A DNA stretch of 61,728 nucleotides from Dehalococcoidia bacterium (GTDB lineage: Bacteria > Chloroflexota > Dehalococcoidia > DSTF01 > RBG-16-68-14): the NCBI GenBank assembly GCA_040882355.1, contig JBBEBM010000073.1, positions 1 through 61,728 on the forward strand, read 5' to 3'. The translations under genes were made by a program, and so were the position numbers. The notes beneath the pieces are model-generated. The model made no database searches. It was not told where the DNA came from and was given only the letters and a program-made list of their open reading frames with translations. Of this stretch, positions 1 to 61,728 are shown one piece after another (position 1 is the stretch's first letter; each line of letters opens with the position of its first letter).

Positions 1-995
1 GCCGCGTCGTCCTCGACGCTGCCGGCCAGCGCGACGACCGGCTTGCCCGCCGCGCGGGCGAGCCGCGCGACTCCCGCCGTCGTCTTACCGAAGGTAGTCT
101 GGCGGTCGAGCCTCCCCTCGCCGGTGACGACCAGGTCGGCTTGGTCGATGCGCTCTGCCAGCCCGACGGTCCCGGCGACGACGTCGAAGCCCGGTCGGAT
201 ATGCGCCCCGCAAAACGCGACCAGCCCCGCCGCCAGCCCGCCCGCCGCCCCGCCGCCCGGCAAATCGGCGATATCGACGCCCAGATCGCGCTCGATCACT
301 CCGGCGTAGTGGGCGAGCGCCGCGTCCAGCTCGCGGGCCACAGCCTCGCTCGCGCCCTTCTGCGCGCCGTAGACGAGCGACGCGCCCTCCGGGCCACACA
401 GCGGGTTCGTCACGTCGGTGGCGACGGTGATCTCGGTCTCGCGCAGCGCCGGATCGAGTTCCGACACATCGATGCGATGGAGCCGCGTGAGCGCGCCGCC
501 ACCGGGCGGAAGCTCGCGGCCGTGCTTGTCGAGCAGGTGGGCGCCCAGCGCCTGGGCCGCGCCCGCGCCGCCGTCGTTCGTCGCGCTGCCGCCCACGCCG
601 ACGATGATGCGCTGGTAGCCGGCGCGCAGCGATTCGCGCAGCAGCTCCCCGGTGCCGTAGGTGGAAGCGCGCAACGGGTCGCGCTCCGCGGGTCGGAGCA
701 GCGTCAGGCCGGACGCCGCCGCCATCTCGATGATGCCGAGGCGTCCTTCGCCGTCCAGAGCGCCCCGGCGGGCGCGTACGGCCCGGCCGAGAGGGTCCAG
801 GACGGTCGATTCGATGTAGCGGCCGCCAGTCGCGTCGACGAGCGCTTCCACCGTGCCCGGCCCGCCGTCGGCCATCGGCAGCAGGTCGAGATCGGCGTCT
901 GGCAGCGCGCGCTGCAGACCGCTGGCGATCGCCGCGGCCGCCTCGCGGGCGGTGAGGGTGCCCTTGAACTCCTGCGGCGCGACGACGATGCGCAT
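1..995 (-). CDS. glxK: Glycerate kinase (3' end outside window)
   Basis: Manual translation from ATG at 995: MRIVVAPQEFKGTLT..., then ADGGPGT, STYGTGEL, GVGGSATNDGG, TGEGRLDRQT. Missing from the ORF track because there is no stop in the window. Confidence 0.92.
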   Translation of the reverse strand, partial: MRIVVAPQEFKGTLTAREAAAAIASGLQRALPDADLDLLPMADGGPGTVEALVDATGGRYIESTVLDPLGRAVRARRGALDGEGRLGIIEMAAASGLTLLRPAERDPLRASTYGTGELLRESLRAGYQRIIVGVGGSATNDGGAGAAQALGAHLLDKHGRELPPGGGALTRLHRIDVSELDPALRETEITVATDVTNPLCGPEGASLVYGAQKGASEAVARELDAALAHYAGVIERDLGVDIADLPGGGAAGGLAAGLVAFCGAHIRPGFDVVAGTVGLAERIDQADLVVTGEGRLDRQTTFGKTTAGVARLARAAGKPVVALAGSVEDDA

Positions 996-997
996 TG

Positions 998-2605
998 CTA
1001 GCTGGCGAAGCTGCGGCGTGGCAGGGGCAAGCGCCGGAGCAGCGTGTCCGCCTCCTCCGAGCTGAGAGCGCGCGCGGCCGCGAAGAAGCTGATCCCGCCC
1101 AGGACGGTGCTCCCTGTGAGCGCGAGGATCGCATCGGCGGAGCGGCTGGTGTCCAGGTGACCGGCCTGATCGAGCACGATCAGGTACAGGACCACGACTT
1201 CGACCATCAGGACCGTCGCGACGAGGGTCTTGCCGATCGATCCGCCGAGGGCCCGCAGGTCGGACCACTCGAGCCGGCCGCGCAGCGTCCAGAACAGGAG
1301 CGTCGCGTTCGTGATAGCGCCCGCAGAGACGGCAAGCGCGATGCCGCGCACCTCCATGGGCTGGACTAGCAGCGCACTCAGCCCGGTCGCGATCACGAGC
1401 CCCACTACGGCATAGGTGACCGGCGTGCGTGTATCGCTTAATGAGTAGAAGCCGCGGCTGAGGATCTCTATCGCCGCGTGGCCGCAGAGGCCGATCGCGT
1501 AGAAGACGAGTGCCTGCGCTGTGATCTCAGTCGACGCCTCGGTGAACTCGGCACGCTGAAACAGGGACGCCACCAGAGGCTCCGCGAGTACGATAAGGGC
1601 CGCGGATGCCGGCAACGTCAGGAACATGATCATGCGCAGGCTCTGGTCCAGCGTGCGGCGCAGGTCGCGCCGGTCGACGACCGCCTGCTCGGCCATCGTT
1701 GGGAACACAGCGGTGGAGATCGCCATGCCGAAGAGCCCGAGCGGCGTCATCACGATCAGCCACGCGTACGTGACGGCCGAGATCGCCTCGTCGCTGACAG
1801 TGGAAGCGAAGAAGACCGTGACGATGAGCCCGAACTGAAACGCTGCGAGGCCGATGATGCGCGGCCCCATCAGCCTCCCCACCTCGCGCACCGCCGCGTC
1901 GCGCCAGCGCGCGATCGCTCGGTAGCGCATCCCCACGTTGAACAGCGCCGGCACCTGGACGACCAGGTGCAACGCCGCGCCGATGACCACTGCCGCAGCC
2001 AGTGCGTGCACGTCGTCGAACATGAGCGCGCCCACGATGATCGCGGTGTTGTAGACCATCGGCGCGAGAGCCGGCCAGAGAAAATGCTGGCGCGCGTTCA
2101 GGATCGCCGTCAGCATCGCGCTGACCGAGAACAGGATTGGCGAGAGCATCATGAGCTGTGTCAGGTCGACCGCCAGTGCGTGCAGCTCTTGCTGCTGTCC
2201 CGTGTCGTCACCGAGGCCCGGCGCGATCGCCGGCACCAGCAGTGGCGCGAACAGGAAGCCGAGCACCGCGAAGATGATTGTCGCGATGCCGACCAGGTTG
2301 AGCACGGAGCTGGCCAGCCGCCAGGCCGCTTCCTCGCCGTCCTTGTTCAGTAGCCGAGCGAAGGTCGGGATGAACGCGGCGCCCACCGTCGCGCCGGCCA
2401 GGAGTTGGAAGATCAGGTCGGGCAGGCGAAACGCTACCCAGAACGCGCCCACCTCCGGGCTCGTGCCGAAGGTGCCGGCGATGACTATGCTTCGCACCAG
2501 GCCGAGCAGCCTGCTTCCTAAGAACCCCGCGCCGACGATGAAGGCGGCGGCGGCCAGCGTGGGACGGTTCAGGCCGATGCCGGAGCTCGGAGTCGCTTCG
2601 TCCAC
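998..2605 (-). CDS. murJ: Lipid II flippase MurJ/MviN
   Basis: SRLLGLVR, AFRLPDL, AFIPTF motifs and many TM segments. GTG at 2605 preferred over the ORF start at 2731 (TATACT lies 6 nt upstream). Confidence 0.92.
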   Translation of the reverse strand: MDEATPSSGIGLNRPTLAAAAFIVGAGFLGSRLLGLVRSIVIAGTFGTSPEVGAFWVAFRLPDLIFQLLAGATVGAAFIPTFARLLNKDGEEAAWRLASSVLNLVGIATIIFAVLGFLFAPLLVPAIAPGLGDDTGQQQELHALAVDLTQLMMLSPILFSVSAMLTAILNARQHFLWPALAPMVYNTAIIVGALMFDDVHALAAAVVIGAALHLVVQVPALFNVGMRYRAIARWRDAAVREVGRLMGPRIIGLAAFQFGLIVTVFFASTVSDEAISAVTYAWLIVMTPLGLFGMAISTAVFPTMAEQAVVDRRDLRRTLDQSLRMIMFLTLPASAALIVLAEPLVASLFQRAEFTEASTEITAQALVFYAIGLCGHAAIEILSRGFYSLSDTRTPVTYAVVGLVIATGLSALLVQPMEVRGIALAVSAGAITNATLLFWTLRGRLEWSDLRALGGSIGKTLVATVLMVEVVVLYLIVLDQAGHLDTSRSADAILALTGSTVLGGISFFAAARALSSEEADTLLRRLPLPRRSFAS

Positions 2606-2630
2606 GCGGCCAGTATAGGCCAGCAGCGGC

Positions 2631-2686
2631 GTAGGGACAGAGCTTTCCCGCCAAAGGCGGGTCCGCCTCCGGCAGAAGCTCTGTCC
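2631..2686 (+). repeat. GTAG-type REP-like palindrome with twin internal hairpins (copy 1)
   Basis: GTAG-GGACAGAGCTT...AAGCTCTGTCC outer stem enclosing CCCGCC-aaa-GGCGGG and TCCGCC-tcc-GGCAGA. Second copy at 51487. Confidence 0.8.
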
Positions 2687-2806
2687 GCGCGGTCGAAGGT
2701 CGCGGCCCATATCACACATTCGTGGCCTCATTCGTCCGGTACGCTGTCTGGCGGCCCCTCGTCTCGCTGGGATAGAATGGGCGCGCTGTTCAGTGGGGAG
2801 GAACGT

Positions 2807-3622
2807 ATGGTGCTCGAGCGACTACGTCTCGATGGCAAAGCGGCGGTGGTGACCGGTGCCGGGCGAGGCCTCGGCCAGCAGATGGCGCTCGCCCTCGCCG
2901 AAGCGGGCGCCGACGTCGTCTGCGCCGCCCGCACGGCGAAGCAGATCGAGGCGACGGCGGAGGCCGTGCGCGCCACGGGCCAGCGCGCCATCGCCGTGCC
3001 GACAGACGTGCGCGACTCGACGCAGTGCGATGCGCTCGTTCAGGCCTGCGTCGACGAGTTCGGCAGGATCGACATCATGCTCTCGAACGCGGGCATCGGC
3101 GATGCGCGCGGCCACAACCAGGAGATCTGGGGCATCACTGACGACGACTGGCGCGATACTGTCGACGTCAACCTCTCGAGCGCGTTTTTCTGCGCCCGCG
3201 CCGCTTCGAAGGCGATGATCGAGCGCGGCGAGGGCGGCGTAATCATCAACGTCGCGTCGGGCACCGCGCTCCGCGCCTACCCGATGGGCGTGGCCTACGG
3301 CGCGGCGAAGGCCGGCGTGATCGCCTTCACGAAGACGCTGGCGGTGATGCTCCAGCGCCACAACATCCGGGCGAACTGCATCATCCCTGGCTTCGTCGCG
3401 CAGCGACCGGCCCGCAACGACGAGGAGGCGGCGATGATGAGCACTCGCGGGCGTTACATCCCGGCCAAGCGTCTCGGCGAGGCGTGGGAGCTGGGCCCGC
3501 TCGCGGTATACCTCGCATCCGATGCATCGAGCTACGTCACCGGCCAGGGCTTCATCATCGACGGCGGCGGTCTCGCGGGCGGCCTCGCCCCGACCGGCTT
3601 CGCGCCGGCAGTGGAGGGATGA
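2807..3622 (+). CDS. SDR family oxidoreductase
   Basis: TGAGRGLG, NAG, YGAAK motifs; GGAGG upstream of ATG 2807. Confidence 0.92.
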   Translation: MVLERLRLDGKAAVVTGAGRGLGQQMALALAEAGADVVCAARTAKQIEATAEAVRATGQRAIAVPTDVRDSTQCDALVQACVDEFGRIDIMLSNAGIGDARGHNQEIWGITDDDWRDTVDVNLSSAFFCARAASKAMIERGEGGVIINVASGTALRAYPMGVAYGAAKAGVIAFTKTLAVMLQRHNIRANCIIPGFVAQRPARNDEEAAMMSTRGRYIPAKRLGEAWELGPLAVYLASDASSYVTGQGFIIDGGGLAGGLAPTGFAPAVEG

Positions 3623-3734
3623 TCGTCACCCTGAAGAGAAGAGATGGTTCTCGACTCTCAAGATGGCGTCTCACCCTTGGGCCAGACGAAGGCTGTGACA
3701 ATCTGTGTCTGTTTGTGGCCAAAAGAGCTGATCC

Positions 3735-4559
3735 ATGACCGTCCCTGAGTGGCCCAATGCGAAGCGTAGCCTCGACGCCTACGACCTGTCCGGCAAGCGG
3801 GCGCTCGTCGTCGGCGCCGCGACGGGCGTCGGGCGCGCGATCGCGTTGGCGTTCGCCGAGGCGGGCGCCGACCTCGCGCTTGCCAGCGTCACGACCGAGG
3901 GCGACGAGGTGATGGCGCTGCGTAAGACGGTGCGTCAAGTGCGTGAGCTGGGCCGGACCGCCCTCGAACAGGCGATCGACGCGGCGTCCGGTCAGGGCAC
4001 GCAGGTGATGGTGCGCCAGGTCGCGAAGGAGCTGGGCGGTATCGACGTGCTGGTGAACGCGCCCGATATGTTCCTGGGCAAACCCGCGACCAAGACGAGC
4101 GACGTCGACTGGGCGAAGGTCCTCGGCCGCACGCTGAACGCGACGTTCTTCACCTGCCGCGCGGTCGCCCGCGAGATGCTCAAGGCACAGGAGGGCGCGA
4201 ACGGTGCTCAGGGCGGGCGGATCGTCAACGTCGCATCCGTGCTCGGTGAGCGAGGGCTGCCCAACGCCGCGGCCTACTGCGCCGCGCAGGGCGGCATCCT
4301 GAACCTGACGCGAGCGCTCGCGCAGGAGTGGGCGCCGCACATCACGGTGAACGCGATCGCGCTTGGCTGGATGGAGGACTCGCGGGCGCTCGGCGACCCG
4401 AACCCGGAGACGAACCAGACAGTGCGCTTCATCCCGTTGAAGCGTCCCGGCCGCCCGGACGAGGTCGCTCCGCTCGCCGTTTACCTCGCCTCCGACGCGT
4501 CCGGCTACGTCAGCGGCCAGGTGCTCACCGTCGACGGCGGCCTGACGGTGCACCTGTGA
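3735..4559 (+). CDS. SDR family oxidoreductase (YxxxQ instead of YxxxK)
   Basis: GAATGVG, NVAS, YCAAQ, VDGG. Confidence 0.88.
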   Translation: MTVPEWPNAKRSLDAYDLSGKRALVVGAATGVGRAIALAFAEAGADLALASVTTEGDEVMALRKTVRQVRELGRTALEQAIDAASGQGTQVMVRQVAKELGGIDVLVNAPDMFLGKPATKTSDVDWAKVLGRTLNATFFTCRAVAREMLKAQEGANGAQGGRIVNVASVLGERGLPNAAAYCAAQGGILNLTRALAQEWAPHITVNAIALGWMEDSRALGDPNPETNQTVRFIPLKRPGRPDEVAPLAVYLASDASGYVSGQVLTVDGGLTVHL

Positions 4560-4604
4560 CCGGAGGGTCAGGGGTCGAGGGTCAAGGAGAGCTTAGGAGA
4601 TAGC

Positions 4605-5411
4605 ATGCCCACAGCGCGCATCAACGGTATCGACATCCACTACGAGATCTCCGGCGAGGGTCCCGCAGTTGTCTTCCTGCACGGGCTGATGGGCTCCATC
4701 GACCGCTCGCGGGCAGTGGGCGATGGGCTGGATGGCCTGGAGCAGCGTGGCTTTCGGTTGATCACGTACGACGCGCGTGGCCACGGCGCATCCGGCTTCA
4801 CTGAGAACGAAGCGGACTATACGTGGGAGGCGCACTCGCGCGACTTGCTCGGCCTCCTCGATCACTTCGGCGTCGAGCGGGCGGCGATCGGCGGCGGCTC
4901 CATGGGCGCCGGTGTGAGCTATACGTTTGCGCTGGCTCACCCCGAGCGCGTCGAGAAGCTGATGCTGATCGCCCTGCCGCCGCTCGGCGAAGGCTTCGAG
5001 CCGGCCAAGCAGATGTTCGGCGGCTTCGCACAGCTCATCGAGGGCCTGGGGTTGGAGAAGGCGGTCCAGGTTGTCATGCAACTGCCCGAGTACGTGAAGA
5101 TGCGGGAACGCGACCCGGAAGAGTTCGCGCGGCTGCGCGACTGGCTGCTGCGCATGCAGCCGCGCGGCATCATCTTCGCGATGCGCGGGCTGGTGAACGG
5201 GCCGCCGCTGGCGGACGGGCGCTTCGGCGAGATCGCGGCGCCCGCGCTGATCACGGCGCATCCGGACGACCTGCTCCACCCGATCGCGAGTGGCCAGCGG
5301 GCGCATGCGGCGATCGCCGGATCGCGGCTCATGGTCGCGCCTTCGCTGCTGTACTACCGCGACCACCGCGGCGAGCTGCTGGACGCCGTCGCAACGTTTC
5401 TGCGTGGCTAA
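4605..5411 (+). CDS. Alpha/beta hydrolase
   Basis: FLHG, DARGHGAS, GGSMG nucleophile elbow. Confidence 0.88.
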   Translation: MPTARINGIDIHYEISGEGPAVVFLHGLMGSIDRSRAVGDGLDGLEQRGFRLITYDARGHGASGFTENEADYTWEAHSRDLLGLLDHFGVERAAIGGGSMGAGVSYTFALAHPERVEKLMLIALPPLGEGFEPAKQMFGGFAQLIEGLGLEKAVQVVMQLPEYVKMRERDPEEFARLRDWLLRMQPRGIIFAMRGLVNGPPLADGRFGEIAAPALITAHPDDLLHPIASGQRAHAAIAGSRLMVAPSLLYYRDHRGELLDAVATFLRG

Positions 5412-5437
5412 GCGTCCGTGTAAAGGAGGAGGACGCT

Positions 5438-6349
5438 ATGAGCGACTACGAACAGATCCTGTACGAGCGAGACGGCGCGAAGGTGCGCATCACGCTGAAC
5501 CGGCCCGAGAAGCTGAACGCGATGACGCCTCGCCTGCAGCGCGAGCTTAGCGATGCGCTGTGGGAGGCGGACGGTACGTCCGCCGTGCACGTGATCATCA
5601 TCCGCGGAGCCGGACGCGCGTTCAGCGCCGGCTACGACATCTCGCCGCCGCGCACAGTCGAAGAAGCGCACGCGACGGGCCTGACGCCCGCCGACGGCCG
5701 TCGTGGCCGGCGCGATTTCGACGACGACACGTGGTGGATCGAGCGGGACCAGCGCCTGCGCAACACCGTCCTCGACGTGCATACGCCGGTGATCGCGCAG
5801 GTGCACGGCTACTGCCTCGCGGGCGGCACCGATCTTGCGCTGCTCTGCGACATCGTGGTCGCGGCCGAGGATGCGGTGCTCGGCTTCCCGCCGGTGCGCA
5901 ACCAGGGCTCCCCGGTGAACCACATGTGGACCTACCTGGTCGGCCCGCAGTGGGCGAAGTACTTCCTCCTCACCGGCGACCAGGCGACGGGCGCCGAGGC
6001 GGCCCGCATCGGCCTCGTCTGGAAGGCCGTGCCGCACGAACGGCTGGAGGCTGAAGTAGAGGCGCTCGCCGACAAGATGTGCCGCATCGACCCGGCGATC
6101 CTCTCCGCGAACAAGCGCATCGTCAACATCGCGCTGGAGATGATGGGCGCGCGGACGATCCAGCGCATGGCGTCGGAGATGGACTCGCGCGCCCGGCTGG
6201 CGCCCGCCGTGCGCCAGTTCTACCAGACGATCGCCGAGAAGGGCCTCAAGGCGGCGCTGGAGTGGCGCGACGGCCCCTTCGCCGACCTCACCGGTAGCGA
6301 GACCGCCGAACGGCGGAAGGCGGAGCAGGAAGCGCGACTCAAGGGGTAG
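5438..6349 (+). CDS. Enoyl-CoA hydratase/crotonase family protein
   Basis: LNRPEKLNA, AFSAGYD, HGYCLAGG; AGGAGG upstream of ATG 5438. Confidence 0.92.
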   Translation: MSDYEQILYERDGAKVRITLNRPEKLNAMTPRLQRELSDALWEADGTSAVHVIIIRGAGRAFSAGYDISPPRTVEEAHATGLTPADGRRGRRDFDDDTWWIERDQRLRNTVLDVHTPVIAQVHGYCLAGGTDLALLCDIVVAAEDAVLGFPPVRNQGSPVNHMWTYLVGPQWAKYFLLTGDQATGAEAARIGLVWKAVPHERLEAEVEALADKMCRIDPAILSANKRIVNIALEMMGARTIQRMASEMDSRARLAPAVRQFYQTIAEKGLKAALEWRDGPFADLTGSETAERRKAEQEARLKG

Positions 6350-6368
6350 GGCGTTAGGTGGGGCGGTA

Positions 6369-6644
6369 ATGAGGGCGGCAGCTAGACCGCAACTTGTCGT
6401 GGCCGCGTTCGTTTTGGTCTCGCGGGCGCTGAGCGCTGTACCCTTGGCGACGGTACCGTCAGAAGAGCCGAAGCCAGAGCCAGGCGTGGGGGCCTCGCTT
6501 TCTCCTCCCACCTCGCTCAGGCCGACGACACTGCCTCCGCTGGAAACGCCATGGCCCCGTGAGTTCCCCCGGCCACTGGTCGGCTATCAGGACGGGTCGC
6601 TATTCGCGGTTGCCGCCGAGCCGCTTCAGCCCGTCCGCTTGTAA
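6369..6644 (+). pseudogene. Possible remnant of an exported Pro/Thr-rich protein
   Basis: Signal-like N-terminus, Pro/Thr-rich linker, then early stop; no recognisable family. Confidence 0.25.
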
Positions 6645-6724
6645 CCCTCCTATCTAACCGCTCCCAGTCGCGCCAGAATGCCCCTGGAAGGGCCTTCCGG
6701 TGTTGGCCGGGCCAAGCCCCGTCG

Positions 6725-7143
6725 CTATCGGGCGACGAGGGTCACGCCGGCGGCCCGGCACCACGCTCTGTCGTCCTCCACGGCGCCTCGATTGCGGTTC
6801 TCCGCCGTCGCGCTCGCTGCGGCCGTCCCGGGCTGGAAGGCCTGGGCGCCTTGCGCGGCTACGGTGACCGGGTAGGAGGACAGCTCTCCGGTGCACCTGC
6901 CGGCGCCTCTGCCCGTTCCGGGGCGTCGCCCTGGGAGAGCGTGAGCGTGAACCGCACCTGCTGACCTGCCGTGCAGTTGAGGAGAACCGACCCCTGCGCC
7001 CAGTGGCCGCCCGCCGAGAGCGTCGCCTCGGGGCCGATGGTGTTGTTCATTATCCTCGCGCCCGCGCCGCTGGCGGCGGCCAGCGCCAGGCAAACGGCGA
7101 TCGTGATGCTCCCCAGGATCCGCAACATCGCCCACCGGTTCAT
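6725..7143 (-). pseudogene. Small secreted protein, apparently frameshifted near 6920
   Basis: GGAGG + ATG 7143 with a signal peptide. Protein-like sequence continues in another frame (...SQGDA / GTGRGAGRCTGELSSYPVTV...WCRAAGVTLVAR). Confidence 0.6.
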
Positions 7144-7277
7144 GCCCCCTCCTTTCGCGCCTCCCCCTCCGCCGGCACAACGCGATATACCTCCGCCAGC
7201 GGCAGCCCCGTCGCCTGGCGCCTACGGCGTAGCGCGGGTAGGCTGGATGACAACCTTCTGGCTCGTGGAAGGGGGTC

Positions 7278-7802
7278 ATGGAAGACATCACAGTCCGGGC
7301 GTTCGCGCCTGCAGATCAGGACGCCGCCCGCAGGCTCATCATCCAGGGGCTTGGCGAGCACTTTGGCTTCGTCGATGAGGGGCGCAACCCCGACCTGGAC
7401 GACATCGCGGCGTCGTATCGTGATGGCGTCTTCTTGGTGGCGCTCGCCGGTGACGAGCTGATCGGCACCGGCGCGCTGAACCCGATGGGCCGCGGCGCTG
7501 TGCAGGTCGTGCGCATGTCCACGGCGCGACAGCGGCGCCGCCAGGGCGTTGGCCGCGGGATCTTGGAGCGCCTGCTGGACGAAGCTCGTGCGTCCGGGTA
7601 TCGCTGGGCCGTGCTGGAGACGAACGCCGGCTGGGAGGACGCGATCGCCTTCTATCGCGCGAACGCCTTCTCCGTAATCGGCCGCGCGATAGGCGGTGTC
7701 GCGTTCACCTACCGGCTGAGCGGCGCAGGTGGCCGCCCGCCGTTGCCGCTCGCCTGGTCGTTCATAGCGCAGCTATTCTGGAGGCATTTCACGAGCCGCT
7801 GA
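7278..7802 (+). CDS. GNAT acetyltransferase
   Basis: RRQGVGR acetyl-CoA motif, AIAFY. Confidence 0.85.
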   Translation: MEDITVRAFAPADQDAARRLIIQGLGEHFGFVDEGRNPDLDDIAASYRDGVFLVALAGDELIGTGALNPMGRGAVQVVRMSTARQRRRQGVGRGILERLLDEARASGYRWAVLETNAGWEDAIAFYRANAFSVIGRAIGGVAFTYRLSGAGGRPPLPLAWSFIAQLFWRHFTSR

Positions 7803-7812
7803 TCGGAGCGAG

Positions 7813-9057
7813 TTACTCGTCCTGCCCCGGAACCGGTTCGCTGCTGACGACGCCTTCGCGCTCCAGCTCCACCATCTCTTCGTCGCTCAGCCCGAGCAGG
7901 CCGCGCAGCACGAAGTCGTTGTGTTCGGCGAAGCAGGGCGCGGGCAGCCGCGTGTGCGCGGGCGTCAGGTCGAAACGCCAGGCGGGCCGGTCGATCAGCC
8001 ACGTGCCCGCCTCCCGGTGGGTGACCTCCTCGAAGAAGCCGCGCTCCGTGAGGTGGGGGTCTTCGGGCAGCTCAGGGAGCCGCAGCACTGGTGACGCCGC
8101 GACGCCCGCAGCCTGGAGCTGCTTGGCGGCGTCTCGGTGACTGTGCTCCTGCGTCCACGTCGAGACGATCTCGTTCAGCTCGTCCTGGTGGCGGTGGCGC
8201 GACACGACGTCTTCGAAGCGGTCGTCCTGAGCAAGCTCCGGCCGTCCGAGCACGTGACATAACGCAGCGAACTCGTCGTCCGCACCGACAGCGATGGCGA
8301 CCCACGAGTCGTCGCCCTGGCAGAGGTAGACGCCGTGCGGCGCCATCGAGGAGTGGCGGTCGCCGCGCCGCGGCGGCTCCTGGCCGGTCATGCTGTGCTC
8401 CACGAGGAACTCGCCGACGAGCGGCAGGAAGGCCTCCCACTGCGCGACCTCCACATGCTGGCCGAGGCCGGTGTTGCGCCGGTAGAGCAGCGCGGCGATG
8501 GTCGCCGCGGCGGCGGTCGCGCCCGCCATCGGGTCGCCATAGGATGTCGCGCTCTTGTGCGGCGGGCCGTCGGGGTAACCACTGACCGACGGTAGCCCGG
8601 CGAGCTGCTCGATGTTCGTGCCGTAGGCGACGTAGTGCGCTTCCGGACCCGAGAGGCCGTGGCTGGGCATCGAGACGAGGATGATGTCAGGATTCACCTC
8701 GCGCATCGCTTCGTAGGTAAGGCCGAGGCCTGCCAGCACGTCCGACCGGTAGTTTTCGACGACGACGTCCGAGATCGCGACGAGCCGGAGGGCGAGATCG
8801 CGGCCCTGCGGCTTGCTGAAGTCGATGGCGCACCCGTACTTGTTGCGGTTGTAGTGGTTGAAGAAGGCCGCCCGATTGTAGGGGCGCTCCGTCTCGCCCG
8901 GGAGCAAGCTGAGCGAGCGGATCATGTCCCAGGCGCGCGCGGCCTCGACCTTGATCACCTCGGCGCCCATGTCCGCGAGCAGCCGCGTGCCATAGGGGCC
9001 GGCCCACACCTTCGACAGGTCGAGGACGCGGATGCCGTGCAGCGGCAGGCGCTCCAT
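7813..9057 (-). CDS. Family III CoA transferase (CaiB/BaiF)
   Basis: PLHGIRVLDLS..WAGP, GAEVIKVE, NRNK, APHGVY. Confidence 0.93.
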   Translation of the reverse strand: MERLPLHGIRVLDLSKVWAGPYGTRLLADMGAEVIKVEAARAWDMIRSLSLLPGETERPYNRAAFFNHYNRNKYGCAIDFSKPQGRDLALRLVAISDVVVENYRSDVLAGLGLTYEAMREVNPDIILVSMPSHGLSGPEAHYVAYGTNIEQLAGLPSVSGYPDGPPHKSATSYGDPMAGATAAAATIAALLYRRNTGLGQHVEVAQWEAFLPLVGEFLVEHSMTGQEPPRRGDRHSSMAPHGVYLCQGDDSWVAIAVGADDEFAALCHVLGRPELAQDDRFEDVVSRHRHQDELNEIVSTWTQEHSHRDAAKQLQAAGVAASPVLRLPELPEDPHLTERGFFEEVTHREAGTWLIDRPAWRFDLTPAHTRLPAPCFAEHNDFVLRGLLGLSDEEMVELEREGVVSSEPVPGQDE

Positions 9058-9545
9058 CACGACAGCACCTTCTCGAACTCGATCTGGCGCAGCCAGTGGT
9101 CCAGCCAGCGCTCGGCCACCTCGACGTAGCCATGCTTGCGGTAGAGCGCCTGCGCCGGCTCCTGTAGGTCCGTCGTGTCGAGTGTGACTCGGTTGTAGCC
9201 CCGCTCGCGGCAGAAGCGCTCAGCCTCTTCGAGGAGAACGGTCGCAAGTCCGTGGCGGCGCCAATCGCTGCGCACGCGGAAGCGACGAAGCCGCGCCGTC
9301 GTGTCGTCGATGCGTAGCACGCCGCCGTAGGCGACGACTTTGGCGTCGCGCTCGAGCACCCAGAATTCGCCGCCTGCGTTCAGGTAGACGCCCTCGATGT
9401 CGTCCATGTCGTCATGGTGATGGCGCGGACGCTCCGGCGTGTCGAACCCAACCTCGCGTTGAAACTCGAAATCGATCTCGTGCAGCGCCGTTCGGTCGCC
9501 CGGCGCGTAGGTGCGTAGGACGAAGCCTTCGAGCAGCGCCGCCAT
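9057..9545 (-). CDS. GNAT acetyltransferase
   Basis: MAALLEGFVLRTY...WRRHGLA...AQALYRKHGY; start overlaps the upstream stop. Confidence 0.85.
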   Translation of the reverse strand: MAALLEGFVLRTYAPGDRTALHEIDFEFQREVGFDTPERPRHHHDDMDDIEGVYLNAGGEFWVLERDAKVVAYGGVLRIDDTTARLRRFRVRSDWRRHGLATVLLEEAERFCRERGYNRVTLDTTDLQEPAQALYRKHGYVEVAERWLDHWLRQIEFEKVLS

Positions 9546-10744
9546 CAGATCACTCCCGCCGACCGCAGCCGGACGAGGTCGCAGCGCGACAGGCCGAGCA
9601 GTTCGCCGTAGACTGCTTCGTTGTGCTCGCCCAGGCTTGGCGCCGGGCGGAGCGACCAGCCACCCTCGGCCGTCCGGAAGGGCGGTCCCGGATAGCTGAG
9701 GCGGCCCGCGCGCGGGTCGTCCAGCTCCCGGATCGACTCGCGGGCGCGCAGGTGAGGCTGCTGGAGGACCTCGCCGATGCTGTAGATCGGCGCGGCCGAA
9801 CAGCGCAGCTCGCCCGAGCGCCGGTACGCCTCGTCGCGCGTCGTCCCCGCCGCCCAGGCGTAGATCGTCGCCAGCACCTCGTCGTTGTTCATCAAGCGGG
9901 CGCGCGCGTCGCGGAAGCGCTCGTCGTCGATCATCGACTCCGCATCCATCAGCCGGGCGAACGCAGGGAAGTTTCGCGGCATGACGTGCACGCCGATGTG
10001 GCCGTCGGCGCAGGGGTAGATGCCGATCATCGCCGACGCGCTGTTGCCGCGCCTGTGCGAAAGGATGTCGCTCTTGCGGTACAGGTAGTCGCCCAGATAG
10101 AGCTCGATCGTCGCCGCCTGGCACTCCATCGCGTTGATGTCGATGTGCTGGCCGATCTCGATCACGCCCACCGAGAACAGCCCGGCGAGCGTCGCGCCGA
10201 ACGCGTGCAGGCCCGCCTGGTAGAACGCCTGGTGGCCCGCCGTCATCAGCGGCTCGCGGTCCGGGTCGCCGGTGATCGACATCTGCCCGCCCGCCGCGAA
10301 CGCGACGATGTCGCTCGCGCGCCACTTTGCGTACGGCCCCGACTGCCCGAAGGCGCTGACGGACGTGACGATGAGGCGAGGGTTGCGCTGGTGCAGCGCC
10401 TCGACGCCGAGGCCGATCGCATCCAGCTCGCCCGGCGTGGCGCTCTCGATCAGCGCGTCGGCGTGCTCGATCAGCTCCAAGAGGATGCGCCGCCCTGTCG
10501 CGGTCGAGTAGTCGAGGGTGACGCCCTCCTTGCTCGTGTTCAGGTAGAGGAAAAGGGCGCCCGCCTCCGGGTGCGGTGTGTCAGGGAACGGCCCGACGCG
10601 TCGCGCCGGATCGCCTCGCCCCGGGCGCTCGACCTTGATCACGCGAGCGCCGTAGTCGGCAAAGAGCTTCGTCGCGAAGGGGCCGGCGGTGCCCTCGCTC
10701 AGGTCGAGGATCGTCAGCTCAGAGAGCAGTCCTTCGTCGGGCAT
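9545..10744 (-). CDS. Family III CoA transferase (CaiB/BaiF)
   Basis: AGPFATK..ADYGARVIKVE, YPCADG, APSLGEHN. Confidence 0.93.
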   Translation of the reverse strand: MPDEGLLSELTILDLSEGTAGPFATKLFADYGARVIKVERPGRGDPARRVGPFPDTPHPEAGALFLYLNTSKEGVTLDYSTATGRRILLELIEHADALIESATPGELDAIGLGVEALHQRNPRLIVTSVSAFGQSGPYAKWRASDIVAFAAGGQMSITGDPDREPLMTAGHQAFYQAGLHAFGATLAGLFSVGVIEIGQHIDINAMECQAATIELYLGDYLYRKSDILSHRRGNSASAMIGIYPCADGHIGVHVMPRNFPAFARLMDAESMIDDERFRDARARLMNNDEVLATIYAWAAGTTRDEAYRRSGELRCSAAPIYSIGEVLQQPHLRARESIRELDDPRAGRLSYPGPPFRTAEGGWSLRPAPSLGEHNEAVYGELLGLSRCDLVRLRSAGVI

Positions 10745-10791
10745 GGGAAATGAATGATAGCAGGAGGGAGGTGCGCGGATCGAGGCGTCAT

Positions 10792-10815
10792 GTAGGGGCG
10801 GGTCTCCGCCCCGCC
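10792..10815 (+). repeat. GTAG REP-like palindrome
   Basis: GTAGGGGCGGGTCTCCGCCCCGCC, related to the element at 32449. Confidence 0.55.
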
Positions 10816-10829
10816 GGTCGGACGCGGAG

Positions 10830-11906
10830 CTACGTCGTCGCCACCTCCGCCCCGCCCTCCGCCGCCGAGCGGTAGACCGCGTCGACCAGCTCGTGGGCGC
10901 GCACGCCGACGTCGAAGCTGGGGTGGGGGTCGCGATCTTCCGACAGCGCCCGCAGGAAGAAGTAGTCCTCCAGCGAGTACCGCCGCGCTGCCTGCGCGAA
11001 TTCGTCGCCCTCCAGCCCGACCAACGAGAGATAGCGGCGCAGCACCTCCTCCTCCGACAGCTCGGCGCGACCGCCGCTGCCGTAGGTCTCGTAGCGGATC
11101 GGGCCGAGGAAGTCCTGGTCGACGGTGAAATAGCCGTGCTCGAAGAACATTTCGAGGAGCCGGCCCGAGCCGCGGCTGAGCAGGTTGTGCCAGACCGAGA
11201 GCAGGTGGCCTGTTGCGCCGTTCGCGAAACGGAACGAGACCGAAGCGACGTCCTCGACCCCCTCGTGCCCGGCGAAGTTGCGCGTCTCCGCGCGCAGGCT
11301 CTCGATGCCGCCCGCGAGCCATGTGATCACGTCGAGGTCGTGGATGCTGTGCTCGATGAGCGTGCCGCCGCCGGTCATCGCGACATCGCCGCGCCAGGTG
11401 CTGGCGTAGTGGCCCTGGATCGGGAAGAACTGGTCGTCGCGGAACATCACGGCCATCAGCCGGCCGAGCTTCGGGTCGCCCGTCAGCTCCTTGAGCACGG
11501 CGAAGATCGGGGAGTGGCGCAGCACCAGCCCGACCTGGTGGCGCACGCCCGCGGAGCGGACGGCGTCGTGCATCTCTCGCGCGTCGGCGAGCGTGCGGGC
11601 GAGCGGCTTCTCGCAGAAGACGTGCTTGCCAGCGGCTGCGGCCTTTAGGACGAGCGCCTTGTGCTCGGCGGTCGGCGTGCAGACGTAGACGGTGTTCACG
11701 TCGGGCGAGCCGATCAGCTCGTCGTCGTCCGATGTGTAGAAGTCGAGGCCGGCGATCTCCGCGAACTCGCGCGCCCGGTCCTCGATCCGGTCGCAGACAG
11801 CGACGTAGCGCGCGTTGACCAGCCCCATGCGAATCAGGCCGTGGATGCCGCGCGCATGAAAGCGCCCGATCAACCCCGCGCCGATGATGCCCACCTTCGG
11901 TTGCAT
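10830..11906 (-). CDS. Gfo/Idh/MocA oxidoreductase
   Basis: GAGLIG, CEKPLA, GGTLIEHSIHDLD. Confidence 0.92.
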   Translation of the reverse strand: MQPKVGIIGAGLIGRFHARGIHGLIRMGLVNARYVAVCDRIEDRAREFAEIAGLDFYTSDDDELIGSPDVNTVYVCTPTAEHKALVLKAAAAGKHVFCEKPLARTLADAREMHDAVRSAGVRHQVGLVLRHSPIFAVLKELTGDPKLGRLMAVMFRDDQFFPIQGHYASTWRGDVAMTGGGTLIEHSIHDLDVITWLAGGIESLRAETRNFAGHEGVEDVASVSFRFANGATGHLLSVWHNLLSRGSGRLLEMFFEHGYFTVDQDFLGPIRYETYGSGGRAELSEEEVLRRYLSLVGLEGDEFAQAARRYSLEDYFFLRALSEDRDPHPSFDVGVRAHELVDAVYRSAAEGGAEVATT

Positions 11907-11915
11907 GTGGCTGCC

Positions 11916-12710
11916 CTACCTCCTCGTCGCGACCGCGAGCACGCGCCGGCGATAGGGGCGCTGCTCCAGCGTCATCGTTATCTCGCCGAAGAGCGCGTTG
12001 ACGGCGAGGTCGCCCATTTCGGCTCGAAGGGCCTCGTCTGCTGCCACCAGCGCGCTGTATGCAGCCGTCATGGGCTCCGGCCACCCCGGAATCTCGTCGT
12101 AGGCATCGATGCTGAATCCTGCGTCGTCGAGGACGGGACGGTAGTCGTCGACCGGGTCGGCGCCGATGACGGGCAGGTCGCGCACTCGCTCCGGCGCCAG
12201 CTCGAAGGCGGTGAATACGAAGCGAGCGCCGGGCCTGAGTACTCGCGCGGCTTCGGCCATTGCCGCGCGCTTGTCCGGCGCGTACTGCAGGGCGTCCTCG
12301 CTCATCGCTGCGTCGGCCGAGCCGTCCGGCAGGCCGGTGCTCGCGAACGAGCCGACGCGAAACTCCGGGGCGTCACCTAGCCCGAGCGACGCCGCGCGCT
12401 CGCCCGCGAGCGAAACGGCGACCGCCGAGAGGTCGACGCCGGTCAACCGGGCGCCGGTCTCACGCGCCATCCACAGCGCTGGCCCCGCCATGCCGCAGCC
12501 AAGGTCGACGAACGTGTCGTCCGGTGTGAGGCGAAGCTCGGTCTCGATGCGGCGCAGCTCTGGCAGCGTGACGAAGCTGATGTGGGCGAACTCCTCGGGG
12601 AAGTCGAGGCCGCACGCGTGCTCCCGCCAGAGGCGGCGCAGCGTTGGGCTCTTCGGCATCGCCTTGTAGACCGCGTCGTAGCCAACCGAGACGATCTCTT
12701 CATCCATCAT
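11916..12710 (-). CDS. Class I SAM-dependent methyltransferase
   Basis: VDLGCGMAG, GVDLS, RVLRPG; start placed at ATG 12710. Confidence 0.88.
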   Translation of the reverse strand: MMDEEIVSVGYDAVYKAMPKSPTLRRLWREHACGLDFPEEFAHISFVTLPELRRIETELRLTPDDTFVDLGCGMAGPALWMARETGARLTGVDLSAVAVSLAGERAASLGLGDAPEFRVGSFASTGLPDGSADAAMSEDALQYAPDKRAAMAEAARVLRPGARFVFTAFELAPERVRDLPVIGADPVDDYRPVLDDAGFSIDAYDEIPGWPEPMTAAYSALVAADEALRAEMGDLAVNALFGEITMTLEQRPYRRRVLAVATRR

Positions 12711-12715
12711 GGGTC

Positions 12716-13654
12716 CTACTCCTGCCACGGCAACGCGCGCGGCAGGAACGTCGGTCGCACGTCGCCGTCGGCGAGGATGCTGACGACCTGCAGCCGGCTG
12801 AACAGCGACGGGTCGAGCGCTTTCACCGTCGAGCTCGCCCCCTCCAGCTCGGCGTACTCGTAGACACCGATCAGCCCCACTGCGCGCAGGTCGACCTCGA
12901 GCGCGTCGAGCGCCTCGTTCGCTGCGGCGAGCCGCTTGCGCGCCATTCGCCGGACGACGATGCCCTCCGTCGCGTCGGCGCCCGGCGGCGCGCCTGCGAT
13001 CGCGAAGCCGCTCTCGGTCTCGGACGCAGGCAAGCGCTGCAGCGTCCACGCCTCCTCGACCTCGAAGTCCGCCGCCTGCCCCACGTCGAGCCCGTGCGAG
13101 AGGGCGCCGATGTTCTCCCAGAGCCGCTCGCGCCCCTCGCCGTCGAGCGTGAGGCGATGCACGGCGGTGCTATCGACGTGGAACGTGCCGTTCACCTTCT
13201 CCGTGATCCGCGTCCACCAGCGGCTCATCCCGCCGATCACCGACGCGTACCCGCCCTCGACGCGCATCTTGGCGAGCTTCACGGTTACCGGGAATCTCAC
13301 CTCGGTGCGCGCGCCCGGAGGGAGCGGCGCTGCCGCCACCTGCACCCGCTGGACAAAGTCGGACGCGTCCGGCTCCTCGACGGGCACCTGAGCGCCCGGC
13401 GGCACCCAGAGGAGGAAGGGGCCGCGCACGTTGCCTGCGCTCAGCCGCTCCTCCATCGAGCGCAGTAGCTCCTCCCAGGCCGCGTTCTCCTCCCACAGCG
13501 GCGCGACGTAGACGCCGGCTCGATGAGCGCCGTCTGTCGCGATTGTTTCACCTTCAGGTGCTTCGGTTAGGCTGAGCTGGGACTCGAAGCGGCCGTTCAG
13601 CCACTCGACCAGAAGGCGGGCGGAATAACGGGCGAGCCGGTCGCTTGGGGCCAT
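12716..13654 (-). CDS. Hypothetical protein
   Basis: 312-aa ORF with host-like codon use; extended -10 (TGCTACGAT) just upstream. Confidence 0.75.
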   Translation of the reverse strand: MAPSDRLARYSARLLVEWLNGRFESQLSLTEAPEGETIATDGAHRAGVYVAPLWEENAAWEELLRSMEERLSAGNVRGPFLLWVPPGAQVPVEEPDASDFVQRVQVAAAPLPPGARTEVRFPVTVKLAKMRVEGGYASVIGGMSRWWTRITEKVNGTFHVDSTAVHRLTLDGEGRERLWENIGALSHGLDVGQAADFEVEEAWTLQRLPASETESGFAIAGAPPGADATEGIVVRRMARKRLAAANEALDALEVDLRAVGLIGVYEYAELEGASSTVKALDPSLFSRLQVVSILADGDVRPTFLPRALPWQE

Positions 13655-13761
13655 CGAAAGGCATCGTAGCAGAAGCGGCGCTGGCGGGCAGCGAGCCGCG
13701 CGCGGGCCGGATGTCGTACCATGAGCGAGCGCCAGCCGGCGGCTCAGCCAAGGAGTCGACG

Positions 13762-14643
13762 ATGGACATGGACGTCGCCCTCACCCGTTCGCCCGCCCCG
13801 CAGTTGGGTCGTGTCTTCGCGGCCGCGCGCGTCATCCACCCCTTCCCCACGTTCCTCAACGTCGCCGCGACGCTCGCGCTGGCGGTCGTCGCCCGCGATG
13901 GCCTGCCTTCGGCGTCCGAGCTGGTTCGCCTGGGCGCGGCGATGTTCTGCGCGCAGGCGGCGATCGGCGCAGCGAACGACTACTACGACCGCGATCTCGA
14001 CGCCGTCACGAAACGCTGGAAGCCGATCGTGCGCGGGCTGATCGAGCCGCGGACGGCGCTTGGGCTCGCTGCCGCGTTTGCGATCGCCGGGGCGCTCCTC
14101 ACCGCGACGTTCGGACCGCTCTCGGTCGCGGCGGGCGGCGTGGGCATCGCGGCGGGCCTCGCCTACGACATGCGCCTCAAGCGCAGCGTCTTAAGCGCGC
14201 TGCCGTTCATGGTCGCGCTGCCTGCGCTGCCGATCTGGGTCTGGGTCTCGCTCGGCGAGTTCATGAGCGAGCTCTGGTGGCTGCTACCGTTCGCGCCACT
14301 GGCCGGGCTGGCCGTCCACCTCTCTAACACCTTGCCGGACATCGAGAGCGACACGCGGGCCGGCGTCCGAGGCCTGCCGCACGCGCTGGGCGTCCAGCGC
14401 AGCCTCGCGCTCGCCTGGGGCACCTTCGGGGCGGCGATCGCTTTCGCCTTCCTGCTCGGCCTGCGGCTCGACTACGACTGGCGCCTCTTCCTGCTGGGCG
14501 CCCTCCCTGCGACCGCGCTCCTGCTGGCGAGCATCGCCGCCTACGCGCTGCGGCCCGGCCAAGCGGCGCTGCAGCTCGGCTTCGGCCTCATCGGCATCGC
14601 GACGGCGTGCCTGGCGGGCGGGTGGCTGGCAGCCGTGGCGTAG
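13762..14643 (+). CDS. UbiA family prenyltransferase
   Basis: NDYYDRDLD...KPI and PDIESD aspartate motifs, multiple TMs; AGGAG upstream. Confidence 0.9.
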   Translation: MDMDVALTRSPAPQLGRVFAAARVIHPFPTFLNVAATLALAVVARDGLPSASELVRLGAAMFCAQAAIGAANDYYDRDLDAVTKRWKPIVRGLIEPRTALGLAAAFAIAGALLTATFGPLSVAAGGVGIAAGLAYDMRLKRSVLSALPFMVALPALPIWVWVSLGEFMSELWWLLPFAPLAGLAVHLSNTLPDIESDTRAGVRGLPHALGVQRSLALAWGTFGAAIAFAFLLGLRLDYDWRLFLLGALPATALLLASIAAYALRPGQAALQLGFGLIGIATACLAGGWLAAVA

Positions 14644-14650
14644 GCTAGCC

Positions 14651-15406
14651 TCAGATATTCGAGCGGCTCTGCCCGCCGTCGACGTTAATGCAGGCGCCGG
14701 TCACCCAGCTCGCGCGCTCCGAGCAGAGGAAGACGACGGCGTTCGCGATCTCCTCCGGCCGACCGAAACGCCCCATTGGGATGTTCTGTTCGACGAAGCG
14801 GGCCATGCCCTCCGGGTCCTCCTCCAGCCGCCGGCCCCACGACCCGCCGGGGAACGCTGTCGAGCCCGGCGCCACGGAGTTCACGCGGACCTCCGGTGCC
14901 ATCGCGAGCGCCATCGCCTTGGCGTGGCTGATCATCGCCGCCTTCATCGCGTTATAGGTCGGCGATCCGCCCGACTCGCGTCCGTAGATCGACGCGATGT
15001 GGACGATCGACCCGCCGCCCGACGCGCGCAGGTGTGGCACGCAGGCGCGCGTCGCCCGCACGGCCGCGAGGACATTCGCGTGATAGGCGCCGTCCCAGGC
15101 CTCGTCGTCGTCGCCGCGGGTGCTGCCGCCGGCGTTGTTCACCAGGACGTGCAGCCGCCCGAAGCGCGCCATCGCCTCCGCTACGAGCCGCTTGACGTCC
15201 TCCGCCTGCGTCATGTCGACGACGACGCCCAGCGCCTCGACGCCGCGCTCGCGGACCTCCGCCTCGGTCTCGCGCAGGCGCTCCTCGCCGCGCGCGCAGA
15301 GCGCGACGTGACAGCCCTCGCCGGCGAGGCCGAGCGCAATCGCGCGGCCGATGCCGCGGCTGCTGCCGGTGACGATGGCGACTTTGTCGCGCAGGCCGAG
15401 GTCCAG
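14651..15406 (-). CDS. SDR family oxidoreductase with probable CTG start
   Basis: Frame is open upstream of the ORF-track ATG: (L)DLGLRDKVAIVTGSSRGIG; GGAGG 6 nt before CTG; YNAMK. Confidence 0.88.
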   Translation of the reverse strand: MDLGLRDKVAIVTGSSRGIGRAIALGLAGEGCHVALCARGEERLRETEAEVRERGVEALGVVVDMTQAEDVKRLVAEAMARFGRLHVLVNNAGGSTRGDDDEAWDGAYHANVLAAVRATRACVPHLRASGGGSIVHIASIYGRESGGSPTYNAMKAAMISHAKAMALAMAPEVRVNSVAPGSTAFPGGSWGRRLEEDPEGMARFVEQNIPMGRFGRPEEIANAVVFLCSERASWVTGACINVDGGQSRSNI

Positions 15407-15862
15407 AGTGCGCCTCCAGTGTTGGGCTGGCGCCAGTGTATCAAGTGGCGCCGCCCTGGCATCAGGTCTCCGAGCGGCAAGCGTTTCGTGTCATTACGTT
15501 TGGCAAAATCGCTTATTTAGTGGACATAACGTCCGCGACCTTCCGCACGCGAGTTTGGCCTACGCCCGATTTGGGCGTGTCTCCCACGCTGGATTGTTGA
15601 CGCTAGGGTAGAGGCGGCGCGGGATAGCGCGAAGGGGCGGGTGGCACGTGCTGGCGTCTAGGGCGAAGAAGGGCGGACAGGGGAGTTGACGAGGGCCCGA
15701 CGCCGGCTGGTGGCGGGGGGAACGGCGCCGGGACCCTCCAGGGCGGGGACACGTGTTTCCCCAAGCTATCAATCGACCGGAGTGGCGAGATCTGAAGGGC
15801 GGGCATTGTGCTTTGTGAAGGCGCGGAACCGCCTGCCGCCATGGGATAGCTGCACGAGCGGG

Positions 15863-16336
15863 TCACCGAGTCAAGAGCGACTCGATATTCTCACGAAGCA
15901 CGTCCTCCGATTGGTAGCCGATCACGGTACGTTCCACGCTGCCGTCGGCGTGCATGTAGACGACCGCCGGGTGGTAACCGGCGTTCAGCTTGTTCGCAAT
16001 CCTGAGGTCTTCGTCGGTATCGTAGTCAAGCGTGACGAACGTTAACTGACCGGCGTACTCCTGCTTGAGCCCGTTCACGACGGGCCTCATTCTCTCGCAG
16101 TACACTCAGGTGTCTTGATCGACGAAGACGAAGGCGGGCAAGCCGCCGGTGTCTATCAGTCCGGTCTCATCGGCAGGCGGTTGGTCGCGCGGGACCGGAC
16201 CCCCGCTGCCAGAGCCGCTCACCGGCTCGCCGGTCGGCGCTGGCGTCGGCCCGCCGTCCCCTTGCGAGCAGGCGGACGCGAGAAGGACGAGAGCGGCTAT
16301 GAAGAGGACCGCGAGTAAACGGGGCGCACGCGACAT
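15863..16336 (-). CDS. Lipoprotein thioredoxin-like protein, probable selenoprotein (UxxC)
   Basis: Lipobox LASAC; FVFVDQDT-TGA-VYCERMRPVV in one frame; cis-Pro loop YHP; hairpin downstream of TGA. Confidence 0.85.
16055..16105 (-). promoter_or_regulatory. Putative bacterial SECIS element
   Basis: After UGA: GUAC-UGC...UGA-G-GCCCGU-CGUGA-ACGGGC-UCA...GCA-GGA-GUAC. Confidence 0.65.
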
Positions 16337-16397
16337 CACAGGCAGGTTACTCGACCTTATCCGACTCCGCCACCTGCAACGAAGGCACGACAGCCGG

Positions 16398-18009
16398 CTA
16401 TACGGGCGCCTCGCCCGGCGGCTGGTGCGAGTGCTCTGCGATAAAGTCGGCGAGCACTCGCTGCGCGTCTGACGCCGCGGTGCGGGTGCCACGATAGATG
16501 AAGAACGTGCCGAGCGCCATCACCGTCGCGGATGCAAGCAGCATGGCGTAGCGCAGGCTGTCGCCTTCGTCCACGCCCCAGACGCTCTGGAACAGCTCCG
16601 ACATGGCGCCGACAGCCAGTGGCGCGGCAGCCGCCCCGAAGACAGCGAGCGCCAGCCCGAACGCCGCAAACGCTTGCGACCGGATCCGCGGTGGAGCGGT
16701 CGCGGCGACCAGCGCGCTGATCCCCGGGATAGTGAACGAGGCGACGAGCGCGCCAAAGATGAGGAGCAGCGTCATGATCCAGACCGATGGAATCGCAAAC
16801 CCAAGCGCCCAGCTGATCGTCAGTACGCCCGCGGTGAGGGTGCTGATCTGCGCGACGAACGTGAAGCCGCGTCGAACGCACCAGTCCGCGAACGGCCCGC
16901 CGAACCACGTGGCGAAGAACGACGAGAGCGCGAGCAGGCCAAACGCCAGTCCCGCTTCCTGGGTGGAGAACCCGTAACGACGCTCGAACAACGCCGGCAG
17001 CCAGAACACGATGCCGATCAGCGTGAACCCGAACGCCGCGTTAGCGAAGATCAGGTTGCGCAGCGTGGAAATACGGAACGTCGTCCCGAGACTCTCGCGG
17101 AAGCCCATTGCGTCCGGGGGCTCCTTGAGGAAGTCGGCCAGCAGTGGATTCTGTTCGACGGCCGCATTGAGGTCGGCCTCGCCGCGCTTCGGCTCGCGCA
17201 GGGTCAGTGCCAGCATCCCGAAGAGCAGCCCGGGGATCGCCGCCGCGACGAATCCCCAGCGCCAGCCCACGCCCGCAACGATGGCTCCGCCGATGACGGC
17301 CCCGAGCACCTGTCCCAGCGGGTTGGCGGCTCGATGATAGCCCAACGCGCGGCCGCGTAGCTGCACCGGGTAGTAGTCCGAGAGCAGGCTTGCATGAGTG
17401 GGGTTGATCGTCGCCTGCCCGATGCCAAGGAGAGCGCGCGTCATGAACAGCTGCACAAAGGTGACCGACGCCGCCGCGAGCAGGCCCGCTCCACCCCAGA
17501 TGATGCTTCCAGCAGCCAGCAGCCTTGTGCGGTCCATGCGATCGGCCAGGTTGCCGGCCGCTCCATCCCAGATGATGCTTCCAGCAGCCAGCAGCCTTGT
17601 GCGGTCCATGCGATCGGCCAGNNNNNNNNNNNNNNNNNNNNNNNNNNNNNNNNNNNNNNNNNNNNNNNNNNNNNNNNNNNNNNNNNNNNNNNNNNNNNNN
17701 NNNNNNNNNNNNNNNNNNNNNGTTGCCGGCAGGGAGGCTGAGCAGCCCCGTGATAAAGATTACCGCCATCGGCAGCAGACCGACCGTCGCGTCCGACAGG
17801 CCGAAGCTGTCGCGGATGCGGTCAAGCGATACCGCCAGCACGGCGCGGTCGAACTCGTCGATGGCGTTGAGGATGAAGAGCACAGCCAGCGCCTTCATTC
17901 CGTACGCCCGCAGACTGTGCTGCAGAACTACGCGGGTGTTGGCCGCGGCCGGATCTGTTGCGGGAGCTTCCTGGTGGCTCCCTTTTCTTCTGAGGGGGGG
18001 CAGAGCCAC
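16398..18009 (-). CDS. MFS transporter (spinster-like), split by assembly gap
   Basis: N-terminal DEFDRAVL..., and GN/LADRMDR joins directly across the N run; LSDYYPVQLRGRALG. Confidence 0.85.
17622..17721. other. Scaffold gap (100 N) with an adjacent 72-bp tandem duplication
   Basis: N run; sequence at about 17487-17549 recurs at 17559-17621. Confidence 0.95.
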
Positions 18010-18075
18010 GTCACGCTGGCGCTTGACTCAAGGCAAGGCACGCACCGCGTAAGGTCCCGCCACAGCGACTCGCAA

Positions 18076-18119
18076 CGTCATTCGCGGAGGGCCAGATGCT
18101 TCGCTGCGCTCAGCATGAC
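18076..18119 (+). repeat. Palindromic intergenic repeat (GTCATT...AGATGCTTCGCTGCGCTCAGCATGAC type)
   Basis: Terminal GTCAT/ATGAC inverted ends with a CTTCG..CGCTCAG core. Confidence 0.6.
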
Positions 18120-18156
18120 GGAGGGTGGGCGCGGCCGGATCTGAAGGGCGAGCTTC

Positions 18157-19098
18157 CTACGAGTACGGTTCGAAGCTGGCGGGAGGGCCGGCGAGCCTCA
18201 AGATGGCGCCCTCAGGCGCCGGCTTCGCGAAGGCGTCCGGATGCAAGATGCGGGCCAGCAGCTCGAGACCGTCGACCAGGCGCGGGCCGGGCCGGCTGAA
18301 GTAGGCCGAGGCGTTCACGGCGAAGACCCGGCTATCGCAGACAGCAGGCAGGTCGCTCCAGCCGGGCCGGCGCGAAAGCTCGTCGATGCGCTCCGCTGCC
18401 TGGGCCGCGTCGAAGCCGCACGGCATGAGCACGACAACCTCCGGCTGGTATGCGAGGACGGCGTCCCATTCGATTCGGAAGGACGGCTGCGCCGCGATGC
18501 CAACGCCGTCGATGCCACCCGCCAGTCCCACCAGCTCGGGCACCCAGTGCCCGCCGCAGAAGATCGGGTCGAGCCACTCGCAGCAGAACACGCGCGGGCG
18601 TGAGGTCGTCGATTCGACCGCGCGTTGCACGGCAACGATGCGCTGCCGGAGGGTGTCGACCGTTCGCTGTGCCTGCGACGCGCGCCCGCTCGCTTCGCCG
18701 ACGAGCGCGATGCTCTCCAGCACTTCGTCCAGCGTGTTCGGGTCGAGCGAGAGAACGCGCGCGGCCGGCCGCAGCAACGCGACCGCCTCGTCGACGGCGG
18801 AGCGCGGGACGGCGCACACCTCGCAGAGGTCCTGCGTGATGATCAGGTCGGGCCGCAGGCGGACCAGCGTTTCGATGTCGAGCTCGTAGATGCTGTGCGC
18901 GTCCTGCGTGCTCTCGACAACCGCCCGATCGATCTCGGCGCTCGGCAGCTCTGGCGCGAGCAGGCTGCGTGTCACGCGCGTCTTCGATGACGCGCCGTCC
19001 GGGAAGTCGCACTCGTGCGTGACGGCGACCACGTCGTCGCCGAGGCCGATCGCGTAGACGATCTCGGTGGCGCTGGGAAGGAGGGAGGCGATGCGCAC
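18157..19098 (-). CDS. BtuF-like cobalamin/Fe-siderophore binding-fold protein, no signal peptide
   Basis: RIASLLPSATE, THECDFP, QDLCEVCAV, FSRPGPRL; GGAG 7 nt before GTG 19098. Confidence 0.88.
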   Translation of the reverse strand: MRIASLLPSATEIVYAIGLGDDVVAVTHECDFPDGASSKTRVTRSLLAPELPSAEIDRAVVESTQDAHSIYELDIETLVRLRPDLIITQDLCEVCAVPRSAVDEAVALLRPAARVLSLDPNTLDEVLESIALVGEASGRASQAQRTVDTLRQRIVAVQRAVESTTSRPRVFCCEWLDPIFCGGHWVPELVGLAGGIDGVGIAAQPSFRIEWDAVLAYQPEVVVLMPCGFDAAQAAERIDELSRRPGWSDLPAVCDSRVFAVNASAYFSRPGPRLVDGLELLARILHPDAFAKPAPEGAILRLAGPPASFEPYS

Positions 19099-19108
19099 GG
19101 CGTTCTCC

Positions 19109-19140
19109 AAATGAAAGGGGCCGGCCCGAAGACCGGCCCC
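19109..19140 (-). terminator. Intrinsic terminator/attenuator directly upstream of the BtuF-like gene
   Basis: GGGGCCGGUC-UUCG-GGCCGGCCCC-UUUCAUUU. Confidence 0.75.
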
Positions 19141-19235
19141 CAGCGCACCGCAGTCCCTGCGAGCTAGCCCTCAAGAACAGAGCCCCGCCTCTATTCAGAG
19201 AGCAACCACCTCAAGAGGTGGGGTGTCCTACCGCA
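19109..19235 (-). ncRNA. Candidate structured leader or small RNA
   Basis: Extended -10 TGGTACAAT (19240-19248), hairpins, and a terminator about 125 nt later. Confidence 0.4.
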
Positions 19236-19370
19236 GACGATTGTACCACCGCTGTCAACCGTAAAGTGAAGTTTGGGCTGTGAACTTTCGAACTATCGAA
19301 CGGCAAAGAGGGATGCCAGCGAGGCTGCTGGTTCCACGGCGCCCGTGCGCGGCTTCGGAAAGTAAGGCTG

Positions 19371-20489
19371 CTAGCGCGCTTCGACGGGCGCGGCGAGCAG
19401 TTCTTCACGGCGGCGCTGGTGCTCCCGGTCGCGCGACTTGAACTCGGGGAGCAGCTCGCTGGCGAAGAGGCGGAGCGAGCTCATGATGTCCTCGTGCTTC
19501 GTCGCGCCGGCCTGGGCGACGAAGATGATCTGGTCGATGCCCGCCGCTTCGTACGCGAGCAGCCGCTCGCGGATCGTCTTCGGCGAGCCGATGCAGCCGC
19601 CCGATTCGCTCGTCGGCGCGACCTGCGTCACCGACTCGAAGGCGCGCATGATGTCGGTGTTGCCCGGGTCGTGGCTGCTGCCGCCGGCGTAATAGTGGGC
19701 GAGCGCGTAGCCGAAGAAGCGCATCCCGGGAACGCCCTTCTCCAGCGCCTCGTCGTCGCGCGGGCAGCACATGAAGCCGGAGACGATGGCGAACTGCGCG
19801 TTCACCGCGTCGCCGATCGGCTCGCACTCCTCACGGATGATCCGGTAGTATTCCTGGCGGCGGCGGCCCGTCTCTTCGGGCCCGGCGAAGTCGAAGCCCA
19901 ACGCCCCCAGGCCAAAGCGGGCGGCGGTGAAGACGGTCTGTGGATTGGAGCAGGCGACCCAGAGGGGCGGGTGCGGCTTCTGCACCGGCTTGGGGATGAC
20001 GTTCCGCTTAGGGAAGTCGATGTACTTGCCGTGGAACTCCCACGGCTCGTCGCGGAACATGCCCACCGTGCAGCGGAGCGACTCCTCCCATTGCTCCTTC
20101 TTCGCCTCGCGATCGATGCCGAAGCCGCCCAGCTCCATCTCCGACGACGATTCGCCGGTGCCGAAGTCGATCCGCCCGTTCGAGACGATGTCGAGCGTGG
20201 CGATGCGCTCCGCCGTGCGGGCGGGGTGGTTGTAGGCGGGCGGCATGAGGGTGATGCCGTGGCCCAGGCGGATGTTGCGCGTGCGCTGGCTGGCGGCGGC
20301 GAGGAAGATCTCGGGCGCCGATGAGTGCGAGTACTCCTCCAGGAAGTGGTGCTCCACCTCCCAGACGTAGTCGTAGCCCAACTCGTCGGCCAACTCGACC
20401 TGCTCCAGCGACTGCTGGAAGATGTCGCGCTCGCTGGTCGGCCCCCAGGGCTTGGGGAGCTGCATCTCGTAAAAGATCCCGAACTTCAT
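19371..20489 (-). CDS. LLM class flavin-dependent oxidoreductase
   Basis: MKFGIFYEMQ, VEHHFLEEYSHS, PKPVQKPHPPLW. Confidence 0.93.
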   Translation of the reverse strand: MKFGIFYEMQLPKPWGPTSERDIFQQSLEQVELADELGYDYVWEVEHHFLEEYSHSSAPEIFLAAASQRTRNIRLGHGITLMPPAYNHPARTAERIATLDIVSNGRIDFGTGESSSEMELGGFGIDREAKKEQWEESLRCTVGMFRDEPWEFHGKYIDFPKRNVIPKPVQKPHPPLWVACSNPQTVFTAARFGLGALGFDFAGPEETGRRRQEYYRIIREECEPIGDAVNAQFAIVSGFMCCPRDDEALEKGVPGMRFFGYALAHYYAGGSSHDPGNTDIMRAFESVTQVAPTSESGGCIGSPKTIRERLLAYEAAGIDQIIFVAQAGATKHEDIMSSLRLFASELLPEFKSRDREHQRRREELLAAPVEAR

Positions 20490-20524
20490 GGCGCGTCCCT
20501 CATCGAACCCTAACGTGTGCGTCA

Positions 20525-20580
20525 AGGTTACGCCGCCGCGCGGGCGCTGTCAAGGGCCGATCGGACCCGTGGCCCTTGAC
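20525..20580. promoter_or_regulatory. Sigma70-like promoter for the LLM gene within an inverted repeat
   Basis: Minus strand TTGACA-17 nt-TAACCT; GTCAAGGGCC (20549-58) / GGCCCTTGAC (20571-80) inverted repeat. Confidence 0.55.
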
Positions 20581-20639
20581 GACCCAAGTCCGGCCGTCCT
20601 CTTCTCATTCCTGCCGAAAGCGAGTACACTAAGGCAAGT

Positions 20640-22130
20640 ATGGACACAAACGTTCTCTACTATGGCGACAACCTGGACGTCCTCCGCAAACACATCCCGG
20701 ACGAGTCTATCGATCTGATCTATTTGGATCCGCCCTTTAACAGCAAGCGCGATTACAATATCATCTTTCGGGAAGCAGGTGGCGAGGAGCCGGAAGCCCA
20801 GATCAAGGCCTTCGGGGATACGTGGCGATGGGACCGGGCGGCCGAGCAGGCGTACCAGGAGATCGGGAGAACAGCGCCCGGGCGAGTTGTCGACATCGTA
20901 AGAGCCATGAGGAGCGGTATCGGAGATGGTGACGTCACCGCATACCTCGTGATGATGACCATACGACTTCTGGAGTTCCACCGCGCTCTCAAGCATACAG
21001 GCAGCATGTTCCTGCACTGCGATCCGACCGCGAGTCACTATCTCAAGTTGGTGCTGGATCAGATCTTTGGACCGGGCAACTTTCAGAATGAGATCGTCTG
21101 GCATTACCGAGGTGGAGGGGTGTCTCCGCGCAGATTCGCCCGAAGGCACGACATCGTCCTATTCTATGCCAAGGGCTCCGAATGGACCTTCAACATCGAT
21201 CCCGTCAGGGAGCCGTACTCAGAGGACACCCTGGAGCGGACGAAGTACAAGGCGCGCTCGTTTCGTGGAGACAAGGTCTATGAGGCCTGGGAACCAAACC
21301 CGCTCGGCAAACATCCCGACGACGTCTGGGACCTTCAGCCAATCATGCCGTCCTCCAAGGAGCGGCTCAGCTATCCTACTCAGAAGCCCTTGGCACTGCT
21401 TGAGCGGATTGTCCTGGCTGGGTCGAATGAAGGCGATATCCTGCTCGATCCGTTCTGCGGCTGTGGCACGGCCGTGATTGCGGCGGAGAAGCTGAATCGT
21501 CAGTGGATCGGCATAGACATCACGCACCTTGCCATTACGGTGATGAAGAAGCGGCTGCGCGACAGTTTCTCCTCGATTGCGTTTGACGTTGTGGGTGAAC
21601 CCGCAGACCTGGAGAGTGCCAGAGCGCTTGCGTCGGAAGACCGCTACCAGTTCCAGTGGTGGGCGCTTAGTCTGGTGGCAGCCAAGCCTGTCGGTGACAC
21701 GGGAAAGCGCGGCGCCGACCGCGGTATCGATGGTGTCATCGACCTGCCGGAGGAGAAGGGTGCACTGGTTCGCGTGATTGTGTCAGTGAAGAGCGGGCAT
21801 GTGAGTGTTACCCAGATACGCGACCTCAAGGGCGTGCTGGAGCGAGAGAAGGCGGCAATGGGTCTCTTTGTAACGCTTGAGGCTCCCACGGGGCCAATGA
21901 AACGCGAAGCAGCAGGCGCGGGCTTCTATCATTCAGGGTTGTGGCAGAAGGATTATCCAAAGCTACAGATCCTTACCGTTGAGGCTCTCTTGGGCGGCGA
22001 GGCGCCGGACCTACCGCCGTTTGTCCTGCCAGCCTACAACGATGCCGGCAAAGTCTCTAAGGGGAAGACGCGTCAGATACGATTGGGTGAAGCGTTGGTC
22101 GAGTACGAAGGCGCAGAGGTATCACCATGA
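20640..22130 (+). CDS. N4/N6 DNA methyltransferase fused to a C-terminal Mrr-like endonuclease domain
   Basis: IYLDPPF, YPTQKP, LDPFCGCGT (beta-class order); C-terminal DRGIDG...IVSVKSG; visibly lower GC. Confidence 0.88.
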   Translation: MDTNVLYYGDNLDVLRKHIPDESIDLIYLDPPFNSKRDYNIIFREAGGEEPEAQIKAFGDTWRWDRAAEQAYQEIGRTAPGRVVDIVRAMRSGIGDGDVTAYLVMMTIRLLEFHRALKHTGSMFLHCDPTASHYLKLVLDQIFGPGNFQNEIVWHYRGGGVSPRRFARRHDIVLFYAKGSEWTFNIDPVREPYSEDTLERTKYKARSFRGDKVYEAWEPNPLGKHPDDVWDLQPIMPSSKERLSYPTQKPLALLERIVLAGSNEGDILLDPFCGCGTAVIAAEKLNRQWIGIDITHLAITVMKKRLRDSFSSIAFDVVGEPADLESARALASEDRYQFQWWALSLVAAKPVGDTGKRGADRGIDGVIDLPEEKGALVRVIVSVKSGHVSVTQIRDLKGVLEREKAAMGLFVTLEAPTGPMKREAAGAGFYHSGLWQKDYPKLQILTVEALLGGEAPDLPPFVLPAYNDAGKVSKGKTRQIRLGEALVEYEGAEVSP

Positions 22131-23407
22131 CCACCACCGCAATCGATCTGCGCGCGATGGGCCAGCGGGCCAAGGACGCCGCCCGGCGCCTCGCCACGCT
22201 GGGCACGGACGTGAAGGACCGCGCGCTGCTCGGCATCGCCGACGCGTTAGTCGAGCATCAGGACGAGGTGCTGCGGGCGAACCAGCACGACATGCAGGCC
22301 GCCCACGAGGCCGGCGTCACCGGCTACATCCTGGACCGTCTGCTCCTCACGCCCGAGCGCCTCGAAGCGATCGCGGCCGACGTGCGCAACGTCGCGTCGC
22401 TGCCGGACCCTGTCGGCGAGGGCTTCGAGCAACGGACGCTGGCCAACGGGCTCGTCGCCGGCAAGGTGCGGGTGCCGCTGGGCGTCATCGCCTGTATTTA
22501 CGAGGCGCGGCCCAACGTCACCGTCGACATCGCCTCGCTGTCGCTCAAGGCGGGCAACGCGACCGTGCTGCGCGGCGGCAAGGAGGCGTTCCACTCGAAC
22601 AGCACGCTCGCGCGCACGATCTCGCGCGCCGCGACCGAGGCGGGCGTCCCCGAGGACGCGATCCAGTTCGTCGACTCGACCGACCGCGCGCTCGTCGGCG
22701 AGCTGCTTTCGATGCGCGAGTACATCGACCTGATGGTGCCGCGCGGCGGCGGGCTGATCGACTTCGTGCTGGAGCACGCGAAGATGCCGGTGCTGATCGG
22801 CGGCGTTGGGGTCTGTCATACGTACGTCGACGCGTCCGCCGACATCGAGAAGGCGGTCGACATTGCCGACAACGCGAAGACGCGCCGTCACACGATCTGT
22901 AACGCGCTCGACACGCTGCTCGTCCACCGCGACGCCGCCGCGGCGTTCCTGCCGCGCATGGCGCAGCGCTGGGCCGAGAAGGGCGTCGAGATGCGCTGCG
23001 ACCCGCTCGCTCTCGATATCGTCTCGCGGGCGCAGGCGCCGGGCCTGGCGGCGAACGCCGCCGAGCCGGACGACTACGGCAAAGAGCACCTCGCGCTCGT
23101 CGCGACGGTAAAGGTCGTCGACTCGCTCGACGAGGCGCTCGACCTGATCTTTCGCTACGGCACCGGCCACTCGGACGCCATCGTCACCGAGGACTACTCG
23201 GCGTCGCGGCGCTTCGTGCAGGAAGTGGACAGCGCCGTCGTCTACGTGAACGCCTCGACACAGTTCACGGACGGCGCCCAGTTCGGCCTGGGCGCGGAGA
23301 TCATCGACTCCACGGGCAAGTTCCACGCGCGGGGCCCGGTCGGCCTGCGCGAAATCACGACCTACAAATGGGTGGTGCTGGGCAGCGGCCAGATCCGGGC
23401 GAAGTAG
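22127..23407 (+). CDS. proA: Gamma-glutamyl phosphate reductase
   Basis: PLGVIACIYEARPNVT, LRGGKEA, CNALDTLLVH, NASTQFTDG. Confidence 0.96.
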   Translation: MTTTAIDLRAMGQRAKDAARRLATLGTDVKDRALLGIADALVEHQDEVLRANQHDMQAAHEAGVTGYILDRLLLTPERLEAIAADVRNVASLPDPVGEGFEQRTLANGLVAGKVRVPLGVIACIYEARPNVTVDIASLSLKAGNATVLRGGKEAFHSNSTLARTISRAATEAGVPEDAIQFVDSTDRALVGELLSMREYIDLMVPRGGGLIDFVLEHAKMPVLIGGVGVCHTYVDASADIEKAVDIADNAKTRRHTICNALDTLLVHRDAAAAFLPRMAQRWAEKGVEMRCDPLALDIVSRAQAPGLAANAAEPDDYGKEHLALVATVKVVDSLDEALDLIFRYGTGHSDAIVTEDYSASRRFVQEVDSAVVYVNASTQFTDGAQFGLGAEIIDSTGKFHARGPVGLREITTYKWVVLGSGQIRAK

Positions 23408-23421
23408 CCGCCTCGCCTGGC

Positions 23422-23979
23422 ATGGATCCGCCGGTCACCACCCAAGACTTCCTTCGCCTCGTCGACGACGCGCACGCTGAGATGAGGGCGGCCATCGCAG
23501 CTATCCCGGAAGACACGCTCACCACGCCCGGCACGCTCGGCGAATGGAGCGCCCGAGACGTCATCGCGCACGTCGGCGCGGACGAGATGTGGATGGCGGG
23601 CCAGCTCGAAGCGCTGCAGGCGGGCGAGCAGCCGACGGCGCTGTCGTGCTACGGCTCGGACGAGCCGCTGCCGGAGGGCGCCGACCTAATCACGCAGGAC
23701 GGGCGAAACGCCTGGCAGCGCGAGCGCCTCCGCGGCCTCTCGCTCGATGAAGTGCGAGGGAAGGCGGCGGAGGGCCATGCGAGACTCATTGCGGTCATCG
23801 AGTCGTTCTCCGACAAGCAGCTCGCTGAGGAACTGGCGATCGCGAATCTCGGCACCCAAGGCTGGATGCGGCGCCCCCAAGCGGGCGAGTCCGGCTGGGC
23901 GCTCTGGGAATGGCTGCGCGGCGTCACCTACCATCACTACGCCGACCACACGGAAGCGCTGCGCGCGCTGCAGGAGTGA
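23422..23979 (+). CDS. DinB-like protein
   Basis: GEWSARDVIAH ... HHYADH. Confidence 0.8.
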   Translation: MDPPVTTQDFLRLVDDAHAEMRAAIAAIPEDTLTTPGTLGEWSARDVIAHVGADEMWMAGQLEALQAGEQPTALSCYGSDEPLPEGADLITQDGRNAWQRERLRGLSLDEVRGKAAEGHARLIAVIESFSDKQLAEELAIANLGTQGWMRRPQAGESGWALWEWLRGVTYHHYADHTEALRALQE

Positions 23980-24043
23980 CTCGCCGCGTTAGCTCTGTGG
24001 CGCCCTCGATCCCAGCACGCGGCCTCGCTACACTGGGCGCGTC

Positions 24044-24493
24044 ATGCTGAAGTGCCCTCGAGACCAGACAGAGCTTGTCGCCGAGCGCCACAGCGACATC
24101 GAAGTGGACCGCTGCCCGCAGTGCAACGGCCGCTGGCTGGACCACCACGAGCTCGACCTGCTGGAGGCGAAGGCGGCCCCGGAAGAAGGCGACCGCCGCG
24201 CCACCATCGAGTATGCCAAGCACACGAGCGAGCTGGCCTGCCCTGCCTGCGGCAAGCAGATGCGCGCCTTCAACTATCGCGCCTACAACCTGGAGCTGGA
24301 CACCTGTGAGGATGAGCACGGCTTCTGGCTGGACGCGGGCGAGGAAGGCCGGGTGGGAGACATCATGGAAGAGCGCGTGCAAGGATTGGCCCGCGCCGCC
24401 ACGGCTGAAGAGGCCTGGGCGGGCTTCCTGGGGCGCATTGGGCGCAAGTCGGTCTGGGACAACATCAAGGGCATGTTCGGCGGGAAGCGCTAG
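24044..24493 (+). CDS. Double zf-TFIIB-like zinc ribbon protein
   Basis: CPRD..VDRCPQCNGRWLDHHEL and CPAC..LDTC..HGFWLDAGE. Confidence 0.85.
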   Translation: MLKCPRDQTELVAERHSDIEVDRCPQCNGRWLDHHELDLLEAKAAPEEGDRRATIEYAKHTSELACPACGKQMRAFNYRAYNLELDTCEDEHGFWLDAGEEGRVGDIMEERVQGLARAATAEEAWAGFLGRIGRKSVWDNIKGMFGGKR

Positions 24494-24578
24494 CCCCCTG
24501 GTCTGCTTTCCGGCACAATAGTTACGAACGTCGCTCTCCCGGGCCGTAGCAGGCCTCGGGACGAGAAAGGAGCTGACC

Positions 24579-24926
24579 GTGCCCCGCTACGAGTTCGAAC
24601 GCGAGTCCCGCACGCCCACTTCGGAGGCGTTCATCGTCCAGGTCGACGAGCAGGAGGTCGGCCGCGTCGATGTCCACTACGGGTCCGACATCGCCCACGC
24701 CACCCTCTGCGTGCCCGAGGAGTTCTCTGAGGACGACATCCAGGACCTGATCGCCGAGGTTGATGAGCGGCTCGTGATGAGCGCCCAGCCCTTCCGTGAT
24801 GACTTCGTGGTCACCGTCTGGCTCGGCCGCCAGGCGGGCGTCTACTCGGAGGACTTCGAAGAGGAGTTCGAGGAGCCGCTGGAAGAGGAGCTGGAGGGCA
24901 ACGGCCACCACCGCAAGCAGCCCTAG
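24579..24926 (+). CDS. Hypothetical acidic protein
   Basis: AAGGAG + GTG; strong host codon bias. Confidence 0.8.
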   Translation: MPRYEFERESRTPTSEAFIVQVDEQEVGRVDVHYGSDIAHATLCVPEEFSEDDIQDLIAEVDERLVMSAQPFRDDFVVTVWLGRQAGVYSEDFEEEFEEPLEEELEGNGHHRKQP

Positions 24927-24938
24927 GGAGGGCGTCGC

Positions 24939-25271
24939 ATGGTCAAGATGATCTACGTCTTCACGCGCAAGCCTGATCTGTCGGTCGAGGAGTTCCAGCG
25001 CTACTGGCGCGAGACGCACGCGCCGATCGCTGCGCGCATCCCCGGAGTCCGTCGCTACGTACAGTGTCACGTCCTGCCCGAGCTGTACGCCCGCGAGAAC
25101 GCGCCTCCGTACGACGGCGCGGCCGAGGTCTGGTTCGACGACATGGACGCCCTGCGCGCCGCGTTTCGCTCGCCGGAGGTGCAGGCCGCCCGAGAAGACG
25201 AGAAGAACTTCATCGACCACAGCAACGCGTTCCTGATCGTCACCGAAGAAAACGTCGTGGTAAACGACTGA
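24939..25271 (+). CDS. EthD family protein
   Basis: RKPDLSVEEFQRYWRETHAP, YDGAAEVWFD. Confidence 0.9.
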   Translation: MVKMIYVFTRKPDLSVEEFQRYWRETHAPIAARIPGVRRYVQCHVLPELYARENAPPYDGAAEVWFDDMDALRAAFRSPEVQAAREDEKNFIDHSNAFLIVTEENVVVND

Positions 25272-25372
25272 AGGCGGAAGGGCGGTTGCCGCAGCGTGAT
25301 GCACGATGGGCGCCGTCGGTCGCAGGCGGGCACGAGCAAATCAGCGACTAACAACCAGCGACCGGCAACCGC

Positions 25373-26209
25373 CTACCCCATCGGGTTCCCGCCGTTCACG
25401 TTCAGTGTCTGGCCGGTGATCCAGGAGGCGTCGTCGGAGCAGAGGAAGGCGACGGCGGCGGCGATGTCGTTCGGCGCGCCCTGACGGCCGAGCGGAATGG
25501 CGTGGGGGACGGCGCCCTTGACCTGCTCGAACTGGAGGCCCATGCGGCGCGCCATCCGGCCGAACGTGTCGTCCATCATGTCGGTGTCGACTGACCCGGG
25601 CGCGATGCAGTTCACCGTAATCCGCTGACTCGCCAGCTCCTGGGCGAGCTGTTGCGTCAGGCCGACGACGCCGAACTTCGTCGCGGAGTAGGCGCCGTAG
25701 TAGGCCATGCCCACCCGGCCGGCGGTCGACGAGATGTTGACGATGCGCCCGCTGCGCTTCGCCGCCAGCATCGCCAGGATGGCCGCGCGGCAGCACTGGT
25801 AGACGCCGTTCAGGTTCACGTCGATGACGTGGTACCACTCTGCTTCGTCGATCTCCCAGAGCGCGCGGTCGCCCGTGTACGACTTGCCCGCGTTGTTCAC
25901 GAGTACGTCGATGCGGCCGAAGGCGTCGAGCGCGACCTGCGCCAGCCTGTCCGTGTCCGCTCGCTTCGTCACGTCCGCCTCGACGGCGACGCCACGGCGT
26001 CCGGCTCGCTCGACCTCCTCGACCACAGACGCTAGGCCGCGCCAGCCGGCGGCGCGTTCCTCCTCAGGGAACGACTCGGGCGGTCGGGCGGTGCCGCTCA
26101 CGACAACGTCGCAGCCCTCACGGGCCAGCCGGAGCGCGATCCCGCGCCCGATGCCGCGCAGCCTCGCCGCGCCCGTGACGATCGCTACTTTGCCGGTGAG
26201 ACCTTCCAT
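25373..26209 (-). CDS. SDR family oxidoreductase
   Basis: TGAARLRGIG, NNAG, YSATK. Confidence 0.92.
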   Translation of the reverse strand: MEGLTGKVAIVTGAARLRGIGRGIALRLAREGCDVVVSGTARPPESFPEEERAAGWRGLASVVEEVERAGRRGVAVEADVTKRADTDRLAQVALDAFGRIDVLVNNAGKSYTGDRALWEIDEAEWYHVIDVNLNGVYQCCRAAILAMLAAKRSGRIVNISSTAGRVGMAYYGAYSATKFGVVGLTQQLAQELASQRITVNCIAPGSVDTDMMDDTFGRMARRMGLQFEQVKGAVPHAIPLGRQGAPNDIAAAVAFLCSDDASWITGQTLNVNGGNPMG

Positions 26210-26330
26210 GTCAACGGATGATAGCGGATGGGCCCGCAATGGTCAGGGCGTTCGGATCGACGGCAGCGGCGCCAAACGGATGAACGAATGGCGAGGCAGG
26301 TCCTCGATGCGCCATCCGCTCATCCGTTAC

Positions 26331-27272
26331 TCATCCGCTGACCGACTCATCGTGCCAGGGACCGCGATAGCGGCCGTCGTCCGGCTCCAGGTGGATCGTA
26401 ACCGTAGCCTCCGGCAGTAGCGCGCAGATCTCCTGCTCCACGCAATCGCAGATGTCGTGCGCGGCTGCGACGGACTGTTCTGGATCGACCAGCAGGTGCA
26501 GGTCGATGTAGCGATGGCGTCCGGCCTTCCTCGTGCGGAGATCGTGGTAGCCGCGCACCCCCTTGCCCCGCAGCTCGCGCAAGCACGCCTCCACGACCTG
26601 CTCTTCGGTTTCCGGCAGGCGCACGTCCATGATCTCGTCCAGGGCGGTGGTGAAGACCTGCGCTGCTGTCCAGAAGAGGAAGACGGCAAGTCCGAGCGCC
26701 ACGATCGGGTCGAAGATGACGCTGCCCGTCATGGCGACGAGTCCGAGCGCCACGATAACCGCGCTGGCTTGGGCGACGTTGGTCCAGAGATGACGCGTGT
26801 CGGCGCGGAGCGCCGGCGATCCCGTGAGACGCGCCGCCCGGCCCACGTAGAGCGCCACGCCCACGTTCACCACCGCCGTCACCGCCAGCGCAACAAGCGC
26901 CGGCCCGGTGTTGATGTCGGCGTCGCGGTCGATCAGGCGGAGCACGGCCTGGTAGACGATGTAGCCGGCGCCCCCGGCGATGAGCAGCGCCTGCGCCGCC
27001 GCGGCGATGCTCTCCGCCTTGCCGTGCCCGTATGGGTGCTCTTCGTCTGCCGGGCTGCTGGCGAGACGAATGCTGATGAACGCGAAGCACGACGCGACGG
27101 CGTCTTCGGCGCTGTCGATGCCGTCGGAGAGCACCGCGATGCTGCCCGTGAGCGCTCCGACGGAGAGCTTGAGCGCCATGAGCGTCAAGTTCGAGGTGAA
27201 GGCGAGCGCCGCGGCGCGGGATGCCAGGTCGGAGCGAAAGGCGAAGAGGCGGTTGAAGGCGTTCGCGGCCAT
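26331..27272 (-). CDS. Cation diffusion facilitator (FieF-like)
   Basis: PADEEHPYGHGKAE, HDLRTR, IHLEP. Confidence 0.93.
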   Translation of the reverse strand: MAANAFNRLFAFRSDLASRAAALAFTSNLTLMALKLSVGALTGSIAVLSDGIDSAEDAVASCFAFISIRLASSPADEEHPYGHGKAESIAAAAQALLIAGGAGYIVYQAVLRLIDRDADINTGPALVALAVTAVVNVGVALYVGRAARLTGSPALRADTRHLWTNVAQASAVIVALGLVAMTGSVIFDPIVALGLAVFLFWTAAQVFTTALDEIMDVRLPETEEQVVEACLRELRGKGVRGYHDLRTRKAGRHRYIDLHLLVDPEQSVAAAHDICDCVEQEICALLPEATVTIHLEPDDGRYRGPWHDESVSG

Positions 27273-27281
27273 GATGCAGGC

Positions 27282-28337
27282 CTACGAGGCGTCCGGCATC
27301 GACTCCGCTCCTGCCACGGGCTGGGCGGGAGGCGTCAGAGGCTCGACCGCAAGGTCCGGGCCCGGCTCGGCGGTTGCCACCGCATCAAGCGAGAGGCGGC
27401 GGCTCAAGATCGCGAAGGCGATCAACCCGACGATTACCCCGAACCACAGTGTGCCGAAACGGATGATGAGCGTGCCCACGGCCGCCGAGCTCCGGCTCAG
27501 GTCGAGCAGCGCTACCGAGAGCCCAGTGATCGACGCCTCAGCAACGCCCAGGCCGCCTGGAGTGAGCAGGACGGCGCTCGCAAGCGTGGCGATCGGCAGG
27601 ATGAACGCGGACTCCAGGAGCAGCTCGCCGTTGCCCTCGAGCCCAAGTCCAAGAAGCGTGACGTAGAACGCGAGCACCTCGGAGAACCACGAGATCGTGC
27701 TCAGCGCGACCATCGCTAGGACTGCGGTCGGGCTGAGCAGGACGTACGTCGACTCGTAGAACTCTTCGAGCTGCGGGGCGAAGCGCCCCAGGACCGGCAT
27801 GCGGTGCGCCACGCGGAGCAGGCCCGTCGCCGTCGGCCGGTGGCGCACCACGACGATAAAGAGGAGGCAGCCCAGCGCCACGGCGACGAAGACCTGCCAG
27901 AAGTTGCCGAAGACGAGCACGCCCGCGCTCGCGATGATCACCAGGGCGATACTGTCGGCGAGCCGCTCGGCGATAATGATCGGCGCCGAGCGGACGATGG
28001 GCGTGCCGTGCACCTCGCGCAGCAGGTAGCACTTGAGCCACTCCCCAACCTTGCCCGGCGTGATCACCATGCCCAGGCCCGAGAGGTAGATGAGCAGGCT
28101 GTCGCGCTTGGCCAGGCCCCGTACACCGATCAAGCGCAAGTAGTACTCCCACTTCACGAAGCGCAGAACGTAGTTCACGGATGTAAGGCCCAGGATCAGC
28201 GGCAGGAGTGCCCAGTTGAAGTCCTCCAGGCTCGTCAGCAGATCGCTGAAGTCGGCATAGAAAGAGAGCCCGGCGAAGACGACGATACCCAGGAGGAGGG
28301 AGAGGAGGAGCTTGCCGCGCAGGTTCTGAACGTTCAC
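27282..28337 (-). CDS. Lysylphosphatidylglycerol synthase TM / flippase-like protein
   Basis: TPGKVGE, ERLAD, PGGLGVAE. Confidence 0.88.
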   Translation of the reverse strand: MNVQNLRGKLLLSLLLGIVVFAGLSFYADFSDLLTSLEDFNWALLPLILGLTSVNYVLRFVKWEYYLRLIGVRGLAKRDSLLIYLSGLGMVITPGKVGEWLKCYLLREVHGTPIVRSAPIIIAERLADSIALVIIASAGVLVFGNFWQVFVAVALGCLLFIVVVRHRPTATGLLRVAHRMPVLGRFAPQLEEFYESTYVLLSPTAVLAMVALSTISWFSEVLAFYVTLLGLGLEGNGELLLESAFILPIATLASAVLLTPGGLGVAEASITGLSVALLDLSRSSAAVGTLIIRFGTLWFGVIVGLIAFAILSRRLSLDAVATAEPGPDLAVEPLTPPAQPVAGAESMPDAS

Positions 28338-28464
28338 ACCGTCCCCATACTATAGCGCCGCGACGCAGTTCGTAGGCTAGCGAAAGGTTCAGATACGCCG
28401 TGGGAGGCCGATCATACTCTCGGAGGAGCTTGTGGCGAAGCTAATGGTTAACGAAGCTAAGCTT

Positions 28465-28959
28465 ATGGCCGAGCGCGAGCCGCTGGGGCGCCTCGTGTTC
28501 ATCCGCTGCTGCCGCCTGCTGACGGCCGGCACCGCAGTGGCTGGACTGGTCATGATCGTCGTCACGACCGTGGGCGCGCCCGACCTCTGGGCGTCGTTTC
28601 TCTGGAACACGCTCTTTCTCGCCGTCCCAACGATGCTCTTCACCTCGTTCTTCGGCGCCATGACCGCCATCTCCTCGGACCTGCGGCTGTCCTGGCAGCG
28701 AATTGCCCGAGACTTCGCGGTCGGCCTGGCCGGCGCGCTCGCCGTCCCGCTCGGCGTAATGTTCGTCTTCTTCCAGGGCGCCATAACGCCGACGGCGGGC
28801 CTCTACTTCCTCATCGGCCTCGGGACCCACTACGTGCTCTGGAGGGACCTCCGGGCGATCTCCCGGCCGGCTGCGGATGCCAGCCTCGAGCCGGCCGGCG
28901 CTCCTGAAGCCGTCGATGGCGCCGCGATACTCACCGAGAGCGACTCGGCGGTAGCCTAG
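28465..28959 (+). CDS. Hypothetical membrane protein (about 4 TM)
   Basis: Hydrophobic ORF; start uncertain. Confidence 0.6.
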   Translation: MAEREPLGRLVFIRCCRLLTAGTAVAGLVMIVVTTVGAPDLWASFLWNTLFLAVPTMLFTSFFGAMTAISSDLRLSWQRIARDFAVGLAGALAVPLGVMFVFFQGAITPTAGLYFLIGLGTHYVLWRDLRAISRPAADASLEPAGAPEAVDGAAILTESDSAVA

Positions 28960-29155
28960 TCTCGCGCTTCGTACCTACTTCCCAGACTTAGATGGGCGCG
29001 GCCGCGTGCCGGGTGTGCTCGTGTGAGTACATCCACCAGTCTAGCTCGCCAACGTGCTGCGGCACGTACCGCTTCTCGCGCCGCCAGCTCTCGCGCACGA
29101 TTGCCTGCATCAGGCCCAGGTCGCCGGCGTCTTCGTAGGGTCGTGAGGTGAGCAT
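28960..29155 (-). pseudogene. Truncated GNAT-like N-terminal fragment
   Basis: Manual translation MLTSRPYEDAGDLGLMQAIVRESW...HVGELDWWMY...API*VWEVG. Confidence 0.5.
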
Positions 29156-29210
29156 CTTGCGAACTCACTAGTGGCGTCGGGCGCTGACAGCCCAACCTAC
29201 GGGGAGTTGG

Positions 29211-30368
29211 CTACGCCGTTGCGACGGGCGCGGTGGAGGGCGCCTGCGGGCCCTCCGCGGCATACTTGGCGAAGAGCTGGCCCCACGGCGACTCCACCAG
29301 CCAGCGCTCGTAGACCTTCTTCTCCTTGAGCGGCCAGTGGTAGTAGTCGTGGAACGCCTCGCTGAAGAGGATCGGGATCGCGACGAAGGGCGGGCGGGTG
29401 ACGACCTTCTGGAGCACCTTCGTCGGGCCGTACCAGGTCATCCAGCCGAGGAAGCTGTGCAGGTGGCCGCCCACCTTGAAGCCCCACGACTCGTTCGAGA
29501 CGTCGTCGCCGACGACCTCGATCTCGCGCGGGTCGCCGATGCCGAGCCCCTGCTCGTGGGCGATGCGGATGTAGTCGATTGACATCGGGTCGAAGCCCAT
29601 CATCTTCGCTGAGACCGCGTCGATGGCGACCTGGTCGCCCGACGCGAGGATCACGTCCTTGCGCACGGGCTCCATGATGCGCGGCCCGGGGCCGTTGCCG
29701 GCGGTGGTGCCGTCCATCACCGCGAAGACGCCGGTGTGGATCTCCTTCTGGATCGCAAGCAGGTCGACGAGCGTCTCGTGGATGTGGCTGTGCGTGTAGT
29801 GGCGGTGCGTGCTGAGCAGCCCGCCGAACGCGTTCTTCATCGCGCCCGTCGTCGTCGTGTAGATGTGGCACTTCGTCGTCGGCAGGTGGACGATGTTCTT
29901 GCCGTGGAAGTAGTCCGGGATCATGATGCCGTCCGGGAAGATCTTGTCGAGGACGAGCATCGGGCGCTTGGGGCGGTAGACGTCCCAGCGCATGTCCTGC
30001 GTGCGGAAGTTGAACTTCACCGGGATGTCGTGGTGGCGAAAGATCGGCACGTACTTGTTCAGGTCCTCGCCCTTGAAGGCGTTCGTGACCACGGTCTTGT
30101 TTTGGACGCAGGCGAGGTCGTCGTAGCCCGCCTTGCGCAGCGCGACGACGGTGCCTTCGAGCTGCCAGGGCGTCGTGTTGGCGGACGGGAAGGGGAAGTG
30201 CCAGGAGATGTTGTCTTTGAGGATCGTCGTCGCTGAGGGATCGAGGAAGCGGCGGAAGTCGGCCAGCTCCAGCAGGCGCTCGTGGTCTTCGAGGACGGTC
30301 TCGGGGCGCGTGCGCAGCACGGCGACCTTCGCGCGGCGGCTGGCGGGACGTTCGGCTTCGATGGTCAT
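29211..30368 (-). CDS. DUF362 domain protein
   Basis: LKDNISWH, LPTTKCH, TGAMKNAFGG, DQVAIDA. Confidence 0.88.
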   Translation of the reverse strand: MTIEAERPASRRAKVAVLRTRPETVLEDHERLLELADFRRFLDPSATTILKDNISWHFPFPSANTTPWQLEGTVVALRKAGYDDLACVQNKTVVTNAFKGEDLNKYVPIFRHHDIPVKFNFRTQDMRWDVYRPKRPMLVLDKIFPDGIMIPDYFHGKNIVHLPTTKCHIYTTTTGAMKNAFGGLLSTHRHYTHSHIHETLVDLLAIQKEIHTGVFAVMDGTTAGNGPGPRIMEPVRKDVILASGDQVAIDAVSAKMMGFDPMSIDYIRIAHEQGLGIGDPREIEVVGDDVSNESWGFKVGGHLHSFLGWMTWYGPTKVLQKVVTRPPFVAIPILFSEAFHDYYHWPLKEKKVYERWLVESPWGQLFAKYAAEGPQAPSTAPVATA

Positions 30369-30532
30369 GCGTATCCCTTTCCTGTCCTGTCCTTAGCGTC
30401 GGGCGAGTACTCCTCAAGTATAACGAACGCCTCGGATGGGCATGGCGAACCGGAGCAGCCAGGCTAAAGCCTGGCCTTCGGAGTGGTGAGAGCAGAGGAG
30501 AGGAAGGGAAGGACAGGAGACGGGACGACAGT

Positions 30533-31504
30533 CTATTTGCGTCCGTCTGACCCGGTCTTGCGTGCGAGGACGGCCTTCACCTCCCGGACGATGGCGTCCG
30601 ACGTGAGGCCGTAGCGCTCCATGAGCTGGTCCCAGCGCCCGGACTCCGCGTAGCGGTCGCGCATGCCGACGGCGCCCATCGGGGCTGGGTCGTTCGCTGT
30701 GACCACGCGGGCGACCATCGCCGCCATGCCGACGTGGACCTGGTGCTCCTCCGCCGTCACGATCGCGCCCGTCTCGCGCGCAGCGGCGACGATCGCCGCT
30801 TCGTCGAGCGGTCGGAGCGTCGCCATGTTCAGCACGCGACAGTCGACGCCCTCCTGCTCGAGCGCACGGGCGGCGTCGAGGGCGGGCTGCACCATGATGC
30901 CAAGCGCGATGATCGTGGCATCGCTGCCTTGTCGCAGGACGTCCGCCTTGCCGAGCTGGAAGCGGTAGGTCTCGTCATGGATCACCGGGATCTTGGGACG
31001 GCCGGTGCGGATGTAAAACGGCCCGGGCGTGCGCGCGGCCAGTTCGATCGCCTGGGTCGCCTCGACGACGTCGGCGGGCACGATGACGTTGACGCCGGGG
31101 AGCGACGAGATGAGCGCGAGGTCCTCGATGGCCTGGGCCGAGATGCCGTCTTCGCCGACGCTGATGCCGCCGTGGCTCGCGACCATCTTCACGTTCAGGC
31201 CCGGCTGCGCGACGCTCACTCGGATCTGGTCGAAGCAGCGCCCGGGCATGAAGACGCCGAAGGTGCTGCAGAAGGCGGTCTTGCCCGCCGCGGCCAGGCC
31301 CGCAGAGACGCCGATCATGTTCTGCTCGGCGATGCCGACGCTGAAGAAGCGGTCGGGATACGCCTCACGGAACTGCCGCGCCGTGGTTGAGACGCCCAGG
31401 TCGGCGTCGACGACGACGATCGGCAGGCCCTCGCCCGCGAGGCGCTTCAACGTCGGGCCGAGCGCTTCTCGGGTCGCGGCGGGCGCCGGCGACACGGCCG
31501 TCAT
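30533..31504 (-). CDS. Transketolase C-terminal subunit
   Basis: DADL, GIAEQNM, AEEH. Confidence 0.93.
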   Translation of the reverse strand: MTAVSPAPAATREALGPTLKRLAGEGLPIVVVDADLGVSTTARQFREAYPDRFFSVGIAEQNMIGVSAGLAAAGKTAFCSTFGVFMPGRCFDQIRVSVAQPGLNVKMVASHGGISVGEDGISAQAIEDLALISSLPGVNVIVPADVVEATQAIELAARTPGPFYIRTGRPKIPVIHDETYRFQLGKADVLRQGSDATIIALGIMVQPALDAARALEQEGVDCRVLNMATLRPLDEAAIVAAARETGAIVTAEEHQVHVGMAAMVARVVTANDPAPMGAVGMRDRYAESGRWDQLMERYGLTSDAIVREVKAVLARKTGSDGRK

Positions 31505-32325
31505 TCGCCGATCTCCGCGAGCGCTTGTTCGGCCTGCTCCTTTGAAGGGGCCTTGCCGTGCCAGTCCGGGTTGTTCTCCATGAAGCTGACGCCTTTGCCC
31601 TTCACAGTGCGCGCGATGATCGCCGTCGGCTTGCCGGTGATGCCCTTCGCTTCCTCGAAGGCGTCGACGAGCTGGCCAAGGTCGTGGCCGTCGACGGGGA
31701 TGACGTGCCAGCCGAAGGCCGTCAGCTTCGCGTCGAGCGGCTCCAGGTCCATCGTCTCGGCGACGTACCAGTCGTTCTGGACGCCGTTGCGGTCGATGAT
31801 GGCCACCAGGTTGTCGAGCTGATGGAAGGGGGCGCACATCAGCGCCTCCCAGGTCTGACCCTCCTGGCATTCGCCGTCGCCGAGCAGGCAGTAGACGCGG
31901 AAGGCCTTGCCGTCGAGTCGCGCGGCGAGACACTGACCGATCGAGTAGGAGAGCCCCTGCCCGAGCGATCCCGACGACATCTCCACGCCGGGCGGCGATC
32001 CCGCCTTCGGGTGCCCCTGCAGGCGGCTATCGAGCTTGCGGAACGTGGTCAGCTCCTCGACCGGGAAGTAGCCCGCCTCGGCCATGGTGGAGTAGAGCAC
32101 CGGGCAGGCGTGGCCCTTGCTCAAGATGAAGCGGTCTCGGTCAGGCCAGTCGGGGCGCTTCGGGTCGTGGCGAAGCACGCTGAAGTAGATGGCCGTTAGG
32201 ATCTCGACGGAAGAGAGCGAGCCGCCAGGATGCCCGCTGCCCAGGTCGGCGAGCATGGTGATGATATCGCGGCGTATGCGCCGCGCTGTGGCTTCCAGCT
32301 CTTGCACAGTGTCTGTCGCTACCAA
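31501..32325 (-). CDS. Transketolase N-terminal subunit
   Basis: GHPGGSLS, DRFILSKGH, GDGECQEG. Confidence 0.95.
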   Translation of the reverse strand: MVATDTVQELEATARRIRRDIITMLADLGSGHPGGSLSSVEILTAIYFSVLRHDPKRPDWPDRDRFILSKGHACPVLYSTMAEAGYFPVEELTTFRKLDSRLQGHPKAGSPPGVEMSSGSLGQGLSYSIGQCLAARLDGKAFRVYCLLGDGECQEGQTWEALMCAPFHQLDNLVAIIDRNGVQNDWYVAETMDLEPLDAKLTAFGWHVIPVDGHDLGQLVDAFEEAKGITGKPTAIIARTVKGKGVSFMENNPDWHGKAPSKEQAEQALAEIGE

Positions 32326-32448
32326 GGGTGATACGCAGGCCGGGATAAGGTCGCGGCCTCATTATAGGGACGGCCGGCGTAGTGTGTCCACACATGCCCT
32401 GGGGCGATGCCCTGACTTTGGCGTGGCGTCGCCCTAAGCAGCGGCAGA

Positions 32449-32478
32449 TGTAGGGGCGGGCTTCAAACCCGCCCCTAC
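32449..32478. repeat. GTAG REP palindrome
   Basis: GTAGGGGCGGGCTTCAAACCCGCCCCTAC. Confidence 0.8.
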
Positions 32479-32505
32479 GGAGGTCTCTGTACCTTCCGGG
32501 CGCAT

Positions 32506-33579
32506 CTATCGCTTGTGGGCGATGTAGTAGTTGTTGAGGATGTCGCCCTCGACATTCTTGACTTCGATGGCGCCGAATCCTGCTTCCGCGAGCAGCTCGC
32601 GCGCCTGCTGCTCGCCCCAGACGGTACCCAGCCCCTCGCCGTCCAGCGCCAGTGAGACGGTCATGCAGTGCATCGTCGATATGGTGTAGAGGAATGGGGC
32701 GAGCGGGTGCTCCAGGTTCTCTTCCAAGTTGCTGGAAGCGGCGATGTCGACGCAGAGGAAGACGCCACCCGGCCGGAGCGACTCGTAGATGCCCATGAGC
32801 ACCTTGCGTGGTTGCGCCTGGTCGTGGATCGCGTCGAAGACGGTGATCAGGTCGAACTGCTGGGAGCCTTCGAGCGTGGCGACGTCCCTCACCTCGAACC
32901 GGGCGTTGCTCACGCCCAACTCCTTGGCTTCTGCGTTGCCTCTCGCGACACCTTCCTCAGAGAAGTCGTAGCCGGTGAAGCGGCTGTTCGGGAAGGCCCG
33001 AGCCATCAGGTTGACGGCATGGCCGGCGCCGCAGCCGACGTCCGCAACGTCGATACCCGCCTTGAGCCGGTCGACCAGGCCCGGCACCAGCGGCAGCGTC
33101 ACGTCGATGAGGGTTGCGTCGAAGACCTGGGCGCTCTCCTCGCGCATCAGTTCCTGAAAGCGCGGGTAGCCCGAGTAGGGCACGCCGCCGCCGTTCTTGA
33201 AACTCTCGACAATGCCGGTCTCGACGTTGCCCATCTCCGAGAAGAACTGGGCGAACGAGCCGAGGTTGCCCGGTCCCGCCGCTCTCGTGAGCGACGCGGC
33301 GTGCTCCGGCGGGAGCGCGTAGGTCTGGCCCGCCGGGTCGTAGTCGATGATGCGGCCGGTCACCATCGCGCCGAGCCACTCGCGCACGTAGCGCTCGTTC
33401 AGGCGCGTCGCCTCGGCGATCTGGTGGCTGGTCGATGCGGCCAGGCCGGCCATCGTGTCGAACAGGCCCGTCCTGTGGCCGATGCTCACCATGAACGTGA
33501 GCGCGGCCCCGTTGAGGGTGCCGATCATCTGTCCGCCGAACGCCTCCGCCTTTGCCTGGTCGAGCTGCTCTGTTGTCAT
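32506..33579 (-). CDS. SAM methyltransferase with N-terminal winged helix (Rv2258c-like)
   Basis: [33 protein letters not shown]. Confidence 0.92.
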
Positions 33580-33677
33580 TCCTGATCCTCCTTGAAGCTG
33601 GAGCGGATGTGCTGTGTATTGTATGCCGCTGGCTAGAGTGTCGCAACGAACCACCTCGCCGTCGCCGGCCGGCCCAC

Positions 33678-33686
33678 TGGTATAAT
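33678..33686 (+). promoter_or_regulatory. Extended -10 promoter of the lar operon
   Basis: TGGTATAAT. Confidence 0.6.
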
Positions 33687-33717
33687 CGAAGCGATTACGC
33701 CTAAGGGAGGCAACACT

Positions 33718-34482
33718 ATCGACGAGCGCAGGCTGCGCGAGCTCTTGGAAGGCGTCGCGGCAGGCACGACCAGCATCGACGTTGCTGTCGAAGGGCTGCG
33801 TCTGCTCCCGTACGAGGACCTCGGCTTCGCCAAGCTCGACCACCATCGGGCGTTGCGCGACGCGCTGCCGGAGGTGGTGCTCGCGCAGGGCAAGACGCCG
33901 GCGCAGGTGGCGGAGATCGTCCGCCGTCTGGCCGATCGGGCCGACCACGTGCTCGTCACCCGCGCCGACCGCGCCTGCTTCGACGCGGTGCAGGCCGCTG
34001 TGCCCGATGCCGCGTACCACGAGACCGCCCGCGCCATCACCGTCGAACGGAGCCCACAGACGATGCAGGATGGCGTCGCTGTCCTCTGCGCCGGTACCGC
34101 CGATCTGCCCGTCGCCGAGGAGGCGGCTGTCACCGCCGAGATCATGGGCAACGCCGTTCAGCGCGTCTACGACGTGGGCGTCGCCGGCATCCATCGTCTG
34201 CTCGATCATCTGTCGGTGCTGGCCGAGGCGCGGGCGCTGGTGGTGGTGGCGGGGATGGAGGGGGCGCTCCCCAGCGTCGTGGCCGGACTGGTGGCCGTGC
34301 CGGTGATCGCCGTGCCCACGTCGGTCGGCTACGGCGCGAGCTTCGGCGGCATCGCGCCGCTGCTGGCGATGCTCAACTCCTGCGCGGCGGGCGTCTCTGT
34401 CGTGAACATCGATAACGGCTTCGGCGCGGGCTACCTCGCTGCCGTGATCAACCGCCTCGCCCTGAGCGAGCGGCCGGACTGA
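33718..34482 (+). CDS. larB: Nickel-pincer cofactor biosynthesis protein LarB (probable ATC start)
   Basis: [51 protein letters not shown] 7 nt before ATC-GAC-GAG. Confidence 0.93.
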
Positions 34483-34489
34483 GGGCGCC

Positions 34490-35029
34490 GTGGCCGCCAC
34501 GACCATGGCGATCGTCGCCTGCGTGCCAGGCGCCTTCGGGCGACGCCTGGCGCAGCTCCAGCGCCGCATAGAAGGAGAGGGGCGCGGCAGGATGCCGCCT
34601 CACATCCCGCTCCTCGGGCCGTTCGAGGCCGGGCCGCCGTTCCTGCCGCTGGAGCAGCACTGCTGGGAAGTCTGTCACCGCGCCGCGCCATTCACGGTCG
34701 ATCTTGCGCCGCCCGCGGTCGATGAGGAGCGACGGCTCCTGTCTTGCGAGGTGGTCTCAGGCGACGAGCAGCTCGTCGAGCTGCGGCAGGCGCTGCTCGC
34801 GGGCAAGTACGCGCCGCCCGCGGATGGCGACGCGTATCAGCCGCGTTGCGTGATTGCGCGTGTCGAGCGCCCCGATGACCTGGCGCCGGCGCGACAGGAA
34901 GTTGCCGAGGCTGCGCCGTCCGCGGCGTCGTGCCTGGTGGAGCGCATCGAGCTGATGGCGCGTTACCCCAGCGGCGAGTGGTATGAGCGCGACTTCTACA
35001 CCCTGGACGCGGCGGCGGCGAGGGCATGA
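34490..35029 (+). CDS. 2H phosphoesterase (2'-5' RNA ligase) fold protein with degenerate motifs
   Basis: [10 protein letters not shown] and YQPRCVIAR at the two HxT positions. Confidence 0.65.
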
Positions 35030-36210
35030 CCCGCGTCGCCTACCTCGACTGCTTCTCGGGCATCAGCGGCGACATGCTGCTGGGTGCGCTGCTTGACGCT
35101 GGACTCGATATCGAGGCGCTGCGGGCGGAGCTGGCCAAGCTATCGCTGAGTGGTTATCGCCTCGAGGCGGCGCCCGCGACCCGGGCGGGCCTCGCCGCGA
35201 CGAAGGCGACGGTGGCGCTGGAGGAGGCCGCGCAGCCGCACCGGCGCCTGCCCGACATCCTGGCGCTGATCGAGTCGAGCGCGCTGCCGTCCGACGACAA
35301 GCAGCGGGGTACCGCGGTCTTTCGCCGCCTCGCCGAAGCCGAAGGGCGAGTGCACGGCGTCGAGCCCGATGCGATCGAGTTCCACGAGGTGGGCGCTGTC
35401 GACGCCATCGTCGACGTAATGGGCGCTGTCGCCGGCCTGCGTCTGCTCGGCGTCGATGAGCTCTACTGCTCACCGCTACCCGCGGGAGGCGGATCGGTGC
35501 GAGGGGCCCACGGTACGCTGCCGGTGCCAGCGCCGGCCACGCTGGTGCTGCTGGCCGAAGCGGGCGCGCCGCTCGCCGCCGGGCCCGACCCCGACTTCGA
35601 GCTCGTGACGCCCACCGGCGCCGCCATCGTCGCCACGCTCGCTCGCTTCGAGCGACCCGCGATGACGGTCCGAAGCGTCGGCTGCGGCGCGGGCGGCCGT
35701 GACCTGGAGGGGCGCCCGAACGTGCTCCGCGTCTGGTTGGCCGAGCGGTTCGATTCGCGGCCGGCGACGATGCTGCTGATCGAGACGAACATCGACGACA
35801 TGAGTCCTGAGATCTACGCCTACGCACAAGAGCGTCTCTTCGAGGCGGGCGCCGCCGATGTCTGGTTCGTGCCCATCCAAATGAAGAAGAACCGCCCTGG
35901 AGTGCTCCTCTCCGTCCTCTGCCCGCTCGAGCGCGAGGATGCCATCGCCGCCGCCCTGCTGCGTGAGACCTCGACGCTGGGCATGCGCGTGCGCGAGGTG
36001 CGCCGCCACGAAGCCGAGCGGGAGCTACTCGAGTTCGGATCGAGCCTGGGCCCGGCGGTGGTGAAGGTGAAACGGCTGCCCGGCCGGCGTTCTGTCGTCT
36101 CGCCGGAATACGAAGTCTGCGCAGCGCTCGCCCGCAGCCACGGCCTCGCCCTCATGGAGGTCTATCGCATCGTGCAGCAAGAGGCGCTGAGGCGGCTGGC
36201 GGGCGAATAG
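35026..36210 (+). CDS. larC: Nickel insertion protein LarC
   Basis: DCFSGISGDM, FHEVGAVDAIVD, PVPAPAT, ETNIDD, MKKNRPG, PEYE. Confidence 0.95.
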   Translation: MTRVAYLDCFSGISGDMLLGALLDAGLDIEALRAELAKLSLSGYRLEAAPATRAGLAATKATVALEEAAQPHRRLPDILALIESSALPSDDKQRGTAVFRRLAEAEGRVHGVEPDAIEFHEVGAVDAIVDVMGAVAGLRLLGVDELYCSPLPAGGGSVRGAHGTLPVPAPATLVLLAEAGAPLAAGPDPDFELVTPTGAAIVATLARFERPAMTVRSVGCGAGGRDLEGRPNVLRVWLAERFDSRPATMLLIETNIDDMSPEIYAYAQERLFEAGAADVWFVPIQMKKNRPGVLLSVLCPLEREDAIAAALLRETSTLGMRVREVRRHEAERELLEFGSSLGPAVVKVKRLPGRRSVVSPEYEVCAALARSHGLALMEVYRIVQQEALRRLAGE

Positions 36211-36297
36211 GCCGTTTGGCCTCGATTTTCGGTCTACTCTCCCTATTTCCCCACACGTCTCCCTGTCGTATCTTCGTGTTCGAAGGGAGGTGCGACG

Positions 36298-37305
36298 ATG
36301 TCGCTGAATGACACAGGACGCCGATTGGACCGGAGGCACTTCTTGGGCGCGGCGGCGCTGGGCGCGGCCGGGTTTGGCCTGGTCGCGTGCAACGGCGACG
36401 GGGAGGACGCCAACGCGCAAGGAACGCCGACACCGGAGGCCCCGAAACCTTCGGGCAAAGTCGCGCAGGCGCGGGACGCGGTGCTCCCGCCCGTGTCCAG
36501 CGAGCGGACGCTGGAGCTCGCGATGGACGCGACCGACGCCGACCACGAGGTGGCGGCGGGTGTGCCGTACAAGGCGTGGACCTTCGGCGGCGTCGTGCCC
36601 TCGCCGGTCATCCACGTTCGCCAGGGGGATCAGGTCAACTTCAAGCTGACGAACGACGGGACGCTGGGCCACTCGATCGACTTTCATGCCGCTCAGTTGC
36701 CCTGGGACGTCTACTACAAGACGATCAACGTTGGTGAGACGCTCGACATCCCCTGGTCGGCCGACTTCCCGGGCGTCTTCATGTACCACTGCGGCACGCC
36801 GCCGGTGCTGCACCACATCGGCAACGGCATGTACGGCGCCGTGATCGTCGAGCCGGCGGACGGCTACGCGCAGCCCGCTGACCGCGAGTACTGGCTGGTG
36901 CAGAGCGAGTTCTACCTGGAGCCAACCGAGGACGGCGCATGGACGGGCAGCTTGCAGAAGATGAAGGAGGTGCGCCCAGACTTCCTGGCCTGGAACGGCA
37001 CGGCCTTCCAATACAAGGACAATCCGCTCCCCGCAAAGGTGGGCGAGCGCATCCGGCTGCACGTCATGAACGCGGGCCCGACGCTCTGGTCCGCCTTCCA
37101 CGTCATCGGCGCCATGTTTGACGTCACGTACGTCGATGGCAACCCACAAAACCCGCTGTACGGCCTCCAAACGCACACGATAGCCCCGGGCGGTGGCGCA
37201 ACGTGTGACCTGATGATTCCTGCAGCGGGCAAGTACCCGATCGTGAGCCACAGCTTTGCCTACACGGAGCTGGGTGTCATCGGGCTGCTCGATGTCACCG
37301 CGTAG
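36298..37305 (+). CDS. nirK: Copper-containing nitrite reductase-like protein, Tat lipoprotein
   Basis: DRRHFL Tat motif + LVAC lipobox; HSIDFH, YHC...HH..NGM, FHVIG, VSH. Confidence 0.8.
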   Translation: MSLNDTGRRLDRRHFLGAAALGAAGFGLVACNGDGEDANAQGTPTPEAPKPSGKVAQARDAVLPPVSSERTLELAMDATDADHEVAAGVPYKAWTFGGVVPSPVIHVRQGDQVNFKLTNDGTLGHSIDFHAAQLPWDVYYKTINVGETLDIPWSADFPGVFMYHCGTPPVLHHIGNGMYGAVIVEPADGYAQPADREYWLVQSEFYLEPTEDGAWTGSLQKMKEVRPDFLAWNGTAFQYKDNPLPAKVGERIRLHVMNAGPTLWSAFHVIGAMFDVTYVDGNPQNPLYGLQTHTIAPGGGATCDLMIPAAGKYPIVSHSFAYTELGVIGLLDVTA

Positions 37306-37320
37306 GCCACGGCGCGCGTC

Positions 37321-37366
37321 GACACCACAGAGGCCGGACAGTCACCTGTCCGGCCTCTGTGGTGTC
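37321..37366. terminator. Perfect 21-bp inverted repeat after nirK
   Basis: GACACCACAGAGGCCGGACAG-TCAC-CTGTCCGGCCTCTGTGGTGTC. Confidence 0.7.
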
Positions 37367-37493
37367 GGCGACGGGCGTAGCTGACCCGCAGACGGCACAT
37401 GGGCCGTTTCGCCCCCCGATTTCAGGCCATTCGTCCGTTTGTTCTCGCCGTCACAAGCGGGATACTGCTTCCAGACAACGAGGAGGTGGTTCG

Positions 37494-38486
37494 ATGAAGA
37501 GACCAACGGTCGTGATCATTGCAGCGGCAGTGCTGATCCAGCTCGCGGTCGCCGCGGGGATCGTCACCGCGATTATTCTGCCGGGCGGCGAAGAGGTCGA
37601 GGCCCAACAGCTCCGCGAGTACGACCTGGAGATCCAGGCGGCCGACATCGATTACGGCGAGGGCAACGTCTGGCACGCCTGGACGTTCAACGGCACCGTG
37701 CCCGGCCCCTTGTTGACCGTGACCGTGGGTGAGACCTTGCGTATCCACGTCAAGAACAACCTCGAACTCGTGCACAGCTTTCATACGCACCTGACGAACT
37801 ACGATATGGCGTCAGACGGCAGCCAGCTCAACGTCATTTCAGGCCAGGGCGCCGGCGCGATGATCCCGCCGGGCGACGAGTGGACCTACGAGTTCCAGCC
37901 GACGGAGCCCGGGCTCTACTACTACCACTGCCACTCGGCCGACGGCGGGCTGACCATCAGCCAGCACATCCACCAGGGGCTCTACGGCGCGATCGTCGTC
38001 AAGTCACCTGAGGACCCGCCCGTTCGCGATGAAGTGCTCTTCATGTCCGAGAAGGGTTCGGAGACAGAGGGTGAGAACATCCCCACGTACATCATGAACG
38101 GTCTGGGCTTCCCGGGAGGCGAGCACCAGCTTGAGGCGGTCTTCCACGAGCAGGGGATCGATGCCGTGACCGCGCAGTTCAACAAGACCCTTCCGGTGTT
38201 CGAGGCCAAGGTGGGCGAGGAGATCCGCCTGCACGTCGTCAACATCGGCGACCAGATCCACACCTTCCACGCGCACAACGTCGCCCACGTCTCCGAGCAG
38301 GCGTTGCCCAACCAGATCTGGCCCGGCAACGTGCTGCCGCTGCTGCCGGGCGCCGTGGACACGCTCCGGTTGACGTTCACCAAGCCTGGCCTCTGGCTCT
38401 TCCACTGTCACGTCGTCGTCCACGCGGACGCAGGCATGATCGGATTGTTCGTCATCGAGGAGGAGGGGCAGCCTCCGCCGCAGTGA
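37494..38486 (+). CDS. Two-domain multicopper oxidase, N-terminally anchored or exported
   Basis: HSFHTH, YYHCH...HIHQGL, HTFHAH, HCHVVVHADAGM; AGGAGG RBS. Confidence 0.9.
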   Translation: MKRPTVVIIAAAVLIQLAVAAGIVTAIILPGGEEVEAQQLREYDLEIQAADIDYGEGNVWHAWTFNGTVPGPLLTVTVGETLRIHVKNNLELVHSFHTHLTNYDMASDGSQLNVISGQGAGAMIPPGDEWTYEFQPTEPGLYYYHCHSADGGLTISQHIHQGLYGAIVVKSPEDPPVRDEVLFMSEKGSETEGENIPTYIMNGLGFPGGEHQLEAVFHEQGIDAVTAQFNKTLPVFEAKVGEEIRLHVVNIGDQIHTFHAHNVAHVSEQALPNQIWPGNVLPLLPGAVDTLRLTFTKPGLWLFHCHVVVHADAGMIGLFVIEEEGQPPPQ

Positions 38487-38532
38487 GGGGACTGCTCCCG
38501 GAAAGGGCGACTGCACTGGAGGAGGTGAAACG

Positions 38533-39024
38533 ATGATCAGGAACATGCGATGGCTGACAATTGTCATAAGTCTCATCCTTGGGCTGCTCGTAGCAGCCTG
38601 TGACGACGGCGAGGAAACAGTTGATTCGACGCCGACCAAGGCGCAGGGCGGCTCGCCGACCGCGCCCTTGAATGGCGAGGAGACGACCGTCCCAATCAGC
38701 CTTGCCGAGTGGACGATCACGAGCGAGCAGGGGGCGGGGCTGTCTGTTGCGCCTGGCAAAGTTACGTTCGACGTGAGTAACGACGGTGAGGTGCCGCATG
38801 AGCTGGCGGTGATCGCCACTGATACCGATCCGGGTGACTTGCCCGAGGACGGCGCCGTCGTGGACGAAGAGGCTGCTGGAGAGCTTATCGATCGCACGTC
38901 GCAGATTGCGGGTGACGACAGCGCGACCCTGACGGTGGAACTGCCTGCTGGCGCATACGCGCTGATCTGCAACGTCGAGGGCCACTACGCGCAAGGGATG
39001 TTCGCCGAGCTGGCTGTCGAGTAA
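38533..39024 (+). CDS. Cupredoxin (blue copper) lipoprotein
   Basis: Lipobox VAAC; PHEL...CNVEGHYAQGM. Confidence 0.88.
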   Translation: MIRNMRWLTIVISLILGLLVAACDDGEETVDSTPTKAQGGSPTAPLNGEETTVPISLAEWTITSEQGAGLSVAPGKVTFDVSNDGEVPHELAVIATDTDPGDLPEDGAVVDEEAAGELIDRTSQIAGDDSATLTVELPAGAYALICNVEGHYAQGMFAELAVE

Positions 39025-39128
39025 AAAGTTAACGCTGTCGCAGTCGAGCGGAGCCGGCCTGACCGTATCAAGCCGGCTCCATGCTATACTGCCCGCCGAC
39101 TGTCATCGAACGAAGCTGAGGAGGTCTC

Positions 39129-39446
39129 ATGGTCACGGTTCTCGCGCGACTTACGATGCTTGAAGGGAAGGAGGACGAGGCCGTAGAGCACGTTCGCAAG
39201 ATGGCGAGCGCTGTGGAGGCGAACGAGCCGAACGCGCTGGCGTACGTCTGTCACCGCTCGCTCGACAATCCGTTGGAGATCATCTTCTTCGAGATGTACA
39301 CCGACGGCGACACGCTGAAAGCGCACAATCAGACGCCGCACATGGGGGAGTTCCGAGCTCGCCTGACCGAGCTGTTCGACCTGTCGAAGGTGAAGATCGA
39401 GCGGATGGAGCGGGCCGGCGGCTTCGTCCGCGACGACGCCGGCTAA
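39129..39446 (+). CDS. Antibiotic biosynthesis monooxygenase (ABM) family protein
   Basis: EPNALAY, FFEMY, AHNQTPH. Confidence 0.85.
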   Translation: MVTVLARLTMLEGKEDEAVEHVRKMASAVEANEPNALAYVCHRSLDNPLEIIFFEMYTDGDTLKAHNQTPHMGEFRARLTELFDLSKVKIERMERAGGFVRDDAG

Positions 39447-40252
39447 CCTCCGTCTAGCACGTACCGCTGTATCGCCCAGGCGACGCCGGCGTCCTCGTGG
39501 GAGGGTGCGACGGCGTCGGCGCGCTCCTTCACGTCGTCCGGGGCGTTTCCCATAGCGATGCCCACGCGCGCAAGCTCGAACATCGGCACGTCGGGCAGGG
39601 CGTCGCCAATCGCCATCGTCTCTTCAGGAGGCACGCCCAGGTGGTCCAGCACCAGGCGGAGCGCTTTCCCCTTATCAGCGCCCGCGGCCGTAATCGACAC
39701 GTATGGCTGCGTGGCCTCGCTCCAGGCGGTGTGGAAATCGATCGTGCCCCTGTAGCGCTCTTCGAACGCGTCGACCACGCCGCGCACACCCTCCTCGCTG
39801 AAGACGATGAGGCCCGTGGCGGGTGACGTAACGTGCTCCGCGTGGGTCTTGGCCAGGCGCATGTCGGCCGGCAGGCGCTCGGGGTCGATCGAGCCCTCCC
39901 AGCGGCTGCGCATGTAGGTGACGCCTTCGACGCTGGTGTACGTCTCCCAACCGCCCTCGTCGCACCGCGCCGCGATCTCTCGCGCCGGCTCGGTCGGGAT
40001 GCGCATGTGGAGCAGCTCGGCGCCGTCGTCGGCGGGTTCTTTCACGTGCGCCCCGTTGTGGCAGATCAGCGGCGTAGAGATCTCCAGCCGTCGCGCCGTG
40101 CGCTGGGCGATGCCGTACCAGCGGGCGGTGTTGAGCACGATCTGGACGCCGCGCGCCTTCGCGGCCAGCACCGCGGCGCCGTCCACCTCGCCGACGCGGA
40201 AGTCGGGGCCGAGCAACGTGCCGTCCAGGTCGAGCGCGATCAACTTGATCAT
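39443..40252 (-). CDS. Cof-type HAD hydrolase
   Basis: DLDGTLL, DKG, GDALPD, AMGNA. Confidence 0.92.
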
Positions 40253-40962
40253 GCGAAGCCTGCCTTCAGTCTCTTCATGCTCGAAAAGCCTCCATGGGCG
40301 ATGACGATGTGGTCGATCACCTCGATGTCGAGCAGCTCACCCGCCGCGATCGCTTGCTTCGTCATCGCGATGTCGTCCGGCGACGGCGTCGGGTCGCCGG
40401 AAGGATGGTTGTGCACCAGGATGACGGCGGGAGCGTTCTGGCGCAACGCCTCGCGGAACAGCTCGCCGATGCGCACGACGGCGGTGTGGACGCTGCCGCG
40501 GTAGACTTCGGCCTTGGCGAGGAGCTGGTTGCGCGTGTTGAGCAGCAGTACCCGCAGGTGCTCCTGTTCGAGGAGTGCCATCTCGGCCTGGAGCAGGTTA
40601 GCGACGTCCTCCGGGAAGCGGACGATCGGGCGCTCCTCGGGCTGAGTTGCGGCCAGGCGCTTGCCCAGCTCCAGCGCCGCCTGCACCTGCGCCGCCTTCG
40701 CCTCGCCGAGGCCGCGCTCGGCGCACAGCTCGGCGAAGCCGGTGCGGGCGAGGCCGACAAGGCCGTCGTGCTGGCTGAGCAGGCGAGATGCCAGCGCGAC
40801 GGCGCTCTCCCGCGCGGAGCCGGTGCGCAGCAGGATGGCGAGCAGCTCCTGATTGGAGAGCGCGCCCGGCCCGGAGTCGCGCAGCCGTTCTCGGGGGCGG
40901 TCGCTGGCCGGCAGATCGCGGATGCGGGCGTGGTACTCGACGTGGCGATCGGCGTCGGTCAT
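40249..40962 (-). CDS. radC: RadC (JAB domain) protein
   Basis: [24 protein letters not shown]. Confidence 0.95.
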
Positions 40963-41387
40963 GCCTCTGCCTTTAGCTCCTCGCGCTGCACAACTTCGAC
41001 GCTCTCCACGGTACCCGTGTGAGGGAGGTGGGTGATGCGTACGACGCTGCCTGACTCGATGTCGAGCGCGTGCTCGGGCTCGATGCGGAAGACGTTGCGT
41101 TCGACGAAGATGTACGTGTTCTGGAAGAAGAGGAACTCGCTGCGGCTCCAGCGCCGCTCGACGAGGCCGACCGTTTCCTTCGTCTGCGACAGGAGATCGC
41201 GCAGGCCTTGAATCACCTGATAGCCCAGGAGCAGCGTGACGAAACCCACGATGACGAGACCGACGATGCTCCCTGCGCTCGCGCCCTCGCGCCCCACGTC
41301 TTGCACGATCAGCGCGAGAATGATGAGCGTGATCGCGAGGAACGGGCTGAAAAGGAGGACGCTGCGAAGGACGGCCATCCGCGCCAT
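40959..41387 (-). CDS. Hypothetical membrane protein (2 TM + small beta domain)
   Basis: Hydrophobic N-terminus; stop overlaps the radC start. Confidence 0.75.
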
Positions 41388-41397
41388 GACGTGCCCG

Positions 41398-41943
41398 CTA
41401 GGGCAAGGTGAGCTGCCGTCCGGTTTCGAGCAGGTCGTTGGGGCTGAGATTGTTGGCGGCGGCGATCTGCTCCGCGTAATCAACCGCGCCCACGCCCGGC
41501 GGCGCGTTGGCCGCGGCGATGCTGAGAAGCGTGTCGCCTGACTGCACGCGGTATGTTCGCGGCTCAGGCGTCGCTGTCGCCGCTGGTACGGTGGGTGTGC
41601 CGCCCGCTGAGGTGGGAGCCGGAGTCGTGGCTGCGGCGGTGGGGCTCGCGGTCCGCTCCGGCGTCGTGTCAACTTCATCGGTCGTGATCGCGGTGGGCGT
41701 GAGCCCGGGGATGATCACCGGCTCGCTGTTCCCGGAACCTGGCGGCTGCACCAGCAGCCAGATGGCTACCGCCGTGCCGATCAGCAGGGCGAGCAGCGAC
41801 CCGCGGTACAGGTTGAAGGAAGGGAGGGCGCTGGAGGGGTTGAGGCACTCAGCGCAGAGGTCGCCTCCGTGCAACTCGCAGTACACTCGCGCGCAGCGCC
41901 GGCACTGGCGGGCGGCCGCGTTGTCGCAGGCGTAGCACTCCAT
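41398..41943 (-). CDS. Zn-finger / TM / LysM protein
   Basis: CxxC..CxxC..CxxH..CxxC, TM, Thr/Pro linker, YRVQSGDTLLSIA..GRQLTLP. Confidence 0.85.
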   Translation of the reverse strand: MECYACDNAAARQCRRCARVYCELHGGDLCAECLNPSSALPSFNLYRGSLLALLIGTAVAIWLLVQPPGSGNSEPVIIPGLTPTAITTDEVDTTPERTASPTAAATTPAPTSAGGTPTVPAATATPEPRTYRVQSGDTLLSIAAANAPPGVGAVDYAEQIAAANNLSPNDLLETGRQLTLP

Positions 41944-42077
41944 CAAGGGGACTATACCAAGCTAGGAACTGGCGGGCCAGACGCGCTGCGCGCGGGCTCA
42001 AGAGAGCCTCCCGAGCTTGGCGAGGCGAGCGATGACCGCGCGTGCGCCTGGCTACGAGGGACCTCGTATCGTCGAGT

Positions 42078-42467
42078 TTACTGCAGCTCGACGGTGGCGC
42101 CGGCTTCTTCCAGCTTCTTCTTGACGTTCTCGGCGTCTTCCTTGTTGATGTCTTCCTTGACGGCCACCGGCGCGGACTCGACGAGGTCCTTCGCTTCCTT
42201 CAGGCCAAGCGTGGTTACCTCACGGACGGCCTTGATCACGTTGATCTTGTTGGCGCCGATGTCCTTGAGCAGCACCGAGAACTCGGTCTTCTCCTCCACC
42301 TCGGCGGCTGGGGCGGCGGCGCCCGCGGCGGCCGGCGCGGCGGCGAAGGCGACCGGCGCGGCGGCCGTGATGCCGAACTCGTCTTCGATGCGCTTGTTCA
42401 GGTCGCGCAGCTCGATGATCGTCATGTCCTTGATGATGTCGAAGGCCTGGTCAATCTTGTCTGCCAC
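42078..42467 (-). CDS. rplL: 50S ribosomal protein L7/L12
   Basis: [30 protein letters not shown] before GTG 42467 (alternative ATG 42569). Confidence 0.96.
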
Positions 42468-42575
42468 GTCTGCTGTTCCTCCTCTTGTCGTCTTGGGTTT
42501 CGCTTCCGATGCCTCAGCGGCAGCCGTGTCGGTCTCAGCTTCGGCTACCTGCGTCGTTTCTTCTGTCATCCGGCG

Positions 42576-43136
42576 TCACGCCCCTTCCAGTTGCTTGGCG
42601 CGCGCCTCCAGCAGCCCGCCGAAGGTGCGCATGCTGTCGTTGATTAGGACGCCGGCCGGGTTCTTCATCGCGGCGTTGAGCAAGCGCGCTAGCTGCGTGA
42701 TGGGCGACTGCAGCGCTCCGGCCAGCTTCGCGATCAGAACTTCGCGGGGCGGGAGCGCCGCCAGGTCCTGTACGTCTGCGAGGCTGAGCAGTTGGCCGTT
42801 GAGCACGCCCTTGCGCACAGCGAAGGTGTTGCGCGCGGTGCGCATGTACTCGGTCGCCGCCTTCGCGGGCGCCGTGACGTCGTCGAAGCCGAAGATGATC
42901 GCCGTGGGGCCTTCGAGCAGCTCGGCGAGCTCCGGCCGGCCCGCGTCGTTGGCGGCGCGCAGGAACAGGCGGTTTTTCACGACTCGCAGCTCCACGCCGG
43001 CCTCGCGGATGGCGCGCCGGAGTTGCGACATGTGGGTGACACTCAGGCCTCTGTACTCGGCGGCAATGGCGATGGTGCTGCGTTCGATGCGCTCGCGCAG
43101 CTCCTCTACCGTCTCGATCTTCTTCTGCGTGGTCAC
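42576..43136 (-). CDS. rplJ: 50S ribosomal protein L10
   Basis: YRGLSV, VVKNRL, LAALPPRE. Confidence 0.96.
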   Translation of the reverse strand: MTTQKKIETVEELRERIERSTIAIAAEYRGLSVTHMSQLRRAIREAGVELRVVKNRLFLRAANDAGRPELAELLEGPTAIIFGFDDVTAPAKAATEYMRTARNTFAVRKGVLNGQLLSLADVQDLAALPPREVLIAKLAGALQSPITQLARLLNAAMKNPAGVLINDSMRTFGGLLEARAKQLEGA

Positions 43137-43159
43137 GCGACTCCTCCCAAACGAAAACG

Positions 43160-43295
43160 CCCTGTCTTCGAAGACAGGGCGCGAGCACTCGCACAGGAAC
43201 CGCGCACCCAGTACGCGGCTTGGAGACTTGCTCGGACAACCTCGGCGGGCGCTAGGCTTTAGCTCGCGAACGAGACCCGCTGTCTTCGGCTGCTC
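43160..43295 (-). promoter_or_regulatory. L10 leader RNA
   Basis: CCGAAGACAGCGGG...CCCGCCGAGG kink-turn-like pattern upstream of rplJ. Confidence 0.8.
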
Positions 43296-43331
43296 TCAGC
43301 ATGCCAGAGCGGGCGCTCCGGCGCAAGTTCG

Positions 43332-43766
43332 CTACTGGGCCATGGCGGCGGCGCGCTTCTCCATCTCCTCCGGCGAGACGTCCTCGACGTGCGTGGCGAC
43401 CCACCACTGGTTGCCGAAGGCGTCCTTCACGGCGGCGTTGCGGTCGCCGTAGAACTGGTCGGCTGGCTCTCGCATCGATGTCCCGCCGGCCTTCAGGGCC
43501 TGCTGGTACATCGTGTCGACATCGTCCACGAACAGGTAGATCATGGCGGTCATCGGCGGGTTCTCGCCGCCGGCGTCCGCCAGCATGAGGACGGAATCGC
43601 CGATCCGCACCTCGGCGTGCATGACGGGACCGCCGGGTGAACCCATGCGGCCTCGCGCTTGCGCTCCGAAAGCCTGCTTCATGAACTCGATGAGCTTGTC
43701 CGCGCCCTCAACGATGAGGTAGGGCGTGACGGTGTGGTAGCCGTCGGGGATGGGCTTGACTGGCAT
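43332..43766 (-). CDS. VOC/glyoxalase (PhnB-like) protein
   Basis: PDGYHTVTPYL, HAEVRIGDS, DQFYGDR, DAFGNQW. Confidence 0.93.
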   Translation of the reverse strand: MPVKPIPDGYHTVTPYLIVEGADKLIEFMKQAFGAQARGRMGSPGGPVMHAEVRIGDSVLMLADAGGENPPMTAMIYLFVDDVDTMYQQALKAGGTSMREPADQFYGDRNAAVKDAFGNQWWVATHVEDVSPEEMEKRAAAMAQ

Positions 43767-43856
43767 GGTGGGTCTCCTCTCCGGGCGCTCCCCTGTCCGA
43801 TTTGAGGACAGTATGACTCCCGACGAGTCTGGTGTGAAGGATGGTAGTCGGAAACG

Positions 43857-44567
43857 CTACTGGGCGCTGAGCGCCAGCGTGGGGGTGAGGTCCAGGCTGA
43901 TACCGGGGCCCATGGTGGTGGCGAGGGTCATGCTGCGAATGAACTGGCCCTTGGCGCCGGACGGCTTGTTCTTGACGACCTCCTGCACCAGCGTCGCCAG
44001 GTTCTCCAGCAGCTTCTCCTCTTCGAAGCTCACCTTGCCGATCGGCACGTGCACGATCGAGGTGCGGTCGAGGCGGAACTCGACGCGGCCTTGCTTGGCG
44101 TCGCGCACGCCTTTCGCGATGTCCTGCCCTTCGACAACGGTGCCGGCGCGCGGGTTCGGCATCAGGCCGCGCGGGCCGAGCACGCGGCCGAGCCGGCCCA
44201 CCTTTCCCATCAGCTCTCGCTGGGCGAGGGCGACGTCGAAGTCGGTCCAGCCTTCTTCGACCTTCTTGATCAGCTCGTCGCTGCCGACGAACTCAGCGCC
44301 TTCCGCCTCCGCGACACGCGCCGCTTCGCCTTCGGCGAAGACGAGCACGCGGACGGACTTGCCCAGGCCGTGGGGCAGGAGTGCGGTGCCGCGGAGCTGC
44401 TGCTCCGCGTGGCGCGGGTCCAGACCGGTGCGCATGTGCAGCTCGACGGTCTCGTCGAACTTGGCGTAAGATGTCTGCTTGGCGAGACGGACCGCCTCAT
44501 CGGGCGGGTAATGGCGTGCTTCTTCGACCAGCGCCGCCTTCTCTCGATACTGCTTGCCGCGCTTCAT
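43857..44567 (-). CDS. rplA: 50S ribosomal protein L1
   Basis: [30 protein letters not shown]. Confidence 0.98.
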
Positions 44568-44989
44568 CCCTCCACCTCAATGCCCATGCTGCGCGCGGTG
44601 CCCTCGATCTGAGCCATCGCCGCCTCGGCGTCGTGCGCGTTCAGGTCGCGCATCTTGAGTTCGGCGATCTGACGCACCTGGTCGCGCGAGACGGTCCCGA
44701 CCTTCTCGCGGATCTGGGTGGGGCTCCCTTTCTCGATGCTGGCCGCCTTCTTGAGCAGGTCGGAGGCGGGCGGCGTCTTCAGGGCGAACGTGAACGAGCG
44801 GTCCTCGAAGACGGTGATTTCGACCGGCACGATCGTGCCCGCCTGCATACTGGTCTTCTCGTTGTACTCCTTGCAGAAGCCCATGATGTTGACGCCGTGC
44901 TGGCCCAAGGCCGGCCCGACCGGCGGCGCGGGGTTCGCCTTGCCCGCCTCGATCTGAAGCTTGATGATCGCGCGGACCTTCTTGGCCAT
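44564..44989 (-). CDS. rplK: 50S ribosomal protein L11
   Basis: [25 protein letters not shown]. Confidence 0.98.
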
Positions 44990-44990
44990 C

Positions 44991-45638
44991 CTAGAGTCGC
45001 TCCACCTGGAGGAAGTCCAACTCGACCGGCGTCTCGCGGCCGAAGAACGAAACGAGCACCTTGACCTTGCCCTTCTCCAGGTTGATCTCATCGACCTGGC
45101 CGACGAAGTCCTGGAACGGCCCGTCGACGATGCGCACGCTCTGACCGATGGCGAAGCCGACCTTGACGCGCGGCTCCTCGAGTCGCATGCGGCTCAGGAT
45201 GCGGCGCACTTCGGGGTCGTCCAGCGGCTCGGGTCGCGTGCCGGAGCCGACGAAGCCCGTCACGCCCGGCGTGTTCCGCACGACGAACCAGGCGCGGTTG
45301 GAGTTCGGATCGTCCTCCTTGAGCTCCACCATCTGAACAAGGATGTAGCCTGGAAAGATCTTGCGCGCGACGGTGCGGCGCTGTCCCTCGCGAATTTCGA
45401 TCTCGTCCTCGGTCGGCACGACGACGCGGAAGATCAGGTCCTGCGCGTCCATGGACGCTATGCGGTGCTCCAGGTTGGTCTTCACCTTGTTCTCGTGGCC
45501 GGAGTAGGTGTGGATGACGTACCAGACGCGCCCTTCCTGAAACGCCTCCGCTTCAGACGGGATCTCCGGGTGGGCGACCGATTCCTCCGTCGCCGCTTCC
45601 ACGGGAGCGACCTGGGTTTCTTCTGGGTTGGCAATCAT
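44991..45638 (-). CDS. nusG: Transcription factor NusG
   Basis: [36 protein letters not shown]. Confidence 0.97.
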
Positions 45639-45651
45639 GATTACGGCGGGC

Positions 45652-45969
45652 TTATTGCAGGATCGTGTTATCGATGAACCAGTTGAAGAACATGTCGATA
45701 CCGCCCAGGAACACGCCGATGACCGAGGCGACGATGATGACCACAACGGTCAGGTACCAGGCCTCCTCGCGGGTGGGCCAGGTGACCTTGCGCAGCTCGC
45801 TGATGATATCCTCCGCCCAACGCGGCCTCAGGATCCCCATGATCCCCCGGCCGCCTTGCGCCTCCCGCTGAGGACGGCGGGGTGCTCCTGTCGAGATGCC
45901 CGGAGCGCGCGGCGTGCGCTGCCGCCCGGCCTTCGCGGACGTCGGGTGGCGCCTGATCGCTCTGCTCAT
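45652..45969 (-). CDS. secE: Preprotein translocase SecE
   Basis: ELRKVTWPTR + single TM. Confidence 0.95.
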   Translation of the reverse strand: MSRAIRRHPTSAKAGRQRTPRAPGISTGAPRRPQREAQGGRGIMGILRPRWAEDIISELRKVTWPTREEAWYLTVVVIIVASVIGVFLGGIDMFFNWFIDNTILQ

Positions 45970-45985
45970 CGTTCCGCCTGCGCCA

Positions 45986-46150
45986 CTAACGCGACTCTCG
46001 ATGGAGGCGATGCACCCGGCAGCGAGGGCAGAACTTCTTCAGCTCCAGCCGGTCGGCATCGTTCCGGCGGTTCTTCGCCGTCGAGTAGTTCCGCTCGCGG
46101 CACTCCGAGCAGGCGAGCGTGATAACGATGCGGTCCTCCTTCTTGGCCAC
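45986..46150 (-). CDS. rpmG: 50S ribosomal protein L33 (Zn-binding form)
   Basis: Manual translation [54 protein letters not shown]. Confidence 0.96.
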
Positions 46151-46153
46151 GCG

Positions 46154-47353
46154 TTACTCCAGGACCTTCGTGATGACGCCGGCGCCCACGGTGCGGCCTC
46201 CCTCGCGGATGGCGAAGCGGAGGCCCTCTTCCATGGCGACCGGTTGGATCAATCTGATCTTCATCTGAGTATTATCGCCCGGCATCACCATCTCCACTCC
46301 CTCCTGGAGCTCAATGGCGCCCGTAACGTCCGTTGTTCGGACGTAGAACTGGGGCCGGTAGCCGGTGAAGAACGGCGTGTGCCGGCCGCCCTCTTCCTTG
46401 GAGAGCACGTAGACCTCACCGTCGAAATAGGTGTGGGGGGTGATCGAGCCGGGCTTCGCGAGCACCTGGCCGCGCTCGACGTCCTCCCGCTCTACGCCGC
46501 GCAAGAGGCAGCCGACGTTGTCGCCGGCCTCGCCCTCGTCCAGCGTCTTCTGGAACATCTCGACGCCCGTGACCACGGTCTTGCGGGTCTCCTTGATGCC
46601 GACGATCTCGATATCGTCGCCGGTGTGGACGACGCCGCGCTCTACTCGGCCGGTCACGACCGTGCCACGGCCTTTGATGCCGAAGACGTCTTCGATGGGC
46701 ATCAGGAAGGGCTTCTCCTTGGCGCGCACGGGCTGCGGGATGTACTCGTCCAGCGCCTTCATCAGCTCCCAGATGGGCTGGTATTCGGGCGCTTCAGTGT
46801 CTTCGTTCGTGCTTTCCAGCGCCTTCAACGCGCTGCCCCGGATGATCGGGATATCATCGCCCGGGAAGCCCTGCTTCGTGAGCAGCTCGCGCAGCTCCAG
46901 CTCGACCAGGTCGAGCAGCTCCGGGTCGTCCATCATGTCGACCTTGTTCAAGAAGACGACGATGTTCGGCACCTCCACCTGGCGGGCAAGCAGGATGTGC
47001 TCGCGCGTCTGCGGCATCGGGCCGTCGGGCGCTGCGACGACGAGGATGGCGCCGTCCATCTGGGCGGCGCCGGTGATCATGTTCTTGATGTAGTCGGCGT
47101 GGCCCGGGCAGTCCACGTGGGCGTAGTGACGGTTCTCCGTCTCGTACTCGACGTGAGCGATGGCGATGGTGATGCCGCGCTCGCGCTCTTCCGGCGCCTT
47201 GTCGATGCTGAAGAAGTCGCGGTACGGCGCCCAGCCCTTGTACGACAGCAGCTTTGTGATGGCCGCGGTGAGCGTCGTCTTGCCGTGGTCGACGTGGCCG
47301 ATGGTGCCAACGTTGACGTGGGGCTTCGTGCGCTCAAACTTCTGCTTGGCCAT
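46154..47353 (-). CDS. tuf: Elongation factor Tu
   Basis: [20 protein letters not shown]. Confidence 0.99.
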
Positions 47354-47429
47354 GATACGTTCGTCCTCCTTGTATCCTTACGTCCTGGTCCCGGCAAGCC
47401 CGGGACCCCTGACCTGTGTTACCGGTAAG

Positions 47430-47505
47430 TGGAGCCCACAATCGGACTCGAACCGATGACCTCGCCCTTACCAAGGGCGTGCTCTACCTGCTGAGCTATG
47501 TGGGC
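47430..47505 (-). tRNA. tRNA-Thr(GGT)
   Basis: Cloverleaf, CGCCC-TTGGTAA-GGGCG anticodon arm, TTCGA, CCA. Confidence 0.96.
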
Positions 47506-47537
47506 GCGCTTGCGCCAGAGGCCGGAGCCTCTCTCGA

Positions 47538-47566
47538 ATCATGACGCTTCCAGCTTCTGGCGTCAA
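47538..47566 (-). promoter_or_regulatory. Possible internal promoter for tRNA-Thr/tuf
   Basis: TTGACG-17 nt-CATGAT. Confidence 0.4.
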
Positions 47567-47573
47567 CTGTTGC

Positions 47574-47661
47574 TGGTGGAGGGAGCAGGATTCGAACCTG
47601 CGTAGCCCGTCAGGGCACCGATTTTACAGACCGGCGGTTTTAGCCACTCACCCATCCCTCC
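47574..47661 (-). tRNA. tRNA-Tyr(GTA)
   Basis: CTGTAAA anticodon loop, long variable arm, CCA. Confidence 0.96.
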
Positions 47662-47669
47662 TTGAGCAG

Positions 47670-47745
47670 TGGAGCCCGCGAGGGGATTCGAACCCACTAA
47701 CCTACCGATTACAAATCGGTTGCGCTACCATTGCGCCACGCGGGC
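47670..47745 (-). tRNA. tRNA-Thr(TGT)
   Basis: ACCGA-TTTGTAA-TCGGT anticodon arm, CCA. Confidence 0.96.
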
Positions 47746-47817
47746 TCGCTAGCCGTCCGCCTGCGGCGGACAAGGGCCTAACAAAAGTACGCCCCCGACA
47801 GGTCGGGGCCTGCCTGC

Positions 47818-47847
47818 AGTATAGGCGGCTTGGTTGAGCGAAGTCAA
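47818..47847 (-). promoter_or_regulatory. Sigma70 promoter of the tRNA-tuf operon
   Basis: TTGACT-18 nt-TATACT. Confidence 0.7.
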
Positions 47848-47877
47848 GCAGCTACCATGCTGTAGAGAACATGGTCG

Positions 47878-48708
47878 ATGAGTAACGCCGAGGACACTCG
47901 ACGCAAGAGGGTCGGGGCCGCCTTGATAGGCGGCCTGCTGCTGTCACTCACGCTGGTGGCCGGCTGCGACGGCGATGACGGCGACGCCGACCCGACGGCC
48001 ACCGCGCCGTCGAGCTCGCCGGTCGAAGAACAGTCGGCGCCGGCGCCGACCGCTGAAAGCGCGCTGCCGCTCGACCGCTACCACTACGTCGCTTCGCTCA
48101 CGCTGCGTGAGACGAAGCCCGACGGCGCGGAAGAGGTCGTGATCTCCACCGAGGGCGACTACCAGTCGCCTGACCGTCACGCCCTGACGCACACCATTCG
48201 CTCCGGCTCCGACGTGTACGCTCGTAGCGCGGTGATGATGGGAGACAGGGCGTGGTACCGAATCAGTCAGGGCGCCTGGCTGCCGGTGACCCGCGAGGAC
48301 GCGCGGCTCACATCGCTCGCGAGCACGGCGTTCTCGCCGTTGCGTCAGGGCTTCCTCGGCGGTCCGAGCTTCGCCGACGTGCAGAAGAACGTGCGGCGGC
48401 TCACGCCGACGGTCGAGTCGGTCAACGGCGTGTCCGCAAACCACTACAACGTAGACGCGGCGGGCCGGGAGTTCGTCCTCGGGTTCTTGTTGGATGACGC
48501 GAACCAGCCGGACGTGCAGGATCTGGCGTGGGACCTCTGGCTGGCTGATGACGGCGATTGGCCGGTGCGCCTGGTTGCTTCGGGAACGACCGCGGCCGGC
48601 TACGCTGGGCTCGACGAGCTGCAGCTCGAAGCGCCTGTGACGTGGGAGCTGCGCATCGACATCTCCCGCCCCAACGACCCCGCCCTCGCCATCGCGGCCC
48701 CTAGCTGA
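47878..48708 (+). CDS. Lipoprotein, LppX/LprAFG-like
   Basis: Lipobox VAGC; ESVNGVSANHY, DLWL, C-terminal IAAP. Confidence 0.7.
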   Translation: MSNAEDTRRKRVGAALIGGLLLSLTLVAGCDGDDGDADPTATAPSSSPVEEQSAPAPTAESALPLDRYHYVASLTLRETKPDGAEEVVISTEGDYQSPDRHALTHTIRSGSDVYARSAVMMGDRAWYRISQGAWLPVTREDARLTSLASTAFSPLRQGFLGGPSFADVQKNVRRLTPTVESVNGVSANHYNVDAAGREFVLGFLLDDANQPDVQDLAWDLWLADDGDWPVRLVASGTTAAGYAGLDELQLEAPVTWELRIDISRPNDPALAIAAPS

Positions 48709-49530
48709 CGAGCGGCCGCCACGCGCGCTGCCCGTTCGCCTGCACGATCTGCCCGAAGCTGTTCGGGCTGAAGTGCCCGCCCGCCACCAGGATCTGCTCC
48801 CGAATCAGGCGCTCCACCAGCGCCCGCTTGGTGCGTCGCGAGAGGCGGGGCAGCTCGTCGACCGACGCGACCCAGATACGCACGAGGTTGAGGGGATGGT
48901 GCGCGACGTCGCCCAGGATGATCGCGGTCTCGCCACCCGATGCCACCGCGACCGAGCAGTGGCCGGGCGTGTGCCCCGGTGTCGGCAGCAGGCTCACCTC
49001 CGGCGTGATCGCCGCCTCGCCCTCCGCGAGATGGAGCTGCGGGCTCTCCTTCAGCGGGAGCACGTCCGTCGGAATGTAGGGTTCCTCGCCCGCCATGTCG
49101 GGATCCGTCCAGAAGTCCCACTCCTGCGCGATCCAGTACCTGGCCTTCGGGAAGGTGGCGACGTAGGCGCCGTCGCGCTCGGTGCAGTTCCAGCCGACGT
49201 GATCGACGTGCAAATGGGTGTTTACGACGAGACCGATGTCGTCCGGCCGCACGCCAAGCTTCTCCAGGTTCGTGAGCAGCTCACCGCCTGCACCTGGGGG
49301 TTCTTTACGCCTGCGCGGGTATCGACCAGGATCGTCTTGCCGGAGGAACGCACCAGGAAGCTGCCGAACTTGACGGCGATCAACCCATCGCCGGCGAGGT
49401 CGTCGCCGTGAGCGGGCGTGTACAGCTCGGGCGGGATGCCGGAGAAGAAGAACGATGGCGGCCCGCGCATCACGCCGTCGATGACGCTCACGATCTCGAC
49501 ACTTCCGACGGTAATTAGGTCGATGGGCAT
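48701..49530 (-). pseudogene. MBL-fold metallo-hydrolase, frameshifted near 49296-49300
   Basis: N-terminal MPIDLITVGSVEI...ILVDT in one frame; THLHVDHVGWN, PGHTPGH, GDVAH in another. Confidence 0.85.
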
Positions 49531-49639
49531 GGCTTCCTCCACTGCGCGCGCAGCCGTGCCAGGATAGTCGCGGTGATCGACGGGCGTCAACGAGCGCCGG
49601 TTGACGCCGCCGGAAGGCCGATGTACTCTGCGGGCGCTC

Positions 49640-50422
49640 ATGACCTACCGCACGCTCAAGCTGGAGACGAACGGCCCGCTGGCGACGATCCGCCTCGTCC
49701 GCCCGGAGCAGGGTAACCCCATCGACCGGCCCTTCTTGCGGGAGCTGGACGAGGCGTGCGCCGCGATCAACGACAACGCCGGCGTGCGCGTGGCGCTGCT
49801 CGTCGCTGACGGCGACGGCTTCTCGAACGGCTGGGACCCGGCTGAGCTCGCGCCGGGCGCGTTCGCGGCCGCCGGGTGGCGCGCTCGATGGGAGACGTCG
49901 CCGCCGTTCGCCGGCCTGGAGTCGATGGGCCAGCCGGTGATCTGCGCGCTGCAGGGTGATGCGATGAGCGCCGGCCTCGAGCTTGCTCTCGCCTGCGACG
50001 TGCGGATCGCGGCTGAGGGGGCGCGCTTCGCGTTGCCGGAGACGTCGCAGGGTCTGCTGCCGATGGCCGGCGGAACGCAGCGCCTCGCGCGGCTGGTCGG
50101 TCGCGCCCAGGCCCTGCGCCTCATCTTGTTGGGTGAGACCATCGATGCCGAGGAGGCGCATCGCATCGGGCTCGTGAGCGGCGTGCACGCGAAAAGCGAC
50201 CTGGCGGCGGCGGCCGAGGCGCTGGCGCTGCGCATGGCCGAACGTGGCCCGATCGCGCTGCGCTACGCGAAAGAAGCGGTGCGCCGCGGACTGGAGCAGC
50301 CGCTCGACCAGGCGCTCCGCTTCGAGACGGACCTGACTGTTATCCTGCAAACGACGGAAGACCGCGCGGAGGGCGTGTGGGCCTTTCTTGAGAAGCGAAC
50401 GCCGAAGTTCAAGGGGAGGTGA
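49640..50422 (+). CDS. Enoyl-CoA hydratase/crotonase family protein
   Basis: GLELALACD, GGTQRL, AFLEKRTPKFKGR. Confidence 0.92.
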   Translation: MTYRTLKLETNGPLATIRLVRPEQGNPIDRPFLRELDEACAAINDNAGVRVALLVADGDGFSNGWDPAELAPGAFAAAGWRARWETSPPFAGLESMGQPVICALQGDAMSAGLELALACDVRIAAEGARFALPETSQGLLPMAGGTQRLARLVGRAQALRLILLGETIDAEEAHRIGLVSGVHAKSDLAAAAEALALRMAERGPIALRYAKEAVRRGLEQPLDQALRFETDLTVILQTTEDRAEGVWAFLEKRTPKFKGR

Positions 50423-50423
50423 C

Positions 50424-50681
50424 GTGAGGCTGATCCTGGAATCGGATGAGGCGTGGTCGGTCATGATGCTCGTCGTCTCGCAGGTGCTGGACGGCGTCGA
50501 GCTGTCGGAAAAAGGGCGCGCGGCGGTCCGCAAGTGGCGCACCGATCATGCGGACGGCACGGAGCTGATGCACGACCTCGCCAATGAGTTGAACGTCACG
50601 CTGGGCAACGTGATCGACGAGCGCACGAAGAAGCTGATCCGGCGCAAGGGGCGCTACGTCTCGACCGCCGCGGAGCGATAG
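50424..50681 (+). CDS. Small hypothetical protein (paralog A)
   Basis: GGAGG + GTG; similar to the next gene. Confidence 0.8.
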   Translation: MRLILESDEAWSVMMLVVSQVLDGVELSEKGRAAVRKWRTDHADGTELMHDLANELNVTLGNVIDERTKKLIRRKGRYVSTAAER

Positions 50682-50684
50682 GCG

Positions 50685-50924
50685 ATGAAAGTGGAGCTGG
50701 ACGTCGACGAGACCTGGGAGCTGATGTCGGTCGTCGTCGCGCGGATACTGGACGAAGCGAAGGCGCCGGAGGGCGACCGCGCAAAGGTACGCCGCTGGCG
50801 CAGCGACTCAATGCGCCCGAGCGCCGAGCAGATGCGCCTGCTTACGCGCAAGGTGAACGACGATCTCGCGCAGGCGTCCGAGCGCAAGCAGCGCAGCCAG
50901 ATCCGCAAGCCGGACTGGCGCTGA
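50685..50924 (+). CDS. Small hypothetical protein (paralog B)
   Basis: Similar to the previous gene. Confidence 0.8.
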   Translation: MKVELDVDETWELMSVVVARILDEAKAPEGDRAKVRRWRSDSMRPSAEQMRLLTRKVNDDLAQASERKQRSQIRKPDWR

Positions 50925-50930
50925 TCCATG

Positions 50931-51012
50931 GCCACAGATTCACACAGATGAAATGCAGATTGGGCGCGGACTGCGATCCGGCCAACAGTGTCAATCTGCG
51001 TCCATCTGTGGC
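50931..51012. repeat. CACAGAT-type inverted repeat element
   Basis: GCCACAGATTCACACAGAT ... ATCTGCGTCCATCTGTGGC. Confidence 0.65.
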
Positions 51013-51028
51013 TGATTAGGGACGTGCG

Positions 51029-51478
51029 TTGTTTTCCTTCGACGTCACTATCGACATCACCGCGCCGCCCGCCCGCGTCTGGCGCGCGCTCTGCGATCCG
51101 GCGGAGGTCGTGCAGTGGGACACCGGCGTCGTCGAGGCGCTCGATGCGCCCGCAGACTATCCGCAGCCCGGCCAGCACGTGCGCTGGCGCTACAGCGAAG
51201 GCCCGTTCCGCCTGCTGCACGACAGGCCGCAGGAGGTCGTGCCCGAGCGCACGCTTCGTTCGCTCATCGCGATCGGCCCGGCGCGCTTCGACGAGACATA
51301 CACGCTGGAGCCGCGCGACCGCGGCTGTCGGCTGACCGCGGCGATGATCGTGCGGGCCCCGCTCTGGCTGGGCGGTCCGATCGCCGAGCGGTTCTACGTC
51401 GGACCGACGAGTTGCAAGACGGTCACTGCGTCACTCGCGGCAATCAAACGCTACTGTGAGGGAGGCGCAACTCTGTGA
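51029..51478 (+). CDS. SRPBCC family protein
   Basis: IDITAPPARVWRALCD..W; C-terminal LAAIKRYCE. Confidence 0.82.
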   Translation: MFSFDVTIDITAPPARVWRALCDPAEVVQWDTGVVEALDAPADYPQPGQHVRWRYSEGPFRLLHDRPQEVVPERTLRSLIAIGPARFDETYTLEPRDRGCRLTAAMIVRAPLWLGGPIAERFYVGPTSCKTVTASLAAIKRYCEGGATL

Positions 51479-51486
51479 ATGGTCCT

Positions 51487-51542
51487 GTAGGGACAGACCT
51501 TCCCCGCCGCAGGCGGGTCCGCCTCTGGCGGAAGGTCTGTCC
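51487..51542 (+). repeat. GTAG-type REP-like palindrome with twin internal hairpins (copy 2)
   Basis: GTAG-GGACAGACCTT...AAGGTCTGTCC enclosing CCCGCC-gca-GGCGGG and TCCGCC-tct-GGCGGA. Confidence 0.8.
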
Positions 51543-51605
51543 GGCCCAATGCGACAGGCTGCTTAGCCGGCGGGAACGGATTGCAGGGCATTGTGAGGCG
51601 AACGC

Positions 51606-52421
51606 GTGAGTGTCGTCGACCCGAAGCTCGCAGCGCAGGAGCGCTTCGCCAACCGCGATTGGGGCGACCAGGGCCTCAGCCTGGTCGAACGCTGCGCGAC
51701 CGATCCAGCGATCGTCGTCGCCGGCCTCGTCGAGGCTGTTCGCGAGCGAGCGACGCCGGGCAGCCGCCTGATCGAGCTGGGCTTCGGCGCGGGCTGGCTG
51801 CTCGAGGCGCTGCGCGGCGAGCTGCCTGACACGCAGCTCTACGGTCTCGACATGTCGGCGGGGTTCGCCGGACGCGCCTACCAGGAGCACGGCGATCGCG
51901 TGCGCGTGGTGATGGGCGATATGGAGCGGTTGCCGTTCCTCGATGGCGTGTTCGACGTTGTCGCCACGTGCTGGACGCTCTACTTCATGCGCGACATCGA
52001 CGTCGCGCTGGCGGAGATCAAGCGCTGTCTCAAGCCGAACGGCCGTCTCGTCGCCGCGACGAACGCCCCCGACCACGAAGCGGAGTGCGGCGAGTTGGTC
52101 TCGGAGGCGATCCGTCTCGCGCTTGGGCGCGAGGAGCCCGACCACGACATCGCGTGGCGCTTCGATCTGGAGACGGGGGCTGCGCCCCTGGAGCGACAGT
52201 TCCCGCAAGTCGCGGTGCGCCGCTGGGACGGCGAGATGGTGATCGCTGACCCGAATGACGTCGAAGCGCTCTGGCCGAAGTGGGAGCCCGCCATCATGCC
52301 GAGGCACGAGCAGCAGGCGGTGCGCGCGCAGTTCGTACGGCTCGCCCGGGAGCGGATCGCTCGTGATGGTGAGCTGCGCATCCGGCGCCGCAACGGCGCG
52401 TTCGTCTGCGACCTGCGATGA
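51606..52421 (+). CDS. Class I SAM-dependent methyltransferase
   Basis: IELGFGAG, GDMERLPF, RCLKPNG. Confidence 0.88.
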   Translation: MSVVDPKLAAQERFANRDWGDQGLSLVERCATDPAIVVAGLVEAVRERATPGSRLIELGFGAGWLLEALRGELPDTQLYGLDMSAGFAGRAYQEHGDRVRVVMGDMERLPFLDGVFDVVATCWTLYFMRDIDVALAEIKRCLKPNGRLVAATNAPDHEAECGELVSEAIRLALGREEPDHDIAWRFDLETGAAPLERQFPQVAVRRWDGEMVIADPNDVEALWPKWEPAIMPRHEQQAVRAQFVRLARERIARDGELRIRRRNGAFVCDLR

Positions 52422-53179
52422 GCACGATCCTCTACGACAAGGACGAACGCGGCGTCGTGCGGCTCACGCTCAACCGGCCCGACAAGCTCAACGCGGTCGA
52501 TCTCGCGATGCGGGACGAGCTGTGGGACGCCCTCACCGCCTTCCGCGACGACCCGGACGCGCGCGTGCTCGTCCTGCGCGGCGCGGGCGACTCGTTCTCG
52601 GCGGGCGCCGACATCTCCGACTTCGGAACGGCGCCGTCGTTCGTGGAGGCTCGCCGCGCCCGTCGCGAGCGCGACCTCTGGGGCCTCATGCTCCACCTGC
52701 CGAAGCCGCTCATCGCCGCTGTGCACGGCCACGCGCTGGGGGCGGGATGCGAGATGAGCCTGCTCTGCGACCTGCGCGTCGCGGCCGAGGACGCTCGCTT
52801 CGGGCTGCCGGAGGTCGGTCTCGGCTACATCCCGTCGGCGGGCGGCACCCAGACGCTGCCGCGCACCATCCCGCCCGGCGTCGCCATGCAGATGATCCTC
52901 TCCGGCGACCCGATCGACGCCGCGGAGGCGTACCGGCTCGGCCTCGTGCACCGCGTCGTCCCGTGCGACCGGCTCGACGCGGCCGCGGACGAATGGGCGC
53001 GCACGCTCGCCTCCCGCGACCCGCGCGCCCTCGCCGCCGCGAAGGAGGCCGTGCTGCGCGGCCTCGATCTCCGCCTGCGCGAGGGCCTCTCGCTGGAGGC
53101 GCGGCTGGCGGGGCTGCTGTTACAGGAGCGGGGTGAGGACGCTGGTGCTATAATCGTGCTCATTGATGAGGAGGTTTGA
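52418..53179 (+). CDS. Enoyl-CoA hydratase/crotonase family protein
   Basis: LNRPDKLNA, FSAGAD, LPEV, GGTQTL. Confidence 0.92.
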   Translation: MSTILYDKDERGVVRLTLNRPDKLNAVDLAMRDELWDALTAFRDDPDARVLVLRGAGDSFSAGADISDFGTAPSFVEARRARRERDLWGLMLHLPKPLIAAVHGHALGAGCEMSLLCDLRVAAEDARFGLPEVGLGYIPSAGGTQTLPRTIPPGVAMQMILSGDPIDAAEAYRLGLVHRVVPCDRLDAAADEWARTLASRDPRALAAAKEAVLRGLDLRLREGLSLEARLAGLLLQERGEDAGAIIVLIDEEV

Positions 53180-53180
53180 C

Positions 53181-54470
53181 ATGCGGAGTCTTAGAATCTT
53201 CGCTACCGGGATGGTGCTGCTAAGCGGCGCGGCGGGGGTATTTGCCGCTGCCCAGTGGCTCGAGGAGGCGCGCGCGGTCTCGCCCCAGCAGGTCAACCAG
53301 GGACTCACCATTGAGGAACCCAGCGACGGAGCAGATGTGGAGGCTCAGCAAGTAACTATCCGCGGCTCTGCGCCTGCCGGTGCTGAAATCGGGCGCAAGG
53401 TTAAGGGTACGGACCCGAAATTCTATTCCGGACAAGATGGGCGTTGGGAGTACACGGCCAAGCTTAAGGAGGGCGAGAACAGTTTCGACTTCTCCTTGCA
53501 GGAGGACAAGGACACCAAAGCAAAGCTCACCGTGAATTGGCGGCCGACGCTTACAGTCGACGAGCCCAGCGCAGGGTCCACGATCACAACGCAAGGGATC
53601 ATCGTTAGAGGCACCGCCCCGGCGGGAGCAGAAATCGGTCTCAGTGCCGACGAGAAGGACCCGAAATTCTACGCTGGTGATGACGGGCGTTGGGAGTACC
53701 CGATCAAAGTCACCGAGGAGGGCGACAACACTTTCAAGTTCTTCCTGCAAGAGGCCAAGGGCGCGAAAGTAGAACTGATTGTGATCTGGCAGCCCGTTCT
53801 AGAAGTTGACGAGGCATTAGACGGCGCCACGGTCAACACACAGTATCTTGCTATCAGAGGCTCGGCAGCTCGCGGCGCTGAAATTGGTCGCAACGTTAAG
53901 GGTACGGACCCCAAGTTCTTCGCCGGGCAGGATGGGCGTTGGGTGTACACGGCCAAGCTCAAGGAAGGCGAGAATGCCTTCGACTTCTTTCTCCAAGGAG
54001 CCAAAGGCACAAGAGTAAAGTTCGCAGTGGTGTACGCGCCCGAGGGAGTCACGGAGCCGACAGGCGCGGCGTCGCCGACTCCCGCGGGGGAGCCGCCGAA
54101 GCCTACCGCCACCCCGGAGCCGCCGGAAGGGCTCTCCAGGGAGGAGGTGGCGTACCGGCTCGCGGTGGTCAACGGCACTTGCTTCGCGAATGATGCGGAG
54201 CAGGCGCTTGGTGACGGCGTCGGCGGCTGCGACTCCGCGGTCGAGTTTCGTGGCCTCCTTCGGCGGTTGGAACCGAAGTGCAACGCGGATTCGCCGGAGC
54301 GAGTCGCCGACATGGTGGTACGTGCCCAGCAGATAATCCGAGACAATGGCTATCCACCGGTGAGCCTGCTTGAAGTAATGCATGCGCTCGATGACTCGAT
54401 CCCGGTAGGCCTGCCCCCGCAAGACTGCACCGGCGTGCTCGCGGCATGGATTACCCTGGCGTATCCATAG
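53181..54470 (+). CDS. Exported protein with three Ig-like repeats and a Cys-containing C-terminal domain
   Basis: Signal/TM; three copies of ..RGxAxxGAEIG..DPKF..DGRW.Y..K..EG.N.F.F.LQ; Pro/Thr linker; lower GC. Confidence 0.8.
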   Translation: MRSLRIFATGMVLLSGAAGVFAAAQWLEEARAVSPQQVNQGLTIEEPSDGADVEAQQVTIRGSAPAGAEIGRKVKGTDPKFYSGQDGRWEYTAKLKEGENSFDFSLQEDKDTKAKLTVNWRPTLTVDEPSAGSTITTQGIIVRGTAPAGAEIGLSADEKDPKFYAGDDGRWEYPIKVTEEGDNTFKFFLQEAKGAKVELIVIWQPVLEVDEALDGATVNTQYLAIRGSAARGAEIGRNVKGTDPKFFAGQDGRWVYTAKLKEGENAFDFFLQGAKGTRVKFAVVYAPEGVTEPTGAASPTPAGEPPKPTATPEPPEGLSREEVAYRLAVVNGTCFANDAEQALGDGVGGCDSAVEFRGLLRRLEPKCNADSPERVADMVVRAQQIIRDNGYPPVSLLEVMHALDDSIPVGLPPQDCTGVLAAWITLAYP

Positions 54471-54567
54471 CCGTGCTCCCGTGCTCCCGTGCGCCCGCGC
54501 CTTTGCGTTGCTGCTTCTGCAGGGGCGCGTTCGGTAGTACAACGTTCGGTAGTACAATGCGGACGCT

Positions 54568-55071
54568 ATGGCGGCCATCGTTAGAGCGAGGCCCCGCTCA
54601 GACGGCACTCAGCGCCGCCTGGTCCGGCTTGCGCTGCTCGGCGGCGGGTTGCTCATTGGCGCGCTTGCGCTCGTGTTCGCCTGGCCCAGGTCTGACGGCG
54701 AGCAGACTCGCTTCGCGCTGGGCGCCGTCGACGGCTACGGCGTCGGCAGCGTCACGACGGTCGAAGACGGCGCGTTCCACCTGGTGCGCATCAGCGACGA
54801 GACGTTCGTCGCCCTCTCGTGGACCGACCCGGGCTCCGGCTGCACCGTGCCCTGGCGCCCGCAGTTCTACTTCCAGGGGACGACCGGCTGGTTCCGCGAC
54901 CCCTGCTCCGGCGCCACCTACGCGCGCGACGGCGAGCGCGTCTTCGGTCCCGCGCCGCGCGGCTTCGACCAGTACGTCGTAGCAATCGTGAACGGCGACC
55001 TCATCGTCGACACGAGCCTCTTCGTCTGCGGCCACGCGCCGCCCGGCGCGCCGTGTGTCGAGCAGCGATAA
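54568..55071 (+). CDS. Rieske-like membrane-anchored protein lacking canonical Fe-S ligands
   Basis: TM; ALSWTDPGSGCTVPW, FRDPCSGATY..DG..VFGPAPR. Confidence 0.75.
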   Translation: MAAIVRARPRSDGTQRRLVRLALLGGGLLIGALALVFAWPRSDGEQTRFALGAVDGYGVGSVTTVEDGAFHLVRISDETFVALSWTDPGSGCTVPWRPQFYFQGTTGWFRDPCSGATYARDGERVFGPAPRGFDQYVVAIVNGDLIVDTSLFVCGHAPPGAPCVEQR

Positions 55072-55124
55072 CGATTGCCCGACCGCCCTCGATGCGCTAG
55101 ATTGGGGCGCGAATCTGAACGCCT

Positions 55125-55184
55125 TCACCCTGACCTGCCAGTCACCCTTCTCACGCCATGCGGGAGAGGGGACGGGCGTGAGGG
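55125..55184. repeat. CCCTCACCC/GGGAGAGGG-type palindromic intergenic repeat (degenerate)
   Basis: CTTCACCC...CCCTTCTC-acgccatgcgg-GAGAGGGG...GCGTGAGGG. Confidence 0.5.
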
Positions 55185-55201
55185 CGGCCTAGGGGTCGTT
55201 C

Positions 55202-56791
55202 ATGAACACTGCCGAGTTCCTCACCATCAGCTCCGCCGTCGTGCCCGAGCGCGAGGCGCTCGTCTCCGGCGAGACGCGCGTCACGTACGCGGACATGAAC
55301 TCGCGGGTGAACCGCCTCGCGAACGCGCTGCAGGGGCTCGGCGTCGGGCGCGGCACCGCTGTCGCTGCGATGGCTGTGAACTCGCCCCGGTACGTCGAGA
55401 CCTACTACGCCTGCGCCAAGCTCGGCGCCGTCTTCGTGCCGCTCAACTACCGGGCGAAGCACGAGGAGCTCGACCACATGGTGAACGCCTCGGAGACGAA
55501 GGTGCTCTTCGTCGGCGAGCGCTACCTCGACCTCGTTGCGAAGCTGCGCTCGAAGTTCGGCGGCGTGCAGCAGTACGTCTGCTACGACGCTTCGACTTCG
55601 CTCAGGGCAGGCGCTCAGCCCGACGGCATGCACGGCTACGAGGGCCTGCTCGCCGGCGCTCCCGACGACGAGCTGTTCGTCGACATCGACGAGAACGACG
55701 CGACGATCCTGATCTACACGAGCGGTACGACGGCGCTGCCGAAGGGCGTCGTGCTCACGTACCTCACCCTGTCCGTCTACGTGACGAACACGATGAACCC
55801 GGCCGACCCCGACGCCGAGCGCGACGTGACGCTGCTCTCGGTGCCGATCTACCACGTCGCCGGCGCGACAGCGATCATGTCGAGCATCTGGGGCGGGCGC
55901 ACGCTCGCGATCCTGCCGCAGTTCGACCCCGAGGCGTGGCTTGAAACGGTGCAGCGGGAACGGGTCTCGCACAGCTTCGTCGTCCCGACGATGCTCAAGC
56001 GGATCATGGAGCACCCTCGCTTCGAGCAGTACGACATCAGCTCGCTCAAGCTGATCACCTACGGGGCCGCGCCAATGCCCTACGAGGTCGTGCGCAAGGC
56101 CGTCGATGTCTTCAACTGCGGCCTGATGAACGCCTACGGCCAGACCGAGAGCACGTCGACGCTGACGTACCTCGGGCCAGACGACCACGAGATCCCGAAA
56201 GAGGAGGGCCCGGAGCGTGAGGCGAAGCTGCGCCGGCTGCGCTCCGTTGGCAAGGTGATGGACGACGTGGTCGTGATGATCATGGACGAGGACAACGAGA
56301 TCCTCGCGCCGGGCGAAGAGGGCGAGATCTGCGTCTCCGGCCCGCGCGTGATGCGCGAGTACCACAAGCAGGCCGACGAGACCGCCCACGCCATCGTCGA
56401 CGGCTGGCTGCACACCGGCGACGTCGGCTACCTCGATGAGGAGGGCTACCTCTTCATTACCGGTCGCAAGAAGGACCTGATCATCCGCGGCGGGGAGAAC
56501 ATCTCGGCGGGCGAGATCGAAGACGTGCTCGACTCGCACCCGATGATCGATGAGGCGGCCGTGATCGGCGTGCCGGACGCGGAGTGGGGCGAGGTCGTGA
56601 AGGCGATCGCGGTGCTCAACCCGGGCGGGCAGGTCACGCCTGAAGAGGTCATCGCCTACTGCAAGGAGCGGCTCGCCAGCTACAAGGCCCCGTCGTACGT
56701 CGCCTTCGTCTCCGAGCTACCACGCAACCCGCTGGGCAAGGTGCTCAAGACGGACCTGCGCAAGCAGTACGGCGAGCCGAAGAACGAGTAG
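55202..56791 (+). CDS. Long-chain acyl-CoA ligase (AMP-binding)
   Basis: YTSGTTALPKG, YGQTE, WLHTGD, GRKKD, LPRNPLGK. Confidence 0.95.
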   Translation: MNTAEFLTISSAVVPEREALVSGETRVTYADMNSRVNRLANALQGLGVGRGTAVAAMAVNSPRYVETYYACAKLGAVFVPLNYRAKHEELDHMVNASETKVLFVGERYLDLVAKLRSKFGGVQQYVCYDASTSLRAGAQPDGMHGYEGLLAGAPDDELFVDIDENDATILIYTSGTTALPKGVVLTYLTLSVYVTNTMNPADPDAERDVTLLSVPIYHVAGATAIMSSIWGGRTLAILPQFDPEAWLETVQRERVSHSFVVPTMLKRIMEHPRFEQYDISSLKLITYGAAPMPYEVVRKAVDVFNCGLMNAYGQTESTSTLTYLGPDDHEIPKEEGPEREAKLRRLRSVGKVMDDVVVMIMDEDNEILAPGEEGEICVSGPRVMREYHKQADETAHAIVDGWLHTGDVGYLDEEGYLFITGRKKDLIIRGGENISAGEIEDVLDSHPMIDEAAVIGVPDAEWGEVVKAIAVLNPGGQVTPEEVIAYCKERLASYKAPSYVAFVSELPRNPLGKVLKTDLRKQYGEPKNE

Positions 56792-56794
56792 GGA

Positions 56795-57082
56795 CTACGA
56801 TCTGCGGTCGTAGCGATCGAAGCGTTCTTCGTAGAGCCCTTCTCGTGTCCAGCTCCGGCCGGTCTGCGGTGCATCGATCTTGGCGCGCTCTTCCATGTCC
56901 TTGCGCAGCTGTTCCCAGGCTGTAGGGTCGGTCCGGAGTGACACCTCGGATCGTACGGTGGCGTCGATACTTTGCCGAGCGATCTCGGATTGCGACACGC
57001 CCAGAGCCTGCGCTCGCTGTCTCAGGAACACATCCTGTTGGAGCGTGATACGGTACGTCTTGCGGATCATCCGGCCCATCAT
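56795..57082 (-). CDS. Ribbon-helix-helix (CopG-like) putative antitoxin
   Basis: RKTYRIT..LRQRAQALGVSQSEIAR; C-terminal RSWTREGLYEER. Confidence 0.7.
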   Translation of the reverse strand: MMGRMIRKTYRITLQQDVFLRQRAQALGVSQSEIARQSIDATVRSEVSLRTDPTAWEQLRKDMEERAKIDAPQTGRSWTREGLYEERFDRYDRRS

Positions 57083-57143
57083 TGGCTCCAACGTATCACA
57101 TTCGGCGCGTTGCCTAACGCCGACGTGCGCAGCCCTCTGGAAG

Positions 57144-57164
57144 CTGAGGGTTTCCAACCCTCAG
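57144..57164. repeat. Short REP-like palindrome
   Basis: CTGAGGGT-TTCCA-ACCCTCAG. Confidence 0.55.
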
Positions 57165-57175
57165 TCCCAACCCAC

Positions 57176-58264
57176 CTAGTCGAACATCAGCACCGTGCGG
57201 GCCACCTCGCCCGCCTTCATCGCGCGGAAGGCCTCGTTCACGTCCTCCAGCCGGCCCCGACGCGTGATCATCTCGTCGAGGCGCAGGCGGCCCTGCAGGT
57301 AGAAGTCGATGTAACGAGGCATGTCGACGCGGAAACGGTTCGAGCCCATCGAGCTGCCCTGGAGCTTGCGCTCGCTGAGGAAGTAGCGGCCCTCGATCTC
57401 CACCTTCTCGCCGACCGGGATCATGCCGATGATGGTCGCTGTCCCCCCGGGGCGTACCGCGTAGAACGCCTGCTCCGCCGCCGTTTTCAGCCCGATCGCC
57501 TCGAACGAGTAGTCGACGCCCCCGTCCGTCATCTCACGGATCGCCTTGGCGGGATCGGCCGACGACGATGCGTCGACGATGTGCGTGGCGCCCAGCTCCC
57601 GCGCCAGCCCCAGCTTGCTCTCGACGACGTCCACCGCGATGATCATCCGCGCGCCGGCGATGCGGGCGCCCTGGATCGCTGCGAGGCCGACGCCGCCCGC
57701 GCCGAAGACGGCCACCGTCGAGCCCGCCTCGATCTTCGCGGTGTTCAGCACCGCGCCGACGCCCGTCGTCACGCCGCAGCCGATGAGGGCGGCGCGGTCG
57801 AGCGGCATGTCGTCCTGGATCTTCACGACGGCGTTCTCGTGCAGCAGCATCCGCTCGGCGAAACTGCCGATGTTCGTCATCGCAGTGATCGCCTCGCCGC
57901 CCTTCGTGCGCAACGCGGGTGGGTCGCCGGGCGCCCGCCGCGTCTCGGGGCTGCGACAGAGGCTGGGGTGGCCGGTCAGGCACTGTTCGCAGGTGCCGCA
58001 GAAGACCGACAGGCAGGCGATGACGTGGTCGCCCGGCTGGACGTAGGTGACGTGCTCGCCCACCTCCTCGACGATGCCCGCCGCCTCGTGGCCGAGCACG
58101 CCCGGCGCTGAGAACGGGTAGAACCCGTCGATGAAGTGGAGGTCGCTGTGACAGACGCCGCTCGCGACGGTGCGCACGACGATCTCGCGCGCCATCGGCT
58201 TGTCGATCTCGATCTCTTCGATGGTGAGGGGCTGCTTCGGGCCGTGGAACACTGCGGCTTGCAT
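57176..58264 (-). CDS. Zn-dependent alcohol dehydrogenase (class III-like)
   Basis: CHSD, GHEAAG, CGTCEQC..C, GCGVTTG, GAGGVG. Confidence 0.95.
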   Translation of the reverse strand: MQAAVFHGPKQPLTIEEIEIDKPMAREIVVRTVASGVCHSDLHFIDGFYPFSAPGVLGHEAAGIVEEVGEHVTYVQPGDHVIACLSVFCGTCEQCLTGHPSLCRSPETRRAPGDPPALRTKGGEAITAMTNIGSFAERMLLHENAVVKIQDDMPLDRAALIGCGVTTGVGAVLNTAKIEAGSTVAVFGAGGVGLAAIQGARIAGARMIIAVDVVESKLGLARELGATHIVDASSSADPAKAIREMTDGGVDYSFEAIGLKTAAEQAFYAVRPGGTATIIGMIPVGEKVEIEGRYFLSERKLQGSSMGSNRFRVDMPRYIDFYLQGRLRLDEMITRRGRLEDVNEAFRAMKAGEVARTVLMFD

Positions 58265-58349
58265 TGAGGACTCCTTCCGTGGGGATGGCAGGATTAAATC
58301 GCCCTGGGCGGGGCGCTGTCAAACGACGTCTCGGGCAGGGTGGTGACCG

Positions 58350-59348
58350 CTAGACACAGCTATGGCCGAACTGGACGACGACCGCGCCGATGTCGCCGAC
58401 AGCGATGGTGCCATCAGGCGGCAGAAGGTCCCATGGGTGGCCGCCGGGCGTCGACCCGCTGCGGTCGAAGGCGGCGTGGTAGCCGGTCGTGGCGGCGGGC
58501 GGCGTCAACGCTTCCGCCACTGCTTCGGCCGGCGTGGGCGGTATGGCGCGGCTCGCGCCGAAGCGGGCTACCACTCCGCCGATGTCGCCCACACCGATGA
58601 TCCTGTCCCTCTCCACAGGCAAGCCGTTCCAGACGTCCATGAAATCCCAGAAGCTGAGCGGGTCGTGATCGCCGCCCCCTTCAGGGCCGTTCCATACCTC
58701 CCTCGAGTCCAGGCAGCCGTCGCGGTCGGAGTCCATAATGAGGGGGTCGGTGCCGTAGTCGTTCACCTCCAGATAGTCCGATAGGTAGTCATGGTCCGTG
58801 TCGTTGTCGAGCGGATTGGTGTGGTAGATGTTGAATTCATCGGCGTTCATGAGCTGATCGAAGTCGGTGTCGCCCGTCGCAGTCACGACAGTAATCCATA
58901 TCGTCTCGCTATCCTGGGTTTGCCCATCATTGGCGAAGAACCAGAAGGGATAAGGGTCACTCCTGACCTGCTCCGGTGTCGGCGCCCAGGTGAACGTTCG
59001 GTCCACAAATGTGGCGCCGGGCGTCTGCGTCCACATGCTGTATTCCAGCGGGCCCCCGTTTGCGTCGGTAGCGTTGACCGTGATCTGGAGTGGCAGCCCC
59101 TCGATCGCGGCGTGAGGCCCAATCGGCGCGAGGCGCGGCGCATTGGGCGGAGGCGAGGCCCAGTCCGGCGCGGTATCACCGGCGGGATGGCTGGTCACTC
59201 TTTGCTCACTAAACCCGCCGGCGCTCATCACGTAGATGTCGGAGTTGCCGCCCGAGTCCTGCACGAAAGCGATCTGCTGGCCGTTGGGCGACCAGGCGGG
59301 CTCCGTGTCGCTCGCGAAGCTGTGTGTGCCTGACTGGCGAGGTAGTCG
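58350..59348 (-). CDS. Surface protein segment (PD40/TolB repeats, Ig-like domain, Asp-rich Ca-binding repeats, Chloroflexi-type C-terminal tail); no proper start
   Basis: DTEPAWSPNGQQIAF lies upstream of the first GTG (59264); DTDFD/DTDHD/DSDRDG repeats; duplicated I.VGDIG.VV..FG. Confidence 0.7.
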   Translation of the reverse strand, partial: RLPRQSGTHSFASDTEPAWSPNGQQIAFVQDSGGNSDIYVMSAGGFSEQRVTSHPAGDTAPDWASPPPNAPRLAPIGPHAAIEGLPLQITVNATDANGGPLEYSMWTQTPGATFVDRTFTWAPTPEQVRSDPYPFWFFANDGQTQDSETIWITVVTATGDTDFDQLMNADEFNIYHTNPLDNDTDHDYLSDYLEVNDYGTDPLIMDSDRDGCLDSREVWNGPEGGGDHDPLSFWDFMDVWNGLPVERDRIIGVGDIGGVVARFGASRAIPPTPAEAVAEALTPPAATTGYHAAFDRSGSTPGGHPWDLLPPDGTIAVGDIGAVVVQFGHSCV

Positions 59349-60692
59349 TCAGGGTGAGCCGGCTTGGGTGCCAGGCGTGTGTGTCAGGCGCCTGATCTCG
59401 CCAGTGCCGGCCTCCAGGTCCAGGGCGAGGTAGTAGACGTCGCCGCTTGGCCCCAGCTCGAAGTCGATCGGCTGCCCCCCATCGTCCAGGACGACCAGAA
59501 CGCTGCCCGGTACGAGCTCGTTGTTCCCATCAACCCTCAGCACGCTCACGGTGCCGCGCGCCCAGTCTGCGAAGAAGTACGCTCCGTCGAACTCAGGCGG
59601 ATAGTCACCGCCCTCGTAGAAGACGCCGCCGATGATCGCGGCGCCCTCAGAGATGGCGTAAGCGTAGACTGGCGCGGCGACCGCGACGCCCCGGGCGAAC
59701 AGGTCCTGGCAGGCGGGCAGAGCGCTCTGGTCGGGGTGCCGCTCGGCTCCCTCGTAGCAGGGCCAGCCGAAGTTCGATCCAGCGGGCCCTGCGTCGATCT
59801 CGTCCCAGTAGTCCGAGCCCACGTCGCCGATGAATGGCATGCCCGACCCGGGCCGGATGCCGAACCGGTACGGGTTCCTGAGCCCGTAAGCCCAGACCTT
59901 GGCGCGGTTGGCGGATGAGTCGCCGTCAAAAAACGGATTGTCGCCGGGCGCCGTCCCGTCGGTATTGATGCGGAGGATCTTGCCCGCCAGGCTGTCCAGG
60001 TCCTGCACGGGGAGGCGCAGCCCGTCGGGGTCCGGCGTGAAGTGCGACGCGTCGCCGGTCGACACGAAGAGCGTGCCGTCGAGCCCGAACCGAAGGCCTC
60101 CGCCGAAGTGGGCGAAGCCGTCCATGGGGATGCAGTCGGCGCCCTCGGGAAAGTCGTGGCAGGACGGGTGCAAAGCGTCGCCGACGATGCTGCCCAGCAG
60201 CACGACTTCGCTTCCAGGCGCCGCCTTATCACCGTCCGACGTGACGCGGATGAGCCGGCCGGTCTTGGCGGCGGTCGGCTTCGCGGAGTCGTTCTCGTAG
60301 GTGTAGTAGAGATAGACGTACCCGTTCTCCTCGAACTCTGGGTCGAGGGCGATCGCGGTCAGGCCGCGGTCGCCTAACGTGCTCACTGGTAGCCGGATGA
60401 AGGGTTCGGGTAACAACGCGCCCGCGCTCACGATGCGAACAGCGCCCTCCTTGCTCGCCACGAAGATGCGTCCGTCGTCAGCGAACGTGAAGTCCATCGG
60501 TTGGGGCAGACCTGCGATGACAGGCCCCCCCGCGAAGCCGCGCACGCTGTCGGCGGTGATCGGTGGCGGAGTGGCGGTGGGCGGCGGTGGTGTTGCCGTC
60601 TGCGTCGGCGAAGGCGCTTCGCGTGGACCCGCCTCGCACGCCGCCAGCCCCAGCACGGCGAGCGACAGCAGCAGGAGCCCCGACAGCGTCAC
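59349..60692 (-). CDS. PQQ-dependent glucose/sorbosone dehydrogenase family lipoprotein
   Basis: Lipobox LAAC; HFGGGLRFG.DG, GKILRI, YGLRNP, NFGWP; start uncertain. Confidence 0.9.
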   Translation of the reverse strand: MTLSGLLLLSLAVLGLAACEAGPREAPSPTQTATPPPPTATPPPITADSVRGFAGGPVIAGLPQPMDFTFADDGRIFVASKEGAVRIVSAGALLPEPFIRLPVSTLGDRGLTAIALDPEFEENGYVYLYYTYENDSAKPTAAKTGRLIRVTSDGDKAAPGSEVVLLGSIVGDALHPSCHDFPEGADCIPMDGFAHFGGGLRFGLDGTLFVSTGDASHFTPDPDGLRLPVQDLDSLAGKILRINTDGTAPGDNPFFDGDSSANRAKVWAYGLRNPYRFGIRPGSGMPFIGDVGSDYWDEIDAGPAGSNFGWPCYEGAERHPDQSALPACQDLFARGVAVAAPVYAYAISEGAAIIGGVFYEGGDYPPEFDGAYFFADWARGTVSVLRVDGNNELVPGSVLVVLDDGGQPIDFELGPSGDVYYLALDLEAGTGEIRRLTHTPGTQAGSP

Positions 60693-60790
60693 CGCAGAGC
60701 GCGTCTGGCGAGGTAGGGTGTCTCGTTGGCCGTGGTGAAAGGGGCGCACCTTCGGCGCCACGATAGCACACCGTTGCGCCACGGCGAATA

Positions 60791-60823
60791 GAGAGCGGGG
60801 GGCCCCCCGGGCCCCCCGCTCTC
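60791..60823 (-). terminator. Hairpin after the ALDH gene
   Basis: GAGAGCGGGGGGCCC-CCC-GGGCCCCCCGCTCTC perfect 15-bp stem. Confidence 0.75.
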
Positions 60824-60841
60824 AGCGTGCGCGTTCGCTCG

Positions 60842-61728
60842 TCAGCTCAGCTTGATCTGGATCGCCTTCGTCTGCATGTACTCAGAGAGGCCCTCGCGCC
60901 CGAGCTCGCGGCCGATGCCACTCTGCTTGTAGCCGCCGTACGGCATGTTCGGCAGCCCGGCGCTGTGGTAGGCGTTCACCCAGACGGTGCCCGCCTGCAG
61001 GCCCTTCGCCATCTTGAGAGCGGTGTTGATGTCGCGAGTCCAGACGGCGGCCGCCAGCCCGTACATCGAGGCGTTCGCGACGCGCAGGGCTTCGTCGGCG
61101 TCCTTGAACGTCAGCACGCTCAGCACGGGACCGAAGATCTCCTCCTGCGCGATCGTCATCTCGTTGGTCACCGCGTCGAAGATCGTCGGCTCGATGAAGA
61201 GGCCCTTCTCCAGCCCGCCGTTGGCCGGGCGCGAGCCGCCCGTGAGCAGCTTCGCCCCCTCGGCCTTGCCGGCGGCGATGTAGCGCTCCACGGTGCCGAG
61301 CTGGTTCTGGTCGATCACGGGGCCCATGGTCGTCGTCGGGTCCAGCGGGTCGCCGAGCTTGACGGTCTTCGTGAAGGCGAGCAGCTTCTCGACGAACTGG
61401 TCCTTGATCGACTCGTGGAGCAGCAGGCGCGAGCCCGCCTGGCAGACCTGGCCCGTGTTCAGGTAGATCGCGAAGAACGCGCCGCCGACGGCCTGATCGA
61501 TGTCAGCGTCCGCGAAGACAACGTTGGGAGACTTTCCGCCGAGCTCCAGCGAGATCTTCTTGATGTTCGACGACGCTGCCTTCATCACCGAGCGACCGAC
61601 TTCCGTCGAGCCGGTGAAGGCGATCTTGTCGATCTTCGGGTGCTCGGCCATGTGCTGGCCGATTCGGGAGCCGGGGCCGGTGATGACGTTCATTACGCCG
61701 TTGGGCACGCCCGCCTCCTGCATGATGC
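60842..61728 (-). CDS. Aldehyde dehydrogenase (5' end outside window)
   Basis: FTGSTEVG, LELGGKSP, GQVCQAG, EEIFGPV. Confidence 0.96.
   Translation of the reverse strand, partial: IMQEAGVPNGVMNVITGPGSRIGQHMAEHPKIDKIAFTGSTEVGRSVMKAASSNIKKISLELGGKSPNVVFADADIDQAVGGAFFAIYLNTGQVCQAGSRLLLHESIKDQFVEKLLAFTKTVKLGDPLDPTTTMGPVIDQNQLGTVERYIAAGKAEGAKLLTGGSRPANGGLEKGLFIEPTIFDAVTNEMTIAQEEIFGPVLSVLTFKDADEALRVANASMYGLAAAVWTRDINTALKMAKGLQAGTVWVNAYHSAGLPNMPYGGYKQSGIGRELGREGLSEYMQTKAIQIKLS

What the first reader, a model, noticed from the sequence alone, without database searches (positions are those of the whole stretch)
15863..16336. Hidden selenoprotein: exported lipoprotein thioredoxin with a U-x-x-C active site and SECIS-like hairpin
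Seen: two ORF-track entries (16106-16492 and 15863-16105) abut in the same frame, separated only by TGA at 16106-16108. Read through, they give lipobox LASAC, a Pro/Gly linker, FVFVDQDT-[TGA]-VYCERMRPVV and a later cis-Pro YHP. The TGA sits exactly at the first Cys position of a thioredoxin CxxC. Downstream lies a hairpin (GCCCGU-CGUGA-ACGGGC, extended by UGA/UCA and GUAC/GUAC). Known: bacterial Sec insertion uses UGA plus an adjacent SECIS bound by SelB. Inference: a membrane-anchored extracytoplasmic Sec-thioredoxin that standard annotation would split or miss.
Basis: partly seen in the sequence, partly recalled or inferred. Interest (0 to 1): 0.82.

Follow-up and report, generated by a model that had tools for sequence, protein, structure and literature searches.

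The report
Hidden selenocysteine thioredoxin lipoprotein gene
This is a real but mis-annotatable gene for a small membrane-tethered, exported thioredoxin whose active-site cysteine is replaced by selenocysteine, one member of a family that is common in Dehalococcoidia bacteria and belongs to an already known kind of selenoprotein.

Summary
Window 15866-16336 (- strand) is one 157-codon gene with an in-frame TGA at 16106-16108. It encodes a lipoprotein signal (lipobox LASAC), a Pro/Gly linker and a thioredoxin fold with a U77-V-Y-C80 active site.

- The genome holds tRNA-Sec, SelA, SelB and SelD.
- A 62%-identical ortholog in another genus keeps the TGA, with mostly synonymous changes on both sides.
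- In 31 loci from the class I found 44 homologous genes with TGA at this column: 38 UxxC and 6 UxxU.
- Among 59 Cys-type homologs, 58 have Cys there.
- The hairpin at 16068-16086 (7 bp, loop CGUGA) is conserved in register in 28 genes. Compensatory changes occur at 7 of 10 pairs, and 0 of 500 shuffles reach this.
- The AlphaFold2 model gives a confident thioredoxin fold with U77 at the N-cap of helix 1.

Thioredoxin-fold UxxC selenoproteins, selenoprotein-rich Dehalococcoidia and exported selenoproteins are already in print. It is therefore a new member of a known kind. The redox partner and substrate remain inferred. A second candidate selenoprotein, a membrane protein with CxxU, was found elsewhere in the genome.

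The parts
15866..16336 (-). Complete coding sequence of the selenoprotein (157 codons, ATG 16336-16334; own stop TGA at 15863-15865)
   Evidence: Read-through translation. 62%-identical ortholog with the same architecture. Pfam Thioredoxin 28.2 bits against a cut-off of 23.5, spanning residues 75-152 across the TGA.
16268..16336 (-). Lipoprotein signal peptide, residues 1-23: MSRAPR (positive n-region), hydrophobic core, lipobox L-A-S-A-C23
   Evidence: Sequence. Helix 6-23 in the model. Lgt and LspA genes are in the genome. A lipobox-like motif is found by regex in 43 of 44 Sec-type homologs.
16157..16267 (-). Pro/Gly/Ser-rich flexible tether, about residues 24-60
   Evidence: pLDDT 54-67 and no secondary structure. 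Poorly conserved between orthologs: 27 non-synonymous against 10 synonymous changes over residues 1-56. Homologs carry tethers of very different lengths.
15866..16156 (-). Thioredoxin-fold domain, residues 61-157 (strand-helix-strand-helix-strand-strand-helix)
   Evidence: AlphaFold2 pLDDT 96-98. Foldseek best matches are thioredoxins, with TM-score to target 0.73-0.82 and rmsd 1.2-2.0 A. phmmer finds 54 PDB thioredoxin-family sequences.
16106..16108 (-). UGA codon read as selenocysteine (U77), the first position of the U-V-Y-C active site
   Evidence: TGA is at this column in 44 homologous genes. Cys is at this column in 58 of 59 Cys-type homologs. It aligns with the first Cys of CGPC. Contigs of 4 runs keep it.
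16097..16099 (-). TGC codon of the resolving cysteine C80
   Evidence: Cys in 59 of 59 Cys-type homologs. It is replaced by a second TGA in 6 of 44 Sec-type homologs, giving UxxU.
16068..16086 (-). SECIS-type hairpin: GGCCCGU / CGUGA / ACGGGCU. The stem starts 19 nt after the UGA and the apical loop starts at nt 30 counted from the U of UGA.
   Evidence: Folds. Same register in 28 genes, with 85.7% of cells paired, 7 of 10 pairs showing changes on both sides, 0 of 500 shuffles as high and 21-45% paired when slid. The ortholog changes U-A to C-G at pair 29:35.
15968..15970 (-). CCG codon of P123, the cis-proline position of the thioredoxin fold (Y-H-P)
   Evidence: Pro in 59 of 59 Cys-type homologs. 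It lies directly before strand 124-128. The cis conformation itself is inferred from the family.

Best explanation
Window 15866-16336 (- strand) is a functional selenoprotein gene.

Decoding. The ribosome reads UGA 16106-16108 as selenocysteine. A SelB-type elongation factor carrying Sec-tRNA(Sec) is recruited by the hairpin 19 nt downstream (16068-16086, apical loop CGUGA).

Export and anchoring. The product goes out through a lipoprotein signal peptide. It is lipidated at C23 by Lgt, cleaved by LspA and held at the outer face of the cytoplasmic membrane on a flexible tether of about 37 residues.

Chemistry. The thioredoxin domain acts as a thiol-disulfide oxidoreductase. The selenolate of U77, at the N-cap of helix 1, attacks substrate disulfides or other oxidised sulfur. 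C80 resolves the mixed Se-S intermediate into an intramolecular selenenylsulfide.

Recycling. The enzyme is most likely re-reduced by a membrane electron conduit of the CcdA/DsbD type, one of which is encoded elsewhere in the genome. It would then serve as an extracytoplasmic reductant, much as the surface thioredoxin lipoproteins of Gram-positive bacteria do.

Shown: gene integrity, a conserved UGA, Sec/Cys pairing, a covarying hairpin, presence of the machinery and the fold. Inferred: actual Se insertion, lipidation, the direction of electron flow, the partner and the substrate.
For: Machinery:
- tRNA-Sec at 79.5 bits against a gathering score of 47, called tRNA-SeC with anticodon tca by ARAGORN.
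- SelA 464 bits, SelB wing domain 67.8 bits, SelD 373 bits against a cut-off of 125.

Conservation:
- The ortholog in G004 (another genus of the same family) has TGA at the same column, at 62% identity.
- In the 20 codons before the TGA there are 12 synonymous and 2 non-synonymous changes. In the 80 codons after it there are 22 synonymous and 25 non-synonymous changes, with 33 codons identical.
- In the class search, the 22 best places (the window's own and 21 in other genomes) each carry one in-frame TGA. By my count of that table, 47 listed places in 27 of 401 genomes (G000 included) carry TGA.
- In 31 loci, 44 genes have TGA at the U77 column: 38 UxxC and 6 UxxU.
- Among 59 Cys-type homologs, 58 have Cys there, 59 have the second Cys and 59 have the Pro.
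- In the tree, the window gene and its ortholog (98*) sit beside a clade of 25 Sec forms and 1 Cys form (SH-aLRT 88). Sec/Cys needs only 4 changes, against a shuffled mean of 34.6.

SECIS:
- Covariation is shown.
- A sister clade has the same hairpin with loop CGUGU moved 3 nt towards the UGA, so the structure is kept while the codon register differs.
- The small apical loop with G fits the published description of bacterial SECIS (passage in PMC1088965).
- A second candidate selenoprotein gene in the same genome also has a hairpin with a GUG-bearing loop after its UGA.

Fold and export:
- Fold.
- Export: lipobox, Lgt and LspA.
- Possible electron donor: a DsbD_TM match at 39.2 bits on contig C82.

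TGA is otherwise an ordinary stop here. It ends 494 of 1478 long coding-type ORFs and ends this gene itself.
Against: - No selenium incorporation, protein or transcript has been observed, and no RNA run holds the stretch.
- The single-sequence fold energy of the hairpin region is not significant (z = -1.5 to -1.9).
- No Rfam family matched the region.
- The gene has no conserved redox neighbour. In the window it lies between an MFS transporter and a short-chain dehydrogenase. I listed the ORFs around the ortholog but did not scan them for families. So partner, substrate and direction of electron flow rest on analogy.
- The ortholog was found in only 1 of 15 other genomes of its own family (completeness 71-95%), so the gene is dispensable or mobile.
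- The covariation control by shuffling does not correct for relatedness, and many of the 28 sequences are close paralogs or come from one genus.
Confidence: 0.88

Rival explanations
1. Pseudogene: a thioredoxin lipoprotein gene killed by a TGC-to-TGA nonsense mutation at its active-site cysteine.
For: A single base separates TGC from TGA. The gene is sporadic within its own family, found in 1 of 15 other genomes.
Against: The TGA is kept in an ortholog of another genus, and selection downstream of it is largely purifying. It is also kept in 42 further homologous genes. A covarying hairpin follows it. The Sec machinery is present.
Confidence: 0.03
2. Two products: translation stops at the TGA to give a 76-residue lipopeptide, and the 80-codon ORF starting at GTG 16105 is a separate small protein.
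For: Gene callers produce exactly these pieces. A GTG follows the TGA in the window.
Against: Strand 1 of the fold (residues 68-73) and the active-site position lie before the TGA, while helix 1 and the rest lie after it. The ortholog has CCG, not a start codon, after its TGA. The best-conserved stretch, GLIDTGGLPAFVFVDQDT, ends at the TGA. Pfam and PDB alignments run across it.
Confidence: 0.03
3. The UGA is read as a standard amino acid (Trp, Gly or Cys), through genome-wide or local recoding or near-cognate read-through, and not as selenocysteine.
For: Some uncultured bacteria reassign UGA (recalled, not tested here). Cys insertion at Sec-UGA codons under selenium shortage has been reported (recalled).
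Against: TGA ends 494 of 1478 long coding-type ORFs and ends this gene. A dedicated tRNA-Sec, SelA, SelB and SelD are present. The codon sits only at a redox Cys position and is followed by a conserved hairpin.
Confidence: 0.04
4. Sequencing or assembly error at the codon.
For: The genome is a draft of 82 contigs, and the window has a run of N only 1.5 kb away.
Against: Contigs of four runs show no other letter at 16106-16108, although they come from one study and one run may be the source. The independent genome G004 has the same TGA.
Confidence: 0.01

Closest known systems
Selenocysteine-containing thioredoxin (Trx, pfam00085, UxxC), listed as experimentally verified in the table of PMC9312934
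   Same: Thioredoxin fold, Sec at the first position of the UxxC motif, and a bacterial SECIS directly after the UGA. The Pfam Thioredoxin model is passed at its curated cut-off.
   Different: This protein is exported and lipid-anchored with a flexible tether. It has V-Y (P-Y in the ortholog) rather than G-P between the redox residues. It scores far below the NCBIfam thioredoxin equivalog cut-off (28.9 against 96.8 bits). Its model shows four strands and three helices.
Predicted selenoprotein families 'Thiol:disulfide interchange protein' (pfam13098, UxxC), 'DsbA-like', 'DsbG-like' and 'Thiol-disulfide isomerase-like' (table of PMC9312934)
   Same: Thioredoxin-fold UxxC selenoproteins named after periplasmic thiol-disulfide oxidoreductases.
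   Different: Thioredoxin_2 scores 24.3 bits, below its cut-off of 27. Thioredoxin_4 and Thioredoxin_8 give only weak matches (E = 0.23 and 0.096), and DSBA does not appear. I could not query BSepDB to see whether this family is already filed under one of these names.
Surface thioredoxin-family lipoproteins Etrx1/Etrx2 of Streptococcus pneumoniae (PMC3914529; title and start of abstract seen)
   Same: Thioredoxin-fold lipoproteins exposed on the cell surface. They are the model for the proposed role as an extracytoplasmic reductant; the CcdA link and the MsrAB2 substrate are partly recalled.
   Different: Those use CxxC and sit in operons with their partners. This one uses Sec and has no linked partner gene.
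Bacteroides fragilis TrxP, PDB 3hxs (Foldseek rank 40)
   Same: Close structural match (TM-score to target 0.67, rmsd 2.0 A over 90 columns). It is described as a periplasmic thioredoxin (description recalled).
   Different: TrxP has Cys, not Sec. Sequence identity is 23%.
Exported and lipoprotein selenoproteins of the SAO system (SaoB, SaoC; bioRxiv 10.1101/2022.07.06.499078, passages seen)
   Same: They show that bacterial selenoproteins with signal or lipoprotein signal peptides are already described, and that such genes are typically truncated in databases.
   Different: The folds are unrelated (substrate-binding proteins and CC/CU-tail proteins) and they occur in Clostridia-type anaerobes.

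Membership tests
Bacterial selenoprotein gene (SelB/SECIS-dependent UGA decoding) | In-frame UGA conserved among orthologs, with coding conservation on both sides | tested here: met
   The G004 ortholog has TGA at the same column. In all, 44 homologous genes carry TGA at the column.
Bacterial selenoprotein gene (SelB/SECIS-dependent UGA decoding) | Cys-containing homologs with Cys aligned to the UGA | tested here: met
   58 of 59 Cys-type homologs have Cys at the U77 column and 1 has Ser.
Bacterial selenoprotein gene (SelB/SECIS-dependent UGA decoding) | Stem-loop immediately downstream of the UGA with a small apical loop containing G | tested here: met
   A 7-bp helix with the 5-nt loop CGUGA at 16068-16086. 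Covariation across 28 genes. The criterion is as worded in PMC1088965. bSECISearch itself was not available.
Bacterial selenoprotein gene (SelB/SECIS-dependent UGA decoding) | selA, selB, selD and tRNA-Sec in the genome | tested here: met
   all are above the curated cut-offs.
Bacterial selenoprotein gene (SelB/SECIS-dependent UGA decoding) | Selenium actually incorporated at the UGA | not testable with these tools
   Needs 75Se labelling or mass spectrometry.
Thioredoxin-fold oxidoreductase (Pfam PF00085 Thioredoxin) | Score above the curated Pfam cut-off | tested here: met
   28.2 bits against 23.5, over residues 75-152.
Thioredoxin-fold oxidoreductase (Pfam PF00085 Thioredoxin) | C/U-x-x-C motif at the N-terminus of helix 1, plus the conserved proline before strand 3 | tested here: met
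   U77 directly precedes helix 78-93, and P123 precedes strand 124-128.
Thioredoxin TrxA (NCBIfam TIGR01068 equivalog) | Score above the equivalog cut-off | tested here: not met
   28.9 bits against 96.8. It is not an ortholog of cytoplasmic TrxA.
TlpA/ResA/CcmG-type redoxins (PF00578 AhpC-TSA, PF08534 Redoxin) | Match to these models | tested here: not met
   Neither model appears among the matches at E <= 1.
TraF / TrbB conjugative thiol-disulfide isomerases | Full-length match above the curated cut-off | tested here: not met
   Pfam TraF scores 34.5 bits (cut-off 23) but covers only the thioredoxin-like end of the profile (positions 134-223 of 224). NCBIfam TraF-like scores 19.9 against 232 and TrbB 18.1 against 132. 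No conjugation genes lie nearby.
Bacterial lipoprotein | Signal peptide with a positive n-region, a hydrophobic core and a lipobox ending in Cys within the first 15-35 residues | tested here: met
   MSRAPR-LLAVLFIAALVLL-ASA-C23. I applied the lipobox rule from memory as a regular expression; no dedicated predictor was available.
Bacterial lipoprotein | Lgt and LspA present in the genome | tested here: met
   PF01790 at 157 bits and PF01252 at 127.2 bits.
Bacterial lipoprotein | Lipid modification of C23 | not testable with these tools
   Needs biochemical analysis.

The most novel reading that the evidence does not exclude
The tethered Sec-thioredoxin lipoproteins of Dehalococcoidia may be the outer arm of a selenium-based extracytoplasmic redox system that has not been described. 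They often occur in tandem arrays of 2-4 paralogs, some with a U-x-x-U diselenide motif. The conserved polytopic membrane protein with a C-S-A-U motif found in this genome (G000:C58:2864-3649) could be the membrane conduit that recycles them.
Probability: 0.1. Interest if true: 0.7.

Novelty: new member of a known kind. Interest (0 to 1): 0.4.

Why it matters
- Annotation. The gene shows how annotation pipelines lose small selenoproteins. Its ortholog is deposited as a 73-residue hypothetical protein, and relatives appear in protein collections as fragments of about 75 residues that lack the active site.
- Biology. The gene adds a lipid-anchored, extracytoplasmic Sec-thioredoxin to the selenoproteome of a sediment Dehalococcoidia lineage. 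I found no formate-dehydrogenase-type molybdoenzyme in this genome (PF00384; the genome is 94% complete). Its complete Sec machinery may therefore be kept for redox proteins of this kind.
- Comparative data. The set of 44 genes, two SECIS registers and UxxC/UxxU variants could be used to train selenoprotein finders for this class.

Tried and rejected
- Word-indexed protein search with the read-through protein found nothing at E <= 0.001 among proteins of 86-277 aa. The relatives are split by gene callers, so this says nothing about novelty.
- Pattern-based scans gave little. Genome contigs returned only the G004 contig plus a short 45% match in a Pseudomonas record. Metagenome contigs returned 3 distant CxxC relatives.
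- Rfam at E <= 10 over 15800-16400 gave only a chance snoRNA match. I did not check whether Rfam holds a model that would fit this kind of SECIS.
- The promoter and terminator scan of 15400-16700 was uninformative: 0 promoter-like sites, and 1 terminator-like site inside the coding sequence, as expected by chance.
- No RNA holder was listed for the stretch, so expression could not be examined.
- Genome-wide selenoprotein scan. A first version used a poor codon model and missed the window gene, so I discarded it. The retrained version gave 139 in-frame-TGA candidates. I tested 20 with Pfam. In the 9 that had a match, the domains lay wholly on one side of the TGA (adjacent gene pairs, or a single gene). 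The other 11 had no match; one of these proved conserved with its TGA. The scan is crude and only 20 of 139 were examined, so it is not a selenoproteome.
- AhpC-TSA (10 matches) and CMD (1 match) in the genome showed no in-frame stops.
- A lenient Pfam scan of the membrane candidate gave only a sub-threshold Cytochrom_C_asm match (E = 0.015). Its neighbours gave nothing.
- The ESM Atlas look-up for the membrane candidate was not possible for a read-through protein.
- Considered and rejected: TraF or TrbB of a conjugation system, and cytoplasmic TrxA (see the membership tests).
- Binding to a partner was not tested; no complex job was sent.
Full report
OBSERVATION

On the - strand the ORF list gives 16106..16492 (128 aa) and 15863..16105 (80 aa). 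They are in one frame and are separated only by TGA 16106-16108. Read through from ATG 16336, the frame gives 157 residues. These are MSRAPRLLAVLFIAALVLLASAC23, then a Pro/Gly/Ser-rich stretch, then GLIDTGGLPAFVFVDQDT-U77-VYC80-ERMRPVV...GYHP123...LLTR. The gene's own stop is TGA 15863-15865.

The hairpin is GGCCCGU/CGUGA/ACGGGCU at 16068-16086. It begins 19 nt after the UGA. The fold energy of the window's sequence alone is not remarkable. For 76 nt, z = -1.94 and 7 of 200 shuffles are as good. For 69 nt, z = -1.53 and 18 of 200 are as good.

IS THE TGA REAL?

Logan contigs from four runs of one sediment study cover the codon with no other letter. One of the runs may be the source of this assembly. 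The only difference in the gene is G>T at 16134, in one low-depth contig. These are contigs, not raw reads, and they come from one study. An independent genome (below) has the same codon.

SEC MACHINERY

The window's genome (G000) has 3.33 Mb in 82 contigs and is 93.9% complete. It holds:
- a tRNA-Sec at 79.5 bits against Rfam's gathering score of 47, which ARAGORN calls tRNA-SeC with anticodon tca;
- SelA at 464 bits;
- a SelB winged-helix domain at 67.8 bits inside a 775-codon open frame;
- SelD at 373 bits against a cut-off of 125.

TGA is otherwise a normal stop. Among 1478 long ORFs with a coding-type GC pattern, 494 end in TGA, 781 in TAG and 203 in TAA.

FOLD

- Pfam Thioredoxin matches residues 75-152, across the TGA, at 28.2 bits against a cut-off of 23.5.
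- phmmer against PDB sequences finds 54 thioredoxin-family sequences. It aligns D-T-[U]-V-Y-C-E with P-W-C-G-P-C-E.
- An AlphaFold2 model built on 61 sequences has mean pLDDT 86.7. It shows a signal helix at 6-23, an unstructured tether at about 24-60 (pLDDT 54-67) and a thioredoxin fold at 61-157 (pLDDT 96-98). U77 lies immediately before helix 78-93, and P123 before strand 124-128.
- The best Foldseek matches are thioredoxins: spinach Trx m, E. coli TrxA variants and B. fragilis TrxP. TM-scores to the target are 0.67-0.82.

ORTHOLOG

Among 60 relatives, one genome of another genus in the same family has a strong match (G004). One search shows its contig as a Dehalococcoidia MAG record. The match is 62-63% identical with one in-frame TGA.

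Its translation has a lipobox (LALAC), a linker and ...GLIDTGGLPAFVFVDQDT-U-PYCERMRPAV.... The codon after its TGA is CCG, so no separate downstream gene can start there.

Codon comparison:
- In the 20 codons before the TGA, 6 are identical, 12 differ synonymously and 2 non-synonymously.
- In the 80 codons after it, the counts are 33, 22 and 25.
- In the signal and linker region the counts are 14, 10 and 27.

Both sides of the TGA are therefore under purifying selection in this frame. The other 14 genomes of the family gave only weak hits without TGA, or none. The ortholog is thus sporadic (1 of 15; completeness 71-95%).

THE WIDER FAMILY

An exhaustive HMMER search of 1.84 billion representatives gave 586 hits at E <= 0.001. 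Among the best 150, eleven proteins of 73-79 aa begin at query residue 83 or 88. That is the first Met after the UxxC, so they look like truncated gene calls. One 73-aa protein is the N-terminal piece of the G004 ortholog, ending at T76. It is deposited as MEX0785361.1, 'hypothetical protein'.

A six-frame search of 401 genomes of the class found matches at E <= 1e-6 in 59 of them. The 22 best places are the window's own and 21 in other genomes, and each has one in-frame TGA. By my count of that table, 47 listed places in 27 genomes, G000 included, carry TGA. They often lie in tandem runs of 2-4.

I ran tblastn of the window protein against 31 fetched loci. This placed a stop at the U77 column in 44 genes and Cys in 6. 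Read through, 38 are UxxC and 6 are UxxU, the latter with a second TGA at the C80 column. A lipobox-like motif is found in 43 of the 44. The exception has a mis-chosen start with an internal ...VLVAC. Tethers range from about 20 to more than 200 residues of Pro/Thr/Ala/Glu repeats.

Among 59 full-length Cys-type homologs:
- the U77 column is Cys in 58 and Ser in 1;
- C80 is Cys in all 59;
- P123 is Pro in all 59;
- 28 of the 59 have a lipobox-like motif.

A quick maximum-likelihood tree of 109 domains was built on 100 columns, and many of its forks are unresolved. It pairs the window gene with its ortholog (SH-aLRT 98). This pair sits beside a clade of 25 Sec forms and one Cys form (support 88, not starred). 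Two other Sec clades are separate. Sec/Cys needs 4 changes on the tree, against a shuffled mean of 34.6.

SECIS

The 43 distinct 60-nt stretches after the UGA align without gaps.

In 28 of them, the window's included, a 7-bp helix (columns 23-29 with 35-41) and a loop CGUGN occupy the same columns. I counted this helix together with a 3-bp extension:
- 85.7% of cells are paired, against 21-45% when the partner is slid by 1-3 columns.
- 7 of 10 pairs show changes on both sides (18 cells).
- 0 of 500 shuffles reach the observed values.
- Examples: pair 27:37 is C-G in 21 genes and U-A in 6. Pair 25:39 is C-G in 24 and U-A in 4. Pair 28:36 is G-C in 24 and A-U in 3. Pair 29:35 is U-A in 26 and C-G in the G004 ortholog.

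Some of these compensations pair a synonymous change with a non-synonymous one.

In the other 15 genes (one family of the class) the same kind of hairpin, UCCGCCC/CGUGU/GGGCGGA, sits 3 nt closer to the UGA. Cells are 92.4% paired, but there is little variation to test. A structure kept while its codon register shifts argues for selection on the RNA.

The shuffle control does not correct for relatedness, and many rows are close paralogs. The evidence is good but not as strong as the raw numbers suggest. The published description of bacterial SECIS, a stem-loop directly after the UGA with a small apical loop containing G, is met (passage in PMC1088965). The spacing range that I recall from bSECISearch was not checked against a source.

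EXPORT AND CONTEXT

Lgt and LspA are encoded in the genome. So are a DsbD/CcdA-type membrane domain on contig C82 at 39.2 bits and a cytochrome c assembly protein.

In the window the gene follows an MFS transporter (16398-17609, -) after a gap of 61 nt. It precedes a short-chain dehydrogenase ORF (14651-15214, -). No redox partner is adjacent.

In one other genome, a three-gene Sec-thioredoxin array lies next to two AhpC-TSA/redoxin genes and a DUF3179 gene. In another, the neighbours are unrelated.

MECHANISM

Shown: an intact, conserved gene; a conserved UGA at the nucleophilic Cys position of a thioredoxin fold; a covarying downstream hairpin; complete machinery; and a lipoprotein signal.

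Inferred from what is established for SelB/SECIS decoding and for thioredoxin chemistry: SelB with Sec-tRNA is recruited by the hairpin. The product is exported, lipidated at C23 and tethered outside the membrane. The selenolate of U77 attacks oxidised substrates, and C80 resolves the intermediate.

The proposed role is that of a reductant re-charged through a CcdA/DsbD-type conduit. It rests on analogy with surface thioredoxin lipoproteins (PMC3914529; title and start of abstract seen). I hold that part at about even odds. An oxidising or isomerising role is not excluded, because the V-Y / P-Y dipeptide is not diagnostic.

COMPARISON WITH WHAT IS KNOWN

- The review table in PMC9312934 (passages seen) lists Sec-thioredoxin (pfam00085, UxxC) as experimentally verified. 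It also lists predicted thioredoxin-fold UxxC families: thiol:disulfide interchange protein, DsbA-like, DsbG-like and thiol-disulfide isomerase-like. A Prx-like family with UxxC/UxxU is listed as well.
- BSepDB (PMC13326102; section 11 read) reports 57,630 selenoproteins in 111 families. Two Dehalococcoidia MAGs with 49 and 46 selenoprotein genes are among its top ten.
- A preprint describes exported and lipoprotein-signal selenoproteins that are truncated in databases.

My two literature searches for this class returned no paper that, by its listed title and abstract start, describes a tethered Sec-thioredoxin lipoprotein family in Dehalococcoidia or Chloroflexi. I opened only one of those papers, and BSepDB itself and its supplements were not examined. 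I therefore class the gene as a new member of a known kind, possibly a subfamily not yet singled out.

OTHER SELENOPROTEINS IN THE GENOME

No PF00384 molybdopterin enzyme was found. A crude scan of my own gave 139 in-frame-TGA candidates with coding signal on both sides, and the window gene was the only UxxC case among them.

One further candidate is a 262-aa protein with long hydrophobic stretches and a C-S-A-U59 motif, at G000:C58:2864-3649. It has no Pfam or NCBIfam match. It keeps its TGA in the 13 strongest places, at 59-100% identity. These are G000's own copy and 12 orthologs in 12 other genomes of the same family. Two conserved hairpins follow its UGA, the second with a GUG loop. This suggests that the Sec machinery here serves at least two genes.

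VERDICT

The gene is a real, mis-annotatable selenoprotein gene of a known kind. Interest is moderate.

Noticed in passing
own genome, G000:C58:2864-3649 (- strand; locus L094/L114), outside the window: A second candidate selenoprotein: a 262-aa protein with long hydrophobic stretches and a C-S-A-U59 motif, with no Pfam or NCBIfam match. One in-frame TGA is kept in the 13 strongest places (59-100% identity): G000's own copy and 12 orthologs in 12 other genomes of the same family. Two conserved hairpins follow the UGA.
   Followed up: partly
loci L049, L050, L068, L070, L072, L073 and others (genomes G286, G433, G393, G360, G415, G264): Sec-thioredoxin lipoprotein genes stand in tandem arrays of 2-4 paralogs. 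Six of the 44 genes have a second TGA at the resolving-Cys column (UxxU, for example U-G-P-U), which would allow a diselenide. Tethers vary from about 20 to more than 200 residues of Pro/Thr/Ala/Glu repeats.
   Followed up: partly
alignments A4 and A5 (60 nt after the UGA in 43 genes): The SECIS-type hairpin sits in two registers. The loop starts at nt 30 in 28 genes, the window's included, and at nt 27 in 15 genes of another family. The loop motif CGUG is the same in both.
   Followed up: yes
L080 (G286:C3:768000-786000), locus coordinates about 10546-13217: The three-gene Sec-thioredoxin array of this genome is preceded by two AhpC-TSA/redoxin genes and a DUF3179 gene. This looks like a cluster of extracytoplasmic thiol-redox genes.
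   Followed up: no
protein P0018 (public collection, 172 aa): A Cys-type protein (W-C-F-F-C) nests inside the otherwise Sec-only clade nearest the window gene. This would be a Sec-to-Cys replacement.
   Followed up: no
loci L066 and L075 (genomes G394, G157): Cys-type relatives of the domain are fused behind a hydrophobic N-terminal region that has a C-G-C motif. L066 carries two thioredoxin domains and a long Cys-rich tail. This was seen by eye in translations only; no family scan was run.
   Followed up: no
window 14651-15214 (- strand): The short-chain dehydrogenase ORF matches its Pfam profiles only from about position 53-58 onward. The gene looks N-terminally truncated or frameshifted.
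   Followed up: no
window about 17400-17750: A run of N lies inside or next to the MFS transporter gene. The ORF translation shows the stretch DRMDRTRLLAAGSIIW twice beside it, which looks like a scaffold-gap or masking artefact.
   Followed up: no
window 16134: One contig of run X4 (depth 3.65) reads T for G. By my reading this changes A68 to D in the conserved LPAFVFVD strand. It may be an error or a strain variant.
   Followed up: no
own genome, G000:C51:574-941 (- strand): An AhpC-TSA match is split into two overlapping pieces (profile positions 1-42 and 28-123). This suggests a frameshift or a broken gene near a contig end.
   Followed up: no
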